Source: Actinobacteria bacterium HGW-Actinobacteria-7 (GTDB taxonomy: Bacteria; Actinomycetota; Coriobacteriia; Anaerosomatales; PHET01). From it: DNA of 64,000 bases. Position numbers and translations under genes: made by a program. The stretch is from positions 171,437 to 235,436 of the forward strand of contig PHET01000001.1 in the NCBI GenBank assembly GCA_002841275.1, in the 5' to 3' direction. Below the pieces are notes generated by a model. That model saw only the letters and a list, made by a program, of their open reading frames with translations, ran no database searches and was not told the DNA's origin. The number at the start of each line of letters is the position of its first letter. Positions within the stretch are counted from its first letter, which is position 1. Of the stretch, positions 1-64,000 are shown one piece after another.

Positions 1-163
1 CGAGTTCAAGCGCCTCCCGCTTGACCGCGCATGGCCTGCGGGAGGAACCCCTGCCTGACACCGCATCGGGGCGCGTGTACACCCCTACAATTTGGTGCTC
101 CTGAGCCAGCGCCCGGAGCGAAGGCACCGCGAACTCTGGGGTGCCCATGAATACAACGCGCAT
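1..163 (-). CDS. fmt: methionyl-tRNA formyltransferase, 5' part only; the gene continues past the window start
   Basis: Minus-strand translation from the ATG at 163 gives [33 protein letters not shown], a typical Fmt N-terminus. GGAGG sits 8 nt upstream. It lies directly downstream of def in the usual def-fmt order. The listed 6..284 ORF is in a different frame and is junk. Confidence 0.6.
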
Positions 164-189
164 GTTGGCACCTCCGGAGTGTGACCGAA

Positions 190-711
190 TCAGATGCTCG
201 TTTCGCCGGGCAAAGCGCCCGCGTCCACGGCCTCGCGGTACCGCCGAAGGGCGTCCTTTCGATCCTGACCCTCCACGCGATCAATGATGAGCATCCCGTT
301 CAAATGGTCGATCTCGTGCTGCAGAAGCCTAGCAAGAAGCCCGTCGGCCTCGATCGTCACCTTGGTGCCGTCCAGGCTCAACGCCTCACACGTCACCTCA
401 CAAGCACGCTCGATCGCCACGCTGATGCCGGGCACAGACAAGCAGCCCTCGTCATCGATCTCACACTCACCGCTCCGCTCAACGATTGCGGGATTGCACA
501 GAGCAACCAACCCCGAGCCATCGTCGCTGAGGTCGTAGACGATGACACGCTTGAGAACTCCGATCTGCGTCGCCGCCAGCCCGATTCCTGAGAATTGGTA
601 CATGACCCGCGCCATTCTCCGTGCAAGATCACGCAAGGTCTCATCGGCTGCGGGATCCACTTCGGCGGCATCCTGCGCAAGAGCGGGGTTGGGATGAGCA
701 AGGACGTCCAT
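190..711 (-). CDS. def: peptide deformylase
   Basis: Motifs [18 protein letters not shown] and HEIDHLNG are present. The start was chosen at the internal Met ([11 protein letters not shown]...), giving about 173 aa. Confidence 0.85.
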
Positions 712-808
712 CAGCACTCTCTTCCACAGTCGGCAAGATATCTGTATTGCGCGGCCTCGGTGGAGCCACACGGACCACCCATCATACCAGCCTCAGCCCG
801 CACGGTGC

Positions 809-3049
809 TCAGAGAAGATCCACGGGATCCACGTCAGCGGCGGAAATCACAGTTGGTATCTTCCCTGCACGGCGGAGCGCTTCACCAACTGGGCCAGAAA
901 CCGCTGCCCCTTCAGGCGCCTTGACGAGCACGTGCCAACGGAAGACGCCTTTGACCCGCGCAATGGCGCACGGACTCGGCCCGAGGATCTTCCAGCTCGC
1001 AGGCAGTGTCTCTTGTAGCGCCGATGCAATCTTCTCGGCACCACCGGCCACCGATGCGTTCTCTCGCCCACGCACCAAGACGTTTACCAAGCGTCCATAC
1101 GGCGGGTATCCAAGGGCCTCGCGCGCGGATGACTCTTCAGCGTAGAAGTGCGTGGGGTCGTGGGTCTCAACCGCACGGATGGCGGGGTGATCGGGCCAGT
1201 AGGTCTGGATGATGACCTCACCCTCTCGCTCCCCCCTTCCCGCACGACCTGCGACCTGCTCGAGCAGTTGATACGTGCGTTCCGCGGCACGGAAGTCCGG
1301 AATGTTCAGGGTGACATCCGCCGAGATGACGCCGACAAGCGTCACCTCGGGGTAGTCGAGCCCCTTGGCAATCATCTGTGTCCCCAGCAAGACACCGCTT
1401 TCCAGAGCCTCGAATGCCGCGAGCAACCGTTCGTGTGCACCCTTGCCCTGGGTCGTATCCGCGTCCATACGCACGATAGGCCAGTCCTCGACGACCGAAC
1501 GGAGCTCATTCTCAACACGCTGGGTGCCCGCGCCGAACTGGCGAAGGTAGGGACTCGAGCAGCGAGGGCATCGTGCGGGGATCGGCCGGGTCGAACCGCA
1601 GTGGTGGCACATCAGCCGTGAACCCACCTCGTGGTAGGTCAACGAGGTCGAGCACGAATCGCAACTGGGAACGAACCCACACTCACGGCAAAGGAGGAAT
1701 GAGGCGAAACCCCTGCGATTGAGCAGGAGTACCGCCTTGCTGCCCGCATCTCGCGTCCGCATCAACGCCTCTGTCAGGGCTCGCGAGAACATCGACCTAT
1801 GGCCACCCGCGAACTCCGCGCCCATATCCACGATGTGCACGGGCGGCAATGAACGTGCGGTGACTCGCTCAGGCATGGCGACTCGTATCCAACGACCCTG
1901 CTCACAGTTGTGCAGACTCTCCATGCTCGGAGTCGCGCTTCCCAGCACAAGAGCAGCGCCGTGGATCTGGGCAAGCTGCGTCGCGACATCTCGCGCGTGG
2001 TAACGCGGAGCGGAACCCTGCTTGTAAGAGAACTCATGTTCCTCGTCTATGACGATGAGCTTCAACGCGCGCAACGGAGCGAACAACGCTGAGCGCGCGC
2101 CGACAACGATGCGTGCCGCACCCGAACGGATGGAGTCCCATTGGTCGTAACGTTCGCCCGCTGAGAGGCGTGAGTGGAGTACGGCGATGTCGTCTCCGAA
2201 CCGGGTTCTGAATCTGCCGACCGTCTGAGGGGTCAAGGATATCTCGGGCACAAGGACACATGCTGTGCCGCCCAGTTCGAGCGCTTCCTCAATCGCACGC
2301 AGGTACACTTCCGTCTTCCCCGAACCGGTGACCCCGTCGAGAAGTACGACTCCCCCGCCGCTACGAACCGTCCGGCCGACAACGTCAAGCGCTTCGGCCT
2401 GGCCAGCACTCAACCGCTCATGACGCGGTGCCGGCTTCTCTCTCACCCCCGCGTCTCGCAATCGGCGGCGCCTCTCTACCGTCACAACATGAGCACGCCC
2501 GAGTGTCTTGAGGACCCCGTCGACCGAGCCCAGGTCCGCCGCGAGTTCCGCGACCCTGACCGGCCCGGCCGAGAGCGCATCCAGGACGGCTCTCTGCAGC
2601 GTGGCATTCGCACGTGGCCTGAACTCACTTGCCGCGGGGCCGAGGAAAGCCCACCGGTCGTCGACCGGCCCTACTCCGGCGCGACGCAACACCCACCCCT
2701 CCCCTGCACCGTCGGCGCGCACCGCCTTCGGCGTTCCGCCGGGCGGCGTGAACAGTCGCACCGACTCTGACAGGGGGCTCAGGTATGCCTCAGAGATCCA
2801 GCGAGCCAGAGCGACCGCGACCTCGTCGAAGAACGGCTCGCTCAACACAGCTCGTACCGGCTTGAGTGCCGCGTGCTCACTTGTGTCCGAAAGACCGACC
2901 ACGTAGCCAACGACAGGCCGGTTTGAGAAGTCCACCAGAACGCACGAGCCAACCTCGACTGAGCCCAGTCCCTCAGGAATGGCGTAGTCGAAGTGCGTAT
3001 CTATCTCTCTTGCCGGCACGTCTACTACGACGTGAGCCACACGAGCCAC
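809..3049 (-). CDS. priA: primosomal protein N' (PriA helicase)
   Basis: 746 aa. Walker A GSGKT and DEEH box are present, with a Cys-rich zinc-binding region (CRECGFVPSCDSCS...CHHCG). The N-terminus has the FDYAIP motif. Confidence 0.85.
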   Translation of the reverse strand: MARVAHVVVDVPAREIDTHFDYAIPEGLGSVEVGSCVLVDFSNRPVVGYVVGLSDTSEHAALKPVRAVLSEPFFDEVAVALARWISEAYLSPLSESVRLFTPPGGTPKAVRADGAGEGWVLRRAGVGPVDDRWAFLGPAASEFRPRANATLQRAVLDALSAGPVRVAELAADLGSVDGVLKTLGRAHVVTVERRRRLRDAGVREKPAPRHERLSAGQAEALDVVGRTVRSGGGVVLLDGVTGSGKTEVYLRAIEEALELGGTACVLVPEISLTPQTVGRFRTRFGDDIAVLHSRLSAGERYDQWDSIRSGAARIVVGARSALFAPLRALKLIVIDEEHEFSYKQGSAPRYHARDVATQLAQIHGAALVLGSATPSMESLHNCEQGRWIRVAMPERVTARSLPPVHIVDMGAEFAGGHRSMFSRALTEALMRTRDAGSKAVLLLNRRGFASFLLCRECGFVPSCDSCSTSLTYHEVGSRLMCHHCGSTRPIPARCPRCSSPYLRQFGAGTQRVENELRSVVEDWPIVRMDADTTQGKGAHERLLAAFEALESGVLLGTQMIAKGLDYPEVTLVGVISADVTLNIPDFRAAERTYQLLEQVAGRAGRGEREGEVIIQTYWPDHPAIRAVETHDPTHFYAEESSAREALGYPPYGRLVNVLVRGRENASVAGGAEKIASALQETLPASWKILGPSPCAIARVKGVFRWHVLVKAPEGAAVSGPVGEALRRAGKIPTVISAADVDPVDLL

Positions 3050-3151
3050 TGCAATCCTCTCGGCGAAGTACTCACTGCTTTGCCCAGCATAGCGAAGACC
3101 GCCGACATCGCGTGCGACACCGACGGCCTTCGAGAGATCAGCGGTTCTCGG

Positions 3152-4390
3152 CTAAAGCTCTCTACCGGCAGCGCGAGCAAGCTGCTCTGCCCGCTCCGTG
3201 CACTCCCACGTGAAGTCCTTATCCGACCGTCCGAAGTGCCCGTAGGCGGCGGTCTTGCGGTAAATCGGTCGACGCAGGTCCAAGTCACGGATGATCGCGC
3301 CGGGGCGAAGATCGAACACCTCGCCGATCGCTGTCTCGATCTGGGTGACCGGAACCTTCTCGGTACCGAAGGTCTCAACGAAGACCGAGAGCGGATGAGC
3401 GACGCCGATGGCGTAGGCCAGCTCAATCTCGCACCGATCCGCCAGCCCGGCAGCTACGACGTTCTTCGCGACCCACCGCGCCGCGTATGCGGCTGAACGG
3501 TCAACCTTGGTGCAGTCTTTGCCCGAGAAGGCGCCACCTCCGTGTCGGCCCATTCCGCCGTAGGTGTCGACGATGATCTTGCGGCCGGTGAGGCCTGTGT
3601 CGCCCATGGGGCCACCGATGACGAAACGGCCTGTAGGGTTGATGTAGATCGTAGCGTCTGTGTAGTCCATCCCCTCGAGGTCGAACACGGGCTTGATCAC
3701 GTGCTCGATGAGGTCCGGACGGAGCAGCTCCTCGATGTCGACACCGTCAGCATGCTGCGTCGAGATCAGAATAGTCTCCACCGCGACCGGCTTGTCATCG
3801 ACGTAGCGTACCGACACCTGCGTCTTGCCGTCCGGACGCAAGTATTCCAGCACACCGGCCTTGCGCACCGCAGTCAGGCGCTCGGCAAGGCGATGTGCGA
3901 GGTAGATAGGCATGGGCATCAGATGTGGTGTCTCGTTGCACGCGTACCCGAACATCATGCCCTGGTCCCCGGCACCGATGAGGTCGATGGGGTCTACGTC
4001 ACTACCGTGCTGGACCTCGAAGCTCTCATCCACACCCATGGCGATGTCTGAGCTCTGCTCGTGAATCGTAGTGATCACGCCGCACGTCTCGAAGTCGAAT
4101 CCGTACTTCGCCCGGGTGTACCCGATGTCCTCGATGACGCCGCGCACAACGGCCGGCACATCGATGTAGGCCTTGGTTCGAATCTCGCCACTCACAACAA
4201 CCAGCCCCGTTGTGATCAGCGTCTCGCATGCGACACGTGCCGACGCAACGTCTCCACGTCCTTCGGCCTCGAGCTCAAGTTCTCGGGCAAGAATCGCATC
4301 GAGAATGGCATCTGATATCTGGTCGCACATCTTGTCAGGATGGCCCTCGGTGACCGACTCTGACGTGAAGAGATATGAGCGCTCGGACAT
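3152..4390 (-). CDS. metK: S-adenosylmethionine synthetase
   Basis: 412 aa, with [17 protein letters not shown] and GGGAFSGKD motifs. A GGAGGG ribosome-binding site precedes the start. Confidence 0.95.
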
Positions 4391-4440
4391 GTACCCTCCT
4401 TCTGGCGACCCCCGGTGGGGTCACGCATCCGTAAGCGGGG

Positions 4441-4478
4441 CAACAAAAAGGCCCCCGCCTGGTCAGACAGGGGCTTCA
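4441..4478 (-). terminator. intrinsic terminator, expression platform of the metK SAM riboswitch
   Basis: On the minus strand a GC-rich hairpin (GCCCCUG...CAGGCGGGGGC) is followed by CUUUUUGUUG. It lies between the aptamer and the metK start. Confidence 0.6.
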
Positions 4479-4514
4479 CCTCGCGAGCGTTACCGAATGC
4501 GCGCGAAAGCAATT

Positions 4515-4645
4515 CCCTCATCTTCCAGGCACGTTCGCCTGCCGAGAAGTGGCACCGTTCGCGGGGAAGTTCAGCGTCGGTTGCCGGGGCGTCTACGGGC
4601 TCGGTCCCTCGACCCTCTGCAGCCTCTCGGCTGCCTCTTGATGAG
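4515..4645 (-). ncRNA. SAM-I (S-box) riboswitch aptamer in the metK 5' leader
   Basis: The minus-strand RNA reads CUCAUCAAGAGG...AGAGGGUCGAGGGACCGAGCCCG...CCCCGGCAACC...GGUGCCACUUC...GGCAG..GAACGU...GGAAGAUGAGGG. The P1 strands (CUCAUC/GAUGAG) and the conserved GAGGGA, GCCCG, CCCGGCAACC and GGUGCCA.UUC cores match the SAM-I consensus. Confidence 0.8.
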
Positions 4646-4738
4646 CGGAGCAAGTGTACTCCGTACGGGTGCTGTAGCAAAGTACCTGCCGAGGTTCTCG
4701 GGTACGATGTGATGCAGTACACACATCGAGGAGGAACA

Positions 4739-5155
4739 ATGTCGCGTTTCCTGAAGATCCTGAGCTACGCGGTGGTTGGCATCGAGGTACTCGTGTCGGT
4801 AGCGCTGGTGGCACTCGCAGTGGGCATCATCTTCTCGCTCGGCAACGAGATGCTCCACGCGGCTCTCACGGGCGGATTCGCCGGCTCCGCCAACTTCAAC
4901 CACATAGTCGACCTCATTCTGGAGGTCTTCATCCTGGTCGAGCTGTTCCGCATCGCTGTCGCCTACATGAAGCACGAGAATGTGATCCCCACCGTGCTCG
5001 AAGCAGCCCTGGTCGCGGTTGCACGGAAGTTCGTAGTCTTCGAGGGTGTGGCCAACTACTTCAGCACAGCCGTGGGAATGGCCGCCCTGTTGCTCGCGGT
5101 GGCAGCTTCCTGGTGGATGCTCGCACGATCCAACGCTTGCGAACTGCACGAGTGA
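4739..5155 (+). CDS. PsiE-like (phosphate-starvation-inducible E family) small membrane protein
   Basis: 138 aa with four predicted TM segments. GGAGG lies 7 nt upstream of the ATG at 4739. The listed 4415..5155 ORF N-terminus is spurious because it overlaps the riboswitch on the other strand. Confidence 0.6.
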   Translation: MSRFLKILSYAVVGIEVLVSVALVALAVGIIFSLGNEMLHAALTGGFAGSANFNHIVDLILEVFILVELFRIAVAYMKHENVIPTVLEAALVAVARKFVVFEGVANYFSTAVGMAALLLAVAASWWMLARSNACELHE

Positions 5156-5211
5156 GTCTCACGCGTTACCATGTCACCCACGCCTGATCGACCATCAAAG
5201 GAGTCCTGACA

Positions 5212-6669
5212 GTGACCGTTCGTGTTCGCTTCGCCCCTTCACCCACTGGGCACCTGCACATCGGGGGCGCTCGCACCGCCATCTATAACTGGGCATTCGC
5301 ACGTCACCACGGTGGCGCCTTCGTGCTTCGCATAGACGACACCGACCTCGAGCGCTCAACCGACGAGAACACCGCGGCGATCCTGCGCTCACTTCGCTGG
5401 CTTGGTCTCGACTGGGACGAAGGCCCTGAGGCTGGCGGAGATTTCGGACCGTACTACCAGACGCAACGCACCGGTACCTACGAGCCGGCACTCGAGCGTA
5501 TGAAAGCAAACGGACACGCCTACCCCTGCTTCTGCACCGCCGAGACGCTCGAGACCAAGCGTGAGGCGTCGCGAGCTGAGGGTGGCTTCTCGGGATACGA
5601 CAGAACCTGTCGCAATCTCGATCCGTCCACCGTTGCCGCGCGGATCGCAGCGGGAGAGCCCCACGTGTGGCGAGTAGCGGTTCCGGACGATCGTGGCGAC
5701 ATCGTGATAGACGATCTCGTCCGCGGCGAGACCCGCTTCCCCATCGATGCCATGGACGACTTCATCCTCGTTCGCACCGACGGCAGCGCGACATACAACT
5801 TCGCGACAGTCGTCGATGACTGGACGATGGCGATGACCCACATCATCCGTGGAGACGACCACCTCTCAAACACCCCGAGGCAGGTCGTGGTCTACGAGGC
5901 ACTCGGCGCCGAAGTGCCCACTTTCGCCCACATGAGCATGATCTTCGGAGCAGACGGCAAGCGCCTGTCAAAGCGCCACGGGGCCACGTCGGTCGAAGCC
6001 TACGCCGAGGAGGGCTTCCTGCCCGAGGCCGTCCTCAACTACCTCGCACTTCTGGGCTGGTCTCTCGATGGCGAGACCACTTTGTTCGACCGCGAGACGC
6101 TTGTCCGCGAATTCGACCTCTCCCGTGTCTCCAAGAGCCCGGCTGTGTGGGATCCCGAGAAGCTCGAATGGATGAACGGCTCCTATATACGTGAGATGTC
6201 CACAGACAAGTTCGTAGACACCATGACGCCGTGGCTCGAGCGTGCCGGGTTCGCTACGGCGGCTGACGTTGCCGCCCGCCGCGACTGGTTTCTCTCACTT
6301 GCCCCACTCATCTCCGAGCGCGTAAAGCGTTTCGACGAGGTCGCCGATAAGGTGGCGTTTCTCTTCGAGGAGCCGACGATCGAGGACTCCGTGCGCGTGA
6401 AGATACTCGAGAAGGACGGTGCAGCCAGAGCTCTCGAGGCCGCAGCTGAGGTGCTCGCCACAGTGGAATTTCACGCCGAGGAGATCGAAGCGGCCCTCAG
6501 AACGGTACCCGAGGCCACTGGGGTCAAGCCCAAAGACGCGTTCCAGGCAATCCGAGTGGCAGCTACCGGCACCACGGTGTCGCCCCCGCTCTTCGAATCG
6601 CTCGAGCTACTCGGCAAGGAGCGGACGTTGGCGCGAATGGCAGCCGCCTTGGAGCTGGTCACGACGTAG
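5212..6669 (+). CDS. gltX: glutamyl-tRNA synthetase
   Basis: 485 aa. Class I HIGH motif (PSPTGHLHIGGART) and a KMSKS-like LSKRHG are present. Confidence 0.95.
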   Translation: MTVRVRFAPSPTGHLHIGGARTAIYNWAFARHHGGAFVLRIDDTDLERSTDENTAAILRSLRWLGLDWDEGPEAGGDFGPYYQTQRTGTYEPALERMKANGHAYPCFCTAETLETKREASRAEGGFSGYDRTCRNLDPSTVAARIAAGEPHVWRVAVPDDRGDIVIDDLVRGETRFPIDAMDDFILVRTDGSATYNFATVVDDWTMAMTHIIRGDDHLSNTPRQVVVYEALGAEVPTFAHMSMIFGADGKRLSKRHGATSVEAYAEEGFLPEAVLNYLALLGWSLDGETTLFDRETLVREFDLSRVSKSPAVWDPEKLEWMNGSYIREMSTDKFVDTMTPWLERAGFATAADVAARRDWFLSLAPLISERVKRFDEVADKVAFLFEEPTIEDSVRVKILEKDGAARALEAAAEVLATVEFHAEEIEAALRTVPEATGVKPKDAFQAIRVAATGTTVSPPLFESLELLGKERTLARMAAALELVTT

Positions 6670-6681
6670 CAGCTGGTCGGG

Positions 6682-6710
6682 TTGACACCCGCAGTGACCG
6701 TAGGTAGGAT
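6682..6710 (+). promoter_or_regulatory. sigma70-type promoter for the tRNA-Gln/tRNA-Glu (and possibly glnS) transcript
   Basis: TTGACA, then a 17-nt spacer, then TAGGAT, about 35 nt upstream of tRNA-Gln. Confidence 0.5.
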
Positions 6711-6744
6711 ACCGTCTCGCGCCGTGAGCAGCGCAATGATGTAC

Positions 6745-6820
6745 AGGGGTATGGTGTAACTGGCAACACGCCGGATTCTGGTTCCGGAGAGTCTAGGTTC
6801 GAGCCCTAGTACCCCTGCCA
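6745..6820 (+). tRNA. tRNA-Gln (anticodon CUG)
   Basis: A cloverleaf with acceptor AGGGGUA/UACCCCU, an anticodon loop with CUG (CCGGAUUCUGGUUCCGG), a T-loop GGUUCGAGCC and an encoded CCA. Confidence 0.85.
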
Positions 6821-6824
6821 GCAC

Positions 6825-6900
6825 GGCCCGTTCGTCTAGCGGTTAGGACACCGCCCTCTCAAGGCGGAGATCACGGGTTCGAATCCCGTACGGGCTACCA
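6825..6900 (+). tRNA. tRNA-Glu (anticodon CUC)
   Basis: GUCUAGCGGUUAGGACACCGCCCUCUCAAGGCGG...GGUUCGAAUCCCGU..CCA, a typical tRNA-Glu D-loop, with anticodon loop CUCUCAA. Confidence 0.85.
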
Positions 6901-6910
6901 GATACACGAA

Positions 6911-6946
6911 CCCCCCTCCGAGACATGCGGAGGGGGGTTTTCTGTT
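6911..6946 (+). terminator. rho-independent terminator after the tRNA pair
   Basis: CCCCCCUCCG-agacatg-CGGAGGGGGG followed by UUUUCUGUUGUU. Confidence 0.8.
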
Positions 6947-6964
6947 GTTCGCCGAGCGGCGCAG

Positions 6965-8737
6965 GTGTTCGAGAAGGCGAATTCGCAGCACACCAGACCA
7001 GCCCAAACAGTGCTTCCTATGCTATCCTCGGCGACTATGAACACACAGACACCATCCTCACCAGAACGCGTCGACTTCATCCGCGAAATCGTTGCTGCCG
7101 ATCTGCGCGACGGCCGGTGCCAGTCGGTGGTCACGCGCTTCCCGCCCGAGCCCAACGGCTACCTCCATATCGGGCACGCGAAGTCGATCTGTCTCAACTT
7201 CGGAGTCGCGCAGGAGTTTGGCGGTCGCTGCAATCTACGCCTCGACGACACCAACCCGGTCAAGGAAGAACAGGAGTACGTCGACTCCATCATGACCGAC
7301 GTGCGATGGCTCGGATTCGACTGGGGCGAGCACCTGTATTTCGCCTCGGACTACTTCGAGCAGCTCTACGAATGGGCTGTGGATCTAATCGAGACCGGCA
7401 AGGCCTATGTTGATGATCTTTCAGCGGACGAGATTCGCGAATACCGCGGGACGCTCACCGAGCCCGGCAAGCCCAGCCCGTGGCGCGACCGACCGGTCGA
7501 AGAGAGCCTCGACCTGTTTGCCCGCATGCGCGCAGGCGAGTTCCCCAACGGCGCACGCGTGTTGCGCGCCAAGATCGACATGGCTGCGCCCAACATCAAC
7601 CTGCGCGACCCGATTATGTACAGAATCGTCCATGCACAGCACCCGCGTACCGGTGACGCCTGGTGCGTCTACCCTATCTATGACTTCGCGCACGGTCAGT
7701 CCGACGCAATTGAAGGCATCACTCACTCCATCTGCACGCTCGAGTTCCAGGACCACCGCCCGCTTTACGACTGGTACGTGGACAATCTACCGGTGCCCTC
7801 ACATCCCCACCAATACGAATTCGCGCGGCTGAACCTTACCCACACCGTTCTGTCGAAACGCACACTCTTGCGTCTCGTGAATGAGGAGCACGTGCGTGGG
7901 TGGGATGATCCCAGGATGCCCACTCTCTCAGGCCTCCGTCGGCGCGGCTTTCCCGCCGAGGGAATCCGCGACTTCGTCACGATGATCGGGGTCGCCAAGG
8001 CGGACTCGGTGGTCGAGGTCGAGATGTTCGAGCACGCAGTGCGCACCGTACTCAACCGTACATCACTTCGCCGCTTCGCCGTCCTCGACCCCCTCAAGGT
8101 CGTTATCGAGAACTATCCCGAGGGACTGACAGAGGAGATGGAGGTGCTCAATAATCCAGAGGACCTCTCGGCAGGTAGCCGCAGCGTGCCGTTTGCGCGA
8201 GAGTTGTGGATCGAGCGCGACGACTTCATGGAAGATCCCCCCAAGAAGTTCTTCCGACTGGCACCAGGGCGCGAAGTGCGACTCCGTTCTGCGTACTTCG
8301 TGACGTGTCACGAGGTCGTCAAGGACGCGGACGGCAAGGTCGTTGAGTTGCGCTGTACCTACGATCCAGATACACGCGGCGGTTCCGCTCCCGACGGACG
8401 ACGTCCCAAGGCGACACTCCACTGGGTATCGGCGGAACACGCGGTCGCGGCTGAGGTCAGACTGTACGAGCATCTCTTCAACAGCCCGTTTCCCGGCACC
8501 GACGGCCGCGACCTCTTCGAGGACTTGAATCCCGATTCCGAGACCGTGCTTCGCGGCTGTTTCGTTGAACCCGCCCTCGCCGATGCGCCTATTGGCGAGA
8601 CCGTGCAGTTCGAGCGTCTCGGCTACTTCGCTGCGGACCAAGACTCGGCGTCCGGGGCGCTCGTGTTCAACCGAACACTCACGCTCAAGGACAGTTGGGC
8701 CAAACTGCAGGCGCAGGGTCGGCACGATACGGCCTGA
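6965..8737 (+). CDS. glnS: glutaminyl-tRNA synthetase; the start is uncertain (GTG at 6965 or ATG at 7037)
   Basis: 590 aa. Class I GlnRS signature ([23 protein letters not shown]) is present. The C-terminal anticodon-binding domain is typical of GlnRS rather than GluRS. Confidence 0.9.
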
Positions 8738-8849
8738 CCCTTGGACGACCTACACCCAGTCCTGCCACTTGGTCGGGTAATGGGTACTCCGCGCCACACC
8801 AGACGCGTGCCGCGCCGAGGAGTCCCCTTCGTCGGCTGCTACAATAGGC

Positions 8850-9200
8850 GACGGAGTGAGCTGGACGGCCGCGCGGTCCTCTTGGGGCCGTGAGGAAAGT
8901 CGGGGCTCCGCAGGGCAGAGTGCCTGCTAACGGCAGGGCGCGGCGACGCGACGGAAAGTGCCACAGAAAAGAAAACCCCCCGGGAGCGATCTTCGGAGGA
9001 AAGCTGAAACGGTGCGGTAAGAGCGCACCAGCGTCACGGCAACGTGGCGGCTTGGCAAACCCCACTCGGAGCAAGGGCGAATAGGAGCGGCATAGGCTTG
9101 CCCGGCCTTCGCTCGGGTACGCCCGCTTGAGGCCGGTGGCGACATCGGTCCCAGATAAATGGTCGTCCACGACAGAACCCCGCTTACAGGCTCACTCCAC
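8850..9200 (+). ncRNA. rnpB: RNase P RNA, bacterial type A
   Basis: Conserved blocks GAGGAAAGUCGGGGCUCC, ACAGAAAAGAAAACC, AAACGGUGCGGUAAGAGCGCACCAG and GGCAAACCCCACUCGGAGCAAGG are present, with ACAGAACCCCGCUUACAGGCUCACUCC near the 3' end. The 5' GGAGUGAGC pairs with the 3' GCUCACUCC to form P1. A TACAAT -10 lies just upstream. Ends are approximate to within 5 nt. Confidence 0.85.
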
Positions 9201-9270
9201 CCGCAAGTGCGACACGGCCGGCCCGATCAACCTGGGCCGGCCGTGTGTGTTACTCCGAAATCTGTACGAG

Positions 9271-12200
9271 CTAGCGAGAGATGATTCTCACAGACCCGCT
9301 GCTCAGACGAACGATCTGGTAGAAGCTGATCTTCACTGTCCGAGCAGACGTCGTGCGCTTGTTCCCAGCGCCATCAGTGACCGAGAGCGTCCACTTGTAC
9401 GTGCCGGACCTCACCACATTGTCCGACTGCTTCCCTGTCCAGTAGATGTACTGGCTACCCGACCCCACAGTCTTGGTAACCGTTCGAACGACCTTCCCTG
9501 ACGAGTTCTTCAGAACCAGCCGTGCAGTGCCGGCTTCGGACGTCTTGAAATTGACCTTGAAGTTGTCTTTGTAGCCGTCTCTCTTGCGTGGATAGAAGGG
9601 ACTCGGGGCGCCCGAGACACTGGATATCGTGGGCGCTGTGCGATCCAGAACGAAGTCCCTTGATGCGACGGTCAGTTGTCCGCCCAGGTCGGTGGCGCGC
9701 ACCTCAAGCGTATGGGCGCCGCTCGGGATCTCAGTCCATTTCGGGGTGAGATTGGCGACGTAGTTGCCAGTGAGTGAGGTGGGAGTGACGGTTCCGACGC
9801 TTAGACCATCGACGCGGAAATTGACACTGGCGATCCCGCCACCATCGGTAGCGCGCGCGCTGAGGACCGAGTTCGCGCCGAGCTTCACTCCGGTCTTCGA
9901 AGGCGTGAGGATGGTGACAACGGGATTGTCTGAGTCCAGTCCGATCACTGCGGGATCCGACTTGCTGCTTTCGTTGCCCGCTTGGTCGACAGCGGTCACG
10001 TGGATTGTGTGTCTGCCCATCGGCAGGTCCTCGAGCGTCAGGGACATCGTTGCCCGCCCGAGTTGGTAGTCGATCTGTTCGCTACCGCTTTCCCACTTCG
10101 AGAGCGGGATCCCATCGATGTAGAGCACGTAATGGTCGGTACCGGACAACGAATCCCGCTCAGACCCGTCCCATCGAACCACGACCCTGTTCTGACTGAG
10201 CCACCCTGTTGACGGACTCATCGCCGTGTTGCTTGAGAAGACCTGGACGTTGTCGACCTTAACGGGTGGCGTAAGGTCGATTCCGTAGGCCACATCAACC
10301 TGGTCGCCGGCCTCACCGTCAGCGTTCCGGACAAGGGCGTGTATGTACCAGATGCCCTCCAACGGACTGCTCACCCTGCCGGGCAGAGTGAGGGCGCCGT
10401 CGAATGCAGCCGGATTGCTGCGATATACACCTAGCTGGTCAATCACTCCATTGAAGTGCGTCGTTCCCGTCTCCGGCTTGAATGATCCGTAGTAGCTGTT
10501 GGGGTCGGACGGGTCAATGGCCATCGACGGCGTGCGGTCCACCAGATAGAGCAGCTCGGTCGGACTCATCGGGCGCGTGCCCGAATACGCCTTGAAGACC
10601 GGGAAGACGTTGTTGAACCACTCCGTCTCGACAGTCACCGAGGTGTCTCCAGACCCACCTCCGGGAGGCGGAGGAATCACGGGCGGCAGGGTGGCATCCA
10701 CGTTGAATGCCCGAGACATGGTCTGCGTCGTTCCGGAGACGCTCCTCGCGGTCACGAGAAACGTGTGACTCCCGCCCGTGAGCGGCTGGTACATAGAGGG
10801 AGACATGCTGCGGTCACCGACGGTTGCGGGAGTGAAAGTCCTCACCGGCACTCCGTCAACCGAGAAGACCACATCGATTAGCCCGGCGGCGTCGGTGACC
10901 AACGCCCTGAGCGGAGTCGGGGTCGTAAGCGTCACACCAGGGCTTGCGGGCGAGTAGATACTGATCGCCGGCGTAGAGACCACCCGCACGGTTAGAGGAT
11001 CGGACTTCGTTCCCTCATTGCCCGCACGGTCGACCGCGGCAATCTCTACCGTGTGGGCGCCAGGGCTGAACGTCTCAAGTGTCAACGACTCCTCGGTGCG
11101 TCCTTCGTGATACCACGGAACACCGGCATCCCCAGACTCAGGATCCAGCAGCGTGGCACCGGGGGAGTCCTCACCCGGGACAACGCATGTGCCATCAACG
11201 TAGATCCGGTAGTAGGCGGTGCCTGATAGCGCATCTTGCTGTGCATTGTCCCAACGAAGTACTCCTCGGCTCTGGTCGATCCACCCACTCGCTGGCGTTG
11301 CAGACTCCTTGTTCGGGAAGATCTGGACGCCCGTGACCTTGGTGGGCTTGGTGACGTCCACCCCGTACTGGACGTCGTATGGTCCGACCTTGCTGCCGTC
11401 CTTGTCCCGGAAGAGTACGTGCCAGAACCAGATGCCTTCGACAGCATCGGTCGCACGACCGGGGAACAGGCCGAGCCCGCTCAGAGAGGGTCTCGCCGTG
11501 ACAAGTCCGCGCTGATCAATCAGCAGGCTAGCCTCGGTGCCCTGCCAGTTGCTCGAGCGGTCGTAGGTCGACGAGAAGTCGGGATTGATCTGACTCATGG
11601 CATTGCGGTCGACCGCATAGAGCAGCTCAACCTGTTGTTCTGGGTTGAAGCTGGGCGTCACAATGGTGAACTGAGGAAACACCGAGCTCCCCCACAGCTC
11701 GCGCCAGAATGTCACCGGGTCGTTCAAGACGTATGGGTTGGTCTTGGACGAACCGCTGAGTCCGCCCTCCAGCACGCTAGGCGGCCCAAAGTCCAAGGTA
11801 GAGATTCGAACCGAGGGATCCGCCGTGAACACCCGTGATACGACGACCGAGCCGCCTGACGTGCTGACAGCGGTCACTTCAAACGTATGTGAGCCGGCCG
11901 CCACAGGCGCAATAGCCATCGCGACGAGGCGCGTGGTATCCACTGAGGCGGGTGCGAACGTCTCGACTACGGAACCGTCAACGCGGAACGTGACCGACTC
12001 AATGCCCGCCGCATCCTGGATCAAGGCACTGACTTGAGCCGGAGCCGACATGACCGCACCAACCGCGTCGGGCGAGAGAATGGACACACGCGGCGTCTTG
12101 TCGATGACGAACGTCTTCTCCGCAAAGTTGGTACGCCCGCCGATATCATCAGCTTCGACACGCAGCGTGTGGCTAGTGCCATCTCCGTATGCCGACAAAT

Positions 12201-13308
12201 CGACTTTGGCCGAGAAGGGGTCAGCAACCTGAGTCGCGCGCAAGATCCCATCCACGTAGAAACGGACCTGATCGACGCCACCACGGTCCGTTACATCCGC
12301 CGCGAAGACAGGGCGTGCGCCCATGGGCTGACCGTCGACCCTTGGGTTTGTGATACTTATCTGAGGGATATCTGGATCGACGCGTACGGTGATGGAGTCG
12401 GAGAGAGGCCCCTCGTTTGTGGCACGGTCAACAGCGCGAACCTGCAGTGTGTGCGTGCCAGCGGGCAAGTCCTCAATCGTCAGGCCACGGCGCGTTGCCA
12501 TATCGAAACCATAGCTGAGGTCGTAGTGCTCCTGGAGGTCATATACGCGGCGCGTGGCCGTGGAGCCGGGTGCATTGGGATAGGGCTCCCCATCCAGGAA
12601 CACCTCAAAATACCCCGTTCCCGAAAGCGAGTCATAGCGCTTGTCCTCCCAATCCAAGAACACCCTTGACTGAGTAAGGACTCCGCTTACGAGCGGCCCG
12701 CCGAATCCGTTGCGAGCAGTAAGATTGGTGACCTTCAACGGCGGCGTCATGTCGAGTCCCATCAGGAACCCCGAACTCCATGCGGTACTCACTCCAGGGG
12801 CGTAGAACTGGAACTTCACCGTGAACGGGCCTTCGTAAGTCCTGGAGAGCACTCTGTCGACCGGAGGCGTCCATCCGGGAACATTAAGAGGCCCCGGGTA
12901 GGCGACCTCTCCGGGAACGTCGATTGCAAGTGGCCATTCGGTCTTGCCTACAAGAATCGCATTGTAGCTGCTAGGCCAGTCTGCCACCGTGAGCGTCGTG
13001 AAGACCGACTCGGGGCGGGTGATTGCATAGAATGCGCCTAGAATCGCCGGTTCGAACAGCTTGGCATCCGGCTGAGGTACAGGGATGAAGAACTTCGGAA
13101 GCGGATCGTTCCCCCACCCCTCGCGCCATGCGACGTCGTAGTCCGAGATGTCCCCCGGGTTGGTCGAACTCGAGATGTTGGTTCCGGGAGCTTCGTAGAT
13201 CGTTGCCCACGCCGTTTGTGTGGCCGCGAATGCAATCATCACCGTCACAAGAACGGCCAATACTCCTACGAGGCGTGCTACGGGAAACCTACGACTACTG
13301 CCACGCAT
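9271..13308 (-). CDS. large secreted cell-surface protein with three tandem ~370-450-aa modules; Ig-like/fibronectin-like repeats and a FlgD-Ig-like C-terminal domain
   Basis: About 1,345 aa from the internal Met (MRGSSRRF...), with an N-terminal signal/TM (LVGVLAVLVTVMIAFAATQTAWA). Three homologous modules share motifs such as WxxxWG..FP.F, LSGTxYYxxYxDG, AVDxAGNEG and xRVDGxxVxTF. The C-terminal about 110 aa (FYPRKRDGYKDNFKVNFK...) resembles a FlgD-Ig-like beta-sandwich. Confidence 0.7.
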   Translation of the reverse strand: MRGSSRRFPVARLVGVLAVLVTVMIAFAATQTAWATIYEAPGTNISSSTNPGDISDYDVAWREGWGNDPLPKFFIPVPQPDAKLFEPAILGAFYAITRPESVFTTLTVADWPSSYNAILVGKTEWPLAIDVPGEVAYPGPLNVPGWTPPVDRVLSRTYEGPFTVKFQFYAPGVSTAWSSGFLMGLDMTPPLKVTNLTARNGFGGPLVSGVLTQSRVFLDWEDKRYDSLSGTGYFEVFLDGEPYPNAPGSTATRRVYDLQEHYDLSYGFDMATRRGLTIEDLPAGTHTLQVRAVDRATNEGPLSDSITVRVDPDIPQISITNPRVDGQPMGARPVFAADVTDRGGVDQVRFYVDGILRATQVADPFSAKVDLSAYGDGTSHTLRVEADDIGGRTNFAEKTFVIDKTPRVSILSPDAVGAVMSAPAQVSALIQDAAGIESVTFRVDGSVVETFAPASVDTTRLVAMAIAPVAAGSHTFEVTAVSTSGGSVVVSRVFTADPSVRISTLDFGPPSVLEGGLSGSSKTNPYVLNDPVTFWRELWGSSVFPQFTIVTPSFNPEQQVELLYAVDRNAMSQINPDFSSTYDRSSNWQGTEASLLIDQRGLVTARPSLSGLGLFPGRATDAVEGIWFWHVLFRDKDGSKVGPYDVQYGVDVTKPTKVTGVQIFPNKESATPASGWIDQSRGVLRWDNAQQDALSGTAYYRIYVDGTCVVPGEDSPGATLLDPESGDAGVPWYHEGRTEESLTLETFSPGAHTVEIAAVDRAGNEGTKSDPLTVRVVSTPAISIYSPASPGVTLTTPTPLRALVTDAAGLIDVVFSVDGVPVRTFTPATVGDRSMSPSMYQPLTGGSHTFLVTARSVSGTTQTMSRAFNVDATLPPVIPPPPGGGSGDTSVTVETEWFNNVFPVFKAYSGTRPMSPTELLYLVDRTPSMAIDPSDPNSYYGSFKPETGTTHFNGVIDQLGVYRSNPAAFDGALTLPGRVSSPLEGIWYIHALVRNADGEAGDQVDVAYGIDLTPPVKVDNVQVFSSNTAMSPSTGWLSQNRVVVRWDGSERDSLSGTDHYVLYIDGIPLSKWESGSEQIDYQLGRATMSLTLEDLPMGRHTIHVTAVDQAGNESSKSDPAVIGLDSDNPVVTILTPSKTGVKLGANSVLSARATDGGGIASVNFRVDGLSVGTVTPTSLTGNYVANLTPKWTEIPSGAHTLEVRATDLGGQLTVASRDFVLDRTAPTISSVSGAPSPFYPRKRDGYKDNFKVNFKTSEAGTARLVLKNSSGKVVRTVTKTVGSGSQYIYWTGKQSDNVVRSGTYKWTLSVTDGAGNKRTTSARTVKISFYQIVRLSSGSVRIISR

Positions 13309-13392
13309 GGCGTACCCCCTGAGACTACGGGCGGACAATCCTACGAGACAGTGTATCGGCAAAACGATGAGGGTGCATGACCCTTGGCGCGA

Positions 13393-15369
13393 CTAGATCC
13401 GTGATCGAACGACGCGCCCCAGTTCGGCTCCGTCCAAGGCAGACAGCCGGACGTATTCACCGCCGGCCATCCTCGCTATCTCTCGCGCAGCAGTGCCACC
13501 CGTTGGGCCAGACGCCGTGTCAATCACAATGGTGTGAACGTTGGCCATTCGCACGCGCGTCGCGGCGATTCTGGCATCCTCGCTGCCCGACCCTCCGTCG
13601 AGTCCCACGTTGCCCCGCCCATCCGTGACCAGCACCAGCCACGCGACGGTGTCCGGTTGGCGCCTCAGCTCGCTTTGAAGGATATCGAGCGAGGATACGA
13701 TGCCCGCGGCAAGCGGCGTCGCACCACCCGTGGGTAGATTGCGCAGCCGCACATTGGCCAACTCCACGCTCGCAGTGGGAGCAAGCACCACCTCGGCCTT
13801 GTTCCCCCGAAATGACACGAGTGCGACTCTATCTCGCTTCTGATACGCATCGACCAGGAGGTCAAGTACCGCCGCCTTGGCGGCGTCGATGCGTTTGTCC
13901 GATCCCATAGACCCGCTCGCGTCGACACAGAAGACAATCGAAGCGCCGACCTTGCGAGTGCGCACTTTGGTTCGCAGATCCTCGGGCTGCACGCTCAACG
14001 CCATATCGCCGAGCGTCTTGGAATCCGAGGCGCGAGACGCTGCGGCTCGGATCGTCGCATCGAACGCGACGTCGGCCATCGTCACATCACCCTTTGGGAC
14101 CTCAGACCGAGAATAGCGGCCTCTTCCGTCGTCGGACACCGACGTCTGCCGGCGTCCCGCGATGGAGCGACGCGTGCGGTCGAGATCTGATTCAACGTTG
14201 ATGCAGACATCCGCAGGGTCCTCGGAAGAGGACGAGGCACTCCCGAGGGACTCGAAGATCGACGCTTGCCCCAGGCCGGGTCCCGCCGCCGTCGAGCCTT
14301 CCTGTTCTTGCGAGCGCCCGGCGCCACTTGAAAGCGCATCCATGAGCGCTGTACGCAGCGTGTCCGTGTCGCTTCTGACTTCGGAAAAGGGAGTCCTGCG
14401 TAGCCTGTGCGCGAGCACCAGTGGAGCGACCCTTTCCACGTCGGACAGGGTCGCCTCGGGGCGGTTCTCAAGTGCCGCAAGCGCCGCCGCGGCCCGTGCC
14501 ATCACACTGTCAGCACGATGACCGTCGACCGCCGCTCGAATGGACAGATCGGCGATCGCGTAGAGGATTCCTTCGCCGAGGCGCACGCCCGGCAAACGTA
14601 GACGGGCGTCACGTATGCGGTTCTTGAGTTCATCCTCGGCATCGGCCCACTGGCGGGCAAAGGCCGACGGATCCTCCTCGAATGCGTGCCTGCGCAATAC
14701 GATCTCAACGCGCGCCTCGGGCTCCCGCATGGCCTCGACGCCGACACACAATCCGAACCGATCCAGCAGCTGGGGACGGATATCCCCTTCTTCAGGGTTC
14801 ATGGTTCCGACAAGGATGAACCGTGCCGGATGAGCGAGAGAGACGCCCTCGCGCTCAACCACATTCACGCCCATCGCAGCAGCATCCAGGAGAGTATCGA
14901 CCAGGTGATCATCGAGCAGGTTCACTTCATCGACGTAGAGGATGCCCCTGTTGGCGGCGGCGAGGAGCCCGGGATGAAACGACCGTTCGCCTTCTCGGAT
15001 GGCGGCTTGGAAATCGAGCGTGCCTACCAGGCGGTCCTCGGTTGCAGACACCGGCAGATCGACCATACGAGGCACCGCCCGGATCTTGGGCAACGGCCCC
15101 TCGTCGCGACGATCTCGGCAGTCATCGCACCACTGCGCCGGATCGCCCGGATCGCACCCGTACTGGCATCCCTCCACCACATCCATCTGGGGAAGCACAG
15201 CGAGAAGCGCGCGCACAGCCGTGGATTTCGCGGTCCCCTTCTCGCCCCTGATGAGCACGCCGCCTACGCGAGGGTCGACAGCATTGAGCAAAAGGGAGAG
15301 CTTGAGTGTCTCCTGCCCGACGATGGCGGAGAACGGGAACTTCTGTGGGAGTCTTCGTACTACTTCCAT
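13393..15369 (-). CDS. ChlI/ChlD-type chelatase-like fusion: AAA+ ATPase (BchI/ChlI-like) plus a C-terminal von Willebrand A domain
   Basis: N-terminal ChlI motifs (FPFSAIVGQETLKLSLLLNAVDP, GEKGTAKST, DEVNLL) with the Cys-rich ChlI insertion (CQYGCDPGDPAQWCDDC). An acidic Gly/Ser linker follows. The C-terminal VWA has a MIDAS motif (DASGSMG). The start was set at the internal Met so as to abut the upstream gene. Confidence 0.8.
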   Translation of the reverse strand: MEVVRRLPQKFPFSAIVGQETLKLSLLLNAVDPRVGGVLIRGEKGTAKSTAVRALLAVLPQMDVVEGCQYGCDPGDPAQWCDDCRDRRDEGPLPKIRAVPRMVDLPVSATEDRLVGTLDFQAAIREGERSFHPGLLAAANRGILYVDEVNLLDDHLVDTLLDAAAMGVNVVEREGVSLAHPARFILVGTMNPEEGDIRPQLLDRFGLCVGVEAMREPEARVEIVLRRHAFEEDPSAFARQWADAEDELKNRIRDARLRLPGVRLGEGILYAIADLSIRAAVDGHRADSVMARAAAALAALENRPEATLSDVERVAPLVLAHRLRRTPFSEVRSDTDTLRTALMDALSSGAGRSQEQEGSTAAGPGLGQASIFESLGSASSSSEDPADVCINVESDLDRTRRSIAGRRQTSVSDDGRGRYSRSEVPKGDVTMADVAFDATIRAAASRASDSKTLGDMALSVQPEDLRTKVRTRKVGASIVFCVDASGSMGSDKRIDAAKAAVLDLLVDAYQKRDRVALVSFRGNKAEVVLAPTASVELANVRLRNLPTGGATPLAAGIVSSLDILQSELRRQPDTVAWLVLVTDGRGNVGLDGGSGSEDARIAATRVRMANVHTIVIDTASGPTGGTAAREIARMAGGEYVRLSALDGAELGRVVRSRI

Positions 15370-16472
15370 TGAAACGAACCGCACGTACGTGGATCGCTTC
15401 CTTCCTTGTGGGGGCACGTCTCCACGTAGACACAGTCATTGCAGGTCATCTCGGTCAGGTCCGCAGGGCTGCCCTCATAGCCGGGAGCATCTGCCGCTGC
15501 CGTCGTTTCCAGATCCAGAATGAAGTCGGAGATTCCACTCGCATCGGCCGAGCCATCTCCACTGGCGGAAGGCTCGGACATCGGCTCGGCAACGCCCATA
15601 GGTTCGGAGATCTGTGCCATAGGACTGGCGTCGCTCGGCGGCTCGTTGTCTTGCGGTTCCGCATACGAGCCCATTATCACCGGACGTGCAGACGACATTG
15701 TCTCGTCGTCGCCGGGCGCTCGGACCAGACTGACCTCGTCGGTGCCCGGCTCTTCCAGCACGTTGAGCTCGAACGCAGGTGCTGCCTCAGCATCAGCTGC
15801 CGCTACGTCCCACGGCCAGGCAGCCGCCTCATCCGTCGGAGCCGACTCTTCGGCAGACTCAGACGAAGGCTCCTCAGCGGGATCCACGTACGGCTCCTCA
15901 GGACCAATCGATTCAGGGGCCACGATGCCCTCAGACTCCATCTTGAACGCGGTCTTGAGCAGGGCGTCTCTGAGCGACACCTCTTCTTCTGGCGCAGGAA
16001 TCGACTCTTCGACCGCGGCGGCCCATGTTGCATCGACCTCGATCACAGGGCCCGGTTCGAAATCGATACCCGACTCGACGACGGGTTCCGGGGCGACTTC
16101 TGTCTCCAGAATGGCGGTATCTTCGGCCTCGACCTCTTCGGCCAGCGGCGCTTCAAACACAGCCGCATCCTGGGCCTCTGTCGCAAAGCTGTCCGCGCCG
16201 GACTCATCGACCACATCGTCGACGTCGGCCGTAATCGATGGTTCTTCGACATATGCCTCAGCGACAGGTGCCGCTGGGGCCGGTCGCATGAGCAGCACCG
16301 CCGCACCGCTCCCCAACTCGAATACCATCACGTCGTCGTCCCACGCGGAGAAGTCCGGATCGCTCGTCATACGGGACAGTTCGGCCAGGGCATCGGACCG
16401 CGTCTCGAACACCGCCTCAGACAGCAGCGTCAGACGGTCATCGGCACTCTTGCCCAGCAAGAAGAACGGCAT
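15360..16472 (-). CDS. hypothetical acidic protein with a C-terminal Cys4 zinc-ribbon-like motif
   Basis: 370 aa. It has a structured-looking N-terminus (MPFFLLGKSADDRLTLLSEAVFETRSDALAELSRM...), a long Asp/Glu/Ala/Pro-rich low-complexity middle and a C-terminal CNDCVYVETCPHK...CGSF. A 4-nt gap to the chelatase-like gene suggests translational coupling. Strand choice is partly ambiguous because of low complexity. Confidence 0.5.
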   Translation of the reverse strand: MPFFLLGKSADDRLTLLSEAVFETRSDALAELSRMTSDPDFSAWDDDVMVFELGSGAAVLLMRPAPAAPVAEAYVEEPSITADVDDVVDESGADSFATEAQDAAVFEAPLAEEVEAEDTAILETEVAPEPVVESGIDFEPGPVIEVDATWAAAVEESIPAPEEEVSLRDALLKTAFKMESEGIVAPESIGPEEPYVDPAEEPSSESAEESAPTDEAAAWPWDVAAADAEAAPAFELNVLEEPGTDEVSLVRAPGDDETMSSARPVIMGSYAEPQDNEPPSDASPMAQISEPMGVAEPMSEPSASGDGSADASGISDFILDLETTAAADAPGYEGSPADLTEMTCNDCVYVETCPHKEGSDPRTCGSFQWK

Positions 16473-16586
16473 CGCTTTCTACCTCACAAGTCGTGGCGGC
16501 GCACCTTGAGCGGAAGCTTGCGCAGTGCTGCTCCATCGTAGAGCCGCACCCGGTTCTGGGCAACAGCTCCGCTGCGCAAACCGGTT

Positions 16587-17456
16587 CTACTGTGACTCAG
16601 CGCACGCCTCGCGAAGCGCTATGAGCCTCAACACGTTGACCGCGTCCTTCTCGGGCACCTCACCGGGCATCTCGGTGACCACTGAGACACCCGCCAGTTC
16701 CGGTACGCAGACCATGGCTTCAAAGCCAGCCAGCCCGATGAACCCGTCTCCGATCCACTCGTGACGGTCCTTCTTCTCGCCAGCACCGAACTTGCAGTCG
16801 TTGGCGTGTATCAGACCCAGCCGCTCTACGCCGATTGTCTCACCGATCTCCGCGACCAGCTCGGCCCACCCTTGCGCCGTGTCCACCCTGTAGCCATACG
16901 CGAACGCATGACAGGTGTCCAGGCAGACGCCAAGCCGCTCAGAGGGCAGATCCGTCGCCCGAATACACAATGCGATCTCCGAGAAGGTCGATCCAACCGT
17001 CGAGCCCGCGCCCGCCGTGTTCTCCAGCAGCAGCCGCGTGTGACACCCGTCGCCACCTGCTCGTTCGGACGCCTCGATGATCGCTGATCCGATGCGTTTC
17101 GACGCCGCGGCGGGATCACCCGCGGCGTCCGCTCCGATATGACTGACGACTCCAGCGGCTCCCAGCACCGACCCGCGCACCAGTTCATCGGCCAGCGCCG
17201 CAATCGACTTCTCCCGCATCTCAGGATCGATCGCAGCAAGATTGATGAGATACGAAGTGTGCGTGTAGAGCGGCCCGAAGCCGCGCGCCGCGCGCTCGGC
17301 GGCGAACTCCCGGGCCGCCTCGGGATCAATCGAACCCCCACGCCACTGCCGCGGGCTCTTGGCAAAGACCTGCGCGCACTCGCATCCCACGCTCTGGGCG
17401 TAGTCGAGCGCCTTGATGTAGCCACTGGAGACCGAGACATGAGCGCCTATGAGCAT
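16587..17456 (-). CDS. nfo: endonuclease IV (AP endonuclease family 2)
   Basis: TIM-barrel Nfo motifs are present (MLIGAHVS..., LLENTAG, CLDTCHAFAYG, HANDCK). The start was set at the internal Met. Confidence 0.85.
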   Translation of the reverse strand: MLIGAHVSVSSGYIKALDYAQSVGCECAQVFAKSPRQWRGGSIDPEAAREFAAERAARGFGPLYTHTSYLINLAAIDPEMREKSIAALADELVRGSVLGAAGVVSHIGADAAGDPAAASKRIGSAIIEASERAGGDGCHTRLLLENTAGAGSTVGSTFSEIALCIRATDLPSERLGVCLDTCHAFAYGYRVDTAQGWAELVAEIGETIGVERLGLIHANDCKFGAGEKKDRHEWIGDGFIGLAGFEAMVCVPELAGVSVVTEMPGEVPEKDAVNVLRLIALREACAESQ

Positions 17457-17535
17457 GTGAGTCCCTTTGCTGTCGTCCACACCGCTTATGGCGGTACGCC
17501 CCCATTCTACCCGGCTCGCGCGCTACACTCGGCAC

Positions 17536-18783
17536 ATGAGCGCCGACCCCACACACGCATGCGAAAACGAGCCGTGGCAGGGCCGCGCGATTCTCCACGT
17601 CGATCTCGACGCCTTCTTCGCGGCTGTCGAGCAGCTCGATAATCCGGAGTACCGAAACAAGCCAGTGATCGTGGGCGGCGATCCGACGCGGCGCGGCGTC
17701 GTCTCGACCTGCAGCTACGAGGCCCGTGCGTACGGCGTACGTTCCGCGATGGCCTCGGCGCGAGCTGCGCAGCTCTGTCCGCACGCGATCTGGGCCACAC
17801 CCCATTTCGATCGCTACCACGAGATCTCTCAGGCGGTCCTAGCGATATTCCGAGAACAGACTCCGCTGGTCCAACCGGTCTCAATCGACGAGGCATTTCT
17901 CGATGTGACACCGGGGCGGTTTGGCGAAGAACACCCTGTCACCGTCGCGCGACGTATCAGGGCCCGCATCGCGGAGCTGGGTGTGACCGCATCGGTGGGC
18001 ATCGCGAGTTCCAAGACCGTCGCCAAGATCGCGTCTGACTTCGACAAGCCCGACGGACTGACCATCGTCTGCCCCGGCGACGAACGTGCCTTCCTCGCCC
18101 CACTCCCCGTCCGCGACATGAGCGGCATCGGTCCCAAGACAGCCGAACGTCTGCACGCTCTCGGCATACGAACGCTTGGGGATCTTGCAGCCCTCGACGA
18201 CGCCACCGCGCGAGAAGTTCTGGGGTCACATGGTCCCGGGCTCGCACTGCGTGCGCGCGGCACCGACGAGAGGGATGTCCGCGACAACGACCCGGTGAAG
18301 TCCGTCTCAAACGAGCGGACCTTCTCGGTCGATGTCCGTCAGCCCTCAGAGATAGACGTCGCGTTGGACCGCTTGACGGAGAAGGTTGGCCAACGTCTTC
18401 GCCGCAAGGCGCTGGCGGGCAGGACCGTCACGGTGAAGCTGCGCTTCTCGGACCTCTCCTACCGGACGGTGCGCAAGTCCTTGGCTGCTGCGACCAATGA
18501 CGAGCACGTCTTCGGCCCTGTGGCCCGGCAGCTGGTGCGTGAGGCGTGGACTCCGGGTGTGGGGCTGCGACTCCTTGGCGTGGGCGTCTCCGGCTTCCAG
18601 GAACGGGCCGAGCAGCTCGATCTTCTAGGCGAGCTCGATGGCGCGCCGGCACAACCCTCAGCCGGCCGAGAAGACCTGGTGCGCGGCATCGATGCCGTTC
18701 GCGAGAAGTTCGGCGACGGAGCGTTGAAGTTCGGGCGCGAGCTCAAGGTCCCGCCTGACACCGGCACGCCGCGACGGGACTAG
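17536..18783 (+). CDS. dinB: DNA polymerase IV (Y-family)
   Basis: Motifs ILHVDLDAFFAAVE, SIDEAFLDVT and ASVGIASSKTVAKIAS are present. The start was set at MSADPTH..., giving about 415 aa. Confidence 0.9.
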   Translation: MSADPTHACENEPWQGRAILHVDLDAFFAAVEQLDNPEYRNKPVIVGGDPTRRGVVSTCSYEARAYGVRSAMASARAAQLCPHAIWATPHFDRYHEISQAVLAIFREQTPLVQPVSIDEAFLDVTPGRFGEEHPVTVARRIRARIAELGVTASVGIASSKTVAKIASDFDKPDGLTIVCPGDERAFLAPLPVRDMSGIGPKTAERLHALGIRTLGDLAALDDATAREVLGSHGPGLALRARGTDERDVRDNDPVKSVSNERTFSVDVRQPSEIDVALDRLTEKVGQRLRRKALAGRTVTVKLRFSDLSYRTVRKSLAAATNDEHVFGPVARQLVREAWTPGVGLRLLGVGVSGFQERAEQLDLLGELDGAPAQPSAGREDLVRGIDAVREKFGDGALKFGRELKVPPDTGTPRRD

Positions 18784-21700
18784 GTCCGTCCCTCCCCCCA
18801 CCCTGCGCGCTCCTCTGCTGCGATCGCCACCTCGCTCCACGACTCCTCCTCGGGCGCCCCAGCACCGCCAAGTGACGGCCCCATGGGCCCGCTGGGCACC
18901 CCGCGCCGCATCCGCACCGGAGAGCCACTCGCTGTGCGCACCACGTAGGGCTTGATGTCGTTGGCGACGATCGCCAGCCCTCTCTCACAGTTGTTCTGCA
19001 ACGTACCGTCGATGAGATAGGCCCGGTGCTTCACGATCACATCGCCCGCACGGGCAAGCGTGTCCGAGAAGACCACGACGTCGAGCAGCCCCGTGGGGTC
19101 CTCGAGCGTGAGGAAGCAGGTGCGCTTGCCCGAACGCGTCCGAGGGGTCTGCGCCCGTTCTCTCACCCCGCAGACACGCACTCGTGAACGGTCGGGCAGC
19201 TCGCGTAGGTCGCGCGCCCACGTTACGCCGCGCGCGATCAGATCGGCGGTCGCGAGCGCGAGTGGATGATCGGTGAGCGACAACCCCACGAGCTCGAGCT
19301 CCGCCGACAAACGCCGAGCCGGACTCCAGCCGCTCACATGGCTCGCGTCCTCGGCGGGACGCACTGGCGCGGGGGCAAGGCACAACACGTCATCACCGGC
19401 GCTCCCTTCGCGGGCGAGTACCGCTTTGACCTCGGGCAGCAACGCGAGCAACTCATCGCGCGTGGGTGGACGATCGGCCTCGGTGATACCCAGACCGTCG
19501 AGCGCGCCGATGCGGATGAGCGACTCTGTCGCCGAGACCTCGGCTCGAGTTCGCCGCAGGAAGTCCGTGAGATCGCAAAACGGGCGCACCGTGCGCTCTC
19601 GCGGAATCTCTTCGAGTAAGCGCGCGGTCATCCGGTGGACGTCTCTGAGGCCCACCCGGATGGCAGTTCCGGCCTCCTCAACCGTGTAGCGCGCCTCGCT
19701 CGCATTGATGTGCGGGGGCAGGATACGGATGCCATGTCGTCGGGCGTCGTTGACCACCAGCCGCGGCGTGTAGAACCCCATGGGCTCGTTGTTCAGAATC
19801 GCGGTCGCGAACTCGCCCGGGTAGTAGGTACGCAGCCACGCCGTCGCATAGCTCACCACCGCGAAACACGCCGCGTGCGCCTTGTTGAAGCCGTATGCCG
19901 CGAACCCTTCGAGTTGCCGGAATACTTCTGCGGCGACCTCAGCGTCCACGCCACGGGCCAGCGCGCGCTCGAGGAAGTGACCACGGATGCGCTCCATCTC
20001 TTCTCGGCTGCGCCCCTTGGTCATCGCACGGCGAAGTGAGTCGGCCTCCGCCAGACCGAAGCCGGCGACCGCGCGTGCCACGAGCAGTACCTGCTCCTGG
20101 TAGACGATCACGCCGTAGGTGTCACCCAGAACCGCCCGCATTCCCTCGTGCGGCACGCTCACCGGCTCCAGCCCATGCCGGCGCCGAATGAACGGCACGA
20201 TCATCTCGGCCTCTAGAGGACCGGGCCTGAACAGCGATATCTGCGCGATGATGTCTTCGAATCGGCTGGGCTTCAGACGTGTTGAGAGGTTGCGCTGCCC
20301 GCTCGATTCGAGCTGGAACATCCCCACGGTGTCTGCCGAGGAGACCTGCTCGTAAACGCGCGGATCGTCCGGCACGAGATCGAACGGTTCCGGCACCGCA
20401 TCTTCGCCCACGCGCGCACGGGCCAGTTCGACCGCCTCGCTGATCGCCGAGTGAGTCCGAAGCCCCAGAATGTCCATCTTCACGAGCCCGAGGACCTCGA
20501 TGTCGTCTTTGTCGTACTGCGAGACCACCGTGCCCTTGGCCGCCCACTGCAGCGGCATCCAGCTCGCCACCGGCTCACGCGTGATGATGAAGCCGCCTAG
20601 GTGCGTGCCCAGGTGCGTGGGCGTGTGGTCGAGCTGCTCAGCAATCTCGAGTATGGGTGTATAGCGCGGGTCGTGCAGCGGGTGGTCGCGGCATTCCGGA
20701 TAACTTTCCAGCACCTCGCGGATCTTACGTGCGCTCACCCACGGCAGATGGCGCGAAAGTGAGTTGACCTCGGCGATGGGCAGCCCGAACGCGCGTGCCG
20801 CGATACGCACCGCACTGCGCGCGGTCGTGGTGTTCACGGTCGCCACCATCGCGACATGCTCGTGCCCGAACCGCCGGTAGATGAAATCGATGATCTCGTC
20901 TCGGCGCGCCGAGTCGAAGTCCACATCGATGTCGGGCATCTGGCGGCGTTCAGGGTTCAAGAACCGCTCGAAGAGCAGGTCGTGCCGCACGGGATCGGCG
21001 TCGGTGATGCCCAGCGCATAGCTCACGATACTGTCGCCCGCACTCCCCCGCCCGCTGCACCGGATTCCCGAGCGTTTCGCGAAGTCCACAATCTCTTTGA
21101 CCACGAGAAAGTACTCGGGGAAGCCCATCTGGTCGATCAGCGCGAGCTCGTGCTGTAGCCGCCGAATCGCCTCCGGCGTCATGGGTCGATAGCGGTGCTC
21201 GAGTCCGCGCCACGACTCCTTCGCGAGCACCGAATACGGCGTCTCGCCTGCTGGTATATCCGCTCCCGGGAAGTGGAATTCCCCCAACGGAAGCTCGAAC
21301 CCGGCACAACGCGCCGCGATCTCGAGTGTCGCATCACACGCCCTCTCGATTCCCGAGAAGAGCTCACGCATCGCAGACGCAGGCTTCAACCACAGCTCAC
21401 CGTTGGGACGGTCGTAGGGCCCCGGAAGCGCCATGCGCGCGCCAGCCGCCGAGAGCACGTCGTGGAGCCGGTGATCACGGGCACGAAGGTAGTGCACATC
21501 ATTGGTGGCAACCACCGGCAGACCCAGGTCATCGGCCACCCGCACAAGGCCACTGATGACCCGAGGCGCATGCACGGTGAGCGTGTGTACGAGCTCGACG
21601 TAGAAACTTCCCGGCTCGAAACAGTCCGAGAGCCGTGCGATCGCTGCGCTCGCACGCCCCGCATGTCCGGCCGCCACCGCTTGTGCCGCCTCACCGTTAC

Positions 21701-22178
21701 CACACCCCGACAGGCCGATAAGCCCTCCCGAGAAGGTCTTGAGATCGTGCAGGTGGACGACACTCGGCACTTCAGCGCCCCGCAGGTGAGTACGGGAGAG
21801 CAGCCGGCACAGGTTGCGATAACCCTCGAAATCGCGGGCGAGCAGCGTCAGGTGGAACCCTGAGGCTGAAGCGCGTCCGAACCCCACGCTCGCTGGCGTC
21901 ACAAGGCGTGCCTCGGGAGGCAGATCCGCCTCCCCGCCTGCCACCCCGGCTGTTTCGACCACCACCTCGCAGCCGACGAGGGGCATGATGCCCGCCGCCT
22001 TGCATGCAGTGTAGAACCGGATCGCCCCCGAGAGCCCCTGGTGGTCGGTGAGCGCCAGCGCCGGCATCTCGAGTTCAGCCGCGCGGGCGATAAGCCCTTC
22101 GATTGATGCGGCACCATCCATAAAACTGAACGGTGAATGAGTATGGAGGTGAACGAACCCCCCGGATGCAGCGCCCAC
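18780..22178 (-). CDS. dnaE2: error-prone DNA polymerase III alpha-like subunit (DnaE2/ImuC-type); the start is ambiguous (GTG at 22178 or upstream ATG at 22289)
   Basis: A PHP domain (FVHLHTHSPFSFMDGAAS), a polymerase core and an OB fold are present, but there is no tau-binding C-terminal extension, giving about 1,130 aa. A LexA box lies upstream of the operon. The gene is convergent with dinB, and their 3' ends overlap by 4 nt. Confidence 0.85.
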   Translation of the reverse strand: MGAASGGFVHLHTHSPFSFMDGAASIEGLIARAAELEMPALALTDHQGLSGAIRFYTACKAAGIMPLVGCEVVVETAGVAGGEADLPPEARLVTPASVGFGRASASGFHLTLLARDFEGYRNLCRLLSRTHLRGAEVPSVVHLHDLKTFSGGLIGLSGCGNGEAAQAVAAGHAGRASAAIARLSDCFEPGSFYVELVHTLTVHAPRVISGLVRVADDLGLPVVATNDVHYLRARDHRLHDVLSAAGARMALPGPYDRPNGELWLKPASAMRELFSGIERACDATLEIAARCAGFELPLGEFHFPGADIPAGETPYSVLAKESWRGLEHRYRPMTPEAIRRLQHELALIDQMGFPEYFLVVKEIVDFAKRSGIRCSGRGSAGDSIVSYALGITDADPVRHDLLFERFLNPERRQMPDIDVDFDSARRDEIIDFIYRRFGHEHVAMVATVNTTTARSAVRIAARAFGLPIAEVNSLSRHLPWVSARKIREVLESYPECRDHPLHDPRYTPILEIAEQLDHTPTHLGTHLGGFIITREPVASWMPLQWAAKGTVVSQYDKDDIEVLGLVKMDILGLRTHSAISEAVELARARVGEDAVPEPFDLVPDDPRVYEQVSSADTVGMFQLESSGQRNLSTRLKPSRFEDIIAQISLFRPGPLEAEMIVPFIRRRHGLEPVSVPHEGMRAVLGDTYGVIVYQEQVLLVARAVAGFGLAEADSLRRAMTKGRSREEMERIRGHFLERALARGVDAEVAAEVFRQLEGFAAYGFNKAHAACFAVVSYATAWLRTYYPGEFATAILNNEPMGFYTPRLVVNDARRHGIRILPPHINASEARYTVEEAGTAIRVGLRDVHRMTARLLEEIPRERTVRPFCDLTDFLRRTRAEVSATESLIRIGALDGLGITEADRPPTRDELLALLPEVKAVLAREGSAGDDVLCLAPAPVRPAEDASHVSGWSPARRLSAELELVGLSLTDHPLALATADLIARGVTWARDLRELPDRSRVRVCGVRERAQTPRTRSGKRTCFLTLEDPTGLLDVVVFSDTLARAGDVIVKHRAYLIDGTLQNNCERGLAIVANDIKPYVVRTASGSPVRMRRGVPSGPMGPSLGGAGAPEEESWSEVAIAAEERAGWGEGRT

Positions 22179-22185
22179 CCGGCAT

Positions 22186-22602
22186 CTAGTCCTGGATACC
22201 AGTGAGCAGCCAGCCGCCACGCGCACGATCGAATGCGAGGTCGTAGACGCCGCCTTGGGACAGCACCCGGAAGAAGCGACGCGAAACATGACGGCGCGGG
22301 TCCCACCAGCGACGTTCGGTCGCCCACACTTGAATCACGGCATCGACGATATAGCGCCTGTCCGAACGAGTGAACGATAGCGGGCACTGCCTATGTGCGT
22401 CCCATTCGACGCTGACCGATTCTTCCACTCGTTTGGTAGCACAGCCTCCGTCACTGCGCCCGATCTCTGAGGCCCTTACAATCCACGGGCTCCTGAGCAG
22501 TTCGACTATCACCGGGCGACGGGACCGCGTGCTATCGAACAGCTCAAGCGGTTGGCCGGCGGGTGTGGCGTCGTATCGTTTGATAGCAGCGTTACGGCCC
22601 AC
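22186..22602 (-). CDS. uncharacterised 138-aa basic protein that is the first gene of the LexA-box operon with dnaE2
   Basis: The ORF MGRNAAIKRYDATPAGQPLELFDS...RRYIVDAVIQVWATERRWWDP...GGVYDLAFDRARGGWLLTGIQD has no family I can name. Its stop lies 7 nt before the dnaE2 GTG start, or inside the gene if the ATG at 22289 is used. It sits about 60 nt downstream of the Cheo box. Confidence 0.5.
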   Translation of the reverse strand: MGRNAAIKRYDATPAGQPLELFDSTRSRRPVIVELLRSPWIVRASEIGRSDGGCATKRVEESVSVEWDAHRQCPLSFTRSDRRYIVDAVIQVWATERRWWDPRRHVSRRFFRVLSQGGVYDLAFDRARGGWLLTGIQD

Positions 22603-22661
22603 GACCCACCCTCCCCATACGCAGTGCCCTCTTTAAGGGCACCGATCCGACCCTGAGTATA

Positions 22662-22677
22662 TCGAACATGTGTTCGA
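22662..22677. promoter_or_regulatory. LexA (SOS/Cheo-type) operator TCGAAC-ATGT-GTTCGA
   Basis: A perfect palindrome matching the Gram-positive/actinobacterial LexA box (CGAACNNNNGTTCG). It lies in the promoter region of the 138-aa ORF and dnaE2 operon. Confidence 0.7.
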
Positions 22678-22710
22678 TTCTTCAAGGACCAGTTTATGGG
22701 AAAGGGGTTT

Positions 22711-23355
22711 CTAGGAGGGTTCCACCATCACGAACCGCGCGACCTCACGGGCGAGCGCTCGGGACTTCCCTGCGATACGGACCGTAAGAGGGCCGGCGAA
22801 CGGCTCGGCGCTCATCACTTCGACCTGAACACCAGGACGCATGCCGATATCCCCAAGGTAACCCAAAACCTCTTCGTCCTCCGCCACGCGCAGCACCGTC
22901 ACCACTCCGCCGGGCTCAACGAGATCCAGACTCGTCCCTCCAATGGCCGCTACGGAACCATCAGCCAACGGGATGGGATGGCCGTGGGGACAGACAGTGG
23001 GATCGCCCAAGTAGCGCTCGAGAGCCTCAAGTACCCTCGGAGACAGAGCATGCTCGAGAAGGCACGCCTCCTCGTGGGCCGCCTCCCAGTCCAGACCCAG
23101 AGTATCCACCAGAAACCTCTCAGCGATCCGGTGCCTGCGGACGATATCGACAGAACGCGTAACGCCCTCAGGGGTGAGCACGACACTCGTTCCATCACGC
23201 GTCACCAGCCCGTGGGCCTCAAGCCGCTTGAGTGTGGCGGTAACAGTGGGTCCTGAGACTCCGATCGCATCCGCAATCTGAGTTGGCCGCGCCGGCCCTT
23301 CCTGAGACAGTTTATAGATCGCCTCAAGGTACTCTTCGAGCGTTGGAGTAGGCAT
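22711..23355 (-). CDS. DtxR/IdeR-family metal-dependent transcriptional regulator with a C-terminal FeoA/SH3-like domain
   Basis: An N-terminal HTH (MPTPTLEEYLEAIYKLSQEGPARPTQIADAIGVSGPTVTATLKRLE), a metal-binding region (HRIAERFL, HEEAC, CPHGHP) and an SH3-like C-terminus are present. Confidence 0.85.
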   Translation of the reverse strand: MPTPTLEEYLEAIYKLSQEGPARPTQIADAIGVSGPTVTATLKRLEAHGLVTRDGTSVVLTPEGVTRSVDIVRRHRIAERFLVDTLGLDWEAAHEEACLLEHALSPRVLEALERYLGDPTVCPHGHPIPLADGSVAAIGGTSLDLVEPGGVVTVLRVAEDEEVLGYLGDIGMRPGVQVEVMSAEPFAGPLTVRIAGKSRALAREVARFVMVEPS

Positions 23356-23537
23356 CCGAAGCGTCCCTTTCGGCGATGATCGCAAGGCTTTCGAAGAAAC
23401 GATACCATGCCACGAGTCCGTGTCGACCTCACGTCAAGAGCGCTCAAGACCGCTTAACCGTTCGTCTTACCAACATTACCTTTCGCGTGTCCCAATATTC
23501 CTTTCATCAGCTATTTCGACAATTTCCAAGAAACGCG

Positions 23538-23566
23538 TTGACACCCTCAGGGAGCATGGGTACAGT
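23538..23566 (+). promoter_or_regulatory. strong sigma70 consensus promoter with no ORF downstream
   Basis: TTGACA, then a 17-nt spacer, then TACAGT, in a locally AT-richer region. It is divergent from the DtxR/IdeR gene. Confidence 0.6.
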
Positions 23567-23572
23567 ACATCT

Positions 23573-23773
23573 TGTCCCGAGAAGTCGGACGCAGCAGGAC
23601 TCCGGAAGACGGTGTACCAGTAGCCACCGGAGAGTCACCCTAGTGACATCGGCACAACCGCGAGGTGGCCGAAGAATCGAAGGGGCTCGATGGAGGGAAA
23701 CCCCGCAAGGGGGCGGTTCGTAAGGGCCGCGGGAAGCCGACTCGAGTAGGAGACCTCGCGGGCGAGGTTTCTC
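23573..23773 (+). ncRNA. candidate ~200-nt structured small RNA of unknown family; candidate only
   Basis: The transcript is predicted from the promoter above. It is a GC-rich, stem-rich region in which the 5' GUCCCGAGAA can pair with the 3' UUCUCGGGAC. It ends at a hairpin (ACCUCGC-GG-GCGAGGU) followed by UUCUC. No ORF of 30 codons or more in this frame or orientation has an RBS. It is convergent with the queD 3' end. Confidence 0.35.
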
Positions 23774-23803
23774 GGGACACCTCTATGCCCAGACCCCTCA
23801 CGC

Positions 23804-24175
23804 TCAGGGGCGATACACCAGTCGGGCTATCGGAGACTCCCACACAACGACTTCAACGACCCGTACACGCGAATCGACCGTCTCCTGAAGCTTCTCGCAG
23901 ATCACCCGCGCGAGATTCTCGGCCGTCGGGCTCAGCGCGTCGAACGGCGTCACGTCGTTGATGAGCACATGATCATACTGGGAAAGCACCGAAGACAGGT
24001 CCTCTTTCAGCGTCTTGAAATCGTAGACGATGCCGATTTCGTCGAGTTCTGATCCCGCGACCGTGACTTCGACGTCCCAGGTATGCCCGTGGAGGTTGCG
24101 GCACTCCCCCGGATACCCATAGAGGTGATGGGCAGCATCGAAGTGCCCTTTGACGGTAAGCTCGTACGTGCCCAT
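23804..24175 (-). CDS. queD: 6-carboxy-5,6,7,8-tetrahydropterin synthase (QueD/PTPS family)
   Basis: 123 aa with the PTPS motifs CRNLHGHTW and GHFDAAHHL. Confidence 0.85.
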   Translation of the reverse strand: MGTYELTVKGHFDAAHHLYGYPGECRNLHGHTWDVEVTVAGSELDEIGIVYDFKTLKEDLSSVLSQYDHVLINDVTPFDALSPTAENLARVICEKLQETVDSRVRVVEVVVWESPIARLVYRP

Positions 24176-24184
24176 CTCAACCTC

Positions 24185-24463
24185 CTAGAACAGCGACTCA
24201 TCCGGTCGGCCAAAGACCTGCTCGATGATCTCATCACCGACGCCGTCTATCTCCACCACCTTGTGCCGCGCACCGCCTCCACGAACGACCTTGATCGTGG
24301 ACTTGGCAACGCCGAGTGACGTCGCGAGGGTGCGGCAGACGGCAGCGTTGGCCTTGCCGTCTTCAGGCGGCGACGTGACCCTGACCGAGAGCTCTGAACC
24401 GCGCCAGCCTGCAACCTCGTCTCGACCCGACCGGGGTGTGACGTGGACGGCTATCCGGGCCAT
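24185..24463 (-). CDS. YggU/DUF167 family protein
   Basis: About 92 aa from the internal Met (MARIAVHVTPRSGRDEV...GKANAAV...). It starts 5 nt after the divIVA stop. Confidence 0.7.
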   Translation of the reverse strand: MARIAVHVTPRSGRDEVAGWRGSELSVRVTSPPEDGKANAAVCRTLATSLGVAKSTIKVVRGGGARHKVVEIDGVGDEIIEQVFGRPDESLF

Positions 24464-24467
24464 GAGT

Positions 24468-25235
24468 CTAGTCGATCTCCTCGATGTCGACCGTGTCCTC
24501 GCGCTCACCGAACACGTCGAAGCTCGGCATGGTGAACTCCTTGGGGTTCACCAGCTCCACGTCGTCAGGTAGCTCAGGCGCCTCGATCTCGCCGAGAGAT
24601 ACCGCCTGCACGAAACCTGAGGCTGGCGGCTCGGATGTCTCGCCCGTCATGTCGAACGGTGCGGTAGCCTGCGGGGCAGGCGCCACAGCTGGAGATGCGC
24701 TCGGAGCGCGCACCGACGCCTCGGGCCTGACCTGAACGTCTCCCACGAAGCCGTCGTCGGTCTCGCCAAGAAGCACCGTGACGTCGTCGGGAAGCGCTAC
24801 TTCATTGACGGAGCGCTGGTGCTGTTCGAGCAGGGTCTTGAAGCGACCGCGGAACTCCTCCTCGGCCTGCTTGATCCTGATCAGCTCGGCCGCGATCTGC
24901 TGCTTCTTGGCCAGCGCGTTGTGGATGATCTCCTTGGCGCGAATCTCCGCGTCGTGAATCACCGAATCCGCTTCAGTACGGGCACGAGAGCGCATGTCCT
25001 CGCCAGCAGACTGAGCCGCGATGATTGCGCTGTTGACCGCGCTCTCCTTCACCTGGAAGTCGCGAAGCTGCTGGTTCGCGGAGTCAAGCCGCTCATTCAG
25101 ATCGATGTTCTCCTTGAACAGTCGCTCGAGCTCGTCTGCGACCTCATCGAGGAACTGATCGACCTCATCTTCCGCATAGCCACGCAGAGAATGGCGGAAC
25201 TCCTTGTGGTGGATGTCTAGTGGCGTGAGCTTCAT
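24468..25235 (-). CDS. divIVA: DivIVA-family cell division protein
   Basis: An N-terminal DivIVA domain (MKLTPLDIHHKEFRHSLRGYAEDEVDQFLDEV) followed by coiled coil. Confidence 0.85.
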   Translation of the reverse strand: MKLTPLDIHHKEFRHSLRGYAEDEVDQFLDEVADELERLFKENIDLNERLDSANQQLRDFQVKESAVNSAIIAAQSAGEDMRSRARTEADSVIHDAEIRAKEIIHNALAKKQQIAAELIRIKQAEEEFRGRFKTLLEQHQRSVNEVALPDDVTVLLGETDDGFVGDVQVRPEASVRAPSASPAVAPAPQATAPFDMTGETSEPPASGFVQAVSLGEIEAPELPDDVELVNPKEFTMPSFDVFGEREDTVDIEEID

Positions 25236-25277
25236 GAACAGTTCCTTCCCCTTCGGGCGGTTGGACCCGACGGCCTA

Positions 25278-25532
25278 CTAGAAGCGCAGTACCTGCGCAA
25301 TGATCTGTGTCAGAACCTGAAGAACCAGTATCGCGACGATCGGTGAGATATCAAGTGCCCCCATGGGCGGGATGATCCGCCTGAAGATGTTCAGGTACGG
25401 CTCCACGATGGAAGAGAGTACCCGGTGAATCTCCAGGAAGACGCCCGAAATCGGAAACCACGACATCAGCACGTACGCGATGATAAGCCAGATGTAGAAC
25501 TGAACGACTTGGAAGATGATACTTGCAATCAT
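25278..25532 (-). CDS. YggT-family membrane protein
   Basis: 84 aa with two TM segments. It occupies the conserved position between sepF/proC and divIVA. Confidence 0.75.
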   Translation of the reverse strand: MIASIIFQVVQFYIWLIIAYVLMSWFPISGVFLEIHRVLSSIVEPYLNIFRRIIPPMGALDISPIVAILVLQVLTQIIAQVLRF

Positions 25533-25537
25533 TAGGA

Positions 25538-26362
25538 CTACGACCCCAGTTCCCTGGAACGACGGACCGCAGCGGACACGGCTTCAGCAAATGCAGCGCG
25601 AACTGCGCGATCCTCAAGTACGTTGATTGCCGCGATAGTGGTTCCCCCCGGGCTTGAGACACCGTCAATGAGCGCCTCCGGGTGCATCCCCGTCTCCTCA
25701 AGCATCTTGGCCGTCCCAAGCATCGTCTGGACCGCAAGCGCTTGCGCCGTGTCGCGTGTCAAGCCTTGGGCAACGCCCGCTCGGGCCAGTGCGTCAACGA
25801 CAAGCGCAAAATAGGCAGGGCCGGATCCTGAGATCGCGGTACCGGCATCCTGCGCGGACTCAGGCACAACGATCGCACGACCGACAGCCGAGAACAGCCC
25901 TGCAACGGTCTGGATCTGCTCGTCAGAGACCGAGCTGCCCCCGCTGACGATTGCCATGCCCTCCCGAACCATCACTGGGGTGTTGGGCATGACCCGAACA
26001 ACCGACGAGCCCTCAGGAAGAAACGATTCTAGCCGAGCGCAAGTGATTCCGGCAGCGATAGAGACCAGAACCGCACGCGCTAGTGCCTGCGAGAGTCCCT
26101 TCACGACCTGGTCGACCGCCTGGGGCTTCACCGCCAAGATGACCATATCTGCATCGCCAAGGGCCTGTATGCCGTCGGAAACCACCCCGACCGAGTATCG
26201 GCTCGCGAGTTCGTCGCGACGGGCGCCAACGGGCTCGGCGATGGTGATGCGATCCGCTGGGACTGTTCCGCTGGCCAGAAGGCCAGAGACTATCGCCTCG
26301 CCCATCTTGCCGCCGCCGATGACCGCAAGGCGACCGCTGAACCGGTTCGGTGTCGTCATCAT
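25538..26362 (-). CDS. proC: pyrroline-5-carboxylate reductase
   Basis: 274 aa with a Rossmann motif (VIGGGKMGEAI) and the P5CR C-terminal dimerisation domain. Confidence 0.9.
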   Translation of the reverse strand: MMTTPNRFSGRLAVIGGGKMGEAIVSGLLASGTVPADRITIAEPVGARRDELASRYSVGVVSDGIQALGDADMVILAVKPQAVDQVVKGLSQALARAVLVSIAAGITCARLESFLPEGSSVVRVMPNTPVMVREGMAIVSGGSSVSDEQIQTVAGLFSAVGRAIVVPESAQDAGTAISGSGPAYFALVVDALARAGVAQGLTRDTAQALAVQTMLGTAKMLEETGMHPEALIDGVSSPGGTTIAAINVLEDRAVRAAFAEAVSAAVRRSRELGS

Positions 26363-26382
26363 CTCACCCTCGAAGTCAGCGT

Positions 26383-26961
26383 CTACTCGGCAGGGAACAT
26401 GCCGCTGCTCTGCAGGCGGCGGCGCTCTGAATCCGAAACCTGCACGTTGGCAGGCGTGAGCATGAATACCTTGTCGGAAACCTTCTGCAGACCGCCGTCG
26501 AGGCCGTAGGTCAGCCCCGAACTGAAGTCGATCAACCGCTTGGACAGATCAGGCTTGGTCATGACCAGATTGAGAATGACCGGAGTGCCCTGCTTGAACT
26601 TGTCCGCGATTGACTGAGCCTCTGCGTAGCTCTTCGGCTCGACTATGTGCATCTTCACCTGTGCCGAGGAGCCCGGAGACGGAACACTGCGCAGCGACGG
26701 TCCCTCTGAGCCCCGGGCGCGCTCGAACTCCATACCACGGTCTACGCGCTTCACCGAGCCGGACCCAGCGCCCGACTCAAACTGGGATGCGAAGCTGGAG
26801 CGGCGCGAGGCGGGGTAGTCGTCCGATTCGTCGTCGGCCGCCTCAGCGGGATACTCGTCGTCGTCGTAGTACTCTTCGTCGTCCCACTCGTCCTCGAGCC
26901 CGAGACGAACCTTCATTCGATGCCACAGACCCACTGAATTCTCCCTTGAGATACGTGTCAC
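26383..26961 (-). CDS. sepF: cell division protein SepF
   Basis: 192 aa with an acidic DE/Y-rich linker and a conserved SepF C-terminal domain (PVILNLVMTKPDLSKRLIDFSSGLTYGLDG). Confidence 0.85.
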   Translation of the reverse strand: MTRISRENSVGLWHRMKVRLGLEDEWDDEEYYDDDEYPAEAADDESDDYPASRRSSFASQFESGAGSGSVKRVDRGMEFERARGSEGPSLRSVPSPGSSAQVKMHIVEPKSYAEAQSIADKFKQGTPVILNLVMTKPDLSKRLIDFSSGLTYGLDGGLQKVSDKVFMLTPANVQVSDSERRRLQSSGMFPAE

Positions 26962-27635
26962 CGGCCAAACAAGCCATGCCCGACCCGGATGATGGTGGCA
27001 CCTTCTTCAACCGCCACCTGATAGTCACCGGTCATACCCATAGAAAGCTCGTCTAACTCTACACCATTAGGGGCCGACACTCGCAGCGAGTCCCGAAGCT
27101 CTCTTAGGGCGCGGAACACCTGCCGCGCCTCGTCGGGACGGCCCAGAGGCGCCATGGTCATCAGCCCACGAATGCGCACCCCTTCGAGCTCGAACGCCGA
27201 CGCCAAAACGTCGTGGACCTCGCGGCCCGCGAAACCGTGCTTGGACTCCTCGCCGCTGATGTTGACCTGCAGCAAGACCGGCTGGACTACGCCCTGCACC
27301 TGCGCCTTGTGTGCAATGGCTAGTAGCAACTTGAGCGAGTCGACGCTGTGGATCAGATGGGCCCGGCCAACGACGTCCTTGACCTTGTTGGTCTGCAGAG
27401 TCCCGATGAAATGCCAGTTGGCCTGAGGAAACAGGCCATACTTGCCCAAGAACTCCTGAACTCGGTTCTCACCGAAGTCGACGATTCCTGCTGCGAGTGC
27501 GGCACCGACCTCTTCAAGCCCCACCGTCTTGGTGACGGCGACGATCCTGACCTCCGAAGGGTCCCTGCCAACCAGATCAGCGGCATCTTCGACGCGACGC
27601 CGAACCGCGGCGTAGCGCGCGGCGACCGGCGTCAT
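26958..27635 (-). CDS. YggS-family pyridoxal phosphate homeostasis protein
   Basis: 225 aa, alanine-racemase-N-like fold, with the motif VAVTKTV and HFIGTLQTNKVK. Confidence 0.85.
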   Translation of the reverse strand: MTPVAARYAAVRRRVEDAADLVGRDPSEVRIVAVTKTVGLEEVGAALAAGIVDFGENRVQEFLGKYGLFPQANWHFIGTLQTNKVKDVVGRAHLIHSVDSLKLLLAIAHKAQVQGVVQPVLLQVNISGEESKHGFAGREVHDVLASAFELEGVRIRGLMTMAPLGRPDEARQVFRALRELRDSLRVSAPNGVELDELSMGMTGDYQVAVEEGATIIRVGHGLFGR

Positions 27636-27640
27636 CGGGG

Positions 27641-28297
27641 CTACACCCCGCCGGTCGCGCGTTCGCGCTCGCCGGTGATCAGATAGGCGATTCGCTCGCC
27701 GATATCCACAGCGTTGTCAGCGATGCGCTCAAGATACCGGCTGGCCAGAACCATCGAAGACGCCCATTCGATCTCCTCTTCCTCCTGCAGCCGGGCAAGC
27801 TCCCGGAAGAACTGCTTGTAGAGGTGGTCGATTGGCTCATCTAGCTCGGGGAGCTTGCGCGCCAGCTCCAGGTCCCGTGTCTCAAGCGCCTCGCGCGTCG
27901 CGTCGAGAACGCGATACACAAGATTGCCCTGCGCCTGAATCAGATCGTAGAGAGTCTGCGGCCCACGCCTGCCAGCGGTACGCCGCGTCGCCTTGGCGAT
28001 GTTGACGGCAAGATCCGCCATACGCTCAAGGTGCATCACGATGAACACGAGCGACTGGAGAAGCCTCAGGTCACGAGCGACCGGAAACTGAGTGGCGATG
28101 GTCTCGAGCACGCGTTCCTCGACCGCCAAACACCGTTCATCAATGACGTCGTCGCCGTCAATCACCGTGACGGCGAGATCGACATCACCCGTGATCAATG
28201 ACGTCACCGAAGAACGTGTGGTCGCTGTCACCGCCACAACTATGTCAACGACCTCGGCATGCAGGTCTGTTAGTTCCTGATAGAACTGTTCACGCAT
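27641..28297 (-). CDS. phoU: phosphate transport system regulator PhoU
   Basis: 218 aa with duplicated PhoU repeats (ERMADLAVNIAK / ERIADNAVDIGE). Confidence 0.9.
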   Translation of the reverse strand: MREQFYQELTDLHAEVVDIVVAVTATTRSSVTSLITGDVDLAVTVIDGDDVIDERCLAVEERVLETIATQFPVARDLRLLQSLVFIVMHLERMADLAVNIAKATRRTAGRRGPQTLYDLIQAQGNLVYRVLDATREALETRDLELARKLPELDEPIDHLYKQFFRELARLQEEEEIEWASSMVLASRYLERIADNAVDIGERIAYLITGERERATGGV

Positions 28298-28391
28298 AAG
28301 TACTCCTCAGTTGCATATCCGACTGCTCTGTCCCCCAGTATAAGCGCCCGGAGAGGCACCTGCTGTTACTTGGACGTAAAACCGTCCGGAC

Positions 28392-29219
28392 CTAGCCGAA
28401 GCGCCCCGTTATGTAGTCCTCAGTACGCTTGTCGGTCGGGCTGGTAAAGATGTCGCTCGTGCGACCGAACTCGACCATCGCGGCCGGCTCACCGGCAAGC
28501 TCCTGGAGGAAGAACGCCGTGTAGTCGCTGACTCTCGCAGCCTGCTGCATGTTGTGCGTGACGATGACGATCGTGACCGTGTCCTTGAGTTCGGCCATCA
28601 GATCCTCGATCTTCTGCACTGATGTTGGGTCGATGGCCGAGCACGGCTCGTCCATCAGGAGCACTTCCGGCTCGACCGCCAGCACCCGTGCGATACACAG
28701 CCTCTGCTGCTGTCCACCGGACAGGGTGAGACCGCCACGGCCAAGGATGTCCTTGACCTCTTTCCACAGGTTGGCTCGCTTGAGTGACTCCTCTACGAGG
28801 CCGTCAAGATCGCTCTTCTTCTTGACGCCTTGCAGCCGAGGCCCATAGGCGACGTTGTCGTATATCGACTGAGGAAACGGGTTGGGCTGCTGGAAGATCA
28901 TGCCCACGCGTCTGCGAAGATCGACCGGATCGACTCCCTGACCGTAGATGTCCGCGCCATCGAGCAACATGGTGCCCTCGACGCGCGTCCCCGGGATAAG
29001 GTCGTTCATGCGGTTCATGCACCTGAGGAATGTGGACTTGCCACAACCAGAAGGACCGATGAACGCAGTGACCGCCTTCTTCCGGATTTCCACCGAGATA
29101 CCTGTCAGCGCGTTGAAATCGCTGTACCAGAAGTTGAGCCCTCGGACGGAGATCTTGACATCGCCGGGTTCGGAATGTGGCAGGTTGTGATGGAAGCTGG
29201 TGGCCTGAACGGGCGTCAT
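28392..29219 (-). CDS. pstB: phosphate ABC transporter ATP-binding protein
   Basis: Walker [10 protein letters not shown], the signature LSGGQQQRL and Walker B LLMDEP. The typical PstB N-terminus ([10 protein letters not shown]) is present. Confidence 0.9.
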
Positions 29220-29224
29220 CGTGT

Positions 29225-30049
29225 CTACACCTTCCGATATCGCTTGAGAATCCAGCGGGCACTCAGGTTGAATCCGAGAATCATGAGCATGAGCAGCAAC
29301 GCCGTGCCGTACGCGGCGGGAAGGTTGATCCCCTCAACGGCGAGCAAGTACAGATGCACGGTCATAGGACGTCCGGATTCCAGCGGCGAGATCGGCAGCC
29401 AGATCGCCTGTCCCATGGTGTAGAACACCACGGCGGTTTCCCCAACGGCCCGACCGGTAGCTAGGACGATGCCGGTAATGACACGAGGCGCGGCAGCCGG
29501 CAAGACGACCTTGCTGACCGTCTGCCACTTGGTGGCACCCATTCCGTAGCTGCCCCACCTGATATACCTCGGGACCGAACGAATCGCTTCCTCAGTGGCC
29601 CGCATCACTATCGGCAGCATGAGCAGGGAAAGAGCAAGAGAGGCCGAGAGCATCGAGAGGCCGAATCCCATAGCCTCAACGAAGAGTGCGAACCCGAAAA
29701 GGCCCATGACGATGGACGGCACACTTGCCAGCGAGTCCGCCGCGAACCTGATGATCGAGACGATTCGCCCCTGGTGTGCGTACTCGGCCAGATACACCGC
29801 TGCCAACACCGCGACAGGGGTGCAGATCAGCATGGACAGTATCGTCACATAGAGCGTCGAAACGATGGTCGGCCACACCCCGCCCTCGGAGTTCACCCCG
29901 TGGGGCCACGTGAAGATGAACGCCGGCGACAGCACTCGGACTCCATTGACGAACACGTAGATGATGATTGCCCCCAGCACGGCCACCGTTATGCCGGCTG
30001 CAACCCAGAGCACTGCGACGGCGATGTTGTTCGTTATCCGTTTGTCCAT
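29225..30049 (-). CDS. pstA: phosphate ABC transporter permease PstA
   Basis: 274 aa, 6 TM, with the permease EAA-like loop ([33 protein letters not shown]). Confidence 0.9.
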
Positions 30050-30053
30050 CGTG

Positions 30054-30959
30054 TCAGTCCCTCAACCTAGACAGAAGACGAACCATCAGTACCAATGCCA
30101 TCGAGATCACGAACAGAATGGCTGCCATGCCGAACAGTGCCGTTCGATGCGTGCCGGTCGAGTAGCCCATATCCATGACGATCTGGCTCGTGAGCGTGGA
30201 GACCGGCTCGCCCACACCTGCGAAGAACTGTGGCGCATTGCCGACAAGCATGAGAACCGCCATCGTCTCACCGATTGCGCGTCCCATCCCAAGAATGATT
30301 GCGTCGATGATGCCGATCTTGGCCGCTGGCACCACGACCTTGTAGATGGTCTGCCACTGTGTCGCGCCCATGGCGTAGCTCGCCTCGCGTATGCCCATGG
30401 GAATTGAGCGCAAGGCATCCTCGGAGAGTGCGGCGATAGTGGGAACAATCATGATCGCCAACACGATCCACGCAGTTAACGGGCCGAATCCCACTGAACC
30501 GGTCAACTCACCGATGAGGGGCCGAAGCAATACCACGCCAAAGAACCCATAGACCACTGACGGGATTCCCGCGAGCAGCTCAACGGCCGGTCGGACGAAG
30601 GAACGGATACGGGGTGTCGCGATCTCCGAAAGGAAGACAGCCGTGCCGACGGCAAGCGGCGTGCCCAGAGCAAGAGCACCCAGCGTAACCACAAAAGACC
30701 CCTGAATAAGCGCAAGGATTCCAAAAGAGCCATCCGATGGCGCCCACACCGTGCCGAAGAGGAAGTCGCCGAACCCCACCTCGCCCAGAATGGGCCACGC
30801 CTTCCAGCCGACGAAGGCGAAGATCAGCGCGACACCAAGAACCGCTACGAACGCACAGGAGAAGAACAGGGCCGCGAGCAACCACTCCTTGACCTGGGTT
30901 TCGCGCGAAACCAGGGTCAACTCACTCTTCGAGGCAGCTGGGTTCTGAACAGACATCAA
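30054..30959 (-). CDS. pstC: phosphate ABC transporter permease PstC
   Basis: 301 aa, with the permease motif EDALRSIPMGIREASYAMGATQWQTIYKVVVPAA. Confidence 0.9.
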   Translation of the reverse strand: MMSVQNPAASKSELTLVSRETQVKEWLLAALFFSCAFVAVLGVALIFAFVGWKAWPILGEVGFGDFLFGTVWAPSDGSFGILALIQGSFVVTLGALALGTPLAVGTAVFLSEIATPRIRSFVRPAVELLAGIPSVVYGFFGVVLLRPLIGELTGSVGFGPLTAWIVLAIMIVPTIAALSEDALRSIPMGIREASYAMGATQWQTIYKVVVPAAKIGIIDAIILGMGRAIGETMAVLMLVGNAPQFFAGVGEPVSTLTSQIVMDMGYSTGTHRTALFGMAAILFVISMALVLMVRLLSRLRD

Positions 30960-31792
30960 CGGCCGTCCCTGTCGCTCACCGGGACGAAGCCCGCATCAAC
31001 GACAACGCCCTGCTGGACCTTGTCGGACAGCACGTATTCGATGAACTTCGCAGTGAGCCCCGTGGGCTCACCCTTCGTGAAGAAGTGAAGTGTCCGAGCA
31101 ATTGGGTACTTCTTGCTCGTGACTGTCGCCTTCGTAGGCTCGACCCCGTCGACCGGCAGCGCCTTCACCGGCAAAGAACCGAACCTGGGTGCCACGAAAC
31201 CGACGGAGATATAGCCGATGGCCCCAGGAGCTCGAGCAACGACGTCGCGAACCTGTCCTGTTCCCGGAAGAACCACGGCCGACCGATCAAACTTCGCGTC
31301 GTCGGTCATGACGATCTTCTTGAACGCCTCCCGCGTACCAGACGCCTCATCACGATTCACCAGGTCGATGTCACGGTCCTCGCCACCCAACTGCTTCCAG
31401 TTGGACACCTCACCCGAGAAGATGGCGCGAAGCTGCTCGACTGTCAGGCCTGAGATCGGGTTGGAGGGGTTCACGATCACCGCGATTCCATCGAACGCGA
31501 TGGGCGTGTCCACCAACCCCTTGCCCTCTTCCTCGGGCTTCAGGTCGCGCGATGAGCTGCCGATCTCGCTCGTGCCAGTCATGACAGCTTCGATCCCCGC
31601 CGACGACCCCTGACCCGAGACAAGAACGCTGGTGCCCGGGTTGGCCTTCTGATAGCCCTCAGCCGCCTGCTCGGCGATAGGCAGGATGGTCGTCGAGCCC
31701 GTCACGATCAGCTGTGTGGTCGAATCATGTCCACTCGAGCAGCCGGACAACAACCCGACACACACGAGAAACCCGGCTACGAGAGAATACAC
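30956..31792 (-). CDS. pstS: phosphate-binding lipoprotein PstS; GTG start chosen, overlapping the pgeF 3' end
   Basis: A lipoprotein signal with lipobox (VYSLVAGFLVCVGLLSGC) and a PBP fold (TGSTTILP...GQGSSAGI). Confidence 0.8.
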   Translation of the reverse strand: MYSLVAGFLVCVGLLSGCSSGHDSTTQLIVTGSTTILPIAEQAAEGYQKANPGTSVLVSGQGSSAGIEAVMTGTSEIGSSSRDLKPEEEGKGLVDTPIAFDGIAVIVNPSNPISGLTVEQLRAIFSGEVSNWKQLGGEDRDIDLVNRDEASGTREAFKKIVMTDDAKFDRSAVVLPGTGQVRDVVARAPGAIGYISVGFVAPRFGSLPVKALPVDGVEPTKATVTSKKYPIARTLHFFTKGEPTGLTAKFIEYVLSDKVQQGVVVDAGFVPVSDRDGR

Positions 31793-32583
31793 GCGAACGC
31801 GCCGTGTCGGCCCGTGAGGCCTGCCTCGGCGCGATACGAGTAGAACCGGTCGGTCATCTCGGCGGTACAGACCCCGAGACGTACGATGTTGCACGGGTCG
31901 ACTCCTGCGGATTCTAAAGACGCGGCCACAACAAAGCCGAGATCGAGTCCACCCGATTCGGCCCGCGCAACTGTACCAAAGCCGTTGACGAAATGCGACA
32001 TGATTTCATCGCTGACTTGATAGTGGCAGGGGCCGATGTGCGGCCCGATATAGGCACGAATACCGGACACGTCGGTCTGCACAATTGCGAGTGACGGCCC
32101 GGGCGCCGCGAGGATCACCGGTACGCAGTCAGCGAAGCACAGCAACATCGGTAGCTCGACCGCACGCGTCATCAGCGCGTCAGCAGCCGAAACAGGCGGT
32201 GACCCACCGTTGGCGTACGCACCGCGGCCAGCGTCACTCTCGCCCACCACGATGGTCGCCACGCCGTGCACCTGCTCGGCACTGACCATCTGGGAACGCA
32301 AGTGCTCCAGTCCCAGCGCGACAAGCAGTCGACGCCTGTTCTCGTCTACCGCCGCAGAGGCATCCCCCACGTGACCCGCGAGATTCAGACTGCCAAACGG
32401 AGTGGCGCTCACTCCACCTGTGCGCTCGGAGAAGCCCATGATGAATCCCAGCTCTCGGGCGCCTGGATCGGTCCAGATGCCGATGCCATCGGACTCCACG
32501 CGTTGCAAGCTTGGCGGCTTCCCGATCAACTCGCAGACGACCTCTCTCTGAGAATGTTGACGTGGTTCGATTAAGGGTACCAA
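31777..32583 (-). CDS. pgeF: PgeF/YfiH-family purine nucleoside phosphorylase (DUF152, laccase-domain protein)
   Basis: 268 aa. It occupies the conserved position downstream of ftsZ. The motifs HAGWRG-like (NLAGHVGD) and C..H are present. Confidence 0.8.
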   Translation of the reverse strand: MVPLIEPRQHSQREVVCELIGKPPSLQRVESDGIGIWTDPGARELGFIMGFSERTGGVSATPFGSLNLAGHVGDASAAVDENRRRLLVALGLEHLRSQMVSAEQVHGVATIVVGESDAGRGAYANGGSPPVSAADALMTRAVELPMLLCFADCVPVILAAPGPSLAIVQTDVSGIRAYIGPHIGPCHYQVSDEIMSHFVNGFGTVARAESGGLDLGFVVAASLESAGVDPCNIVRLGVCTAEMTDRFYSYRAEAGLTGRHGAFACILS

Positions 32584-32635
32584 GAACCACGAGTGCAGAA
32601 CGGCACTCGCACATCATCGACCTGCGGGAGGGAAC

Positions 32636-33394
32636 ATGAACCAGATAGACTTGGGCAGAGCGCTCAAAGCGTTCTTCGACGACAAGGAATGGATTACCAA
32701 GACCCTCTGGGGATTCCTCTGGATACTGTTGGGTGTAACGGCACCTGCCGCCTACGGCGCCCAGGTCGACTACATAAAGGATGTGTCGGAGGGGACCGAG
32801 ACCCTTCCCCTTTGGGACGATTTCGGTGGCAAGTGGGTCAAGGGCCTGCTGGTCATGGTCGCAGGATTCATCTACTTCCTGCCTGTCGTGGTAGTTGCGC
32901 TGATCCTCTTCGTCCCGGCCGCCATTGCGGCCATCGGAGGCAACGGCTCTGATTCCCTTGGTGCGCTGTTCGCAGGTGGTGCGTGCTTCTTCGGCTTGTT
33001 CGCAACCATCTATGTGATCGTGATGTCCGTGCTCTTCTCGTCAGCTGTCGTGAACTTCGCCATGAAGGGCAACTTCGGCGCTCTGTTCGAGTTCGGTGAG
33101 ATCATGGGCAAAGTCCGCGGCGGGACGGGCTATTTCAACGCCTGGCTGTGGTCATTGGTCATCTCTCTGATCGGCGGCACGGTGTCAGGCGCCGTAGCAT
33201 CGACGGTTGTCGGCGGTATCCTATCGCCTGCCATCGCCTACTTCATGCTCATGGCAAGCGGACATGTCTTCGGTCAGTGGGCAGCCGTGGCGTACGGACG
33301 GTCATCGGTCTCCCCCGGCACGACGCCTCCACCGACCGGCTACTCGATTCCCGCTCCACCAGCACCCCCGGCACCCCCAGCACCGTTCAGCTGA
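32636..33394 (+). CDS. DUF4013-like polytopic membrane protein with a Pro/Ala-rich C-terminal tail
   Basis: 252 aa, 5-6 TM. The C-terminus reads PPPTGYSIPAPPAPPAPPAPFS. GGGAGGG lies 5 nt upstream of the ATG. It is on the opposite strand, between ftsZ and pgeF. Confidence 0.65.
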   Translation: MNQIDLGRALKAFFDDKEWITKTLWGFLWILLGVTAPAAYGAQVDYIKDVSEGTETLPLWDDFGGKWVKGLLVMVAGFIYFLPVVVVALILFVPAAIAAIGGNGSDSLGALFAGGACFFGLFATIYVIVMSVLFSSAVVNFAMKGNFGALFEFGEIMGKVRGGTGYFNAWLWSLVISLIGGTVSGAVASTVVGGILSPAIAYFMLMASGHVFGQWAAVAYGRSSVSPGTTPPPTGYSIPAPPAPPAPPAPFS

Positions 33395-33415
33395 TACGCA
33401 CATGACATGAACGCG

Positions 33416-33455
33416 AGTCGGGCCCGCCCTTTCGGACGGGCCCGACTTGTCTGTG
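33416..33455 (+). terminator. rho-independent terminator after the DUF4013 gene
   Basis: GUCGGGCCCG-cccuuucgga-CGGGCCCGAC followed by UUGUCUGUG. Confidence 0.7.
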
Positions 33456-33464
33456 TCGGAAGAA

Positions 33465-33508
33465 GAATAGGACCCGGTGGCGACGAGGTCCCGCCGTCGT
33501 CGCCACCG
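33465..33508 (-). terminator. probable terminator/attenuator downstream of ftsZ
   Basis: A perfect 10-bp hairpin (GGUGGCGACG...CGUCGCCACC) followed on the minus strand by UAUUCUUCUUCC. Confidence 0.5.
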
Positions 33509-33528
33509 GGTCCAAACCGAGAATCCTG

Positions 33529-34611
33529 CTAGAAGGAACGCTTCTTCAGAAACGCCGGGATATCGAGGTCGTCCTCCCCGATAGGCTCGAACGTGGGAAC
33601 CGACAATGCGTTTGCGTCATCGTCAGCCAGTGCAGAGAACGACATGGTCTCCTGCTTGCGAACTCCATCGAAACCAGTGGCGATGACGGTGACTCGAATC
33701 TGGTCCATCATCGAGTCATCGATGACCGCTCCGAAGATGATGTTTGCATCGGGCGCCGCGGCAGCCGCAACAACCTCAGCCGCCTCGTTGACCTCAAACA
33801 GCCCCAAGTCGCTGCCACCGGAGATCGAAAGCAGCACGCCCTGCGCGCCCTGGATCGAAGACTCGAGCAGCGGACTGGAGATTGCGGCCTTCGCCGCCTC
33901 GTGGGCACGGCTGTCGCCTGACGCAAGTCCGATTCCCATAAGGGCGGAACCCGCGTTGGCCATGATCGTCCGGACGTCGGCGAAGTCGAGGTTGATCAAG
34001 CCCGGAACAGTAATCAGATCGGTGATGCCCTGCGTGCCCTGTCGAAGCACATCGTCTGCGATTCTGAACGCGTCCAGTATCGATGTCTTCTTCTCGGCCA
34101 CCTGAAGCAAGCGATCGTTGGGAATTATGATGAGCGTGTCCACGACCTCGCGCAGACGCTTGATTCCCTCGTCCGCCTGAAGTGCACGCTTGCGGCCCTC
34201 GAAAGCGAACGGACGAGTGACGACTCCTACCGTCAGCGCGCCAATCTCCTCTTTCGCGATCTGAGCGATCACGGGCGCTGCACCAGTACCGGTGCCACCA
34301 CCCTCGCCAGCGGTGATGAAGACCATGTCCGCGCCCTGGAGCGCCTCTTTGATCTCACCGCGGTTCTCCTCGGCCGCCTGGAATCCAACGTCCGGATCGG
34401 CGCCCGCCCCAAGTCCCTTTGTGAGATTGACCCCGACATGGACCTTGTAGTCCGCGTCAGACATCAGCAGCGCCTGGGCATCGGTGTTCACTGCGATGAA
34501 CTCCACACCCTTGACACCGGCCTCGACCATGCGATTCACGGCGTTGGTACCGCCACCGCCAATCCCTACGACCTTGATTACTGCTAGATAGTTCGCGCCC
34601 GTGTCGAGCAT
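33529..34611 (-). CDS. ftsZ: cell division protein FtsZ
   Basis: The tubulin signature [29 protein letters not shown] and NTDAQAL are present. The start was set at MLDTGANY, giving about 360 aa. Confidence 0.95.
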
Positions 34612-34794
34612 ATGGTGCCTCCCCGTAACAACGGTCAGATGAGCTACCCTCAACCTCTAGTTTACCGTTAGACATCAACTTGAACACTCAATCTTCGCAC
34701 AAACCTTACCCATTGTGCAAGTATCTTCTTTGAGTTCTCGTTGAAGTCGGGATCTGGCGTACAAACTGGCTGCTCACAGGGTGTGTCTACCGAA

Positions 34795-35781
34795 CTATTT
34801 GGGCGCGCCAAGCCCCCGCCAGATGGGACTCTCGACAACCCTCACGTTGATGTAGACGACCTCACCCTTCTTCTTCTGCAGGATCTGCCTCACGATTCGG
34901 TCCTTGGCCACAAGTTGAGAGGCGTCACCGATGAATACCTCGACGTCGTCATCGGTGATGAGCGCGGTCTTGTCGATTGTTGGTGCAGACAGGACCGTGG
35001 TCATGCCTCTCAGCTCTGGACTGATTCCCGCTACGATCTTCAGAGCATTGAGCAGTTCCTTCGAGCTGGTGCGTCTACCGGCGGTGGGGACGACTCCGGG
35101 GATGTCCCTGATCACAATCATCCCCTTGTCCCGGGTCGTGCGCTTGCCCAGCCAGTAGCCGTCGCCCGAGATCACCCAGACATTGGTACCACCCGCGTCC
35201 ACGATTGCTGCCGACCGGCGCTCCTCCACGACTAGCCGCAATGTCCCGGGAAACCGCTTCTCGACCCTCGCGCTTCCAATCCAGGGATCGCTCTGGAGGC
35301 GCGCCACTATCTTTCCACTCGGCACCCGTACCAACGTGGCGTCAGATGGAACCTGTGCGAGTGCGACCACCGTCGCCTTATCGAGATGCTTCAACCCCGA
35401 GACTTCAATCGTGCGTATGGGAAGGATGGGAGCGCGATAGATAGCGACAATTCCCCAAGCGACCAGCAGCACCGCGACCAGGCCAACAGCGTAGAGTGCG
35501 CCGCGCTTCAGCCTGATCGAGCGTTGTCTCCGTTCACGCTCCAGCTTCTTGGAGGCGGAAACCTGGCGAGCCTGTTTGGACGTACGACTCTGACCTGCCT
35601 GGGGCGATCTTGCACCAGGGCGCGACTGTCGAGGCGTCAGCCTACGTTCAGCTTCAACCTGAGGTTGATTCTGTTTGTACCGGACACGTACTGTCTCATC
35701 GGCGCCGATCACAACTCGCTTACGCGAGCCCGAACGACCCGAGGAACCGTACTTCCGGCCTGAGTTCGATACCATACCCAT
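34795..35781 (-). CDS. ftsQ: cell division protein FtsQ/DivIB; the start is uncertain
   Basis: A basic N-terminal tail, a single TM (LYAVGLVAVLLVAWGIVAI) and POTRA plus FtsQ beta domains. It overlaps the murB 3' end. Confidence 0.75.
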   Translation of the reverse strand: MGMVSNSGRKYGSSGRSGSRKRVVIGADETVRVRYKQNQPQVEAERRLTPRQSRPGARSPQAGQSRTSKQARQVSASKKLERERRQRSIRLKRGALYAVGLVAVLLVAWGIVAIYRAPILPIRTIEVSGLKHLDKATVVALAQVPSDATLVRVPSGKIVARLQSDPWIGSARVEKRFPGTLRLVVEERRSAAIVDAGGTNVWVISGDGYWLGKRTTRDKGMIVIRDIPGVVPTAGRRTSSKELLNALKIVAGISPELRGMTTVLSAPTIDKTALITDDDVEVFIGDASQLVAKDRIVRQILQKKKGEVVYINVRVVESPIWRGLGAPK

Positions 35782-36637
35782 CCTCTACCGCACTGCGTAT
35801 GTGGCCAATCAGTGCGACGACATCGCTGGCCGTGGCATCCCCCGAGTTGACGATGAAGTTTGCGTGAACTTCGGATACCGTGGCGCCACCGATACTGTAG
35901 CCCTTGAGACCGAGTTCTTCGATGAGCCGGCCCGCAGAGTCACCTTCTGGATTGACGAACACGCTACCTGCGTTGGGCACCCCGAGGGGCTGCGACCGAC
36001 GGCGGCGGCGGAGGTTCGCCTCCATCACGCGCCGTATCTGCTGAATATCTCCTGGCCCGAGCCTGAGGGAGGCCTCGACGATGACCCCTCGCTTGGGCAG
36101 ATCTGTCCGCCGGTACTCCCAACGAATCTCGGAGCCACCCAATGCGACCAAACCCTCGCCGGGGACCAGGAGTGTGACCGACTCGACGATACCGCCTATC
36201 CACGCTTCGCGTGATCCGGCGTTCATGGCGAGCGCCCCGCCAAGCGTGCCGGGGATGCCCACGGCGAACTCCATCCCTGTCATCCCCCGGCGAAACGCCT
36301 CCTGCACGATAACCGCGAGGACGCTGCCCGCTCCGGCACGCACGTGTGAACCATCAACCGTGCGGTTCTTGAACTGACTGCCCAAGACTATCACGGCACC
36401 GTCGTAGCCCTCGTCCGCAACCAGCACGTTGCTTCCTTTGCCTAAGACGGTCCATTCCACCTCCTCCTCCTGGAGGATGTCGACAGTGGCACTCAGATCA
36501 GAGATTGTGTCACAGACCACGAACAGCGCGGCGGGACCACCGATACGATAGGTGGTATGAGCAGACATGCGCTCATCTTGGCGAACGTGGCTCGACAGTG
36601 CCGCCGAGAGCCGCTCGTATGCGGAAGAGACGGCCAC
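35720..36637 (-). CDS. murB: UDP-N-acetylenolpyruvoylglucosamine reductase
   Basis: A FAD-binding PCMH domain (TTYRIGGPAALFV, VLGKGSNVLV) and the MurB C-terminal domain. Confidence 0.85.
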   Translation of the reverse strand: MAVSSAYERLSAALSSHVRQDERMSAHTTYRIGGPAALFVVCDTISDLSATVDILQEEEVEWTVLGKGSNVLVADEGYDGAVIVLGSQFKNRTVDGSHVRAGAGSVLAVIVQEAFRRGMTGMEFAVGIPGTLGGALAMNAGSREAWIGGIVESVTLLVPGEGLVALGGSEIRWEYRRTDLPKRGVIVEASLRLGPGDIQQIRRVMEANLRRRRRSQPLGVPNAGSVFVNPEGDSAGRLIEELGLKGYSIGGATVSEVHANFIVNSGDATASDVVALIGHIRSAVEDGYGIELRPEVRFLGSFGLA

Positions 36638-38034
36638 TAGGGTGAGACCTGACCGATCTTGTCGTTGAGTGCATCGAGCAGCTCCGGACCCAGCGTGGTG
36701 ACGTCGCCCGCACCCATTGTCATCACCAGATCACCAGAGTGCACCACGCTGAGGAGGTAGGGCACGATATCGGCCCGGTGCGGCAAGTAGGCCGCGCGCG
36801 TCCGAGGTCGACGTCTCAGGGTCGAATCGAGCAGGGTCTTGCCTGTCACTCCGGGAATCGGCGCCTCGCCCGCACTGTAGACATCCATCAGAACAACCCT
36901 ATCCGCGTGTTCGAACGAATCGCCGAAATCGGCAGAAAACGCGGCCGTTCGACTGTAGCGGTGTGGCTGAAACACCGCCCACACCCGCGAGAAGTCCAGT
37001 TCCGCCGCCGCCTTGAGCGTCGCCCTGACTTCAGTCGGGTGGTGGGCATAGTCGTCCACGACGGTAACACCAGCCGCACTGCCGATGTGATCGAACCGGC
37101 GTCGCACTCCAGAAAACGTCGCCAGTGCGGTCGCTGCGCGCCCAAGGTCCAACTGAAGCGCGTAGGCCGTCGCCAATGCGGCGGCAGAGTTCGAGACCAT
37201 GTGTAACCCGGGTATGCTCGTGGCGCACGCGATCACTGAGCCGTCCTCGAGTTCGACTGTGAACTCGTGCCCCTCGCCCAGACGCCGCCCAGCGGCGCAG
37301 CGCACATCGCACGAGGGGGCGAATCCGTAAGTCAGGACTGCACGACCGCTCTCACGTGCCAGCTCAACGAGTCTTGCGTCGTCTCCGCACACCACTAGGA
37401 CACCGTCGTCGGGCGTTCGTGCCATGAACTCCGCGAAAGTACGCTCGATCTCGGCCAGCGAGCCATAGTGGTCCAGATGATCTGCCTCGATGTTGGTGAC
37501 GACGGCCACATCCGGCGTCAGATAGACGAAAGACCCGTCACTCTCATCGGCTTCTACAACGAAATGCCTCCCCGACCCGTTGGCGGCGTTGGTGTCGAAT
37601 CCATCCACCTCGCCTCCTATCAGGAATGTGGGGTCGAGCTCCATGCGGGAGAGCATGGTCGCTATCATCGACGAGGTGGAGGTCTTTCCATGGGTGCCGG
37701 CAACGGCAACAGTCATGCGATTCTCGGCAAGATTGGCAAGCATCTTTGCCCGAGGCCAGACTTCGATACCGCGCCGGCGGGCCTCGGTCAACTCCGGGTT
37801 GCGCTCGGGGATAGCCGTCGACACGACCACCACCTCGGGATCTCCCAGATGGTCCGCGTCATGACCGATACGCACAGGAACACCGGCCTCCACAAGCGCG
37901 CGCGAGTACCGAGACTCCCTGAGGTCACTGCCGGTGATCGCGATTCCGCGTGCGTTGAGCACAAGTGCAATGCCGCTCATGCCAGCCCCACCGACACCTA
38001 TGAAGTGCGCGTACGTCTTCTCAGGCACTATCAC
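36637..38034 (-). CDS. murC: UDP-N-acetylmuramate--L-alanine ligase
   Basis: HFIGVGGAGMSGIA and the Mur ligase GTHGKTST motif are present. Confidence 0.9.
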   Translation of the reverse strand: MIVPEKTYAHFIGVGGAGMSGIALVLNARGIAITGSDLRESRYSRALVEAGVPVRIGHDADHLGDPEVVVVSTAIPERNPELTEARRRGIEVWPRAKMLANLAENRMTVAVAGTHGKTSTSSMIATMLSRMELDPTFLIGGEVDGFDTNAANGSGRHFVVEADESDGSFVYLTPDVAVVTNIEADHLDHYGSLAEIERTFAEFMARTPDDGVLVVCGDDARLVELARESGRAVLTYGFAPSCDVRCAAGRRLGEGHEFTVELEDGSVIACATSIPGLHMVSNSAAALATAYALQLDLGRAATALATFSGVRRRFDHIGSAAGVTVVDDYAHHPTEVRATLKAAAELDFSRVWAVFQPHRYSRTAAFSADFGDSFEHADRVVLMDVYSAGEAPIPGVTGKTLLDSTLRRRPRTRAAYLPHRADIVPYLLSVVHSGDLVMTMGAGDVTTLGPELLDALNDKIGQVSP

Positions 38035-39142
38035 TCAATTCCCTCGGATTCTCAGGGCGCAGGGCCGCTTCGCGGCAGAGCGCGACCACTCGCCGGGCCG
38101 CATCCGGCCTGCCCAACGCCTTCGATGCGGCAGACATGGTAGCACGTGATGACGCGTCTTCAAGCAGTGCAAGCAGCTCGTCCCCAAGCAAGTCACCGTC
38201 GAGCTCGGCATCGGGTACGAGCCGCGCCGCGCCGTGTAGCACCATCGTCGCGGCGTTGCGTGTCTGGTGGTCCTCGGTCGCATAGGGATACGGAACCAGC
38301 ACGGCCGGGGCACCCAACGCGGTTATCTCGGCAATCGACGTCGCACCAGCACGCGCAAGGACCACATCGCTCGCCGCTATCGCACCACCCATGTCCTCAC
38401 AGTAGTCTACTATCCGCCATCTTCCATCCGCGTTCCCGCCAGCGGCATTCAGCAGATCTCCGACCGACTCGAACTCAGCCGGCCCGGTCACTTGCACGAC
38501 CACAAGGTCATCAAGCGCCATGAGCCGGTCTCGGATGCCGACCAGAGCCGTGTTGATGTGTCGGGCCCCTCGACTGCCACCGAAGACCAAGAGGAGCCGC
38601 GCCTCGCTATCGATCCCAAGCGCATGCCGGCCCGCCGCACGCGTAGAGGCAAGTACCGCTGCGCGCACAGGGTTCCCCACAAGGACGACACGCTCGGGGT
38701 GCCTGAGTAGCGGCGCGGACTCTTCGTAGGTCACTCCGACCGAGCGGGCCCAACGGGAGAGAATGCGATTCGCCAGACCCGGAACGGAGTTCTGCTCCAA
38801 CAAGACCAGCGGCACGCCGCGAGCCACTGCGGCCAGTCCCACCGGAATGGACACGTAACCGCCGAAACCTACGACAACATCAGGCCGCCGCTCGCCCATC
38901 CAGCGCCACGCCCGAACGGCGGATACCAGTATGAGCACCGTCGATGTCAGAAGTGTCCACGGACGTGACCGGTTGAATCCTGCAGCCTGCAAAGAGCGGA
39001 ACGCGACACCGGCCTCAGGCACCAGTCTGGACTCAAGCCCGTTGGGCGTACCTACGAACTCGACCTCGTCATGCTCCTCGGCGAGTCGTCCTGCCACCGT
39101 CAATGCCGGATAGACGTGGCCTGCGGTTCCCCCGCCGCTCAT
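38021..39142 (-). CDS. murG: UDP-N-acetylglucosamine--N-acetylmuramyl-(pentapeptide) pyrophosphoryl-undecaprenol N-acetylglucosamine transferase
   Basis: The N-terminus reads MSGGGTAGHVYPAL, with a GT28 fold. The start was set at the internal Met. Confidence 0.85.
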   Translation of the reverse strand: MSGGGTAGHVYPALTVAGRLAEEHDEVEFVGTPNGLESRLVPEAGVAFRSLQAAGFNRSRPWTLLTSTVLILVSAVRAWRWMGERRPDVVVGFGGYVSIPVGLAAVARGVPLVLLEQNSVPGLANRILSRWARSVGVTYEESAPLLRHPERVVLVGNPVRAAVLASTRAAGRHALGIDSEARLLLVFGGSRGARHINTALVGIRDRLMALDDLVVVQVTGPAEFESVGDLLNAAGGNADGRWRIVDYCEDMGGAIAASDVVLARAGATSIAEITALGAPAVLVPYPYATEDHQTRNAATMVLHGAARLVPDAELDGDLLGDELLALLEDASSRATMSAASKALGRPDAARRVVALCREAALRPENPRELSDSA

Positions 39143-40313
39143 CAGTACTCTCAAATCGTGTCTCCTTGGACTTCGCGCGCGGGCGCACTGCACGAGGTAC
39201 GAGCATCCCATACTCGGACACCGATAGCAGCAGACCGACGCCGATCATCGTCACCAGCATAGAGGAGCCACCGTAGCTCAGGAACGGAAGCGGTTTGCCG
39301 GTGACCGGCATAAGACCGGTAACCGCCGCCATGTTCAGCACTGCCTGGAAGGAGATCATCCCGGTCACGCCACCGGCCACCAGGCGGCCGTATGGGTCGC
39401 GCGCCCCGGTCGCTATCTTGAACCCGGCCCATGCGAACATCGCGAAAGCCGCAACAACCAGAAGTGTCCCGATGAGACCGGTTTCCTCGCCGATGATCGC
39501 GAGTATGAAGTCGGTATACGCCTCGGGCAGGTAGAAGAACTTTTGCCGGGACAGTCCCAGCCCGACTCCGTCCAGTCCACCACTGCCAAAGGCGAGCAAC
39601 GCCTGTACGCTCTGGTAGCCTTTGTCGCTTGCGTTGGCCCATGGATCGAGGAACCCAACAACACGTTCCATCCGATAGTCGGAGCGAGTCACGAACAGTA
39701 CCGCAACCGGGAGAGCGATTGCGAGGGCGCCGAAGATCCACCGCAGTTGCATCCCTGCCAGAATCAGAACGACCGCCACCGCGGCCACGAGTGTCACCGT
39801 CGTACCCATGTCCGGCTGCTTGATGATGAACGCCGAAGGCACCAGTGTCGCAATCGCCGCCCGGATAGCGAACGTCCTCGTGTCCATCCTGCCACGGTTC
39901 CACTCAACAGCTAGCCCAGCCACCAGCAGGACACACGCGACTTTCGCCAGCTCAGACGGCTGCAGATTCATGATTCCCAGGGGGATCCAGCGTTGCGCCC
40001 CGTGACTCGCGAGACCAATGACCAGAACGACCGACAGAAGCGCGATACAAGCGCTCCAGATCATCCACGCCCTGTCCTTGAGAACCCGATAGTCGATGCG
40101 TGCGACGAGCATCGCGATACCCCAGCCGCCCACCGCGAAGAGCGCCTGCCGTACCAGATAGAACCAGTCAGAGCCCTCTTTGACGCTCGCAGTGATCGAT
40201 GAAGCTGAGTAGACCATGACGAGCCCCAGCGCGAGCAACAGCAAGGCCGTGCCCAACAGGAGGTACCGTGCAGCCACACCTCCCGCGTATTGTCTCCTTG
40301 GTCCACTCACCAT
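39069..40313 (-). CDS. ftsW: peptidoglycan glycosyltransferase FtsW (SEDS family)
   Basis: 10 TM, with SEDS motifs (VMVYSAS, QPDMGT, PVTGKPLPFLSYGGSS). Confidence 0.85.
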   Translation of the reverse strand: MVSGPRRQYAGGVAARYLLLGTALLLLALGLVMVYSASSITASVKEGSDWFYLVRQALFAVGGWGIAMLVARIDYRVLKDRAWMIWSACIALLSVVLVIGLASHGAQRWIPLGIMNLQPSELAKVACVLLVAGLAVEWNRGRMDTRTFAIRAAIATLVPSAFIIKQPDMGTTVTLVAAVAVVLILAGMQLRWIFGALAIALPVAVLFVTRSDYRMERVVGFLDPWANASDKGYQSVQALLAFGSGGLDGVGLGLSRQKFFYLPEAYTDFILAIIGEETGLIGTLLVVAAFAMFAWAGFKIATGARDPYGRLVAGGVTGMISFQAVLNMAAVTGLMPVTGKPLPFLSYGGSSMLVTMIGVGLLLSVSEYGMLVPRAVRPRAKSKETRFESTDERRGNRRPRLSGIDGGRTTRRGA

Positions 40314-41686
40314 TGGCCCTTCTGCGAGAGCGCTGCGACCATTGACTTGAATGCTCGGCCACGCTCCTCGTAATTCTCGAACTCGTCGAATGATGCACAA
40401 CCCGGCGACAGCAGCACCGCATCCCCAGGCCGCGCTAGACCGTCAGCCAGACCTACCGCTTGTGCCAAGGTCGCACATGACTCGGGGCTTATGTCCATCC
40501 CGGAGAAAGCGCCAACAATCTCATCTCGGGCTTCTCCGAACACGATCACCGTGCGCGCGATACCGGCAGCCTGTGTCGCCAACGGACCGAAGTCGCTCCC
40601 TTTGCTTCGTCCACCCAGAAGAAGAATCAACGGCCTGCCCGAGAATGCCTCCATCGCTTTGGAGACCGCATCGGGATTGGTGGCCTTGCTGTCATTGAAC
40701 CACTCGACGCCGGCAACCGAGCCAGCGGGCTCGAGCCGATGCTCGATAGGCTCAAAGCTGCTTAGACCATCACGCAGAGCCCCTGCAGAAACACCCATCG
40801 CATCAGCTGCAGCAGCAGCCGCCAACGCGTTGCTCACATTGTGTGATCCGAGAATCCCTAACGACTCGATAGGAATGAGATCGACGGGTGCTCCGGCAGG
40901 CTGGAGTCGCATCATTCCGTCCACCACCGATGCCCCGCCCTCAAACGACCGGAAGCGGCTCACGCGCACGATAGGGACTCGGCGCTCGACCAGCTCGGGA
41001 ACCTGGAGAGCCGACCCCTCATCGTCCACATCAACAACGGCAACATCGTCGTCGCCGAGATTCGCGAACACCCGGCCTTTGTCGGCAGCATAGGACTCAA
41101 GCGAGCCGTGCCATTCGACATGATCCGGCGTGATATTCAGCAACACAGCGACTCGCGGGTGGAATCGGTCGGTCAGAGCCAGCTGGAATGAAGACACCTC
41201 GGCGACAAGCACCTCGCCATCGGCAGCGTCCATAACAGCCTCTATGGCGGGAGGACCGAAGTTCCCGACGGACCGCGCCGGGATTCCACCGCAGTTGAGC
41301 AGATGAGTGATCAGTGCTGTCGTCGTTGTCTTGCCGTTGGTTCCCGTCACGGCCACCCATGGGCTGTGCGACTCTCGAAACGCAAACTCGATTTCCGAGA
41401 TCACCTCGCCACATACCAAGCGGGCGCTGCTCAACAGCGGCGCGTGTGGGGGGATACCCGGACTTGCCACACACAGATCGAAACGCCCTTCCACTTGGGG
41501 CACGCCGAGTACAACAGCGGCGCCCGCAGCGGCAAGGGCCTCGGCCCTCTCACGAAGAATGGCACTGTCGCCTGAGTCCATCACGGTGACCGAATCGACC
41601 TTCTCGGAGGTCAGCGACAGGCAGTAGCTCGCGGCCGCTTGGCCGCTCTTCCCGAGCCCTAGAATGAGAACCGCGCCCAAGGCCAT
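40307..41686 (-). CDS. murD: UDP-N-acetylmuramoylalanine--D-glutamate ligase
   Basis: VLILGLGKSGQA and VAVTGTNGKTTTT motifs. The start was set at the internal Met to abut mraY. Confidence 0.85.
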   Translation of the reverse strand: MALGAVLILGLGKSGQAAASYCLSLTSEKVDSVTVMDSGDSAILRERAEALAAAGAAVVLGVPQVEGRFDLCVASPGIPPHAPLLSSARLVCGEVISEIEFAFRESHSPWVAVTGTNGKTTTTALITHLLNCGGIPARSVGNFGPPAIEAVMDAADGEVLVAEVSSFQLALTDRFHPRVAVLLNITPDHVEWHGSLESYAADKGRVFANLGDDDVAVVDVDDEGSALQVPELVERRVPIVRVSRFRSFEGGASVVDGMMRLQPAGAPVDLIPIESLGILGSHNVSNALAAAAAADAMGVSAGALRDGLSSFEPIEHRLEPAGSVAGVEWFNDSKATNPDAVSKAMEAFSGRPLILLLGGRSKGSDFGPLATQAAGIARTVIVFGEARDEIVGAFSGMDISPESCATLAQAVGLADGLARPGDAVLLSPGCASFDEFENYEERGRAFKSMVAALSQKGQW

Positions 41687-41690
41687 GCGG

Positions 41691-42686
41691 CTACCCCTTG
41701 AACCGTACGGACTGGAAGAAGAAGGCGGCGAATCCAAGACCCGCCATAATGCCGGTAACGATCCAGAAGCGCACCATGACCTTCGTCTCCGACCAACCGA
41801 TCATCTCGAAGTGATGGTGGATCGGCGCCATGCGGAAGATGCGCTTCCCGGTCAGCTTGAACGACGCCACCTGCAGAATCACCGACATCGTCTCTATGAC
41901 GTAGATACCACCGATCACCAGCAAGAACAGTTCGGTCTTGGTGATCACGGCCATGGCGGCGATCGCCGCCCCCAAGCCAAGTGAACCGGTGTCACCCATG
42001 AAGATGTCAGCAGGGTGGCTGTTGTACCAGAGAAAGCCGATGCACGCTCCAGCGATCGAGGCCCCGAGCAACGAGCTAGGAAGCACGTTCTGGCGAAAGG
42101 CGATACCTGCAAATGCGAGAGCCACGATAGTGACGGTCCCCGCCGCGAGCCCGTCCAAGCCGTCCGTCAGGTTCACGGCATTGCTCATCCCCATGATCAT
42201 CACCGAGACGAACGCCAGATAGAGCCATGGCACTGCAATGCCCGCACCACCGCCCATGGGCAGCGTGGTCGTCAGGACGCCCATGTCTATCCGCGATGTC
42301 GTGAGCGGTATCTGAACCCACGTGGGCACATCCGCCCAATTGACCGCCAGTAAACAGAAGACGACCGAGATGGCAGCCTGTCCAAGCAGCTTGGAGCGCG
42401 GTCGTAGTCCCAACGACCGCTCATGCGCCACCTTCGCCCAGTCGTCGACAAAGCCCAAACCCCCGCAGGCCAAGGTGGCCCCAAGAGCCAGCACACTCGT
42501 ACGGGTTGGCGTTCCGAAGAGCAGAAACGTGAAGGCGACCACCAGGAGAATGAGTACGCCTCCCATGGTGGGAGTGCCCTGCTTGACCAAGTGACCTTGC
42601 GGGCCATCAGCACGCACCTGTTGCCCGATGTTTCGGACGCGCAACAGGCGGATCCAGAGTGGGAAGAGAACGGCGGCCGCCACCAT
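41691..42686 (-). CDS. mraY: phospho-N-acetylmuramoyl-pentapeptide transferase
   Basis: NIGQQVRADGPQGHLVKQGTPTMGG, DDWAKV and NAVNLTDGLDGLA motifs are present. Confidence 0.9.
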   Translation of the reverse strand: MVAAAVLFPLWIRLLRVRNIGQQVRADGPQGHLVKQGTPTMGGVLILLVVAFTFLLFGTPTRTSVLALGATLACGGLGFVDDWAKVAHERSLGLRPRSKLLGQAAISVVFCLLAVNWADVPTWVQIPLTTSRIDMGVLTTTLPMGGGAGIAVPWLYLAFVSVMIMGMSNAVNLTDGLDGLAAGTVTIVALAFAGIAFRQNVLPSSLLGASIAGACIGFLWYNSHPADIFMGDTGSLGLGAAIAAMAVITKTELFLLVIGGIYVIETMSVILQVASFKLTGKRIFRMAPIHHHFEMIGWSETKVMVRFWIVTGIMAGLGFAAFFFQSVRFKG

Positions 42687-44089
42687 GGCGATGACAACCG
42701 CCCCACGACCGATTCGAGTCCCATGACACGGGACGCTTTGACCAACACTGTGTCACCCGGTCCAGCCACATCATCCAACACATCCAGTACTTCTTCCACG
42801 GTCGAACACGAAAAGCGGTTCTGCACAGGCATACCCGCGGCACCGGCGCCATCCCCGATGCGAAGGGCGCGCTCGCCTATGGTCACAAGAACCTCTATCC
42901 CTGAAGCGGCGACCTGTTCGCCCACAATGAAGTGCGCCAGGGGCTCGAGTGAACCGAGTTCCGCCATGTCACCCAAGACGGCGATACGCCGACCCGGTAT
43001 CTCCTGCGATGCGAGCGTCTCGACCGCTGCGGCCATCGACGCCGGATTGGCGTTGTACGCATCGTTGATCACGGTGACGCCATCCGCAGTGACGAATGAC
43101 TCCATGCGCATTCCCGTCATCACAGCTGAATGCAGACCAGACGCGATGTTGCCCAGATCCACCCCGAACTCGACTGCGACCGCACCCGCTGCAAGCGCGT
43201 TGTAGACGTTGTGCCTTCCGGGCGTACCCAGCTCCACCGGCACTTCCGCTCCACCGGCCCTGAGCGTGAAGTGAGCGCACCCGCCCTCGTCGGTCCGCAC
43301 GTTGGAGGCCGACACATCCGCCGTCTCTCCCAAGCCATACAGTCGCACAGGCGCCGCAGACAGACGAGCAAGGTGGGCCGAGTAGCTGTCGTCACCGTTC
43401 AAGCACACACAGCCGCTCTGCGGAATGGCGCCGACCAGTTCACCCTTTGCATCGGCTATCGCCTCTTGAGTACCTAGCAGCTCGATATGACTTGTCCCCA
43501 CGTTGGTCACAAGCCCGTGAGTGGGCCGGGCAATCTCACATAGATGCGCGATTTGCCCGGCTCCGCGCATCCCCATCTCGACGATCAGTACCTCAGTGTC
43601 AGGACCCGCGGAAAGCACGGTCAATGGCAAGCCTATCTCGTTGTTTCGGTTGCCACTTGTCGACACGGTTCGAAACGTCGTGCTGAGCACGGACGCGAGC
43701 AGGTCTTTAGTCGTCGTCTTCCCGCTCGATCCAGTTATGCCGACCACCCGGCAGTTCAGTCCCGCGCGATGCCAGACTGCGACGTCAGCGAGTGCGTCTT
43801 GCGCTTCGTCAACAAGAATGACCGCCACACCTCGGGCACGAGCATCTGCCTCAACGTCACCGAGTTCAGCAAGCGGTCTCGTGACGATCAGCACGTGTGC
43901 GCCAGCGTCTATCGCCGCCCTCAGGTGATCGTGTCCATCAGACTTCTCGCCCGGTAAAGCCAGGAAGGCGCCCCCGACCCGCACATCTCGGGAGTCGATC
44001 GAAAGCCCTCGCACGATGTGCTCACCGTGCCCAAGCACCAGGCTGCCTCTGGTCGCCTCCACGAGGGAATCCGCAGTAGCTCTCAGCAT
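42287..44089 (-). CDS. murF: UDP-N-acetylmuramoyl-tripeptide--D-alanyl-D-alanine ligase with an anomalous 3' read-through; see findings
   Basis: The Mur ligase core (GITGSSGKTTTKD ... GDTVLVKASRVMGLESVV) ends at about 42690. There is no in-frame stop there, and the frame stays open about 400 nt into mraY. Confidence 0.75.
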   Translation of the reverse strand: MLRATADSLVEATRGSLVLGHGEHIVRGLSIDSRDVRVGGAFLALPGEKSDGHDHLRAAIDAGAHVLIVTRPLAELGDVEADARARGVAVILVDEAQDALADVAVWHRAGLNCRVVGITGSSGKTTTKDLLASVLSTTFRTVSTSGNRNNEIGLPLTVLSAGPDTEVLIVEMGMRGAGQIAHLCEIARPTHGLVTNVGTSHIELLGTQEAIADAKGELVGAIPQSGCVCLNGDDSYSAHLARLSAAPVRLYGLGETADVSASNVRTDEGGCAHFTLRAGGAEVPVELGTPGRHNVYNALAAGAVAVEFGVDLGNIASGLHSAVMTGMRMESFVTADGVTVINDAYNANPASMAAAVETLASQEIPGRRIAVLGDMAELGSLEPLAHFIVGEQVAASGIEVLVTIGERALRIGDGAGAAGMPVQNRFSCSTVEEVLDVLDDVAGPGDTVLVKASRVMGLESVVGRLSSPWWRPPFSSHSGSACCASETSGNRCVLMARKVTWSSRALPPWEAYSFSWWSPSRFCSSERQPVRVCWLLGPPWPAGVWALSTTGRRWRMSGRWDYDRAPSCLDRLPSRSSSVYWRSIGRMCPRGFRYRSRHRG

Positions 44090-45531
44090 CGTCCAAGCAC
44101 CTCGCGTGCGACTTCGCGGTCATCGAAATGTATCCGGCGCTCCGCGAACTCCTGATAGTCCTCGTGCCCTTTGCCAGCTATCAGCACGGTGTCCCCGGAT
44201 CGGGCGCTCTCAATCGCCGTCTCAATCGCCCCTCGGCGGTCCACGACGATCTCGTAAGAACCTCCGGTGGCCCTCAGACCGTCTTCAACCTGGAGGATGA
44301 TGCCCACAGGGTCCTCGGTTCGAGGGTTGTCGCTTGTCACGACCGCATGGTCGGCGCCGGTGCCCGCCACCTGACCCATCAGTGGTCGTTTGCCGGGATC
44401 TCGATCTCCACCGCATCCGAAGACGACGATGACCCGACCGGCCGTCACCTCACGAACGGCAGCTATCGCCTTCTCAAGCGAGTCCGGCGTGTGCGCATAG
44501 TCAACCACCACCGAGAAGGGCTGGCCGCAATCGATACGTTGCAGTCGACCCGGTACCTGCGGTGCCGCTTCAAGTCCCTTCACGATTGTGTCAATCCCAA
44601 TGCCGAGCGCCACCGCGCACCCCGCCGCCACAAGCGCGTTGCTCACGTTGAATGCTCCTGCGAGCGGCAGTTCCACCTGTCGGACGCCCTCAGGGGTGAC
44701 CAAGGAGAACGACGCCCCGTCTGCTCGCAGCAACTCGTTGGTGGAATGGACCGCCGCCGCCGAGAACCGCCCAACGGTGATTGCCTCGGCCATCTCGACG
44801 GCAATCGCCGCCCCAAAGGGGTCATCGACATTGATTACCCGTGCCTTCGTATCGAAGTCCGTGAGAAAGCGGCGCTTCACCGATGCGTACTCTGCGAGGG
44901 TGTGGTGGAAGTCGAGATGATCCTGAGTCAGATTCGTGAAGGCTGCAACGGCGAATCTGACGGCATCAACCCTGCGAAGGTCGATGGCGTGGCTCGATAC
45001 CTCCATGGAGCACGCGTCGACGCCGGCTGCTCGCATCTCGGCCAGTAGCTCCTGCACGTCAGCCGACTCCGGAGTGGTACGGCTCGATCCACGGGTCACA
45101 TCGCCGATCTTGGTTTCGACCGTACCCACAACCCCCGTCATGAAGCCTGCCGCGCGGAGAACCGAGTCGAGCAGGTAGGTCGTCGTGGTCTTGCCGTTCG
45201 TGCCGGTGATTCCCACGACCGCGACGTCGCTGCTCGGATCACCGAAGAATCGGGATGCGGCATGAGCAAGCGCGGTGCGAGAGTCCGGTACCAGATACTG
45301 TGGGAGATCGACATCGACCCGGTGCTGCACGACCAGGGCGACCGCCCCGCGTGAGGCGGCATCGCCCGCGAAGTCGTGCCCGTCGTGCGCGAATCCGGAC
45401 ACACAGAAGAACACATCGCCGGGCCGGACTCTGTCGGAACGGTAGGCAATACCGGAAACCGACACGTCCAAGGCACCGGTCGCAACGGCGCCGGTGCCTT
45501 TCAGTAGTTCGATGATAGTCGTCTGGCTCAC
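44083..45531 (-). CDS. murE: UDP-N-acetylmuramoyl-L-alanyl-D-glutamate--2,6-diaminopimelate ligase
   Basis: VVGITGTNGKTTTTYL, DVQELL and the MurE C-terminal DDR..A motif are present. Confidence 0.9.
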   Translation of the reverse strand: MSQTTIIELLKGTGAVATGALDVSVSGIAYRSDRVRPGDVFFCVSGFAHDGHDFAGDAASRGAVALVVQHRVDVDLPQYLVPDSRTALAHAASRFFGDPSSDVAVVGITGTNGKTTTTYLLDSVLRAAGFMTGVVGTVETKIGDVTRGSSRTTPESADVQELLAEMRAAGVDACSMEVSSHAIDLRRVDAVRFAVAAFTNLTQDHLDFHHTLAEYASVKRRFLTDFDTKARVINVDDPFGAAIAVEMAEAITVGRFSAAAVHSTNELLRADGASFSLVTPEGVRQVELPLAGAFNVSNALVAAGCAVALGIGIDTIVKGLEAAPQVPGRLQRIDCGQPFSVVVDYAHTPDSLEKAIAAVREVTAGRVIVVFGCGGDRDPGKRPLMGQVAGTGADHAVVTSDNPRTEDPVGIILQVEDGLRATGGSYEIVVDRRGAIETAIESARSGDTVLIAGKGHEDYQEFAERRIHFDDREVAREVLGRC

Positions 45532-45572
45532 GTCATCTCCTGGTCAAATCGCTTCGCGAACTCTATCACCGC

Positions 45573-47387
45573 TCAGTCTCGCGGAACGACGTCCGACACC
45601 GGACCGACACCTGTGGTCTCCTTGCTCTTCTTGGCCGGCTTGTTGCCGCCAGTTGAACTCGGGGGAATCTTGAGGTGCGATAGCGCGAATTGGGTCAATC
45701 GCGAAAACGACGGAGCGGCGACGGTGCCCCCGTAGATAGAGTTTCTCGGCTCGTCAATCGTCACGCACACGAGGACCTGTGGATCCTCCGCCGGAGCATA
45801 GCCGATGAACGATCCGATGTACTTGCCCCCTGTGTACCCGCGACCGCCCGACTGGGCTTTCTGCGCCGTACCCGTCTTCCCCGCGACTGAGTAGCCGGAG
45901 ACCTTCGCTTCGGTTCCCGTGCCTTCAGTGACCACGGCTTGGAGCATCGTCGTCACCTGTGATGCCGTGGACTCGGTGATTGCACGCTTGAGAGGCCACG
46001 ACGCTCGCGGCTCGGCCGAGTTGGGAATCTCCAACAGAAAGTGCGGCGTAGGCATCTCTCCTTTGTTCGCGATGCCGGCAACGGCGCGCGTCAACTGAAC
46101 AGGGGTTACCGATATTCCCTGGCCAAACGGGATGTTGCCGATCGACGACGGTGACCATTGGTCGGTCGGCGGGAGCCACCCCTTTGCCTCGCCGGGGAAA
46201 TCGATACCGGTCTTCTCGGTGATTCCGAATTTCGCGAAGGACTCGTAGAGCGACTCTTCGCCAAGCTTCAACCCGAGTTTCACTGTGCCGACATTGCTCG
46301 AGTGAGTCACGATCTGGCTCAAAGTCCACTTCACCGCTGCGCGGTCGTGCGACTCGTGTATCGTCCGGTCTCCCACTCTGATAGTGGAGGGCAGGGAGAG
46401 CTTCGATGAGGGCGTGTAGAGCCCCTTCTCAATCACCGCTGACGCGGTGAGACATTTGAGCGTGGAGCCAGGTTCGTACGCGTCGGTAACCGGCCGATTT
46501 CGAATCTGCGCGGCCTTGGCCTTGCCGTACTCATTGGAATTGAACCCCGGCGCTGTGGCCATGGCGTAGATCTCGCCGTTCTTGGGATTCATGATGATGA
46601 CCGAACCGCTCTTCGCTCCCCACTTCTGCACAGCCGCGGCGATCTCGACCTGCGCTTCGTACTGGATGTCCTTGTCGATGGTCAACGCGATGTCGTGGCC
46701 ATGGACGGGCTCGATCACCTTCTGGATACCACCGGGAATGGGATTGCCCCGCGGATCGCGCTCGCCCAAGACGACTCCCGGCGTGCCCTTCAGGGTCTCG
46801 TCATAGAACGATTCGATTCCTGCGAGGCCGTTATCGTCGACCCCCACGAACCCCAGAACCTGACTCGCTAGCTCGCCTGAGGGGTAGAGGCGGCGAAAAT
46901 CGTCGAGGAACCCCACGCCATCCATATCGAGCTTCTCGAGTGCGTTGGCCCTGTTCAAATCCACCTTACGGGCGATGTAGACGAACCCAGTGTCCCGGTG
47001 GAGTTTCTCGAGATACTCCTGGACATCTCCTCCGAGGGTCTGCGCAAGCGCCTGGGCGGTCGCCGTTGTCTCGACGATCTGATTGGGCGACGCGAACACC
47101 GTGCGAGCCTCAACGCTGACCGCAAGCGGCTCACCTTCGCGATCGTAGATCGTGCCTCGGCGTGACGGCAACTCGATATCACGCAAACGCTGTGAGGTCG
47201 CTCTGGCTGCGTATTCGTGCGCCACGACCGCCTGCACCCACACCAGTCTCGCAGCGATGACTGCGAAGCAGAAGAAGATCAGCGTCAACAGAAACGCATA
47301 ACGGCCATTGCCGTGCCGCTTTGGCCGCTTCACGCTCACACGCCCTCCTCGACGCAACAATGTGTCACTTCGGGCTTGCCAGGCCAA
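45573..47387 (-). CDS. ftsI: penicillin-binding protein (FtsI/PBP3-type class B transpeptidase)
   Basis: An N-terminal TM, a PBP dimerisation domain, and transpeptidase STLK/SSN/KTGT motifs (GSTLKCLT, SSNVGT, KTGTAQ). Confidence 0.85.
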   Translation of the reverse strand: MAWQARSDTLLRRGGRVSVKRPKRHGNGRYAFLLTLIFFCFAVIAARLVWVQAVVAHEYAARATSQRLRDIELPSRRGTIYDREGEPLAVSVEARTVFASPNQIVETTATAQALAQTLGGDVQEYLEKLHRDTGFVYIARKVDLNRANALEKLDMDGVGFLDDFRRLYPSGELASQVLGFVGVDDNGLAGIESFYDETLKGTPGVVLGERDPRGNPIPGGIQKVIEPVHGHDIALTIDKDIQYEAQVEIAAAVQKWGAKSGSVIIMNPKNGEIYAMATAPGFNSNEYGKAKAAQIRNRPVTDAYEPGSTLKCLTASAVIEKGLYTPSSKLSLPSTIRVGDRTIHESHDRAAVKWTLSQIVTHSSNVGTVKLGLKLGEESLYESFAKFGITEKTGIDFPGEAKGWLPPTDQWSPSSIGNIPFGQGISVTPVQLTRAVAGIANKGEMPTPHFLLEIPNSAEPRASWPLKRAITESTASQVTTMLQAVVTEGTGTEAKVSGYSVAGKTGTAQKAQSGGRGYTGGKYIGSFIGYAPAEDPQVLVCVTIDEPRNSIYGGTVAAPSFSRLTQFALSHLKIPPSSTGGNKPAKKSKETTGVGPVSDVVPRD

Positions 47388-47901
47388 TGCTGCCGACGAG
47401 CAGTACCTGTGCCTCCCCCGCAGTGAGATCCATCATACGGGCGAGCGTGCCATTGGCACCCCGGCGGGCAACAGGCCTGGGCTCACTCAGGTGCGCAGAG
47501 GCCGCGTCGGCATCAAGTCGGAGATAGGTCACCTTGCGAGACGAAGTCATCTGCATGGTGGTACTTGCGATAGCCCTGATCCGAGAAGGTGACCCGAGCG
47601 CGCTTTGGCTCACCTCGAGCATGTCACCCTCGTAGCGTTCGGTCTTGATACTGCTGCGCAGGACATTGGCTTTCATCGAGGCCTCCGCCGCCTGGACAGA
47701 CAGCCACACCCGACCCAAGCCCAGCAAGGACACGACCACCAACAGAGTCGCGAATACAGTGAACAGGTCACGAGCGGCGGCCGCTTGGGCAGCGGTACTA
47801 CGACGCTTCGTAGGGCGAGCGTGCGAGGATCGCACCACAGCGAGGCGTGGCGTAGTGCGCCGAGCCGCACGCGGTTCATGCTTGACTGCTACTGCTCCCA
47901 T
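47365..47901 (-). CDS. ftsL: FtsL-like septum formation initiator (small bitopic protein)
   Basis: A basic N-terminus, one TM (LFTVFATLLVVVSLLGLG) and a periplasmic coiled-coil. It lies in the conserved slot between rsmH and ftsI. The start is uncertain. Confidence 0.6.
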   Translation of the reverse strand: MGAVAVKHEPRAARRTTPRLAVVRSSHARPTKRRSTAAQAAAARDLFTVFATLLVVVSLLGLGRVWLSVQAAEASMKANVLRSSIKTERYEGDMLEVSQSALGSPSRIRAIASTTMQMTSSRKVTYLRLDADAASAHLSEPRPVARRGANGTLARMMDLTAGEAQVLLVGSIGLASPK

Positions 47902-47949
47902 CGCTTTCGCCTCCTCGCTCTTCTGCGCCGCTGAGCTGGCGCCTCGGCC

Positions 47950-48906
47950 CTACAACTTCTCCGCCACGCGCAGCTTGGCGCTGCGGGACCGAGGATTCCG
48001 TTCCGTTTCTTCGGCGCTGGGAACCAGCGCTCTTCGCGTAATGATCTTGAGTACCGGCGAGACGTCACACGTGCATACCGGCATGTCCGGTGGGCACGTA
48101 CACCCCTGTGCGTATCCAGCGAAGATCTGCTTGACGAGCCGGTCTTCGAGCGAGTGATAGCTGATGACAGCTACTCGCCCGTGCGGTGCCAGCCATCGCA
48201 CCGCAGCATTGAGTCCGCGCTCGAGCTGATTCAACTCGCCGTTCACGTGGATTCGCAACGCCTGGAAGGTCTTCTTCGCCGGGTGCCCGCCGCTGCGTCG
48301 TGCAGACGCGGGTATCGCGGCCTTGATGACGTCGACCAGTTGACCAGTGGTGTTGAGTGGACGGCGGCCTCGCGCTTCTACGATGAAAGCTGCTATTCGC
48401 GAGGCCCACCGATCCTCACCAAAGTCGCGGATGATCCGGGCGAGGTCTGCTTCGTCATAGGTTGCGACGACCTCGGCTGCGGTTAGAGTCTGGTGACCCG
48501 GGTCCATCCGCATGTCCAACGGAGCGTCTTCTCGGAAGGAGAAGCCCCGCTCGGCAACGTCTATCTGTGGAGACGAAACTCCGAGATCGAAAAGAATCGC
48601 GTCGGCGTAGGGAATCGCGGCTGAAGCGAGCAGCTCGTCGAGATCCCCGAAGTTGCCTTTGAGAAGGATCGTCTTCACAGGTGATTCTTGCTGGCCGAGG
48701 CGTAGTGTGGATGCTGCTGCGTCTAGTGCTACGTCATCTTGGTCGATTCCCACGAGAATTCCCGCAGGTGCCATGAGGTCTTGAAACCGCTTCGCGTGTC
48801 CTGCCCCGCCTAGAGTGCAATCGACAACGATCGAACCGGAGTGCGGCGATAGGTGCTGCGTGACCTCGGCCAGCAAAACTGGAGTGTGCCGGTATTCCAT
48901 TATCAA
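47950..48906 (-). CDS. rsmH: 16S rRNA (cytosine1402-N4)-methyltransferase
   Basis: HTPVLL, VDCTLGGAGHA, DLGVSSPQ and YHSLEDR motifs are present. Confidence 0.9.
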   Translation of the reverse strand: MIMEYRHTPVLLAEVTQHLSPHSGSIVVDCTLGGAGHAKRFQDLMAPAGILVGIDQDDVALDAAASTLRLGQQESPVKTILLKGNFGDLDELLASAAIPYADAILFDLGVSSPQIDVAERGFSFREDAPLDMRMDPGHQTLTAAEVVATYDEADLARIIRDFGEDRWASRIAAFIVEARGRRPLNTTGQLVDVIKAAIPASARRSGGHPAKKTFQALRIHVNGELNQLERGLNAAVRWLAPHGRVAVISYHSLEDRLVKQIFAGYAQGCTCPPDMPVCTCDVSPVLKIITRRALVPSAEETERNPRSRSAKLRVAEKL

Positions 48907-48909
48907 TCC

Positions 48910-49344
48910 CTACAGGAGCCCGGCGTCTGCCAGCTCCTGGGCAATGTCTTCAATGCGTTCGGCGGTCGCACCGTTGTAGCGGGACCACGATCCGGCATCC
49001 CAGATCTCGATCCGGTTTCCGTTTCCGGTGACCGCCACATCCTTGGTCAACCCCGCGTACTCCCGGAGATTGGCCGGCAAGGAGACGCGACCCGCAGAGT
49101 CCAGCTCAGTTTCCACAGCCCCCGTGGTGAACCACCGCCTCAACTCCTGCTTCTTGGGGTTGAAGTCGGACCCGGTGAGGAGGTTCTCGACGAACCGCTG
49201 ATACTCCTCGGTCGGGTAGACATACAGACACTCGTCGACGCCCTTGGCGACAACGATCCTGCCTGTCATGTCGGCGCGGAACTTGGCGGGGAGTGACACG
49301 CGGCCTTTGGCATCCAGTGTGTGCTGGTGGTCGCCTAGGAACAT
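48910..49344 (-). CDS. mraZ: transcriptional regulator MraZ
   Basis: 144 aa, with duplicated DxxxR (MFLGDHQHTLDAKGRVSLPAKFR and DSAGRVSLPANLR). A strong RBS GGAGAGGGGGAG is present. The listed 236-aa ORF is 5'-extended and spurious. Confidence 0.9.
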   Translation of the reverse strand: MFLGDHQHTLDAKGRVSLPAKFRADMTGRIVVAKGVDECLYVYPTEEYQRFVENLLTGSDFNPKKQELRRWFTTGAVETELDSAGRVSLPANLREYAGLTKDVAVTGNGNRIEIWDAGSWSRYNGATAERIEDIAQELADAGLL

Positions 49345-49413
49345 GTCTCCCCCTCTCCATCCCGTGACACCCGATGCCCCGTGAACACGGAACACCCGCC
49401 CTGCAGGAAGAAA

Positions 49414-49438
49414 CATATGCCACTTCATCCCACAAAGC
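49414..49438 (-). promoter_or_regulatory. putative MraZ operator repeats upstream of mraZ
   Basis: The minus strand reads cTTTGTGGGatGAAGTGGCatatGTTTC. These are GTGG-type direct repeats at about 10-bp spacing, 70-95 nt upstream of the mraZ start, resembling reported MraZ boxes. Confidence 0.35.
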
Positions 49439-49667
49439 AATACTTTCATGGGAATTGATAACACCAGATGACACAACGCAACACGGATCGATCGTTGTCC
49501 TAGAGTGTTCTGAACTCGGACGGCTTCCGCTTCGTCAAAGTCCACAGAGGGGCAGGAGCCCTTGTATTGGTGGGTGTAGCGAAGAGGCACGAAGAGCTGC
49601 ATTGCCCTGTTGGAGCGCAAGCGGGTAGAATCGGCACGTACTATCCGCGACTCCGGAGGTAGGTCAC

Positions 49668-49808
49668 ATGACCGCGAACTGGGCTGGCACTCTGGTCAAC
49701 GTTCTGATTCTCGCGTTCTTCGCCGTTGTAGCCATCGGCGTCGGACTTGGCGCATATGCCGCGTCGAGCCTCAAGAAGTGCGAAGAGGAGAAGAAGTCGG
49801 CCGCGTAG
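49668..49808 (+). CDS. small (46 aa) hydrophobic membrane protein, missed by the 60-aa ORF cutoff
   Basis: ATG at 49668, with GGAGG 8 nt upstream. The product is MTANWAGTLVNVLILAFFAVVAIGVGLGAYAASSLKKCEEEKKSAA, one TM plus a charged tail. Confidence 0.5.
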   Translation: MTANWAGTLVNVLILAFFAVVAIGVGLGAYAASSLKKCEEEKKSAA

Positions 49809-49905
49809 CGCCCTTCGTTCTATCGATCGTCAACTGGACGCTCCTGCCCACCGGGTGTGGAGCGTTTTGGTTTTGCGGATCAAGGCAACGAAGAAGGAGT
49901 CGACG

Positions 49906-50928
49906 ATGAAGGTCTCGAAGCGCACCATCGGCACGGTGATCCTGGCTGGAGCAATCATCGTGCTGGCCGCCGCACTCGGCTTCAGCCTTGGCCAAGGCCA
50001 GCCGATGCCCTCCATCGACACCGTGAAGTCAATCGCCCCGCAAGCCAGCCCTCCGCTGGCGATGGATTCGGGCGAAGCTTCGGTCGCCAATGATGGCTAC
50101 GACATGAGCGGTCGCACATCAGGCGGAGCTCCAAGTGCTGTCGTGCCCAGTGGAGACACAGTTAGTGCCGCGGGGGCCGACAAGCTCGTCATCACCACCG
50201 CGAACATGGAACTGCAGGTGCGCAGCGTGGACTCCGCGCTGGATCGGATGCGAGCTGCGGCCAAGAAGGCGGGCGCTGAGATCAGCGACCTATCGGTGGT
50301 CGCAGGCACGTCCCAAGGAGCCGTCGTCGACAGCCCACTGCAAAGCAACCCGACCAGAGGCCCTGCAACGGCTTACGTGACCCTTCGCGTTCCGGCCGAT
50401 CAGCTGGATGCACTCGAGGGTGAGATTGCGAAACTAGGTTCGGTTCTGACGCGGTCATCGAACACGAATGACGTGACCGAACAGGCCATCGACCTAGATG
50501 CCCGACTCACCAATCTTCGGGCCGAGGAATCCCGCTTGCGCGCCTTTCTGGGCAAGACCTCCAAGGTCACAGAGCTACTCGAGGTCGAGAGGGAGCTCTC
50601 CCGTGTGCGCGGTGACATCGAAGCGATGGACGCGCAGCTCACGTATCTGAAGCGTCAGGCAGCTCGCTCCACGCTGACGGTGACCATGACCGAGCCGGGC
50701 CCGGTAGTACAGCCGGCCGGACCCACCTGGGGCCTGCGCGAAGCCGTGACTCGCGGCGTCCAGGCGGCGATTGCGCTACTGACAACACTCGTCACCGTGT
50801 CGATACCGCTGGTGCTCATCGCTTTGTTGGTCGCGATTGTGGTCCTGCCACTCCGCGCGATACGCAAGCACCGTTCCGCCAAGCGCGCTGCCCAGAATGT
50901 CGCCGAAGACCCGGAGGGCACCGAATGA
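49906..50928 (+). CDS. DUF4349-like membrane-anchored protein
   Basis: ATG at 49906 with AAGGAG upstream. It has an N-terminal TM, a long extracytoplasmic coiled-coil region and a C-terminal TM (AIALLTTLVTVSIPLVLIALLVAIVVL). Confidence 0.7.
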   Translation: MKVSKRTIGTVILAGAIIVLAAALGFSLGQGQPMPSIDTVKSIAPQASPPLAMDSGEASVANDGYDMSGRTSGGAPSAVVPSGDTVSAAGADKLVITTANMELQVRSVDSALDRMRAAAKKAGAEISDLSVVAGTSQGAVVDSPLQSNPTRGPATAYVTLRVPADQLDALEGEIAKLGSVLTRSSNTNDVTEQAIDLDARLTNLRAEESRLRAFLGKTSKVTELLEVERELSRVRGDIEAMDAQLTYLKRQAARSTLTVTMTEPGPVVQPAGPTWGLREAVTRGVQAAIALLTTLVTVSIPLVLIALLVAIVVLPLRAIRKHRSAKRAAQNVAEDPEGTE

Positions 50929-51137
50929 TGATCCGACCTCGATTCAAGCTGCCGCTGTGGGCCGCACTGGTGATTCCAGCACTGGCCTACCTTGTGCGAT
51001 CGCTCGTGGTCAGGAATGGGGACTTCGCACCGGACATGCCTCAGGATCTAATCGTCTTCGGCGTGCTCACGGGCGTGATCATACTCGTCGCGTGGGCCCG
51101 TCGCGCTTACGCCGACGACCCTGAAAGCGACGAGTGA
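50925..51137 (+). CDS. small (70 aa) two-TM membrane protein, start overlapping the upstream stop (ATGA)
   Basis: MMIRPRFKLPLWAALVIPALAYLVRSL...LIVFGVLTGVIILVAWARRAY. Coupling by a 4-nt overlap is the only support. Confidence 0.45.
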   Translation: MMIRPRFKLPLWAALVIPALAYLVRSLVVRNGDFAPDMPQDLIVFGVLTGVIILVAWARRAYADDPESDE

Positions 51138-51187
51138 TCCGTCGGGCGCGAGGCCGAGGATTCGACCCCCTCAGACGAACTCCCCTG

Positions 51188-52144
51188 CTAGCCCTTCTCC
51201 TTGTATGGCTTGCCGACAGAAGCCGGCGCAACCGCGCGACCGACGACACCAGCCAATACGATGACCGTCAATATGTAGGGCAGCATCAGGAAGAACTGTG
51301 GCGGAATCTTGATCACATCGGAGAACAACTGAAGCTTGAGCTGCAGTGCATCTGCGAACCCGAACAACAGCGACGCCATATAGGCCCCCCCTGGCGTCCA
51401 ACGTCCGAAGATGTTCGCAGCCAACGCGATGAACCCCCGACCATTGGTCATGTTCTCGGTGAACGATCCAACCTGCTCCAAGGTAAGGTTCGCGCCGGCA
51501 AGCCCGGCCATGAAACCGGAGATCAGGACCGCTACCCACCGGCCACGCAAGACGTTGATGCCAACCGTGTCCGCCGCGCGCGGGTGCTCGCCTAATGCCC
51601 TGAGCCTGAGGCCCCATCGGGTGCGGTACATGGCCCACGTCAGGAACACCGCCGAGAACATGCCGACGTACACGAGCGGCGTGTAGCTCAGGAACACGAC
51701 ATCCACCCACTGCCAGATCGTGCCCAGAACGCCACCACCCCCCGCTGGCAGATCCATCAAGGGCTTGATGGTCTTCACCGTATCGGTCGTGCCGGGGTGT
51801 CCGAAGATCGTCTCCATGAGAAACCCGGTCACACCGAGTGCAAGAATGTTTATTGCCGTACCGGAGATGACCTGATCGGCCCGAAGGTTTATGGACGCCC
51901 ACGCGTGGATTGCAGAGAACAGGACGGAAGCCAGTACAGCGACGAAGACACCAATCCATGCATTCCCGAAGAGCAACGCTGCGGCCACCCCTGCGAACGC
52001 CGAAATCAGCATGAGCCCTTCCATCGCGATGTTCACGACGCCAGATCTCTCGCAGACGGCTCCGCCGATGGCGGCAAGCGCGATAGGGGTCGCGAGACGC
52101 ACCGCAGAAGCGAAGAGTTCGGGAGTGACGACTTCGCTAAACAT
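51188..52144 (-). CDS. ABC transporter permease (BMP/simple-sugar/nucleoside type, NupQ/YufQ-like)
   Basis: About 318 aa, 8-9 TM, as the second permease of the operon. The start was set at the internal Met to abut the upstream gene. Confidence 0.8.
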   Translation of the reverse strand: MFSEVVTPELFASAVRLATPIALAAIGGAVCERSGVVNIAMEGLMLISAFAGVAAALLFGNAWIGVFVAVLASVLFSAIHAWASINLRADQVISGTAINILALGVTGFLMETIFGHPGTTDTVKTIKPLMDLPAGGGGVLGTIWQWVDVVFLSYTPLVYVGMFSAVFLTWAMYRTRWGLRLRALGEHPRAADTVGINVLRGRWVAVLISGFMAGLAGANLTLEQVGSFTENMTNGRGFIALAANIFGRWTPGGAYMASLLFGFADALQLKLQLFSDVIKIPPQFFLMLPYILTVIVLAGVVGRAVAPASVGKPYKEKG

Positions 52145-53270
52145 CTGCGCCTCCTCTCGCTCTGCGCACTCGCGAGACGGCCCACGAAACGATGGTCTCG
52201 GCACCCACCAAGAAGATGATAGTGCCCTGGATGATCGAGATGACCTTCTGAGATACTCCGGCCTCGAGCTGCATCGTCCCCGCGCCGGCAGAGAGAGATC
52301 CGAACAAAATCGCGGCGGCGACTACGCCCAGCGGGTTGTTCTTCGCAAGAAGCGCCACTGCGATGCCGGTGAACCCGAATCCCGAGGAGAACTGGTCGAA
52401 CAGGCGGTAGTGCACGCCCATGACCTCGGTCGCCCCCGCAAGCCCTGCAAGCGCGCCCGATATGCACAGAGACTTGATGGTCGTGGCGGCCACTGAGATG
52501 CCGCCTGTCTCGGCTGCAGTGGGGTTGAACCCCACGGCACGGGCTTCGTAGCCGAGGACCGTGTACTTCAGGATCCACCAGACGACGATCGCGGCAACCA
52601 CTCCTATGAGAATGCCGAAGTGAGCACGGTTGGGCTGGATGAACGTGAACACGTCCGAGATGCGTGGCAGCTGACTGGATGCGGGGATCATCGGACTTTG
52701 CGGAATGGCGCCCTCAGCCTTGAACGGTCCCGTCACGATCCAAGACACCAGATATCGCCCGATGTACGTGAACATCATGGTGGTAATAACTTCGTGCGCG
52801 CCGAGTTTCGCCTTCATCAACGCGGGGATGAACGCCCAAGCCGCGCCCGCAATCATCGCGGAGAGAAGGATGAGGGGCACCGACAGCATCCAGGAGAGAC
52901 CGCCCAGGGCAACGCCCATGAACGCCGCCGCGAGCCCACCCAGAAACAACTGACCCTCGGCCCCGATGTTGAACAGGCCCGAACGGAACCCGTAAGCGAC
53001 CGCCAGCCCAGTGAATACCAATGGCGTAGCGCGAAGCAGGGTTTCCCCGATCTGACGAGCACCGCCAAACGCCCCAAAGAACATGGCCGAGAACGCGGCG
53101 ACCGGATCCTTGCCTGACGCGAGAATGACCAACGATCCGACGAGCACCGCAATCGCCACGGAGATGAACGGCGTCGCCATCCGCACCCCGCGTTGGAACC
53201 TTTCCTGCTCCAGAGCGAACTGCTTCTCGTCGACAGTGGACGCTGCGCGGTTTGGAGGAGTGTCAGCCAT
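52137..53270 (-). CDS. ABC transporter permease (NupP/YufP-like)
   Basis: About 377 aa, polytopic. It lies in the operon with the ATPase and the BMP binding protein. Confidence 0.8.
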   Translation of the reverse strand: MADTPPNRAASTVDEKQFALEQERFQRGVRMATPFISVAIAVLVGSLVILASGKDPVAAFSAMFFGAFGGARQIGETLLRATPLVFTGLAVAYGFRSGLFNIGAEGQLFLGGLAAAFMGVALGGLSWMLSVPLILLSAMIAGAAWAFIPALMKAKLGAHEVITTMMFTYIGRYLVSWIVTGPFKAEGAIPQSPMIPASSQLPRISDVFTFIQPNRAHFGILIGVVAAIVVWWILKYTVLGYEARAVGFNPTAAETGGISVAATTIKSLCISGALAGLAGATEVMGVHYRLFDQFSSGFGFTGIAVALLAKNNPLGVVAAAILFGSLSAGAGTMQLEAGVSQKVISIIQGTIIFLVGAETIVSWAVSRVRRARGGADV

Positions 53271-53274
53271 CTGC

Positions 53275-54885
53275 TCAGGCACCTGTGTCCTCCTCGGATG
53301 CGCGCGACGGTTCCGTGGGCGTTCGCCCACCGCCGGTCATGAACAGCCCCAGCTCTTCCTCGGTCACCTGTCCTCCTTCGAACTCCGCCACCACTCGGCC
53401 CTCGTACATCACGAGAATCCGATCGGACAGTGACATGACCTCTTCAAGTTCCATACTGACAAGAAGCACAGCCTTGCCCGAATCGCGCTCCGCGATAATC
53501 CGCCGGTGCACGAATTCGATAGCACCGACGTCGAGTCCACGCGTGGGTTGTGATGCGACAAGCAGCTCGGGGTTTCGGCCAAGCTCGCGAGCGAGCACCA
53601 GCTTCTGCTGGTTGCCTCCGGACAGATTCGATGCAGCGACGTGTTCGTTGGGAGTGCGTACGTCATAGTCCTTGATCCGCGCGCGGGCCTCGGTGTCCAA
53701 CGCCGACCGATTCAGAATCCCATGTTTCGAGAACGGCTCTCTGCGCTGGTCACCCAAAGCTACGTTCTCGACTAGGTCAAACTCCAGCACCAAACCGCGC
53801 CGATGCCGGTCTTCGGGCACATGGGAAACGCCTGCGGCGATGGTGCGCCGCGCATCATCATGGGTGATATCTCGGCCTTTGAGCGAGACCGTACCGCCAG
53901 AAGGTCGCCGGAGCCCCGTGATCGCCTCGACGAGCTCTCTTTGACCATTGCCTGAGACGCCTGCGATCCCCAAAACCTCGCCTCCATGAACCGCAAAAGA
54001 AACCCCTTTCAACGCAGGGAGTTTCCGGTCATCAAGCACGACAAGGTCACTCACGTCCAAGACGACTTCGCCGATCTTGGCTGGCCCCTTGTCTATCTTG
54101 AGAACCACATCGCGGCCGACCATCATGCGCGCCAGACTCTGCTCACTACACTCTTCCGGGGTCGTCTCACCAACGACGCGCCCTGCCCGCATGACGAGAA
54201 TCCTGTCAGCGAAGGCCATGACCTCGTCGAGTTTGTGCGTGATGATCACGACAGCAAGCCCTTGAGAAACAAGCTCTCGCACGATCTGGAAGAGTTCGTG
54301 GACCTCTTGAGGGGTCAGCACGGCCGTAGGCTCGTCCAAGATGAGGATGCGCGCGTCACGGTACAGCGCTTTCAAGATCTCGACTCGCTGCTGCATACCT
54401 ACTGACAGGTCCATCACTCGTGAGTCAGGATCGACTTTGAGTCCGTATTTCGCAGAGATCTCCACGACCCGCTTTCGAGCCACGGCGCGGTCGATCAAGC
54501 CCCAGCTGTTGGTCGGTTCCATGCCAAGCACTATGTTCTCGGTCACCGTTAGCGGCTCTACCAGCATGAAGTGCTGGTGGACCATACCGATGCCCAGCCT
54601 GATTGCGTCTCTGGGGGCACGTATCTGCACTGAATTGCCGTCTACGACTATCTCGCCGGCACTTGCGGAGAGCAAGCCGTAGGCGACATTCATCAGAGTG
54701 GACTTGCCAGCTCCGTTCTCTCCTAGGAGCGCCAGCACCTCTCCGGGAGCCACCGACGCCGAGACGTCATCGTTGGCCAGCACACCGGGGAACCGTTTCG
54801 ATACGTTGCGCAGTTCAAGGATCGGGGGTCGGTCCTGACCGACGTTAGGGGGTAGTTCGCAGGCGGCTTGAGGGTCGGCAGACAT
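53275..54885 (-). CDS. ABC transporter ATP-binding protein with duplicated ATPase domains (nucleoside/sugar type)
   Basis: Two Walker A sites (GENGAGKST, GVSGNGQRE) and two signature motifs (LSVGMQQRVEI, LSGGNQQK). Confidence 0.85.
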   Translation of the reverse strand: MSADPQAACELPPNVGQDRPPILELRNVSKRFPGVLANDDVSASVAPGEVLALLGENGAGKSTLMNVAYGLLSASAGEIVVDGNSVQIRAPRDAIRLGIGMVHQHFMLVEPLTVTENIVLGMEPTNSWGLIDRAVARKRVVEISAKYGLKVDPDSRVMDLSVGMQQRVEILKALYRDARILILDEPTAVLTPQEVHELFQIVRELVSQGLAVVIITHKLDEVMAFADRILVMRAGRVVGETTPEECSEQSLARMMVGRDVVLKIDKGPAKIGEVVLDVSDLVVLDDRKLPALKGVSFAVHGGEVLGIAGVSGNGQRELVEAITGLRRPSGGTVSLKGRDITHDDARRTIAAGVSHVPEDRHRRGLVLEFDLVENVALGDQRREPFSKHGILNRSALDTEARARIKDYDVRTPNEHVAASNLSGGNQQKLVLARELGRNPELLVASQPTRGLDVGAIEFVHRRIIAERDSGKAVLLVSMELEEVMSLSDRILVMYEGRVVAEFEGGQVTEEELGLFMTGGGRTPTEPSRASEEDTGA

Positions 54886-54977
54886 CGGCGCTCCCGTCAG
54901 AGATACGGCAACCGGAGCCCCGGCGGAAGTGCAGAACACATCCGCCGGGGCATTCCCGGAGCAATCGCGTCGAACTA

Positions 54978-56048
54978 CTACTTGGACTCGGGTACGGTGA
55001 CCGTACCGGCGATGACATCAGCCTTCGCCTTGTCCACAGAGTCTTTGACTTCCTGCGGCATCTTGGCATCCCAGTCGTGGTACGGCGCCAGGCCGACGCC
55101 ATCCTCGGCGAGACCGAAGATCTTGTTCTCTCCGCCCTTGATAGTACCGTCGACTGCCTCTTTGACCGTCATGAAGACGGCGTTGTCCACGCGCTTGACC
55201 GCAGACGTCAGAATCGTGTCGCCGATACCATCGATGGTGTTGTACTGGTCGGAGTCAACACCGATGAAGAGCGCCTTGTTGTCCTTGCACGCCTTGGCGG
55301 TACCATTGCCAGTCGCGCCAGCAGCTGCGAACACGATGTCAGCGCCGCCCTCGATGAGGCTCTTGCCCGCCTCGATGCCCTTCTGGGCATCGGTAAACGA
55401 ACCGGTGTAGACACTCTTGACCTGGACGTCAGGATTGACGGACTTCACGCCCGCGACGAATCCGGCCTCGAACTTCTGAACGGGAGGAATCTCCATACCG
55501 CCCACAAAACCGACGACCTTCTTGTCGTTGATGCGGGGGTCTGCGTCGGTCATAGTGGTGAGCTTGCCCGCTACCACGCCCGCCAGATAACCCGCTTCCT
55601 GCTCCTTGAAGTTCAGTCCGATGACGTTGGAATCGACCGGATCGAAGAAGATATCGATGCCGCCGAAGTTGACGTCGGGGAACTGCGGGGCGACCTTCGT
55701 GACCGTGTCGGTCATGAGGAAGCCGACTGCGAAGATCGGGCTGTAGCCGGCGGTAGCCAGCTGGTTGATATTGCTCTCATAATCGGTCGGCTCTTTGGAC
55801 TCGAGAACCTGGATCTTCACGCCGAGTTCCTTCTCGGCACGCTGAAGCCCTGCGTAGGACAGGTCGTTGAACGACTTGTCGCCCAAGCCACCCACGTCGG
55901 TGACCATTGCCGCCTTGACGTCGGTCGTGGGCGTCTCGGCAGGCGTCGTCGGTGCCGGTGCCGGAGTCTTCGCACACCCCACTGCCAACGATGCCATCAC
56001 GGCGAGCGCAAGCAGCAACGCGACGATCTTGCTTGACTTCGATCTCAC
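54978..56048 (-). CDS. BMP-family (PnrA/Med-like) ABC substrate-binding lipoprotein
   Basis: GTG start, with GGAGGAGGGAG 7 nt upstream. It has a lipoprotein signal (KIVALLLALAVMASLAVGC) and a BMP fold (VTDVGGLGDKSFND). Confidence 0.8.
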   Translation of the reverse strand: MRSKSSKIVALLLALAVMASLAVGCAKTPAPAPTTPAETPTTDVKAAMVTDVGGLGDKSFNDLSYAGLQRAEKELGVKIQVLESKEPTDYESNINQLATAGYSPIFAVGFLMTDTVTKVAPQFPDVNFGGIDIFFDPVDSNVIGLNFKEQEAGYLAGVVAGKLTTMTDADPRINDKKVVGFVGGMEIPPVQKFEAGFVAGVKSVNPDVQVKSVYTGSFTDAQKGIEAGKSLIEGGADIVFAAAGATGNGTAKACKDNKALFIGVDSDQYNTIDGIGDTILTSAVKRVDNAVFMTVKEAVDGTIKGGENKIFGLAEDGVGLAPYHDWDAKMPQEVKDSVDKAKADVIAGTVTVPESK

Positions 56049-56159
56049 TGAGATCTCCCTCCTCCTATACACGGAACAACCTTCCGCATTCATTCTAGCC
56101 CTATCGCTGGCAGCGGACGTACGTTCCATTGGCCTGGCCGTACCCGAACGGGTCGAGGG

Positions 56160-57062
56160 CTACCTCTTCCGAGCGCGCGGGTGCGTCGATAGGTATTCTT
56201 CCCGAATATGCCTCCTGTCTACATGGGTGTAGACCTGAGTCGTAGAAATATCTGCGTGCCCCAACATCTCCTGAAGCGCCCGAAGGTCGGCTCCGCCCTC
56301 GAGCATGTGGGTCGCGAACGAGTGCCGAAGGGTGTGTGGGTGCAGTCCGGCCAGGCCGACGCGGCCCCCGTAAGTCCGTACCATCGCGAACACTGCCTGC
56401 CGAGACAGGCGGCCTCCTCGTTGGTTGAGGAAGACCGCCGTCGACGCCGCAAGTGAGCGTTTGGGTCTCAGATGCCCGCGCCCGCTTGCAAGGTAGGCGC
56501 CAAGGGCAAGTTCGGCCATGCCACTCACGGGCACGAGGCGTTCCTTACTGCCCTTGCCAAAGACGCGCACGAAGCCTTCCGGCAAATCGACGTCGGTAGT
56601 GTCCAAACCGGTGAGCTCGCTCACCCTGAGGCCGCACCCGTAGAGCGTCTCCAGCGCGGCACGATCCCGTAAGCCCGCAGGCGTGTCGGGAAACGGCTGC
56701 GACAGCAACCTGTCAACGTCGTCGATGGACAAGACGTCCGGAAGTCGTTCGGGCACCTTGGGTAGGGGCAGCCGCGCCGTCGGGTGATTCTCGGTGAGCC
56801 CTTCTCGGACCAAGAACTTGTGAAAGCCCTTGACCGAGGAGACCTTGCGCTCGACAGAGCTGGGGGCCAGCCCCCGCTCCCTGAGCGAGCCCACCCACGA
56901 GGTCACCAGTTCCCGAGTGACGCCATCCGGTTCGGTCACCGAGCGCTCTGCCAGGAAGCCTGCATAGTCCTCGAGATCGCGGCGGTATGCGGCGAGCGTA
57001 TGCGCAGAAGCGCCACGCTCGACCAGCAGATGCCCCATGTAGTCATCGACGTAAGACTTCAC
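56160..57062 (-). CDS. tyrosine site-specific recombinase, XerC/XerD family
   Basis: 300 aa. It has an N-terminal SAM-like domain and the catalytic R..HxxR..Y set ([24 protein letters not shown]). Confidence 0.85.
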
Positions 57063-57143
57063 GCTACCGATGATAGCGAAAGAAGGTGCCCGGCCGAGCG
57101 AATCGACCAGACACCTTCTTGGATGCTGCCTTGCGGGAATCGC

Positions 57144-59315
57144 CTATGGCGTCGAACCCGGCTCCATCGCATCAACCGCGACGTCGGTTGGGGGCGCGGC
57201 CATCTCGGTGCGCATCTTGGACTTGATGGCTGCAACCATCTCGTCCTGCGCCGGATCAGGCTTCCGGTCGCTCACTTGGGCGATAGTGCCAAGCTTCTCG
57301 GTAGCGAGAAGCGTCATGAGTAGACCGAATGCGCTGGTGTTCGCCCCGGAATCCTCGCCCTCCCCTCCCATCGAGACAACCGTGCTGGGAACGATGGGTA
57401 CCTTCGAGACCTCGATTGCAGTCGCGAGCTTGGTCATCACGTCTTGGATGAGCTGGAACTGCGGGCCGCCGTAAGCCTTGACCTGTTCGTCGATGGCGAC
57501 CGCCTTGCCGATACCGACACGTGCCTCCTTCTCCGCGTCCGCCTCGGCGATCATCTTGACTCTGGCCGCGTCCGCCTCACCGATCAGCTTGACTTTGGTC
57601 GCGTCGGCCTCGGCGAGCAGCTTCACTCGCTCAGCGTCTCCGCCCGCAAGGGTCTTTACGCGGTCCGCATCGGCTTTCGCCAGCGTGCGGACACGGTCGG
57701 CGTCCTGTGCGGCCCGCTGGAGTTCAGCCCGACCGGTGTTCTCCTGGACCTGGATGTTGATCTGAGACTGAGTGAGCATCGTCTGCTGTTCAGCGATGGC
57801 CATCGCCTCTTTGAGCTCGCGCTCCTTGTCAGCGGCGATGCGCTGCTTCTCGAAGGTCTCCAGCTGCTCGAAGGCCACTTGGCGGTCTCGCAGCTGCATG
57901 AGGATCTGCTCAATCTTGTCATCGTTGACCGGGGACTTGGGAGTGCCTATCAAAACCTCTTCAAGCTCCAAGTTGTAGTGAGCGAACTTCTCCTTCATGT
58001 CGACGCTGGACTGCATCTGGATCTCGGAGCGCTGCTGGATGAGCTCGATGATCGTCTTGGTCTGACCGATGTTCTTGAAGTAGGCCGAGACCATCGGGTC
58101 CAACGTCTGGTTGACGAGCATCTTGATGTCGCCAAAGCGCTGGATCACCATCGGCGCCTTCTTGTAGTCGATATGAATGACTACCGAAAGCGGCAATCTG
58201 GGCTCGAACGCATCTCTGGTGATGAGTTCGACCTCGCTCAGGTTCTCATCGAAGTTGTGAGAGCCGGTCTCAGTTGAGATCCACTTGAGAATGATGTTGG
58301 TCGTCGGAACCATGGTGATCGCGCCTGCATACGTGTTGAACGCGTACTTACCCGGCAGCAATGCCTCGTTCCACACGCCGCGGTTGCCCGGTGTGACGAG
58401 TTCCCCGTGCCTGTACTCCTCGCCGGACATGTCCTTGCCCTTGGGGCCGATGTAGGAGACGACCACCCCGGCATAGCCGACGGACACGGTCACCTTCTCG
58501 ATCAACTCGACGGTCGCGAACAGCCGGTTGATGAAGTACGTGCCCTCCGTGAGCACCTGATACTGACGGCCCCGCGAGCCGCCAGCCGCGAGAAACGCCT
58601 CAGGATCTTGAAAGTTGTTGTGGTAGTGCACATCGTCAGGCACATCGCCAACAGCCGGCGCGATGATGTCACCCATCGGAAGCGAAGGACCATCGTGGAC
58701 GGTGACGATGCCCGTCTTGTCGTCATGACCGCGTATGATGACCGGGTCGAAGCCACCCAGTGAGCCAAGGTACGCCGCCATGTTCTGAATCGTGGCGTCC
58801 TCGATCTTGTCACCCATCGGCATGTAGAACACTTTGAACTTGGTGATGATGACGAACTGCGCGAGGTTGAACGCGTACGTGCCCTCTCGCAGGATCTGGC
58901 GCTGAGGCCCTCGCTGCCCCTCGTTCTCAAGAAACGCGCGTACATCCTGAAACGCGTTGCCCGAAACCACGCGTCCCAGAGTCTGCTGTGCGGGCAGAGG
59001 ACTTCCGTCCCGCGCGAACACGTACCCGATCTCGCCCTGCGGGATGGTCACGAGGGGCATTACCCGGACGTTGTACATCAAAGGAGAGCGGAAGTGGATA
59101 CCGCCTCGAAGCACTTCCGGCTGATACCCGGCCTCCCCGCCCAGGGCGATTATCTGGTTGCGCAGCGAACCCTTCGGGCTCCACCACTTGGTGACGATGC
59201 CGACTCTGTCGCTGCGGATGATTCGAAAGCCCACCGCCCAGAGGAGCACCCACGTAGCGACGATTCCAAGAACCAGGATTGCGCCGAAACCTATGATGGC
59301 CTGTATCGCTCCCAA
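57144..59315 (-). CDS. flotillin-family (SPFH/band-7, YqiK/FloT-like) membrane protein
   Basis: 723 aa with N-terminal TM hairpins and SPFH domains. The Ala/Glu/Asp-rich coiled-coil repeats are typical of flotillins (RVKTLAGGDAERVKLLAEADATKVKLIGEADAARVKMIAEADAEKEAR). Confidence 0.8.
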   Translation of the reverse strand: MGAIQAIIGFGAILVLGIVATWVLLWAVGFRIIRSDRVGIVTKWWSPKGSLRNQIIALGGEAGYQPEVLRGGIHFRSPLMYNVRVMPLVTIPQGEIGYVFARDGSPLPAQQTLGRVVSGNAFQDVRAFLENEGQRGPQRQILREGTYAFNLAQFVIITKFKVFYMPMGDKIEDATIQNMAAYLGSLGGFDPVIIRGHDDKTGIVTVHDGPSLPMGDIIAPAVGDVPDDVHYHNNFQDPEAFLAAGGSRGRQYQVLTEGTYFINRLFATVELIEKVTVSVGYAGVVVSYIGPKGKDMSGEEYRHGELVTPGNRGVWNEALLPGKYAFNTYAGAITMVPTTNIILKWISTETGSHNFDENLSEVELITRDAFEPRLPLSVVIHIDYKKAPMVIQRFGDIKMLVNQTLDPMVSAYFKNIGQTKTIIELIQQRSEIQMQSSVDMKEKFAHYNLELEEVLIGTPKSPVNDDKIEQILMQLRDRQVAFEQLETFEKQRIAADKERELKEAMAIAEQQTMLTQSQINIQVQENTGRAELQRAAQDADRVRTLAKADADRVKTLAGGDAERVKLLAEADATKVKLIGEADAARVKMIAEADAEKEARVGIGKAVAIDEQVKAYGGPQFQLIQDVMTKLATAIEVSKVPIVPSTVVSMGGEGEDSGANTSAFGLLMTLLATEKLGTIAQVSDRKPDPAQDEMVAAIKSKMRTEMAAPPTDVAVDAMEPGSTP

Positions 59316-59394
59316 TACCGACTCCTCCCCTCAGAGGAAACACACATGAACGCGTGTACGCGACGCTACGCCAGCTGGCACATATTCACAACCG

Positions 59395-59439
59395 CCCATA
59401 CACAAAGCGGCCGCCCGGATGAGTATTCCGGGCGGCCGC
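59395..59439 (-). terminator. rho-independent terminator downstream of ald
   Basis: A perfect 12-bp stem (GCGGCCGCCCGG-aauacucau-CCGGGCGGCCGC) followed by UUUGUGUAU on the minus strand. Confidence 0.8.
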
Positions 59440-59466
59440 CTTCGTAGCTCTTCTGAATCAGCGCCG

Positions 59467-60582
59467 CTATGCAAGCAGCGACTGCAGCTCGACGTACTCA
59501 AGCCCGTGTGCGTCCGCGACCGGCTTGTAGGTGACCTTGCCGTCAAGGACGTTCACGCCCTTCGCGAGCGCGGCATCGTCGGCCACGGCCCGCTTCCAGC
59601 CCTTGTCTGCAATGGCCAGACCATAGCGAAGTGTCGCGTTGGTCAGTGCCATCGTGGAGGTGTTGGGCACCGCGCCCGGCATGTTGGCCACACCGTAGTG
59701 CAGAACGCCATCGACGAAGTAGGTCGGCTCGGCGTGGGTGGTCGCGTGGGTGGTCTCGATGCAACCGCCCTGGTCAACCGACACGTCCACGACAACCGAG
59801 CCCGGCTTCATGCTGGGAAGCATGTCCTTGGTGATAAGCCACGGAGTCTTCGCACCCGGCAGCAGCACCGCGCCGATGACCAGGTCGGCCGAGAAGACCG
59901 CCTCTTCGACATTGTGCTTGCTCGAATAGACGGTCCGAATCCGGTTGCCCCAGATCTCGTCGAGGTAGCGCAGACGGTCGAGGTTCACGTCCATGATCGT
60001 CACGTCCGCGCCCATGCCCATGGCGACATACGCGGCGTTCGTACCTACGACGCCACCGCCAAGAACAACGACCTTCGCCGGATGTGTGCCGGGGACGCCA
60101 CCCATGAGCACACCGCGCCCACCGAACGGCTTCTGCAGGTACGTAGCGCCCACCTGAGCCGCCATGCGGCCTGCGACCTCAGACATCGGTGCGAGGAGCG
60201 GAAGCGAGCGATTGGGCAGCTCCACCGTCTCGTAGGCGATGCAGACAGCCTGCGAGCCGATGAGGCCCATGGTCTGCTCGTAGTCGGGGGCGAGGTGGAG
60301 ATAGGTATAGAGGATCTGGCCGGGGCGGAGTCGGGCGATTTCGACGGGCTGCGGCTCCTTGACCTTCACGATCATGTCGGCCGTGGCAAAGACCTCGTCT
60401 GCCGTCTCGATGAGCTCTGCACCAGCCTTCAAGTACTCCGCATCGCTGAACGACGAGCCCACGCCAGCGCCTTGCTGGACCAGCACGCGATGGTCATGCG
60501 ACACGAACTCGGCGACGCCCGCAGGCGTCAGACCCACACGAAACTCGTTGTTCTTGATCTCCTTGGGGACTCCAACTATCAC
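59467..60582 (-). CDS. ald: alanine dehydrogenase
   Basis: 371 aa, with MIVGVPKEIKNNEFRVGLTP and the NAD-binding motif VVVLGGGVVGTNAA. Confidence 0.9.
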   Translation of the reverse strand: MIVGVPKEIKNNEFRVGLTPAGVAEFVSHDHRVLVQQGAGVGSSFSDAEYLKAGAELIETADEVFATADMIVKVKEPQPVEIARLRPGQILYTYLHLAPDYEQTMGLIGSQAVCIAYETVELPNRSLPLLAPMSEVAGRMAAQVGATYLQKPFGGRGVLMGGVPGTHPAKVVVLGGGVVGTNAAYVAMGMGADVTIMDVNLDRLRYLDEIWGNRIRTVYSSKHNVEEAVFSADLVIGAVLLPGAKTPWLITKDMLPSMKPGSVVVDVSVDQGGCIETTHATTHAEPTYFVDGVLHYGVANMPGAVPNTSTMALTNATLRYGLAIADKGWKRAVADDAALAKGVNVLDGKVTYKPVADAHGLEYVELQSLLA

Positions 60583-60747
60583 GGAGCTGCCTCCTTCGTT
60601 ACTCGGCCGTCTACATCGTCGGGGGGCCAGCCTCGTCGATCATGAGGCGAATGCCCACAATTACCTTGCCAAGTGTACCGCTGCTGAACCGTTGTGCAAC
60701 GCCACAAATGCATGGCATTCGGGTCATATTGCATATTCTCGGTGCAC

Positions 60748-61836
60748 CTAGAGCACAGTTGATGCCATCCGAGATGCAATCTCTCCCGCAGCAAACGCCG
60801 CAGCGAAGAAGGCCGGGTCGTCGGTGATCCCGCGACCCATGCTCCGCACTTCAATACCTCGTAGTGTAGGAGGAGCCACGTGCCCGGAGTCGGCATCCAC
60901 ACGCGTATGTAGACTCCATACCCCCGCATCGTCCAAAGCCCGCGCTATGGCATCAAGAAATTCTTGGGGCAGCGCCGGAACGGGCACGATCGCGGAGGCC
61001 AGCGCCACTTTGGATAGTGCCGCGAGCGTGTGATGGCTGACCCCTTGGTGGCGTGGCCGTGCGTCAGCAAAAGAGAGACGCAAGCAGGCGATCGGAGTGC
61101 CTCCAAGCACCGAGACGGCATTGATGGCCTCCCCTTGGCAGACCCCACCATGGCCGAATGCCGTCCCCGTCCCCACGACTCCCGGGCCGATTGCAACGAT
61201 AGCCACATCTGCCTCGGCGACATGCTTGGCCGCCAAGAGGCCCGAATGCAGATTCACAGCCTCGTACTGTCCCCCGAACGCCTGGCCACAGGAGATGGTG
61301 GCATCGAGCAGACCGGAATCGACACAGGCGCGCACGGTATCCGAGAGATCCATTGCCAATGCCGCATGGTCGGTCATGCAATACGCGATTCGGAGCGACG
61401 GGTCGGCCTGCTTCGCTGCCGCCGCAACCAAGGGGACTTGGCTGTGCAGACCACAACACACAACCGGCATTGCCTCCAGATCGACAGCGTTCTCCATGAC
61501 CGCATGATGCGGAGACTCTTGGGATTCGACGGCAAGCACATCCACTTGAAGCGGTGTATAGCGTAGCTTGAGCACATGACCTGAGGACGACACATCCATC
61601 GCGACTCCGGTACCCGTCCCCTGCCGAGCCACAACGAAATGGCTACCGCCGGTGCCCAGAGCGAGATTGACTGCGGTGGTGTTGAGGAGCACGCGATCGC
61701 CTTGTGCACAGCTCGCCGACAGCCTCAAGTAGTTGATGGCCACGCCGGACGAACCGTCATCCAGATCGACCGTCAGACGCTGAAAGCCTTCCGCCTCATC
61801 GCCAATTCCGGCAACAGTCGCCCACACCAGTCTCAT
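60748..61836 (-). CDS. conserved hypothetical protein, possibly DUF3866-like
   Basis: About 362 aa, with no recognisable catalytic motif. The start was set at the internal Met to abut the upstream gene. Confidence 0.55.
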   Translation of the reverse strand: MRLVWATVAGIGDEAEGFQRLTVDLDDGSSGVAINYLRLSASCAQGDRVLLNTTAVNLALGTGGSHFVVARQGTGTGVAMDVSSSGHVLKLRYTPLQVDVLAVESQESPHHAVMENAVDLEAMPVVCCGLHSQVPLVAAAAKQADPSLRIAYCMTDHAALAMDLSDTVRACVDSGLLDATISCGQAFGGQYEAVNLHSGLLAAKHVAEADVAIVAIGPGVVGTGTAFGHGGVCQGEAINAVSVLGGTPIACLRLSFADARPRHQGVSHHTLAALSKVALASAIVPVPALPQEFLDAIARALDDAGVWSLHTRVDADSGHVAPPTLRGIEVRSMGRGITDDPAFFAAAFAAGEIASRMASTVL

Positions 61837-61843
61837 GGATCTC

Positions 61844-62995
61844 CTAAAGAGCGAGGCGTCGCCCGGCGGCGACACACAGCGAGAAGAGCTTCTCGAGGTC
61901 GGCGACTAGGATCTCTTCCTGGACCCCGTGCACCCCGGTCATTCCACACGACAGGGCGAGGGTGGGCACGCCCAGCGCCGCAATGATATTCGCGTCGCTC
62001 CCTCCCCCGGTCGAAAACGTGACCGGCACCAGCCCCACGTCGGAACAAGCCTCACGCATGGTGTCGACAGCGCTGGTGTCCGTTGGCAGATTGAAACCCT
62101 CGTACTCAAGATGCCAAGTTATGTTCACTGCGCCGCCGAAAGATGCCGCAGCCTCCTCAAGTGCTTGATCGATCTGAGACCTGACATTCTCGACGCTCTG
62201 TCTATGGAGCGAGCGACACTCCCCAGCAACGCGAGCCTGCGGGGCGACGACATTAGTTGGCCCCACGCCCTCGATGGTCCCGACGTTCGCCGTCGTCGCC
62301 TCGTCGATTCGGCCCATGGGTATATTGCACACCGCACGTGCGGCCATAGCCAGCGCCGAGATGCCCGCCTCGGGCTCAACGCCGGCGTGCAGGAGCTGCG
62401 CGACCGCGAGGCCGACGATCCGCACCTGGGCGCGCGCATCGTGGGGTTCGCGCGCGAGTCCCTGGGCCGCGCCGCGCGGGTCACCGAGATCGTCCCACTT
62501 GCCTACCGCGAGCATTTGCGTCCCCGATGACGTGCCGCCGTGCAACACGACCACCAGCGGCGCCGGTCCCGACAAGCTGGACGGGACATGGACGTGGTAG
62601 GTCCGGTCGAACGTCTTTCCGTTCCACTGCTGGCGCGACGAGTACTTCCACACTTGTCCGTCGGACGCCGATGGCCAACCGCTGCACAACAGTGCGCTCA
62701 GCGGACAGTCCTCCGGTTCGCGACCGAGCGGGGTGAAGGTGGATGGCGGCTCGCTGGCGTCCGGAACCACATCCTGGGAGGCATCTTGGCTGCTGTCTTC
62801 CACGGTGTCCGCGGGCGCGTCGATGCTCGTGTCGCTGGCTGTATCTTCCACGACATCCTCCGACGCATCGATTGCCGCATCGCCGGAAGCTCCTGCGGCC
62901 CCGCCGCCGCCGGGACCGGTCACACCGGATTGCGTATTCGAGGAACAGCCGGAGACGACGAGCAGCAAGACAGGGATCAAGGCGACGGTACGCAT
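61844..62995 (-). CDS. chimeric lipoprotein ORF: lipobox signal, acidic linker and a PHB-depolymerase/LpqC-like esterase N-terminal fragment fused to the C-terminal half of an M20 (PepT-like) peptidase; possibly a fusion or pseudogene
   Basis: It begins MRTVALIPVLLLVVSGCSS, followed by a D/S/A/E-rich linker. The motif YHVHVPSSLSGPAPLVVVLHGGTSSG matches the esterase N-terminus only. From about residue 235 (LHAGVEPE...GRIDEATTANVGTIEGVG...FSTGGGSDANI...) the sequence matches the M20 dimerisation domain and C-terminal lobe. No M20 N-terminal metal-binding half is found in any frame upstream. Confidence 0.45.
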   Translation of the reverse strand: MRTVALIPVLLLVVSGCSSNTQSGVTGPGGGGAAGASGDAAIDASEDVVEDTASDTSIDAPADTVEDSSQDASQDVVPDASEPPSTFTPLGREPEDCPLSALLCSGWPSASDGQVWKYSSRQQWNGKTFDRTYHVHVPSSLSGPAPLVVVLHGGTSSGTQMLAVGKWDDLGDPRGAAQGLAREPHDARAQVRIVGLAVAQLLHAGVEPEAGISALAMAARAVCNIPMGRIDEATTANVGTIEGVGPTNVVAPQARVAGECRSLHRQSVENVRSQIDQALEEAAASFGGAVNITWHLEYEGFNLPTDTSAVDTMREACSDVGLVPVTFSTGGGSDANIIAALGVPTLALSCGMTGVHGVQEEILVADLEKLFSLCVAAGRRLAL

Positions 62996-63118
62996 TTCGT
63001 GTTCCTCACTTTGCGATCCGTCATGGTGCCACGTCTGCACCGTTGTCGTGTTGATTTCGTCTCGCTGGGCCCTGCCGGAGTTGCTCGATCTACCGTTCCC
63101 CATGGGGTGAGGGAGACG

Positions 63119-64000
63119 TCAGTCCTGCGCAGGCTCGAACGCGAAGGGAAGCTCTCGAACCTCGGCCTTGCGGCCTCCGTTGGTCGGCGTCGGCGCCGCA
63201 ATCCCTGCCTCGTCGAGCGTCCGGGCCATCCCACGCTCCACGGCCTCCACCAGATACGGTCGCAGGCTCGACGCGGGGATGATGTGCTGCAGGGAACCGA
63301 CCTCGCGCGCCCGGTCCACACAGTGCACCGAGTCGAAGTAGGCCGCCACGTCCCCCTGCTTCTCGGCAAACACCGTGCGAAACACCTCGTCATAGCGCGC
63401 GCGAAGGCTCATGCGGTCGTGCTCGGACGCCTTGGACAGCTCCTCTTGCACCGCTCGCACACGCTCGTCCGCAAGCACCCGCGCCTTGACCTCCGCAGGG
63501 AACACGACCGCAGCAGCGGGGGCGCCGCCGATCACCGACGCGTGGGACCCCTCGAGAGCTGCCACCTCCAAGCTGTCATTGAGCGTCTTGGAGAAGACCA
63601 CGTAGGCCCCACCATGGTACCTCGAGATGACGCAGAAGATCATTGGCCCCTTGAAGTTGACCACCGCGCGTCCGATCTCCGCCCCGTACTCGAGCTGCAG
63701 CTTGCGCATCGACTCGGGGGAGCCGTCGAAGCCCGAAAGGTTCGCGAGCACCACCACCGGGCGATTGCCGCTCGCCGCGTTGATCGCCCGCGCCACCTTC
63801 TTCGAAGACAGCGGGAAGAGCGTGCCACCCGTCCACGTGTCCGGACCGTCGCCCGGCACGAACCCCAGACGCTGCAAGGGACGTGACTCGATCCCGATCA
63901 CGCACACTGGCACGCCGCCCAGGTAGGCATCCCACACCACCGCGTTCTCCGCGTTGCGCATGCGTGCCCACCGCTCCAGCGGCTGGTCGTCCCGGTCGAT
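63119..64000 (-). CDS. acyl-CoA carboxylase carboxyltransferase-domain protein; C-terminal part only, the gene continues past the window end
   Basis: Motifs of the carboxyltransferase C-terminal subdomain are present (GGAYVVFSKTLN, VLANLSGFDGSPESM). The ORF is open to the window edge. Confidence 0.7.
   Translation of the reverse strand: MDRDDQPLERWARMRNAENAVVWDAYLGGVPVCVIGIESRPLQRLGFVPGDGPDTWTGGTLFPLSSKKVARAINAASGNRPVVVLANLSGFDGSPESMRKLQLEYGAEIGRAVVNFKGPMIFCVISRYHGGAYVVFSKTLNDSLEVAALEGSHASVIGGAPAAAVVFPAEVKARVLADERVRAVQEELSKASEHDRMSLRARYDEVFRTVFAEKQGDVAAYFDSVHCVDRAREVGSLQHIIPASSLRPYLVEAVERGMARTLDEAGIAAPTPTNGGRKAEVRELPFAFEPAQD

Follow-up and report, generated by a model that had tools for sequence, protein, structure and literature searches.

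Bacterial RNA polymerase is sequestered by 6S RNA. Regarded as nearly universal in bacteria, 6S RNA is reported to be missing from Actinobacteria, in which only Ms1 of Actinomycetia is known; Ms1 is an abundant stand-alone RNA related to 6S RNA, lies beside a HAD-hydrolase gene and is conserved in position rather than in sequence (PMC9130861). 6S RNAs are 160–200 nt long (PMC8414754) and rod-shaped, with a closing stem, a central loop and an apical stem (PMC8414754, PMC9130861). Their hallmarks are a GG at positions 4/5 or 5/6 of the product RNA and an A 3′ of its start; many of them carry a hairpin opposite the 5′ loop strand, and rarA is their characteristic neighbour in Firmicutes (PMC8414754), as ygfA is in Proteobacteria. 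The raiA motif (RF03072), which has two pseudoknots in addition to six or more stems arranged around junctions, is a stand-alone RNA of ~200 nt with E-loop-type modules; it occurs in Coriobacteriia, and its function is not established (PMC10861870).

A stand-alone gene for a structured RNA

Positions 23573–23782 of the plus strand of the window (the whole 64,000-nt stretch of DNA analysed here), together with a short 3′ tail, make up a gene in its own right, encoding a structured non-coding RNA that is transcribed from its own sigma-70-type promoter (Table 1). The RNA belongs to a family that is widespread and strongly conserved in Coriobacteriia and apparently uncatalogued. A preliminary description had proposed an independently transcribed, ORF-less, structured plus-strand RNA with the geometry of a closed long hairpin, and the analysis supports this proposal. 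The span given at that time, 23386–23803, takes in the promoter region together with the RNA, but the RNA proper is shorter, with its tail reaching to ~23792. The lack of an ORF is likewise borne out: overlapping plus-strand ORFs either have their start before the promoter or extend into queD in antisense, and the longest sense ORF has a median length of 31 aa among 104 family members. The AT-richer island noted previously is also present (GC of 0.45–0.52 over 23400–23600 compared with ~0.62 in the flanks).

More than 160 homologous copies were found in uncultured Coriobacteriia genomes and metagenomes, with one to three copies per genome. Full-length homologues were identified by nhmmer in 58 of 80 DtxR-anchored loci, the covariance model gave 72 matches, and a metagenome scan, using a pattern independent of the terminal helix P1 and of neighbouring genes, added 89. 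The window copy matches covariance model R1 with 128 bits (E = 1.5e-27). Family lengths range from 166 to 211 nt (typically 166–182, mostly 172–180 nt); the window copy has 210 nt, compared with ~175 nt for the rod, because of a 29-nt insertion. The RNA is chromosomal: viral contigs and plasmids yielded no copies, as two chance pattern matches were unconfirmed by the model and no plasmid matched.

Table 1 Features of the RNA gene and its upstream region (window coordinates)
Feature	Position	Strand	Remarks
Three phased direct repeats	23458..23506	+	CCGTTCG 23458-23464, CCTTTCG 23479-23485, CCTTTCA 23500-23506
A/T-rich semi-palindrome AATTTC-N3-GAAAC	23521..23534	+	directly upstream of -35; family consensus ATTTC-N2-4-GAAA
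-35 hexamer TTGACA	23538..23543	+	motif scan and upstream profile
-10 hexamer TACAGT	23561..23566	+	conserved RNA begins 6 nt downstream
Non-coding RNA core	23573..23782	+	one long irregular hairpin; covariance-model positions 1-176
P1 5′ strand UGUCCCGAGAAGUC	23573..23586	+	pairs with 23766-23779; near-invariant sequence
Internal-loop strand GGAAG (family GAAAG)	23604..23608	+	opposite GAGUA at 23744-23748
P3 5′ strand	23609..23613	+	pairs with 23736-23742 (2-nt bulge); most strongly covarying helix
Central region, 5′ strand GUACCAGUAGC	23614..23624	+	opposite 5′-GAAAC...GGGAA; candidate product-RNA template if 6S
Apical arm, helices P4-P6	23625..23691	+	variable sequence, conserved pairing
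Central region, 3′ strand, first part GGAGGGAAAC	23692..23701	+	GGAG closes P4; GAAAC opposite AGUAG
29-nt insertion, two GNRA-capped hairpins	23702..23730	+	3′ strand, opposite 5′ loop strand; clade-specific
Central region, 3′ strand, second part GGGAA	23731..23735	+	GAA opposite GUA
P1 3′ strand GGUUUCUCGGGACA	23766..23779	+	pairs with 23573-23586
Rest of conserved pyrimidine-rich 3′ tail	23783..23792	+	family tail alignment

The strand of the gene bears on three readings in which there would be no separate gene at all, the region being the 3′ UTR or terminator of queD, a minus-strand 6C-type RNA or a miniature inverted-repeat mobile element. Several features could be read in this way: the 3′ end of the RNA lies just 22 nt from the queD stop codon, no canonical terminator is found at the window copy, in the DNA the arms of P1 make up an inverted repeat, and some genomes hold two or three copies. 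However, family members score 110–175 bits in the sense orientation and 14–24 bits in antisense, the sense fold is the more stable one in 102 of 104 copies, and the conserved promoter points along the plus strand. 6C RNA, which is short, consists of two hairpins with C-rich loops; what the present RNA shares with it is its nature as a small RNA of Actinobacteria and the C-richness of the region's minus strand. Unlike 6C, the present RNA is a 175-nt rod encoded on the other strand, and Rfam 6C is matched on neither strand. The queD reading is contradicted by about 20 loci at which the same RNA and promoter occur without queD, and the window contains no terminator-like site at this place. Both the 6C and the queD readings, which the preliminary description had raised, are rejected because the RNA is on the plus strand. 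As for a mobile element, the compensatory changes in internal helices (see below) and the conserved position are unlike such elements, and viral contigs and plasmids are devoid of copies. Taken as a whole, the absence of a separate gene is extremely improbable, and is refuted as far as sequence analysis allows.

Fold, covariation and conserved loops of the rod

The complementarity reported between the 5′ segment and the 3′ end of the RNA is real, and longer than had been claimed: TGTCCCGAGAA (23573–23583) is 100% complementary to TTCTCGGGACA (23769–23779) over 11 nt, and inclusion of G·U pairs extends the terminal helix to 14 bp (P1 in Table 1). The exact transcript folds with a z score of −3.5, and all family copies independently fold as one unbranched long hairpin with a central loop. 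It should be noted that the window copy folded together with its flanks gives a misleading, multi-branched structure; the rod is obtained from the exact transcript and from the family folds.

Covariation among relatives, which the preliminary description had suggested looking for, is strong: the score is 0.355, whereas shuffles give 0.169 and slid partners no more than 0.07. In two alignments, 91.9% and 90.4% of the cells of the consensus structure are paired (90% versus 80% in shuffles), and compensatory changes, with both sides altered, affect 28 of 47 and 35 of 51 pairs, respectively. The fold is retained at pairwise identities down to 0.44.

From its ends to its tip, the rod consists of a closing arm of ~40 nt (P1–P3), a near-invariant central internal-loop region and an apical arm of ~72 nt with a GNRA loop. 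P1 contains a tandem G·U/U·G wobble at 23584–23585, of which G12·U is retained in 104 of 104 copies; compensatory changes within P1 convert G7:C to A:U (12 copies) or C:G (2 copies) and A11:U to G:C (19 copies). In P3, both partners of all five pairs vary, and as many as five types of pair occur at a position. Analogously, nearly every pair of the apical-arm helices shows compensatory changes, and the arm is capped by a GNRA tetraloop, GCGA at 23660–23663 in the window and GCGA, GUGA or GCAA family-wide. The GAAAG/GAGUA internal loop of the closing arm is conserved to 90–97% at its GAAA and UA positions. In the window copy, this GGAAG/GAGUA loop resembles the AGUA/GAA (S-turn or loop-E) motif, an assignment of 23604–23608 that we presume from the sequence pattern and general knowledge. 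Mutual information across the family gave nothing convincing for a pseudoknot of the tail or leader and no long-range covariation outside the rod; neither a multi-stem junction nor a pseudoknot was detected in the family fold.

The central region is nearly invariant in sequence. On its 5′ strand, GUACCAG is at least 97% conserved; in all 104 copies a pyrimidine follows, and the next base is A in 85 of 104. GAAA and GGGAA of the 3′ strand are at least 97% conserved as well. The region comprises 11 nt (5′) and 10 nt (3′), interrupted by two C:G pairs that G23731 and G23732 form with C23618 and C23617. Both pairs are invariant in 106 of 106 copies and, because of this invariance, lie beyond the reach of a covariation test. 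The loops flanking them resemble structured AGUA/GAA motifs. The 29-nt insertion in the 3′ strand folds into two hairpins, CCC-GCAA-GGG and GCGGUUC-GUAA-GGGCCGC, both of which appear in single-sequence folds; it was found only in the window, L001, L003, L005, L006, L008 and L011. An unrelated UUCG hairpin occupies the same site in L065.

The RNA had been thought to end at a GC hairpin followed by UUCUC. This hairpin (23750–23759 with 23762–23771) exists in the window copy, but it is not conserved; competition with the conserved helices P1, P2 and P2a places it outside the conserved fold, and it is not the terminator. The whole tail after GGGAC is ACCUCUAUGCCCAG (23779–23792), with the family pattern A-C-Y-U-S-U-N-U-K-Y-Y-C-N-G, in which U4, U6 and U8 are more than 91% conserved. 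The tail shows no covariation with the RNA body; it could represent a degenerate U-tract, or else a site of processing or of binding. Downstream of 55 of 149 copies there is a hairpin with a T-rich tail, compared with 11 of 162 random controls.

Promoter, upstream repeats and the neighbouring regulator

The promoter noted in the preliminary description, TTGACA and TACAGT with a 17-nt spacer, is present and matches the consensus at 10 of 12 positions; the surrounding 2-kb region holds three promoter-like sites, compared with 0.4 expected. From its position, transcription probably starts at U23573 or G23574. A TTG...-17-TAnnnT promoter, 5–6 nt before the first conserved RNA base, is seen in 148 of 148 unique copies, a count to be read in the light of the anchoring criterion for these upstream regions, which included the TTG and TAnnnT pattern. 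In the same 148 regions, the A and C after TTG are ~89% conserved, and the spacer is 17 nt long in 140, its sequence not being conserved.

In nearly all high-GC copies this promoter lies at a fixed distance and follows three phased CCGTTCR repeats. The repeats are spaced by 21 nt and, counted from the initial T of the −35 hexamer, lie at −80, −59 and −38; in the profile of the 148 unique upstream regions, their CC is more than 92% conserved at all three positions. A relaxed triple-repeat pattern has 86 matches upstream of RNA copies, and its 42 matches elsewhere equal the shuffled background of 45–52 (1.13 Mb). The repeats are probably binding sites of a dedicated transcription factor. At L108, the same repeat array precedes a different candidate small RNA. 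The A/T-rich semi-palindrome between the repeats and the −35 hexamer is semi-conserved in the upstream profile, with perfect palindromes in several copies (e.g., L116, L134 and L149), a pattern suggestive of a functional element.

At almost every Coriobacteriia locus, the RNA gene diverges from a regulator gene that Pfam assigns to the DtxR family (Fe_dep_repress, Fe_dep_repr_C and FeoA), and the RNA occupies the same position in genomes with as little as 53% identity between their DtxR proteins. Extra copies are sometimes located on the other side of the regulator. The association is not obligatory: about 20 of the 89 metagenomic copies have neither DtxR nor queD within the fetched locus and carry the same promoter elements, one 2-Mb contig holds both a DtxR/queD-linked and an unlinked copy, and at L057 queD and DtxR are adjacent with the RNA absent. 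Contexts include queD/DtxR, gatB, rarA, GGDEF and DUF2779.

The preliminary description saw in this neighbourhood a hint of a metal-responsive small RNA. Spelled out, such an RNA would act by base pairing under the control of the adjacent DtxR/IdeR-family regulator, as a functional counterpart of RyhB. The divergent arrangement would fit such a role, as would the pyrimidine-rich single-stranded tail as a possible seed, and the conserved upstream elements must bind some factor. Divergent pairs of regulator and small-RNA genes include OxyR/OxyS, GcvA/GcvB and SgrR/SgrS, and the present locus resembles them in that an RNA gene diverges from a transcription-factor gene, with shared intergenic control elements in between. 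It differs from them in that the association with the regulator is dispensable and the control elements do not resemble DtxR operators. Typical DtxR/IdeR operators are 19-bp palindromes, whereas the upstream elements are direct repeats; the best match to the operator TWAGGTWAGSCTWACCTWA in 23340–23575 is 12/19, which is the background level, the whole window containing 35 sites at 12/19 and three at 13/19. Moreover, DtxR homologues outside Coriobacteriia have neither the RNA nor the repeats, and near-invariant structured loops over 175 nt are unlike the short seed and variable body of base-pairing small RNAs. The hint is therefore weak: adjacency to DtxR reflects conserved gene order, and copies elsewhere keep the promoter architecture. 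We consider metal-responsive base pairing under DtxR/IdeR control unlikely.

A possible 6S-type regulator or new class of RNA

The window was scanned against Rfam 15 at the gathering score, and four family members were scanned on both strands with permissive filters. In agreement with the preliminary description, which could not match the sequence to SAM, glycine, cobalamin, SRP or tmRNA, none of these families matches; nor was there a meaningful match to 6S, raiA, 6C or any other Rfam 15 model in the window and the four diverse members. Chance matches to CRISPR-DR19, PhotoRC-I and snoRNA models were disregarded.

Despite this, the suggestion that the RNA is 6S-like is still the best available functional analogy, and our tentative first choice is that the RNA is a divergent 6S-type, RNA polymerase-binding, trans-acting regulator. 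The RNA rod would resemble an open promoter and engage the holoenzyme of the housekeeping RNA polymerase; short product RNAs starting with 5′-(A/G)CUGGUAC would be copied from the invariant 5′ loop strand; and synthesis of these product RNAs would free the polymerase once nucleotides are plentiful. The predicted template start is opposite U23621, and the product of the window copy would begin with ACUGGUACACCGUC.

The likeness to 6S RNA is, first of all, one of construction. Both are stand-alone genes with a strong sigma-70-type promoter and one to three paralogues per genome, and both encode an RNA of similar length that forms an unbranched rod of closing arm, conserved central loop and apical arm. 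The arms and loops of the new family measure 40/11/72/10/42 nt; in E. coli 6S RNA, folded in the same way, the closing arm ends at nt 41/144 and the apical arm has ~73 nt, so that the lengths are nearly equal. The second likeness concerns the template. Since a pyrimidine follows GUACCAG in every copy, the product RNA would start with a purine; it would have GG at 4/5, and 85 of 104 copies carry an A 3′ of the start. Some paralogues are predicted to initiate with A and others with G, a difference similar to that between 6S-1 and 6S-2 of B. subtilis. Third, two independent hairpin insertions are placed exactly opposite the 5′ loop strand. The niche of a 6S-type RNA is, moreover, open in these organisms, because 6S RNA is reported missing from Actinobacteria, and a chromosomal RNA absent from viral contigs and plasmids fits that role. 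In the literature we found no paper linking 6S RNA with Coriobacteriia or Eggerthella, an earlier prediction still being possible.

Several observations speak against the 6S type. RF00013 gives no match at E ≤ 10 on the window copy, L059, L042 or the AT-rich L086, although the same model scores E. coli ssrS with 139.8 bits; conversely, R1 does not match ssrS. The putative bubble is smaller than that of 6S RNA, with 10–11 nt per strand, and is split by the two invariant C:G pairs into halves that look structured rather than open. The sequence-invariant P1 with its tandem G·U, the GAAA/GAGUA loop and the conserved 3′ tail, all without explanation in a 6S-type mechanism, and the conserved GNRA apex set the family apart from 6S RNA. 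The product-RNA signature carries little information and would arise by chance in ~5% of cases in such a loop (a rough estimate). A conserved alternative "release" helix was not found: masking 10, 14 or 18 nt of the template produced no new pair in at least 40% of copies, the best pairs reaching 26%, in a weak test that uses minimum-free-energy folds only.

Nearly as likely is a novel class of structured ("ornate") RNA that binds a protein or ligand and has a function unrelated to that of 6S RNA. Together, its invariant P1, S-turn-like loops and GNRA apex would present a partner with a specific three-dimensional surface, and its phased-repeat promoter would place it in a small regulon of RNA genes. 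Besides the failure of Rfam families to match and of a release helix to appear, this reading draws on the wobble-containing, sequence-invariant P1, three conserved AGUA/GAA-like loops with the GNRA apex, the conserved tail and the repeat array at L108. A precedent is raiA-motif RNA, which is abundant and stand-alone in the same phyla and whose function is not established (PMC10861870). On the other side, no conserved partner gene is linked to the RNA, the contexts being varied; pseudoknots and multi-stem junctions were not detected; and an unbranched rod with a central conserved loop and these dimensions is just what the 6S type needs. It is quite conceivable, in our opinion, that the RNA is the first representative of an unrecognized class of rod-shaped, highly structured regulatory RNAs and that Coriobacteriia possess a hitherto unseen, transcription-factor-controlled regulon of RNAs, the L108 candidate included, whose promoters carry three CCGTTCR repeats in phase with the DNA helix.

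Two further RNAs invite comparison with the 6S-type candidate. Ms1 of Actinomycetia is ~300 nt long and binds the RNA polymerase core. By description, rather than by sequence or structure, the present RNA is like Ms1 in being a stand-alone RNA of the same phylum; it differs in its length of 166–211 nt, in its flanking genes, which are queD and a DtxR-like gene or others, and in its highly conserved sequence. The raiA motif shares with it a stand-alone gene, a length of ~200 nt, many highly conserved nucleotides and E-loop-type modules; identity with raiA was rejected, given that the four members lack a match to its Rfam model and fold as an unbranched rod in which no pseudoknot was detected.

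If the 6S-type reading is true, the family shows how the whole class Coriobacteriia, which includes anaerobes of gut and sediment, regulates RNA polymerase, and that 6S function can reside in a sequence family that the current model fails to detect. Should this reading be false, the RNA is new, widespread and endowed with excellent covariation and an unusual dedicated promoter, an "orphan" structured RNA of the sort from which new biochemistry has repeatedly emerged. In both cases, the alignment and covariance model provide an annotation for a long conserved stretch between genes (448 nt in the window). Testable predictions are the transcript ends, a CCGTTCR-binding factor and a product RNA starting with (A/G)CUGGUAC.

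One last parallel to 6S RNA concerns the sole low-GC member, L086, which is located 93 nt upstream of rarA (Pfam MgsA_C, E = 5e-71) and in this respect resembles 6S RNA of Firmicutes. No rarA was found beside other copies of the RNA, the link being confined to this one locus. In the same member, a U8 run directly follows P1.

Promoter and genomic setting

That the DNA between queD and the DtxR-family regulator carries an RNA gene, and that this gene has a family, is beyond reasonable doubt. The consensus sigma70 promoter claimed in the preliminary description is present as TTGACA-17-TACAGT and agrees with consensus at 10 of 12 positions, where shuffles of the region would be expected to yield 0.4 such sites. 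It lies, as had also been described, in an AT-richer island (45–52% GC versus ~62% around it), and no plausible ORF was found inside the RNA region. The complementarity reported between the 5′ and 3′ segments is a perfect inverted repeat of 11 nt, or a 14-bp helix if G·U pairs are counted. The exact transcript folds with z = −3.5; folding with flanks included yields a branched shape that misleads. At 448 nt, the intergenic region is long by bacterial standards.

Each of the 148 unique regions upstream of family members can be anchored on TTG...-(16–18)-TAnnnT; 140 have a 17-nt spacer, and the spacer sequence is not conserved. The promoter ends 5–6 nt before the first conserved base, which puts the probable transcription start at nucleotide 1 or 2 of P1, the terminal helix. 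The reading that the region holds no separate gene has a very low probability.

Features of the window, of the consensus RNA and of related loci
Feature	Position	Strand	Remarks
tRNA genes	6745-6817; 6825-6897	+	
Class A RNase P RNA	8853-9202	+	293 bits
DUF6504 gene, then DnaE2-type error-prone polymerase	18780-22602	-	left of regulator
DtxR-family regulator	22711-23355	-	214 aa; Pfam Fe_dep_repress, Fe_dep_repr_C, FeoA
Candidate promoter, DtxR-like gene	23399-23426	-	TCGACA, 16 nt, TATCGT, upstream TG
CCGTTCR repeat 1	23458		CCGTTCG; array 23458-23506
CCGTTCR repeat 2	23479		CCTTTCG
CCGTTCR repeat 3	23500		CCTTTCA
AATTTC-N3-GAAAC element	23521-23534		
Promoter-like site	23538-23543; 23561-23566	+	TTGACA; TACAGT
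RNA gene	23573-23782	+	
29-nt insertion	23702-23730	+	two GNRA hairpins, between GAAAC and GGGAA
queD (PTPS family)	23804-24175	-	then DUF167 and DivIVA genes
P1	consensus 1-14 with 160-173		sequence almost invariant
P1b, P2, P2a	after P1		short helices
Conserved loop	after P2a		GAAA opposite GAGUA
P3			five pairs, all covary
Central region			GUA/GAA, two invariant C:G pairs, AGUAG/AAAC; bases nearly all >=97% conserved
P4 and variable apical arm			compensatory changes; GNRA tetraloop at end
Low-GC member	L086:7102-7274	+	contig Ga0315284_10000016; RNA 40% GC, locus ~44% GC
Candidate small RNA, array to terminator	L108:6177-6412	+	array 6177-6225; promoter TTGTTC-17-TAGATT; terminator 6362-6400
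Member with UUCG insertion	L065:3535-3733		
Locus lacking the RNA	L057:600-700		Coriobacteriia MAG Lab288P3bin234

The gene order queD, RNA, DtxR, (genes), DUF6504, DnaE2 is kept through Coriobacteriia. The RNA is inverted in three loci (L026, L039 and L040), and one clade has a second paralogue on the far side of the DtxR gene. At locus L057, the queD–DtxR gap is just 75 nt and the RNA is absent, having been either lost or moved. The DUF6504/DnaE2 pair, which is mutagenesis-cassette-like, adjoins the DtxR-like gene in most Coriobacteriia loci, and in some is separated from it by 2–4 kb of other genes.

Among the metagenome matches listed, about 20 copies have neither DtxR nor queD nearby. Their neighbours include gatB with a 5′-nucleotidase and an MFS transporter, a GGDEF protein, DUF2779, an epimerase and, for L086, rarA; the 2.04-Mb contig MCHG01000001.1 carries both a linked copy (L147) and an unlinked one (L082). 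Position beside a metal-dependent regulator had been taken as a hint of a metal-responsive small RNA, and a search for a DtxR/IdeR operator was proposed as a check. A sequence scan of the intergenic region found no IdeR/DtxR-type palindrome that stands out, and unlinked copies retain the family promoter elements. For these reasons, the link with the regulator is most plausibly a matter of conserved gene order rather than a sign of metal control, and a DtxR-controlled metal small RNA is very unlikely.

Family members and consensus structure

Scanning genomes with the regulator protein yielded 80 loci, nearly all of them from uncultured Coriobacteriia, and nhmmer with the window RNA gave full-length matches (query 1–210) in 58 of these. 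Covariance model R1, built from 65 copies (alignment A1), matched 72 times, including the most distant Coriobacteriia, L060 EMTCatB1 and L063 (a ‘Slackia’ MAG); it matched neither the 11 loci from other phyla nor E. coli ssrS. The metagenome scan used the two central-loop strands alone and is therefore independent of P1 and of neighbouring genes; at least 120 stretches matched, and the covariance model confirmed at least 89, at 67–175 bits. Members are 166–211 nt long, with pairwise identity down to 0.44, and none was found on viral contigs and plasmids. With the low-GC member L086, the family extends past the high-GC clade.

Many genomes have two to three paralogues. A second copy lies between DtxR and DUF6504 in L026, L032, L041, L042, L044 and L052, and copies are in tandem in L036 and L117. 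In the DnaE2-side copy, the apical arm is longer and the central loop contains CAGCUGC, not CAGUAGC. Contigs often end at or beside the RNA (L091, L111, L127, L137), as expected where repeated copies break assemblies.

Single-sequence folds give one long irregular hairpin in every copy. The consensus, of 176 positions, was obtained by a vote across these folds and tested by pair counting. In A1, 91.9% of cells are paired, versus 83.1% after shuffling and 29–47% with slid partners; two-sided changes occur in 28 of 47 pairs, with a covariation score of 0.328 (0.168 shuffled). The covariation that comparative alignment was to look for is also seen in the broader alignment A2 (108 distinct rows), where 90.4% of cells are paired (79.7% shuffled), 35 of 51 pairs show two-sided changes, the score is 0.355 (0.169 shuffled), and none of 500 shuffles attained any of five observed pairing measures. 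L086 has every helix rebuilt from A-U pairs and retains the blocks GUCCCAAGAAGU, GUACCAGUAGCUGC, GAGUAAGAAAUGGGAA and GAUUUCUUGGGAC. P1 contains two wobbles, G12·U in 104 of 104 copies and U13·G in 99. The two-GNRA-hairpin insertion occurs in the window copy and in the six members closest to it, and member L065 has an unrelated single UUCG hairpin at the same position in the 3′ strand of the central loop; the two insertions are independent and mark a solvent-exposed, insertion-tolerant site.

The sense strand scores 110–175 bits with the covariance model versus 14–24 for the antisense, and in 102 of 104 copies it also folds more stably (mean margin 14 kcal/mol). These values, and the lack of an Rfam match, dispose of the suggested minus-strand 6C RNA.

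The GC hairpin followed by UUCUC, proposed as the 3′ end, does exist in the window copy, but relatives do not conserve the hairpin, and it occupies nucleotides needed by the conserved P1, P2 and P2a. A GC-rich hairpin with a T-rich tail follows within 80 nt in 55 of 149 copies versus 11 of 162 random 80-mers; none was found within 80 nt of the window copy. The 14 nt after P1 follow the conserved pattern A-C-Y-U-S-U-N-U-K-Y-Y-C-N-G, L086 has a run of eight U directly 3′ of P1, and no covariation of the tail with the RNA body was seen. On one reading, P1 and the degenerate U-tract would form a putative terminator.

Comparison with 6S RNA and other families

No Rfam 15 family matches the RNA, either in the window at gathering score or in four diverse members on both strands at E <= 10; as a control, the scan scores E. 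coli 6S at 139.8 bits. SAM, glycine, cobalamin, SRP and tmRNA are among the unmatched families, as had been stated. As far as could be checked the family is uncatalogued; a literature search that did not extend to the main 6S survey found no paper linking 6S RNA with Coriobacteriia. The raiA-motif RNA, also ~200 nt and present in Coriobacteriia (PMC10861870), is ruled out by these scans and because its architecture is branched and contains pseudoknots, the RNA described here being an unbranched rod.

The closest known way of working is that of 6S RNA, considering that the RNA lacks both a downstream gene for cis regulation and a linked protein gene and forms a rod whose central loop is invariant. 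The 6S-like long-hairpin geometry noted earlier is borne out. Arm and loop lengths are 40/11/72/10/42 nt, and E. coli 6S folded likewise has a closing arm to 41/144 and an apical arm of ~73 nt; family length fits the 6S range of 160–200 nt (PMC8414754). In 104 of 104 copies a pyrimidine follows the invariant GUACCAG, so that a templated product RNA would begin with a purine, reading (A/G)CUGGUAC; in paralogues, the predicted initiating nucleotide is A or G. The predicted product has GG at positions 4/5, and in 85 of 104 copies A lies on the 3′ side of the start; both are conserved 6S hallmarks from E. coli to Aquifex (PMC8414754). Insertions are tolerated exactly opposite the candidate template strand, where many 6S RNAs have a hairpin. 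In L086 the gene 93 nt downstream is rarA, which in Firmicutes is the hallmark neighbour of 6S (PMC8414754), this adjacency being one case. A further supporting point is that published work reports no 6S RNA from Actinobacteria (PMC9130861).

Several features differ from 6S RNA. The ‘bubble’ is small, is divided by two invariant C:G pairs and resembles a pair of structured AGUA/GAA-type loops. A 6S model assigns no role to the invariance of P1 and its tandem wobble, to the GAAA/GAGUA loop or to the 3′ tail. The Rfam 6S model fails to match, and masking the predicted template revealed no conserved alternative (polymerase-ejecting) helix; both points favour a new RNA class with another partner. 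Weighing the supporting and opposing points, we consider a 6S-type mechanism to fall just short of an even chance, and such a new class to be only slightly less probable. This 6S-like rod RNA fails the model-based 6S test and may prove a new class.

Repeat array upstream of the promoter

Three CCGTTCR direct repeats precede the −35 element in all high-GC copies, whatever their genomic context, at −80, −59 and −38, i.e., exactly 21 nt or two helical turns apart, and are followed by an ATTTC-N2-4-GAAA element. The repeats are absent upstream of L086, which has a perfect TTGACT-17-TATAAT promoter, and the array is absent ahead of the window RNase P RNA and two tRNA genes, all of them ordinary. 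A relaxed triple-repeat pattern has 86 matches upstream of RNA copies and 42 elsewhere, which equals the shuffled background (45–52); the array is therefore specific to these RNA genes. The one clear exception, at the related locus L108, lies ahead of another promoter-like site, followed by ~110 nt without an ORF and a strong terminator. This candidate (fold z = −3.7), beside a ribH-like gene, matches no Rfam family and would be a small RNA different from the rod family; the shared array suggests that RNA genes may form a small regulon. In the window, the candidate minus-strand promoter of the DtxR-like gene lies ~30 nt beyond the outermost CCGTTCG repeat, so that the repeats sit between two divergent promoters.
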